This document shows positions 1 through 10,382 of a stretch of 10,382 bases of DNA, piece by piece (position 1 is the stretch's first letter; each line of letters begins with the position of its first letter). A program made the position numbers and the translations under genes. This DNA comes from an uncultured Deinococcales bacterium (GTDB lineage: Bacteria; Deinococcota; Deinococci; Deinococcales; JAAFIG01): NCBI GenBank assembly GCA_964247135.1, contig CAXTTL010000174.1:1-10382 (forward strand). Reading direction: 5' to 3'. Under the pieces are notes generated by a model. It was not told the origin of the DNA and made no database searches. It worked only from the letters and a program-made list of their open reading frames with translations.

Positions 1-1709
1 TTCACATTTCGATCCTGAATGACTGCCGCTCCAGGGTGGATTGCCCGGAGTGTCACACCGTCAGGAATCGTGACATCGGGTTGAACGTTATACGAAAAAA
101 TACCGTCGGCAAGGTAGACCGTCGCACCGCTCGGAATGCCCGTCATGGCTTTGGCAATCGTCTTGCACGGCAGGGCGCTCGAGCACATATTGGTATCCAA
201 ACCGTTCGTTTCATCGACAAAACGGTCACTCGAGGTTGCGACTGCGACGCTCGCTTGGCTGGTCGTGCTGCCTGTCGCGTTGGTTGCCGTGAGCGTAAAG
301 GTTGTGTTGGCAGTCACGTTGACCATTTTGCTGGTCAATCCTGTGACATCACCCACACCGTTGTCAAGACTTAAACTGGTCGCGCCCGTGGTTGCCCAAT
401 TCAGGTTGACATTGCCGCCGCCTGCCGCCAAAGAATCTGGCATGGCGCTAAAACTCGAGATGGTCGGCGCTGGCGGTAAGACTGTGACTGTGGTTGTGGC
501 TGTCGTGCTGCCGTTCGCGTTGCTGGCGGTCAGTGTGAAGCTTGTGGTGCTGGTGACGTTGACAGATTTGCTGTTCAGTCCCGTGACATCGCCCACGCCA
601 TTGTCAATGACCAGTGTGTTGGCATCCGTGGCGTTCCAGGTCAAATTGACCGAACCGCCGCCGCTCGGCAATGTGGCTGGCGTGGCTTTGAAATTTGCCA
701 AGCTGGGCATTCCCTCCAGCGGCGCGATGAAGGTGCAGGCTTTGTTGTTTGCGGCATCAATGGCACAGGCGACAAAAACCTTGCCGTAGATTTCGGACGC
801 CGCCAGCGTCAAAGATTGCCACTGGTAAGGTGCGGCGGTGAACGCTGTGATTGGCGACTTAGTGACGTTAAACGTCGGCACGAGTTGAATCCCCAAAAGC
901 CTCTCGAGCGTGACTTTCACAACCCCAACGTTGTCGCTGGCTTCCACATGCAGTGTGATTCGGGCATTGCCCGCCACGACTGGTGTGATGCTCGAGGTCA
1001 GTGTCAGGGTTGGCGGTGTTTTATCGTACAGAACCCCAAAAAAACCAGGTTTAATGGCGGTAATGTTCGTCTTTGCAACGTTGGTGACAGGATTGAACGT
1101 CGTGACCAGACCTTTGATCGCCCCGCCCAGCGAAACAATTTGCGGGACTGGCGGGGTTGCCACCGCACAATAGGACGCCGCACCATGAAACGGCTGATTT
1201 GGGTTGAGGCTCGAGTAATTGCTGTCATAACCGAGCAGCACAGGGTATTCTTTGATCGCGCCGTTCAGGTAGGTTTTTTCGGCTGGGTTGCAACCCGCCC
1301 CGAGGGTGTCAACAAACCAGCAGCCGCTCAGGTCGCTGGCGCAATCCAGGGCAATTGAAATGTGTGTCGGTACAGGACCCGCGCCACGAACTTTGCTGGG
1401 GGCTTGCGCTGGCACGGCAATGCTGAGTTCGGCTGGTATTGCCAGTGTCGTCTCGGGAGACTCGAGCTTGTAAACCGAACCCGAAATCAATTGTGGGTCG
1501 CTGGTAAATCCGCTCGAGACTGGCGTTAAACTCAGGTTGATTGGTGCGCTGAGGGCATTCGCTGGCACGAGGAGCGACGCTTGATTGTCGCTTGCGGTGA
1601 CGGTTGCGCCCGACGCTCCAACATTGCTGGGCGGCGCTGGGTCGCCACCACAGGCTGCCAGTGTTAACACCAAAAGTATCAGTACCGCAAATCTCGAGTT
1701 TTTTTGCAT
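1..1709 (-). CDS. Large modular lipoprotein, 3'-truncated by the window edge (at least 569 aa): lipobox, ZU5-like domain, bacterial Ig-like domain, two tandem Ig-like repeats, start of a DUF1565/right-handed beta-helix domain
   Basis: Not in the ORF track because there is no stop before base 1; translated by hand. ATG at 1709 with GGAGG at 1722-1718. It begins MQKNSRFAVLILLVLTLAAC (lipobox LAAC, Cys20 at 1652-1650). Next come VGASGATVTASDNQASLLVPANALSAPINLSLTP (ZU5-like), DKTPPTLTL...ASDNVGVVKV...AIDAANN (Ig-like), two 80-aa repeats, and FVDETNGLDTNMCSSALPCKTIAKAM...GATVYLADGIF (typical beta-helix cap). Domain names are by motif recognition. Confidence 0.9.
   Translation of the reverse strand, partial: MQKNSRFAVLILLVLTLAACGGDPAPPSNVGASGATVTASDNQASLLVPANALSAPINLSLTPVSSGFTSDPQLISGSVYKLESPETTLAIPAELSIAVPAQAPSKVRGAGPVPTHISIALDCASDLSGCWFVDTLGAGCNPAEKTYLNGAIKEYPVLLGYDSNYSSLNPNQPFHGAASYCAVATPPVPQIVSLGGAIKGLVTTFNPVTNVAKTNITAIKPGFFGVLYDKTPPTLTLTSSITPVVAGNARITLHVEASDNVGVVKVTLERLLGIQLVPTFNVTKSPITAFTAAPYQWQSLTLAASEIYGKVFVACAIDAANNKACTFIAPLEGMPSLANFKATPATLPSGGGSVNLTWNATDANTLVIDNGVGDVTGLNSKSVNVTSTTSFTLTASNANGSTTATTTVTVLPPAPTISSFSAMPDSLAAGGGNVNLNWATTGATSLSLDNGVGDVTGLTSKMVNVTANTTFTLTATNATGSTTSQASVAVATSSDRFVDETNGLDTNMCSSALPCKTIAKAMTGIPSGATVYLADGIFSYNVQPDVTIPDGVTLRAIHPGAAVIQDRNV
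231..707 (-). repeat. Intragenic tandem duplication with a 240-bp (80-aa) period, encoding two Ig/PKD-like modules
   Basis: gtgacatcacccacaccgttgtcaa at 343 matches gtgacatcgcccacgccattgtcaa at 583 (offset 240). Protein: GGGSVNLTW..IDNGVGDVTGLNSKSVNVT..FTLTASNANGSTT versus GGGNVNLNW..LDNGVGDVTGLTSKMVNVT..FTLTATNATGSTT. Confidence 0.9.
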
Positions 1710-1717
1710 CAGTCTTT

Positions 1718-1763
1718 CCTCCGATTCAGAGTGTTGCAAAATAGCCGTTGCTCGAGCGTTGCT
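1718..1763 (-). promoter_or_regulatory. Promoter cassette copy 1: direct-repeat box (1763-1746), -10-like AACACT (1735-1730), RBS GGAGG (1722-1718)
   Basis: Minus strand reads AGCAACG ctcg AGCAACG gctattttgc AACACT ctgaatc GGAGG aaagactg ATG. The box sequence and the 10/7-nt spacing are identical to copies 2 and 3. Confidence 0.85.
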
Positions 1764-1771
1764 CAAAGCCA

Positions 1772-1801
1772 AATACTGTCCAGAATTGCACAAATACCAG
1801 T
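1772..1801. promoter_or_regulatory. Second upstream conserved element containing the dyad GTCCA-N4-TGCAC (1778-1791)
   Basis: 24/30 identical to 4103-4132, at the same distance from the direct-repeat box. Confidence 0.65.
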
Positions 1802-1813
1802 CCCTCAGAAACG

Positions 1814-3217
1814 TTATGACACAGTTCTCAGGCGGGTTTTCCGAGGACGGAATCGATCCCAGAGCGTTTTGCTTCGTTTTTGTCCTGTCACAATTGCTTC
1901 CAGGGTATCCACAGCGTAATTCACCTCATCGAGCGTGTTGTAAAAGTAAAAACTGAGGCGACAACTTGCCGGAGGGGTCAATTTGAGTGCGTGATGTGCC
2001 AGCGTCGCGCAGTGACAACCTGCTCGAGATTCCACGCCAGCCTCGTTCAGGGCTTGCGCCAGACCCATTGGGTCGTGTCCCACAATGTTGAAGGCAACCA
2101 ACGACGTGCGCCGGGCTGCATCTTTGGGTCCGTAAATGGTGATGCCAGGAATTGCCGCCAGCCTCTCGAGCGCTCGGGCTGTCAGTTGCTTGTTCCAGGC
2201 GCTGATACGGTTCATGGCAGATTCGACCATTTGACTTTCGATGGGCTTGGCGCTTTGAAAATACGTCAGCCGTTTTGGGTTTAACGCCAGATCAAGCACC
2301 AAACGCAAGGCTTGACCCGAAATGATCGTTCCCAAAATGTTTGGTGTTCCCGCCGCGTACTTCCACGGCAAGGCGTTGTAGGCTACGTGCTCGGGAAAAA
2401 CCTGCCCTTCGGCAATCATGTCCCCGCCGTACAAAAACGGTAAGGAAGTCTCGAGCAGGTGTTCTTTGGCGTACAAGACACCGTTTCCAAACGGGGCTAA
2501 AATTTTGTGAAACGAAAACGAGAGGTATTCGACATCCAATTTTTGCACATCCACAAATGAACTCGGCACCAATTGAGCACCATCAATCAGCAAATAAGAC
2601 CGTTGTTCACCGCTCGGTTGCAGGTAACCGCTCGAGTTTGCCAGAGTCCGAATCGTTGCCAGTGGGTTGCGCGTTCCAAGAAAATTAGACGCACCGGTAC
2701 AACACACCAGCTTGGTCCGCGAATCAATCAGCGAAGCCAGATGCTCGAGATCAAGTTCGCCTGTAACAGGATCAAAACGCACCAAACGGTATTCGACGCG
2801 CCGACCAAACTTGGGCAGGATTTCGCGGCACATCGCGTACCACGGGACGTAATTCGAGTTGTGTTCCATCAGGGTTGTGACCACGTTATCGCCGTCCCGA
2901 AATTCGGTTAAGAGCGAGTACATGACCGCATTGTGCGCTTCGGTGGTGTTTCGGTACACGGCAATGTTGCGTCGGCTTGGCGCGTTAATAAACCTCGAGA
3001 TCGTATCGTAAGACTCCTCGAACAGTTTGGTCATGGCTTGCGACGCGTCGGATTGCCCGCGATGCACGTTCTCGTATCCAGGTGCGAGTTGCTGGTACAA
3101 CGCCAACAACTCGCGGGGCGGTTGGGTGCTGGCGGCGTTGTTGGTCACAATTCGACCCGATTTTGGAAAGCTGAAATGCTCGCGGATGGCTTTGATCTCG
3201 AGTGTGTCCGAACTCAT
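1814..3217 (-). CDS. Class V PLP-dependent enzyme, SufS/CsdA-like (group II) cysteine desulfurase homologue, 467 aa, with atypical motifs
   Basis: Motifs NNAASTQ, NVHRG, NTTEA, EHNSNYVPW, DGAQ, FSFHK (PLP Lys at 2506-2504), GGDMI, AGTPN, RAGCHCA (catalytic Cys at 2011-2009) and RLSFYFYNT. Start moved from the track's 3265 to ATG 3217, which follows AAGGGAG. Confidence 0.88.
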   Translation of the reverse strand: MSSDTLEIKAIREHFSFPKSGRIVTNNAASTQPPRELLALYQQLAPGYENVHRGQSDASQAMTKLFEESYDTISRFINAPSRRNIAVYRNTTEAHNAVMYSLLTEFRDGDNVVTTLMEHNSNYVPWYAMCREILPKFGRRVEYRLVRFDPVTGELDLEHLASLIDSRTKLVCCTGASNFLGTRNPLATIRTLANSSGYLQPSGEQRSYLLIDGAQLVPSSFVDVQKLDVEYLSFSFHKILAPFGNGVLYAKEHLLETSLPFLYGGDMIAEGQVFPEHVAYNALPWKYAAGTPNILGTIISGQALRLVLDLALNPKRLTYFQSAKPIESQMVESAMNRISAWNKQLTARALERLAAIPGITIYGPKDAARRTSLVAFNIVGHDPMGLAQALNEAGVESRAGCHCATLAHHALKLTPPASCRLSFYFYNTLDEVNYAVDTLEAIVTGQKRSKTLWDRFRPRKTRLRTVS

Positions 3218-3403
3218 AATGCTCCCTTCGAGCGGTTCAGGAGAGATATTAGGCTCGAGTTTCAAAGCCCGAGCTTGTTGGATAAAATGAGGTTCAAATC
3301 TGATAGTTTGTTTTCGACTTGGTTTTGCTGCTTGTTTTGGACAGCTCGAACCGCGCCAACGCCCGAGTGTTCAAGAATTCAAGCTCGAGTTCATTTTCTT
3401 GGT

Positions 3404-4042
3404 TCAGGGCAACTTCGAGAACGCAAATTTGGCAACGGTTTTGGTCGTCTCGAGCGCACCTTGTTTGGGTTTCCAAGCCATCACCTGATAAAAAACGCTG
3501 CCTTTGAGCGCGAGCAGCATCGCCATTTTCAGCGCGGGCTTTTGTTTTGGTTTTGTGCCTTCAATCGATTTGGCGCTGTCGCCAAAGCCTGTGATCGGCT
3601 TGAATTTCCCACCTTCAAAACCGCCCTCGAGCAAGGGCAGAAATTCGAGGGTTTTGTTCCAAGCTTTTTGGGCGGCAGCACGATTGGCAGAAACGCTGAT
3701 TGACAGCCCCAAGAACATGTTCGGTGAGTCTTCACCCTCAAGGTTGAAGCCTTTTGGGGCGTAAGAACAATCGTATTTGATCGTGCCGTCCGAGAGCGGC
3801 TCTTGGGCGGCTTTTTGTTGCAAGCCTACCCCGATCAAACGTGTTGCGTCCGAAAGCGTGATGATCTGGCAAGGGTCAATGGTTTTGGGTGCGGCGCTCG
3901 AGGAAGTGCTCAAAAGGATGAACATTGCGGTCAGGCTCGAGGTGAAGTGTTTGGGTGTTCGCAATCTTTTTTGAAAACCAGATGCCAACTTCAGCGGTAA
4001 AGTTACAATTCTAGTCCATGATTTTTTTTGCTGCATGTTCAT
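3404..4042 (-). CDS. Exported hypothetical protein, DUF3558-like, 212 aa
   Basis: ATG 4042 lies 6 nt after GGAGG. A long basic N-region is followed by a hydrophobic stretch (SLTAMFILLSTSSSAA), then DPCQIITLSDATRLIG...YDCSY, a Cys-pair pattern resembling DUF3558-type proteins. The family call is tentative. Confidence 0.75.
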   Translation of the reverse strand: MNMQQKKSWTRIVTLPLKLASGFQKRLRTPKHFTSSLTAMFILLSTSSSAAPKTIDPCQIITLSDATRLIGVGLQQKAAQEPLSDGTIKYDCSYAPKGFNLEGEDSPNMFLGLSISVSANRAAAQKAWNKTLEFLPLLEGGFEGGKFKPITGFGDSAKSIEGTKPKQKPALKMAMLLALKGSVFYQVMAWKPKQGALETTKTVAKFAFSKLP

Positions 4043-4048
4043 GACCAA

Positions 4049-4094
4049 CCTCCAAAGCACAGGTTAGAAAAACTGCCGTTGCTCGAGCGTTGCT
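4049..4094 (-). promoter_or_regulatory. Promoter cassette copy 2: direct-repeat box (4094-4077), -10 TAACCT (4066-4061), RBS GGAGG (4053-4049)
   Basis: Minus strand reads AGCAACG ctcg AGCAACG gcagtttttc TAACCT gtgcttt GGAGG ttggtc ATG. Confidence 0.88.
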
Positions 4095-4102
4095 TAATTG
4101 AG

Positions 4103-4132
4103 AACACCGTCCAGAACTGCACGAATGTCAGT
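4103..4132. promoter_or_regulatory. Second upstream conserved element containing the dyad GTCCA-N4-TGCAC (4109-4122)
   Basis: aacaccgtccagaactgcacgaatgtcagt versus aatactgtccagaattgcacaaataccagt at 1772-1801. Confidence 0.65.
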
Positions 4133-4174
4133 TGACCGAACGGTATTCTCGAGCCGAAGCGGTGTTTGCTTTGG

Positions 4175-6769
4175 TTAAGCTGGAACGCCCACCGTGATCG
4201 AAACGCTATCGGTTCCGTGTAGGTTTTCGGGGTCTGTGACCATCAACTGAAGTTTCAAGATTCTGGCTGGAGCGTCACCAAAGCCGTAATCGGCTGGGAC
4301 AATGCAGGGCAATGATTTTTGCAAGAGCTTGCAGGTTTTGGGTTGAATCACTTGCGATGTCCCGTTTGGGAAAATTATTTTCCACTCGAGAACGTACTGA
4401 CTTGTTGGCGTGCCACCTGGGTCATCTATCGTGTAAAACAAGTAAATGAGGGCGCTCGAGCTTGGGTGCTGCGAGCCGTCCGCTGGACCAGTGATCTTGA
4501 CCGTGGGTGGTCCACTGATGGGTTTTGGCACGACGCTCAGGTTGATCGAGGCTGTTCCTTTCAGACCGTAAGCATCAGTTCCAATCAAGGTAATGGTGCG
4601 TGTTTGATTCGTGGTGAAGACATAATCAAATTCGCAACCGCTGCTGGGCATGGCAGCGTCGCTCGGATTGCTGCTCTTCCAGACAAGGCTGGTGCAAGGC
4701 AACGAACCAAAAATACCGTCACCGTCAACCGAACTGCCTTTGAAATGCACGCTGGTGCTGTTTGACCAGAGCGGCGTTGGGTCGCTCGAGACGGGCGAAT
4801 CAATATAGACTTTGGGCGCAAGATTGATGCCTGTGACGGTAATGCTGGCGCTGACTTGAGCGCCCTTGTCGTCGGTGGCGGTTGCCGTAATCACCCGCTT
4901 GCCTGGTGTGGCAAAACCTTTGCTGATGCTCTCTCCTGTGCCAAGGTCGCCGTCCACGTCAGAAGTCCAGTTGACCGTCGGTGTTGGACCGTCCGAGTCG
5001 AGCGCGTTTGCAGTGTAGGTGGTCACTTGCGCGAAGGGAAAGCTCGAGTTGTTGCTGGGCGCAGTGATTTGAATGCTTGGCACAGAATTGGGCGTGCTGT
5101 TGTATTCGGCGCTGGGATGAGAGGCAAAGACCGTGACCTGCGTGAAGTAGGCTTTTGCCCAACTGACCGGAACGTACACAAAACCAGCATCGCCCCAGCA
5201 GTACCCCCACGAGTTCTTGATGATAAAGTATCCGCCGTCTGAGGTTGCCGCCAGGGTTTTGTAATCGCTCGAGAGGTTTGGGTTCGCTTGAAACTCGTCG
5301 TTCGAGACGAAGCCTACCACCTGAACAGCATGTCGCCCCCAGTTGTTGACATCTGAAAGTGTGGTCACATAACCCTGATTGTTTGGGTATTTGAAGCCGA
5401 TTTTCATCAACAGACCCGCAACCATCGGCTGACCTTGCTTCAGAAACTGGCGCATCTCGTCTACAGGCAAACCAAAAGCGTCGTTGTACCAGTCAAAGAT
5501 CGTATTGGGTTTTGATTCTTTAAAACGCTCGCCGCTCGGGGTCGGCATCGTGAAACCGCAAACACTGAACCCAGTTATGGAGGTGCAGATTTCTTTGAGT
5601 TGATGTGAGGAATCCGAGCAAAACTCGGCGTATCCGTTGCAGGATTTGGCATAAAACTCGAGGTTGGTGTTTTCCAGGCGCTTCAAGGATGGGTTGTAAT
5701 TCCAGGTTTGCTCGAGTGGCAGGGCGTAATGTTGCTCTTGAAAATCTTCGGCACGGTTGGGCAAGATTGCGCCGTCACCGTATTCTCTGGGTTGCCATTC
5801 GGCAGCAATCTTGCCCCACAAGAACTGCTCGGACAGGTTGACCCACCGGCTCTTTTCGATGGCTATCCGGGTCTCGAGCGCCGCAGTCAAAGCAAATGCC
5901 ACACACGTTCCGCGACGGTTGCCTTGGGCTTTGACGCTGGTGGAATAAAACTTGGAACGCCACCAGAAATTCTGGTATAAACCGTTTGGCGTGTGTGCTG
6001 TACAATCTCCAGCGTGATCTGATCCCAAACCAGAACCCTCTTCATCGCTTGGTTTGCTTGGAAAACCAGGGGGTTTGGCATCGGCTGGAACGTCTCGAGT
6101 TTGCACGCCAGAGCTGATTTGACGCGCATCCAACAGTTCGGCGGGATTGGCATTCAAGATTTTACCAAGCTCATTTCTTGCCTTCAGCAGCGTCTCGAGG
6201 TTGGCTCCGATCAGGCTGTCTGGGGTTGGCAAGCTGGGTTTCAGGGCAACCGAGAGTTCGTCGTAACTGGTGCGGTAGGCTAAAAGTTGGTTGTTCGGGT
6301 CTTCAAACTTTTTTCGTGATGCCAACATATCGCCGTACAGCGCAGGCTTGCCATCGGTGACCACCTGAAACGATCCGTTGTTGCCCTGAAGGGTCAGCAG
6401 GTAATTCCCATCGCCCAGAACTTGCAGGTTTGGGTCAGTTGGGTCAGGCTCGAGCAACGCTTTGTTGTACGCGGGTGATTGCAGCGCAAGGCGTTTGACC
6501 TCTGCCGTATTCGCCTGGATTTGAGCCTCCGCCTTTGCCTTGCCTTCACTGCGAAGTTTCAGGGTGTCCAAAGCGAAACCCTCAAAACCCGCCTGGCGTT
6601 TGAATTCCTCGGGCGTGACCATGTTTGCGCCGTCTGGGACTGGACCACCGAAAGCATTTTCTGGCTTCAGGATCGGGTCTGTGTTGCCTGGTTCGCTCGG
6701 GCACGCCACCAGACCGATTGACAGGGCGATAAGACTTAAGGGGATCAGCAATCTGAGAAATCGTTTCAC
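4175..6769 (-). CDS. Lipoprotein with a papain-like C1-family cysteine peptidase domain and three C-terminal Ig/PKD-like domains, 864 aa
   Basis: GTG 6769 lies 7 nt after GGAGG and gives MKRFLRLLIPLSLIALSIGLVAC (lipobox). C1 motifs are QGNRRGTCVAFA (Gln 5926-5924, Cys 5905-5903), LSEQ, HAVQVVGF (His 5332-5330) and IIKNSWGYCWGDAGF (Asn 5215-5213). The C-terminal modules start PSIQITAP, PKVYIDSP and PTVKITGP and contain ATATD, LIGTD and LMVTD strands. Confidence 0.92.
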   Translation of the reverse strand: MKRFLRLLIPLSLIALSIGLVACPSEPGNTDPILKPENAFGGPVPDGANMVTPEEFKRQAGFEGFALDTLKLRSEGKAKAEAQIQANTAEVKRLALQSPAYNKALLEPDPTDPNLQVLGDGNYLLTLQGNNGSFQVVTDGKPALYGDMLASRKKFEDPNNQLLAYRTSYDELSVALKPSLPTPDSLIGANLETLLKARNELGKILNANPAELLDARQISSGVQTRDVPADAKPPGFPSKPSDEEGSGLGSDHAGDCTAHTPNGLYQNFWWRSKFYSTSVKAQGNRRGTCVAFALTAALETRIAIEKSRWVNLSEQFLWGKIAAEWQPREYGDGAILPNRAEDFQEQHYALPLEQTWNYNPSLKRLENTNLEFYAKSCNGYAEFCSDSSHQLKEICTSITGFSVCGFTMPTPSGERFKESKPNTIFDWYNDAFGLPVDEMRQFLKQGQPMVAGLLMKIGFKYPNNQGYVTTLSDVNNWGRHAVQVVGFVSNDEFQANPNLSSDYKTLAATSDGGYFIIKNSWGYCWGDAGFVYVPVSWAKAYFTQVTVFASHPSAEYNSTPNSVPSIQITAPSNNSSFPFAQVTTYTANALDSDGPTPTVNWTSDVDGDLGTGESISKGFATPGKRVITATATDDKGAQVSASITVTGINLAPKVYIDSPVSSDPTPLWSNSTSVHFKGSSVDGDGIFGSLPCTSLVWKSSNPSDAAMPSSGCEFDYVFTTNQTRTITLIGTDAYGLKGTASINLSVVPKPISGPPTVKITGPADGSQHPSSSALIYLFYTIDDPGGTPTSQYVLEWKIIFPNGTSQVIQPKTCKLLQKSLPCIVPADYGFGDAPARILKLQLMVTDPENLHGTDSVSITVGVPA

Positions 6770-6776
6770 GTCACTA

Positions 6777-6822
6777 CCTCCAGGCAGTAACTTAGGAAAC
6801 ATGGCGTTGCTCGAGCGTTGCT
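6777..6822 (-). promoter_or_regulatory. Promoter cassette copy 3: direct-repeat box (6822-6805), -10 TAAGTT (6794-6789), RBS GGAGG (6781-6777)
   Basis: Minus strand reads (regulator TAA) tttcg AGCAACG ctcg AGCAACG ccatgtttcc TAAGTT actgcct GGAGG tagtgac GTG. Confidence 0.88.
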
Positions 6823-6827
6823 CGAAA

Positions 6828-9800
6828 TTAAAGTGTCAGCAGGTCGCGGTTTTTCTCGAGGAATGACTTTTGCAATTCAGGGAAATCATTGAGGGTTGCC
6901 GCCATCTCGAGCACAAGTTTTTGGGCAGATTGGCTCACCTCGAGTGCTTTTTCAAGTTTCCCTGTTGTTTCAAGCGCAAAGGCGAGCACCCGACGCAACT
7001 CGAGGGTTTCAAGGGTTTGCACCTTGACCGAAACCCGCTCCAGTGCTTGAGCAATCATTTCATCGGTCAAACGATTTAGGACTGTCAATGCCCGAAGTTC
7101 GGTGGCTTGTAACCAAACGACATAGCGTTCTGCCTGCGGTTTGGTCTCGAGCACGCTCAGGGCTTGGGCTGGTTGATCCAACATCAAATACGCCTGCGCT
7201 TTGTACAGCAACTCGAGGTCGTGATCGTCGGCATTTGGGTTTTCGGTCTGGGTTTCCAGCAAAACCTGCAATGCCTCGAGCGGTTGGTTTTGGAGCAGCA
7301 GCCTTTGGGCGCTCAGGCAGCAACTCCAGGCGACAAATTCGCCGTGTTCAGCTTCGATCAGGGTCGCGGCGCGTTGCAAATATGGTTCAGCGCCCAACAG
7401 GTCATTGAGGTTCATGTGAAGTTCTGCCAGGTTCAAGCCGCACAGGATGACTTCATGAAGCAAATTTGCAGCTTCAGCCGTCTGAAATGCGTTTTGGTAG
7501 GCAGCCAAAGCTTTGCCGTATTGCCCTTGTTCTTCAAAAATCGTGCCGAGCGTGTTGTACGCCTGGCTTCGCAGGTGCGGATTGCGATCTGCGCCAGGTA
7601 ACGTCAGGCTCTCTTGAAGCTGCGAAATGGCTGCTTCGGTTTTGTTCAGGCGGTTGAGCGCTCCAGCCAAATTGATCAGAATGTGTTGTTGATGCTTTAT
7701 TGCACCCGTTTCTCGTGCCAAATGAAGGGCTTGCTCGAGCAGTGCTTCAACTTCGGAACTTTCCCCCAGCCGCCAATGGATTGAAGCCAGGTTGGTCAGC
7801 ACGACAATTTGATTTTTGGTATTGCCAATCTGCTCGTTCAGGGTTTTGACAAACCGAGTATGCAGCAGCGCCTGCTCGAGATGCCCTTGTTGCAAGGAAG
7901 TCTCCTTTAAGAGACCATGCAGTTGCGCTTGCATGGCGGGATTTGGTTCGTGATTTGAGTTTAGTGCTACTTGGGCAACCTGTTCTGATTCGCTCAATTG
8001 TCCAAGTCGCAGGAGGGCGAAAGCACACTCGTACTGCGCTTGGATGCTGAGATCGGCAGGCAGGTCAGTCAAGGATAAGATCGTTGTTGCCAGTTGCCTG
8101 GCTTCCTGATAACTGCTTTGCGCGTTGCAAGTTTGGCAACGAAAAAGCGTCACGATTGCCTGAGCCGTGCTTGTGCCAAGTCGCTGACTCAAGCGCTCGA
8201 GTTCAAGGATTTCAAGTTCAAGTTCTGAAATCTGGTTGAGTGTCAACCAGATTTTGGTACGGGCTTCGTGAATCTTGAAAGCCACCTCATCCATTGCATT
8301 GTCCTCGAGCGCCTTGTGGTATTGCTCGAGGGCTTCTTGGTTCGCATACACTTTTTCTGCCGCTTCTGCCGCCTTCACCCGCCACGTCACAGCCTCGAGC
8401 TTTAACCCCGCTTTCTCGAGATGATTTGCAATTTGTGCGGGTTGAGAAGCGGTTTTCTCGAGACTCGTTGCCAGTTTTTGGTGCAGCAATTTCTTGCGCT
8501 CGTTTGAGAGGTTTTCTTCAATCGAAGATCCTATCAGGTCGTGCGCGAACTTGTAACCTTCAGAGAACGGCTCGAGGATTCTGGCTCGAATCGCGTTTTC
8601 CAGCCCTTCCAGTCCTTCCCATTCGTTTAAGGCTGTCGCGCCCTGAAGCGTCTCAAGGCTGAAACCGTCACCGGTCAGGCTTGCAGCCTCCAAAAGTCGT
8701 TGCGAGGGCGCTCCCAGGCTTTTGACGCGACGAAGCACGGCATCGCGGACGCTGGGCGGGATGGGCAGTTCGGCGTAATCGCTGGTTTCATTGTCGAACG
8801 GCGTGATCCAACCGCCACTCGAGTCCAGTGTCAAAAGTTCAGTGTCGAATAAATTTCGGATCGTCTCGAGCGCAAAGAACGGGTTGCCGCCCGTGGCATG
8901 GTGAAGGCGTTTGGAAAAAAGCGTTGCGCCATCCGCACCAGAAAGTCCGCGCACCAACTCGAGCACATCGTTTTCGGCGAGCGGCTCGAGTTCGATCAGC
9001 ACAGCTTGACCGCTGGCGACGAATTGTTCGATCATGCTTTGGGTATCGGCTTGCAAATCGCCGCGCCTGAAGGCGGCAATCAAGTGCTTGCCGCCAGTTC
9101 CCAAAAAGCGCTGCGAGGCGTACAAGCCCAACTCGAGGCTTGCGGCATCAAAAAACTGCATGTCATCGCTGATCAGGATTGGCAAATCGCGCAAAACCAG
9201 CATCACCAGTTCGACGAAGGCGTTAAAAAACCGCAGGCGCTCTTCAAGCGAACCAATCAGTGGCGGCGGTTCACTCGAGAGTGTTGGCAGCAACCTCGAG
9301 AGTTCACGCTTGACCCAAACGGGCAATTCGAGCCTCGGGTGTGCCTCGAGTAAATCTGAGATGGTACGGATTGCGGTGGAATACGGCGCGAGGCTGTCGC
9401 CTGGTCGTCCGGTGTTCTGATGAAATGCGCCCTTGGTGGCGGCAAACTCGAGCATCAACCGTGTTTTGCCAACCCCAGGTTCGCCAGAAATAAAGATCAG
9501 TTGTCCCGCACTCCAGGCGGCTTCCATTTGCGCCCACGCCTCAACCCTGCCGACCAGAGGCGCGGTGCGTGGCAGCAACAACGCCTGACTCGAGACTCGA
9601 GTTTGCGCTTGAGGCATCAGGGTTTGCGCCGCCCGAATTTGCCTTGCCAGTTCCAGCGTTTCTGGCAGAGGCTCGAGCTTGAGTTCGGTATTCAGAATGA
9701 CCTTGAAGCGTTCAAATTGCTCGAGTGCCGCCTCGCGTTCGCCCAGCAGGTAATGCAGCCGCATGATTTCACGGTGTTGCCGCTCTTGAAGTTCGTCCTG

Positions 9801-10364
9801 TTCGAGCAATTTTAAATGCAGTTCGAGCGCCCGCCGCCATTCACCGCGAACCTCGAGGCGTTCGGCGAGATCGAGCATGGCTTTTTTGTAGAGTCGCTCG
9901 AAAAACCCGCGTTTGACTTCCAGCCATTCGTCAAAACCGCTCGCGCCCGAAAGCGCTAAACCCTCGAGCAAAACACCCTTGTACATTTCGAGCGCCGTCT
10001 CGGGGTCATCTCCAGCGACCGCATTTAAGAATGTTTGAGCATCGCTCGAGAATGGCTCAGCCAAACGCAGGTCATCACCCACCGATTCGCAACGCCCCTC
10101 GAGTTGTGGGGTTTTGGTTTTCAGGCGGTGCAACTCACGACGCAAATTGCGCCGCGCCGAATCCTCATCCAGATCGCTCCAAAGTAAACCCACCAGCTTA
10201 CTTCTGGGGGTCGAACCTTCAAGCGCCAGGTACGCCATCAGGGCGAGCACTTTTTTGAACGATAATTTTAATTCCTGGTCATTCAAAACCAGTCGAGCCG
10301 AACCCAAAAAATGACTCTCGAGCGCATTGTGCGGCGTCATCTCGAAGTCTGGCTTCAGCGACAT
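6828..10364 (-). CDS. SARP-like transcriptional activator: N-terminal wHTH + BTAD, STAND/AAA ATPase, C-terminal TPR array, 1178 aa
   Basis: FLGSARL..KVLALMAYLAL..RSKLVGLLW..ARRNLRRELHRL (SARP wHTH). ALEMYKGVLLEG..FDEWLE..LLEQDELQERQHREIMRL..ELKLEPLPET (BTAD). LVGR, Walker A GEPGVGKT (about 9485-9462), Walker B LISDDMQFFD, TGGNPF (STAND GxP), FAHDLI, then TPR-like helices such as AYNTLGTIFEEQGQYGKALAAYQNA. Confidence 0.93.
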   Translation of the reverse strand: MSLKPDFEMTPHNALESHFLGSARLVLNDQELKLSFKKVLALMAYLALEGSTPRSKLVGLLWSDLDEDSARRNLRRELHRLKTKTPQLEGRCESVGDDLRLAEPFSSDAQTFLNAVAGDDPETALEMYKGVLLEGLALSGASGFDEWLEVKRGFFERLYKKAMLDLAERLEVRGEWRRALELHLKLLEQDELQERQHREIMRLHYLLGEREAALEQFERFKVILNTELKLEPLPETLELARQIRAAQTLMPQAQTRVSSQALLLPRTAPLVGRVEAWAQMEAAWSAGQLIFISGEPGVGKTRLMLEFAATKGAFHQNTGRPGDSLAPYSTAIRTISDLLEAHPRLELPVWVKRELSRLLPTLSSEPPPLIGSLEERLRFFNAFVELVMLVLRDLPILISDDMQFFDAASLELGLYASQRFLGTGGKHLIAAFRRGDLQADTQSMIEQFVASGQAVLIELEPLAENDVLELVRGLSGADGATLFSKRLHHATGGNPFFALETIRNLFDTELLTLDSSGGWITPFDNETSDYAELPIPPSVRDAVLRRVKSLGAPSQRLLEAASLTGDGFSLETLQGATALNEWEGLEGLENAIRARILEPFSEGYKFAHDLIGSSIEENLSNERKKLLHQKLATSLEKTASQPAQIANHLEKAGLKLEAVTWRVKAAEAAEKVYANQEALEQYHKALEDNAMDEVAFKIHEARTKIWLTLNQISELELEILELERLSQRLGTSTAQAIVTLFRCQTCNAQSSYQEARQLATTILSLTDLPADLSIQAQYECAFALLRLGQLSESEQVAQVALNSNHEPNPAMQAQLHGLLKETSLQQGHLEQALLHTRFVKTLNEQIGNTKNQIVVLTNLASIHWRLGESSEVEALLEQALHLARETGAIKHQQHILINLAGALNRLNKTEAAISQLQESLTLPGADRNPHLRSQAYNTLGTIFEEQGQYGKALAAYQNAFQTAEAANLLHEVILCGLNLAELHMNLNDLLGAEPYLQRAATLIEAEHGEFVAWSCCLSAQRLLLQNQPLEALQVLLETQTENPNADDHDLELLYKAQAYLMLDQPAQALSVLETKPQAERYVVWLQATELRALTVLNRLTDEMIAQALERVSVKVQTLETLELRRVLAFALETTGKLEKALEVSQSAQKLVLEMAATLNDFPELQKSFLEKNRDLLTL

Positions 10365-10369
10365 GCTCT

Positions 10370-10375
10370 AGATTA
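10370..10375 (-). promoter_or_regulatory. Possible -10 hexamer TAATCT for a leaderless regulator transcript
   Basis: TAATCT agagc ATG, with no SD in the 18 nt visible upstream. The spacing is slightly short and the context is cut by the window edge. Confidence 0.4.
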
Positions 10376-10382
10376 CTCGAGA

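Follow-up and report, generated by a model that had tools for sequence, protein, structure and literature searches.

AfsR, the large SARP that acts at the afs box of the afsS promoter in Streptomyces coelicolor (8k60, 8hvr, 8jke), binds two 11-bp repeats at −40 to −30 and −29 to −19, of which the first 8 bp are contacted, according to PMC10936776. As described in PMC11301090, these repeats end 8 nt before the −10 element of a promoter with a 20-bp −35/−10 spacer; from the −35 coordinates of these papers and the 20-bp spacer, we placed the AfsR −10 at −12 to −7. Autoinhibition by the NOD and TPR regions of AfsR is relieved by ATP. The ligand of the large-SARP TPR domain is unknown for AfsR, as stated in PMC10936776. 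In the literature that we searched, which covered few subscription papers, we found no description of BTAD/SARP boxes in Deinococcota. Here, we analyse a 10,382-nt stretch of DNA from an uncultured Deinococcales bacterium (the window), in which three identical boxes accompany a large regulator gene. Their sequence and spacing, the domains of the regulator and the linkage of boxes to regulator clades point to the three boxes being sites at which the large SARP (AfsR-type) regulator encoded next to them activates transcription, a reading to which we assign a probability of roughly 0.85 and in which binding and activation would follow by analogy with AfsR. Such a system would extend the promoter grammar of Streptomyces antibiotic regulators to Deinococcota, the core mechanism itself being already known.

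Three boxes with a fixed promoter geometry

The 18-mer AGCAACGCTCGAGCAACG occurs exactly three times in the window, always on the minus strand. Box 1 (AGCAACG-ctcg-AGCAACG, 6822–6805) begins 5 nt 3′ of the regulator's stop codon, is identical in the orthologous loci L001 and L002, and precedes the hexamer TAAGTT (6794–6789) and the Shine–Dalgarno sequence GGAGG (6781–6777), so that promoter 1 spans 6777–6794. Box 2 (4094–4077) is followed by TAACCT (4066–4061) and GGAGG (4053–4049), and box 3 (1763–1746) by AACACT (1735–1730) and GGAGG (1722–1718). In 3/3 copies the box, 10 nt, the hexamer, 7 nt and GGAGG follow one another exactly, as the initial annotation had described. The motif is not scattered: these are the only copies in the whole assembly (5,091,702 bases), and the gapped form AGCAACG-N4-AGCAACG likewise has three, on the same contig. 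When the pattern AACG-N7-AACG-N(a)-.A...T-N(b)-GGAG was counted genome-wide over 63 (a,b) cells, four matches fell at a = 10, b = 7 and one at a = 10, b = 8, with three in total in the remaining 61 of the 63. Of the 45 cells of a de novo scan of the genome for any perfect 7-mer with CG at its end, repeated and accompanied by TANNNT, the fullest were those of period 11 and a distance of 9 or 10 nt (four and eight hits, respectively), the remaining 43 holding zero to three.

The three copies differ in their surroundings. Boxes 2 and 3 have 44 of 66 flanking bases in common, besides all 18 box bases, and are thus duplicates rather than independent sites. The promoter of box 3 duplicates promoter 2, retaining only the right part of a strong RNA hairpin that lies on the minus strand at 4100–4150, between the stop codon of the peptidase gene and box 2 (z −5.9, 0/200 shuffles). 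This hairpin, which folds also in L002, is probably a 3′-end stem-loop acting as a terminator or stabiliser. A further motif common to the regions upstream of boxes 2 and 3, considered as the site of another factor, proved to be the right part of the duplicated hairpin.

The box had been proposed to be an invariant 18-bp operator. Its central CTCG is constant only here and in the two closest relatives, and other GCAACG boxes carry CTTA, CATC, CTGG, CTTT, CACT, CCCG or CTCC in its place; as judged from these sequences, the conserved unit is two 7-mers, not 18 bp. A proposed likeness to ActII-ORF4/DnrI sites through TCGAG is void, because CTCGAG is the genome's commonest hexamer (6.7 per kb) and the spacer varies in relatives. 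Within the box, TCGAG is composed of the spacer and the first bases of the second half-site; each box contains it once, and most related boxes lack it.

No −35 was found at the promoters, the nominal position reading CGCTCG, and a generic sigma-70 promoter scan picked up 0/3 of them, as expected because there is no −35. We infer that the hexamer serves as the −10 from its likeness to TANNNT (PMC12340547) and from related boxes, in which an ATG lies 6–8 nt after the hexamer.

The adjacent regulator and the genes behind the boxes

The regulator (1,178 aa; 6828–10364, minus strand) consists of a winged helix and BTAD (about residues 10–245), a STAND ATPase and C-terminal TPRs, with an intact Walker A (GEPGVGKT at 294) and Walker B (ILISDD at 396). 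Pfam matches comprise BTAD (PF03704; 9.8e-14, above cut-off), AAA_16 (2e-12) and TPR_12 (1.3e-11), and the same scan gave no match to NB-ARC (PF00931). An 84-row regulator profile aligns with AfsR (8hvr) across positions 3–232 (E = 1.2e-16) and matches EmbR (2fez, 5.8e-14); the best Foldseek match of the regulator model (pLDDT 94.8) is AfsR (8k60; E = 3.6e-10, TM 0.68). The single sequence matches neither Trans_reg_C in Pfam nor AfsR by phmmer, and phmmer with its N-terminal sequence against the PDB returned designed TPRs only; the winged-helix/AfsR assignment therefore needs a profile or a fold. On these combined data, the adjacent protein is a large SARP of the AfsR type.

Box 1 leads to an 864-aa lipoprotein (4175–6769, minus strand; lipobox LVAC), a papain-family C1 peptidase (Peptidase_C1, 7.2e-11) with motif residues C289, H480 and N519 (numbered from the GTG start) and C-terminal PKD/Ig domains (PKD_4, 1.4e-4, below cut-off). 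Behind box 2 lies a 212-aa protein (3404–4042, minus strand) whose N-terminal region is long and whose possible signal peptide ends in SSA-AP. It has no Pfam family and as a query gave a match in 0/18 family relatives; from its sequence, it appears to be a lineage-specific insert, an acquired exported protein. In the ESM Atlas it falls in unnamed clusters (0.95), and DUF3558, found on 11% of one cluster (0.89), serves as a lead only. Box 3 precedes a lipoprotein with Ig-like repeats (3–1709, minus strand; lipobox LAAC) that is cut by the contig end; its 945-aa orthologue in L002 carries a C-terminal right-handed β-helix (Beta_helix, 5.1e-12). Between the second and third targets is a gene for a cytoplasmic SufS-like class V aminotransferase (1814–3217, minus strand; PF00266, 7.6e-84), which falls below every NCBIfam cut-off and has no box of its own. 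Close homologues occur in 1/18 relatives and as a second copy in this genome, both in other contexts. No terminator-like site was detected before the gene, which may or may not be co-transcribed with the second target.

In L002, in L141 and on another contig (C281) of this genome, the gene after the third target encodes a small cytoplasmic protein. The proposal of a regulon made only of exported proteins fails, because of this protein, of the SufS-like enzyme inside the cluster and of the 3/18 GCAACG-type boxes in relatives that lead to non-exported open reading frames; the regulated genes probably include the small unnamed cytoplasmic protein besides the surface proteins. The small protein is conserved and about 60–65 aa long, with three strands and a helix, and often ends in G-L-R/K. 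Its family comprises 1,416 representatives at E ≤ 0.001, and a BTAD gene lies within 10 kb of 15/18 hits. Pfam assigned no family to 7/7 locus copies and 27/28 representatives, the remaining one giving two weak hits, both below cut-off; a fold search with its model (pLDDT 76) gave a best Z of 4.0 and no clear match, and we found no description of it in the same body of literature. This recurring protein is the least explained part of the system.

Box–regulator linkage and a proposed mode of action

Linkage across relatives supports the adjacent BTAD–STAND–TPR protein as the most likely binder, as had been proposed. A box lies within −25 to +200 of the stop codon in 31/96 full-length related regulators versus 9/675 control genes, the regulators being kin and the controls other long open reading frames of this one genome. 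Ten more of the 96 have a box on a divergent promoter, and 55/96 lack one under the strict rule; in this genome alone, 7/18 regulators have a box. Positions left free by the search rule are nevertheless fixed, A5 in 84/84 and G2 in 81/84 half-sites. The core consensus among clades is nGnnACG, with GCAACG at the window locus, and box type tracks the regulator tree (13 changes for nine types; 59 rows). Boxes missed by the first rule also fit their clade (two CGCAACG beside RNLRREL[HY]RL and five GGAACG beside xNLRKE.FRL). Of 301 genomes sampled from the order, 10 contain the full promoter pattern, with 16 matches in all and none for the reversed control. A separate reversed-pattern control was uninformative, GCAACG reading the same backwards. 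A loose-consensus scan of this genome gave 32 matches versus 5–27 in controls, barely above them, so that only strict forms discriminate. Adjacency is not a rule, because in one genome (G259) four GCAACG boxes accompanied by a −10-like hexamer lie at least 227 kb from any listed regulator. The family contains many such cassettes in parallel, of which the locus is one, and each clade of regulators has its own nGnnACG variant. Helix positions W+17 and W+14 have the highest mutual information with box positions 3–4. A residue-level recognition code was set aside: independent pairs are too few (one to three on starred branches), helix-only prediction is no better than that from the rest of the domain (37/59 each), and His at W+17 has three counter-examples.

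On the model of AfsR, the two 7-mers, at about −40 to −34 and −29 to −23, would be occupied by two adjoining winged-helix/BTAD units, which would stand in for the missing −35 and bring sigma-70 RNA polymerase to the TANNNT hexamer. Transcription would start 6–7 nt after the hexamer, so that the mRNA would begin at, or one base before, the Shine–Dalgarno sequence. As in AfsR, the STAND and TPR domains would hold the activator off until ATP and a ligand switch it on. The output would be a cell-surface kit of a papain-type lipoprotein, an Ig/β-helix lipoprotein and an acquired exported protein, to which the end of the third unit would add the small cytoplasmic protein, a recurrent neighbour of these regulators.

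The earlier proposal implied that the adjacent regulator is the sole reader of the boxes, which it need not be. A paralogue on another contig of this genome (C76) has an identical recognition helix, RNLRRELHRL, and a CGCAACG box, behind which lies a paralogue of the peptidase lipoprotein (63% identical), and it probably cross-reads the boxes of the window. That the boxes are read mainly in trans, by this paralogue or by an OmpR/PhoB-type response regulator, is improbable. The dispersed G259 boxes would suit such a factor, and PhoB, with 8-bp repeats and 3-bp linkers 10 bp before the −10 according to PMC1906773, comes within one base of the spacing here. However, box 1 keeps its place beside the regulator's stop codon here and in L001 and L002, and the first box base follows the regulator subclade (A here and in L001, L002 and L053; C at the paralogue). 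Box types change with BTAD clades, which a response regulator common to all of them would leave unexplained. A Pfam scan that covered five proteins of the window gave no receiver domain.

Still less likely is that the adjacent protein binds the boxes and represses until induced. The box does overlap the −35/spacer region, a usual repressor place (PMC7040171), and a −10 element can suffice for promoter function in Deinococcus, as reported in PMC12340547. Yet repression needs no fixed 9–10 nt to the −10, a distance that holds across clades; moreover, no −35 is present, and AfsR contacts the polymerase through its BTAD. The identity of the boxes might instead be a functionless by-product of promoter duplication and CTCGAG drive, for which the duplicated boxes 2 and 3 and the prevalence of CTCGAG could speak. 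This is the least probable account and already strongly disfavoured: box 1 has no flank in common with boxes 2 and 3 (10–12/40 upstream bases alike), an order-5 Markov model with the CTCGAG excess built in predicts 0.038 copies of the 18-mer genome-wide, and in other families of the order the half-sites are retained around different spacers.

Under activation by the adjacent regulator, the preferred reading, a box beside each regulator's gene would make regulons readable from sequence. Dozens of natural regulator–box pairs make testable both the ligand of the large-SARP TPR domain and the choice of repeat by SARP helices. More tentatively, Deinococcota may hold at least a dozen insulated SARP–STAND channels per genome, each comprising a sensor-activator, its own nGnnACG variant, surface hydrolase or adhesin lipoproteins and the small protein, made under the box and feeding back on the activator; we regard this picture as possible but doubtful. 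If it were true, the small protein, as a dedicated modulator, would supply a component so far missing from bacterial STAND transcription switches, and the specificity of SARP winged helices could be mapped from the regulator–box pairs.

Comparison with known systems

The regulator shares with AfsR the order wHTH–BTAD–STAND–TPR, the N-terminal fold, 11-bp-period repeats and a poor −35, and its helix positions W+14, W+17 and W+18 align with AfsR T88, S91 and R92. The SARP geometry suggested by the initial annotation agrees with the published AfsR/SARP rule, in so far as the cited papers give it: the 3′ repeat starts 17 nt before the −10 in both (7 + 10 nt here, 9 + 8 nt for AfsR). In contrast to AfsR, the protein here belongs to another phylum, with about 21–24% identity and an AAA_16-type rather than an NB-ARC Pfam hit; its targets are lipoproteins, not an antibiotic pathway, and many paralogues with different boxes occur in one genome. 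The core is AGCAACG on the coding strand here versus CGTTCAGC for AfsR, with G2 the sole shared base in the numbering of the AfsR paper; a register CG-N5-CG-NN was dropped, because that numbering puts the first base of the 7-mer at repeat position 1.

Among other winged-helix systems, the small SARPs ActII-ORF4 and DnrI are described in PMC6510168 as using TCGAGXX heptamers with 4-bp spacers, and here too a heptamer, 4 nt and a heptamer precede the −10; however, TCGAG is not the repeated unit here, and those proteins lack STAND and TPR domains. EmbR of Mycobacterium tuberculosis (2fez, 2ff4) has the same SARP fold (E = 1.9e-9, TM 0.69–0.71), with an FHA sensor where the regulator here has STAND–TPR. 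PhoB likewise places an OmpR-type winged helix on 11-bp-period repeats of the pho box about 10 bp before the −10 (as given in PMC1906773), but is a two-component receiver protein with a different core and without BTAD. As far as its sequence indicates, the locus presents a familiar design in a new lineage, a paired docking site for a Streptomyces-type activator encoded alongside.

Box and promoter geometry

The three boxes, all on the minus strand (box 1, 6822-6805; box 2, 4094-4077; box 3, 1763-1746), are identical 18-mers in which two AGCAACG half-sites flank ctcg, and the geometry reported in the initial annotation was recovered in full: each box is followed by a 10-nt gap, a hexamer (TAAGTT, TAACCT and AACACT, respectively), a 7-nt gap and GGAGG. 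In the assembly of the source genome (5.09 Mb in 386 contigs, 84% complete, with the window forming the entire contig C174) the 18-mer occurs three times, every copy inside the window; an order-5 Markov model predicts 0.038 occurrences. When spacings were varied for AACG-N7-AACG followed by a hexamer and GGAG, four matches fell at 10/7, one at 10/8 and three in the remaining 61 of 63 cells. A position-blind scan of the same genome for perfect 7-mer repeats ending in CG with a TANNNT hexamer peaked where the period was 11 and the gap to the hexamer 9 or 10 nt: these two cells together gave 12 hits, and the 43 remaining cells of the 45 gave 0-3 each. The pattern of box and promoter is not chance.

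The hexamers agree with the Deinococcota -10 element, TANNNT, placed 6-7 bp ahead of leaderless starts in the excerpted text of PMC12340547. Because of this distance, and because an ATG stands 6-8 nt behind the hexamer in several related boxes, the 7-nt gap suggests that the mRNA most likely begins at its own Shine-Dalgarno sequence. The gap between hexamer and GGAGG is commonly 7 nt in relatives, yet variable. Some clades place the box 9 nt rather than 10 from the -10 element, often with leaderless targets (C79, C341, C6, C206 and C173 of the source genome; loci L079, L080, L085, L088, L092 and L132 of relatives).

Linkage of boxes to regulators

Box 1 lies just behind the stop of the adjacent regulator (6828..10364, minus strand), a 1178-aa ORF with BTAD, AAA_16 and TPR matches and intact Walker motifs; 29 ORFs of the source genome match its N-terminal domain at E<1e-4. 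For relatives we sampled 80 of the 150 matches listed, taken best first from those whose open frames reached about 900 aa (30 further matches lay outside that listing), and nine more regions. Together with the source genome these loci hold 108 regulators, of which 96 were usable, being complete and flanked by 200 nt. Under a fixed rule that demanded CG alone, a box stands at the 3′ end of 31 of the 96, a divergent promoter carries one in 10 more and 55 have none, compared with 9/675 other long ORFs of the source genome, in which 7 of 18 regulators have a box. Half-site A5 is present in 84/84 and G2 in 81/84, neither demanded by the rule, giving the consensus nGnnACG. Positions 3-4 track the regulator clade as read from the recognition helix (GCAACG with RNLRRELHRL, GGAACG with xNLRKE.FRL, GCTACG with RNLRQRLYRL, and others), nine box types requiring 13 changes on a 59-row tree built without the helix columns. 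The helix positions most informative about the box align with AfsR T88 and S91. A residue-level code was inseparable from kinship, the helix and the rest of the domain each predicting 37/59 with too few independent pairs. In one clade (L087, L089, L093, L096 and L098) the box is asymmetric (CGTTACG or CGTCACG, ctcc, AGTAACG) and conserved across genomes, and in L079 a second SARP-STAND gene follows the box behind the first, a possible cascade.

The pattern recurs in relatives: among 301 genomes of the order, 10 from four families carry the full GCAACG promoter (16 matches), its reversed form giving 0 matches; a generalised pattern occurs in 5/101 genomes. The proposed nearness to BTAD genes was borne out for most of the 12 matches outside the source genome, of which six adjoin a regulator, two lie within 5 kb behind one and two about 10 kb before one; it failed for two in G259, a near-complete genome of another family, which lie far away. 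All four GCAACG-N5-GCAACG sites of G259 (C1 175617, 2574468, 2620453 and 2804795) are followed at 10 nt by a -10-like hexamer, and its one RNLRRELHRL regulator sits elsewhere, at C1:2267449, which suggests a dispersed, candidate trans-acting regulon of that regulator. Cross-talk is likely in the source genome, because a paralog on C76 shares the helix of the adjacent regulator, carries a box of the form CGCAACG and drives a peptidase 63% identical to target 1.

Targets, duplicated promoters and a small partner

Target 1 (4175..6769) is a lipoprotein of the papain family that has its catalytic triad, target 2 (3404..4042) is probably exported and falls in no family, and target 3 (3..1709) is an Ig-repeat lipoprotein whose ortholog in L002, the orthologous locus of a relative, ends in a beta-helix. 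Within target 3, 240-367 and 480-607 form a 240-nt repeat (74% identity) of tandem Ig-like units.

Promoters 2 and 3 are duplicates, sharing 44/66 flanking bases. In L002 the Ig lipoprotein directly follows the peptidase gene, and the one promoter in between resembles box 2 upstream (34/40) and box 3 downstream of GGAGG (12/14). The 2331-bp unit between the duplicates contains target 2, which used as the query found no match in 18/18 family relatives, and a SufS-like gene, of which 1/18 has close homologs; its insertion in this lineage would be the simpler reading, the alternative being its loss from L002 by recombination. The SufS-like class V aminotransferase (1814-3217) falls below all NCBIfam cut-offs and has a second, 80% identical copy at C140:5170-6531, copies and homologs sitting in unrelated neighbourhoods. 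It may or may not be transcribed from box 2; the 186-nt gap before it shows no terminator-like site and folds ordinarily (z -1.0). Because all 18 box bases survived duplication while a third of flank bases changed (naive P 7e-4), selection on the box is suggested. What boxes 2 and 3 further share on their upstream side is a portion of the strong hairpin behind the peptidase gene (4100-4150, z -5.9), which is complete in L002 and cut short at copy 3. This hairpin stops 5 nt short of box 2, and the upstream transcript's stem-loop therefore abuts the next promoter.

The first gene encodes a lipoprotein at 13/18 GCAACG-type boxes in fetched loci against 85/1299 Shine-Dalgarno-led long ORFs of the source genome, by one crude rule for both sets and with the 18 boxes being kin, mostly of two or three protein families. 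That the regulon comprises exported proteins only does not hold, as a cytoplasmic ORF of about 67 aa follows the target-3-type lipoprotein on contig C281, in L002 and in L141. C281 overlaps the window's cut end over 140 nt (92.9% identical) and is colinear with L002 along 2861 nt; as the overlap is not exact, it is possibly a strain variant. The ORF ends in GLK and in L002 lies 28 nt behind the lipoprotein stop. GCGACG and GTGACG boxes on C68 (three sites), C53, C6, C197 and C104 precede further small cytoplasmic ORFs (MKNHEVEFRI-type, KRA-rich type) and, on C104, a membrane protein that by eye resembles small multidrug exporters.

An HMM of 18 small ORFs finds eight in the source genome: six directly behind a BTAD gene, one about 3 kb behind and one the C281 copy. 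Family members lie on C281 (1249-1513 from the contig start, minus strand), C5, C10, C13, C27, C30, C79 and C341 of that genome and in L002 (from about 18921), L137, L140 and L141. Across five other genomes, a BTAD gene is no more than 10 kb away for 15/18 hits (such regions are about 7% of the DNA; the training set had included 2/18), and of the remaining three one is just behind a GCAACG box. The unnamed family (55-70 aa, often ending GLR or GLK) is tied to BTAD-STAND loci and often first behind the box; it has 1416 representatives at E≤0.001 and members labelled hypothetical, and is modelled as three strands and one helix. From gene position, we guess that the protein may feed back on the activator.

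Comparison with known SARP systems

Judged by sequence, the three boxes are a real SARP-box regulon with predicted binding by an AfsR-type activator, the mechanism of which would be known by homology. The lineage falls outside the surveys of SARPs in actinobacterial clusters (PMC7040171, excerpt), and our literature search found no description of a SARP-box regulon in it; new here are the repertoire of boxes across the family and the small gene that accompanies them.

A likeness of the mid-box TCGAG to ActII-ORF4 and DnrI targets had been proposed. It carries no weight because CTCGAG is the commonest hexamer of the source genome (6.7 per kb, 33,925 sites, 72 in the window). TCGAGXX is the repeated heptamer in those targets (PMC6510168, excerpt), whereas here AGCAACG is what repeats, and the spacer differs in related boxes. 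CTCGAG also reaches 5-11 per kb in L001-L005; several further palindromes (GAGCCC/GGGCTC, CGTACG, CCGCGG and GCATGC) are strongly avoided in the source genome.

The kinship is with AfsR. A profile from 84 N-terminal domains matches AfsR across the entire SARP domain (E 1.2e-16), and EmbR too; for the AlphaFold model (pLDDT 94.8), all six Foldseek hits below E 0.001 are AfsR and EmbR. According to the excerpts, the 22-bp AfsR box comprises two 11-bp repeats over -40..-19, of which each protomer contacts the initial 8 bp (PMC10936776), and its repeats lie eight nucleotides ahead of the -10 element, with a 20-bp -35/-10 spacer (PMC11301090). These figures place the AfsR -10 element at -12..-7 and the start of the 3′ repeat 17 nt earlier, a distance identical to that found here (7+10).
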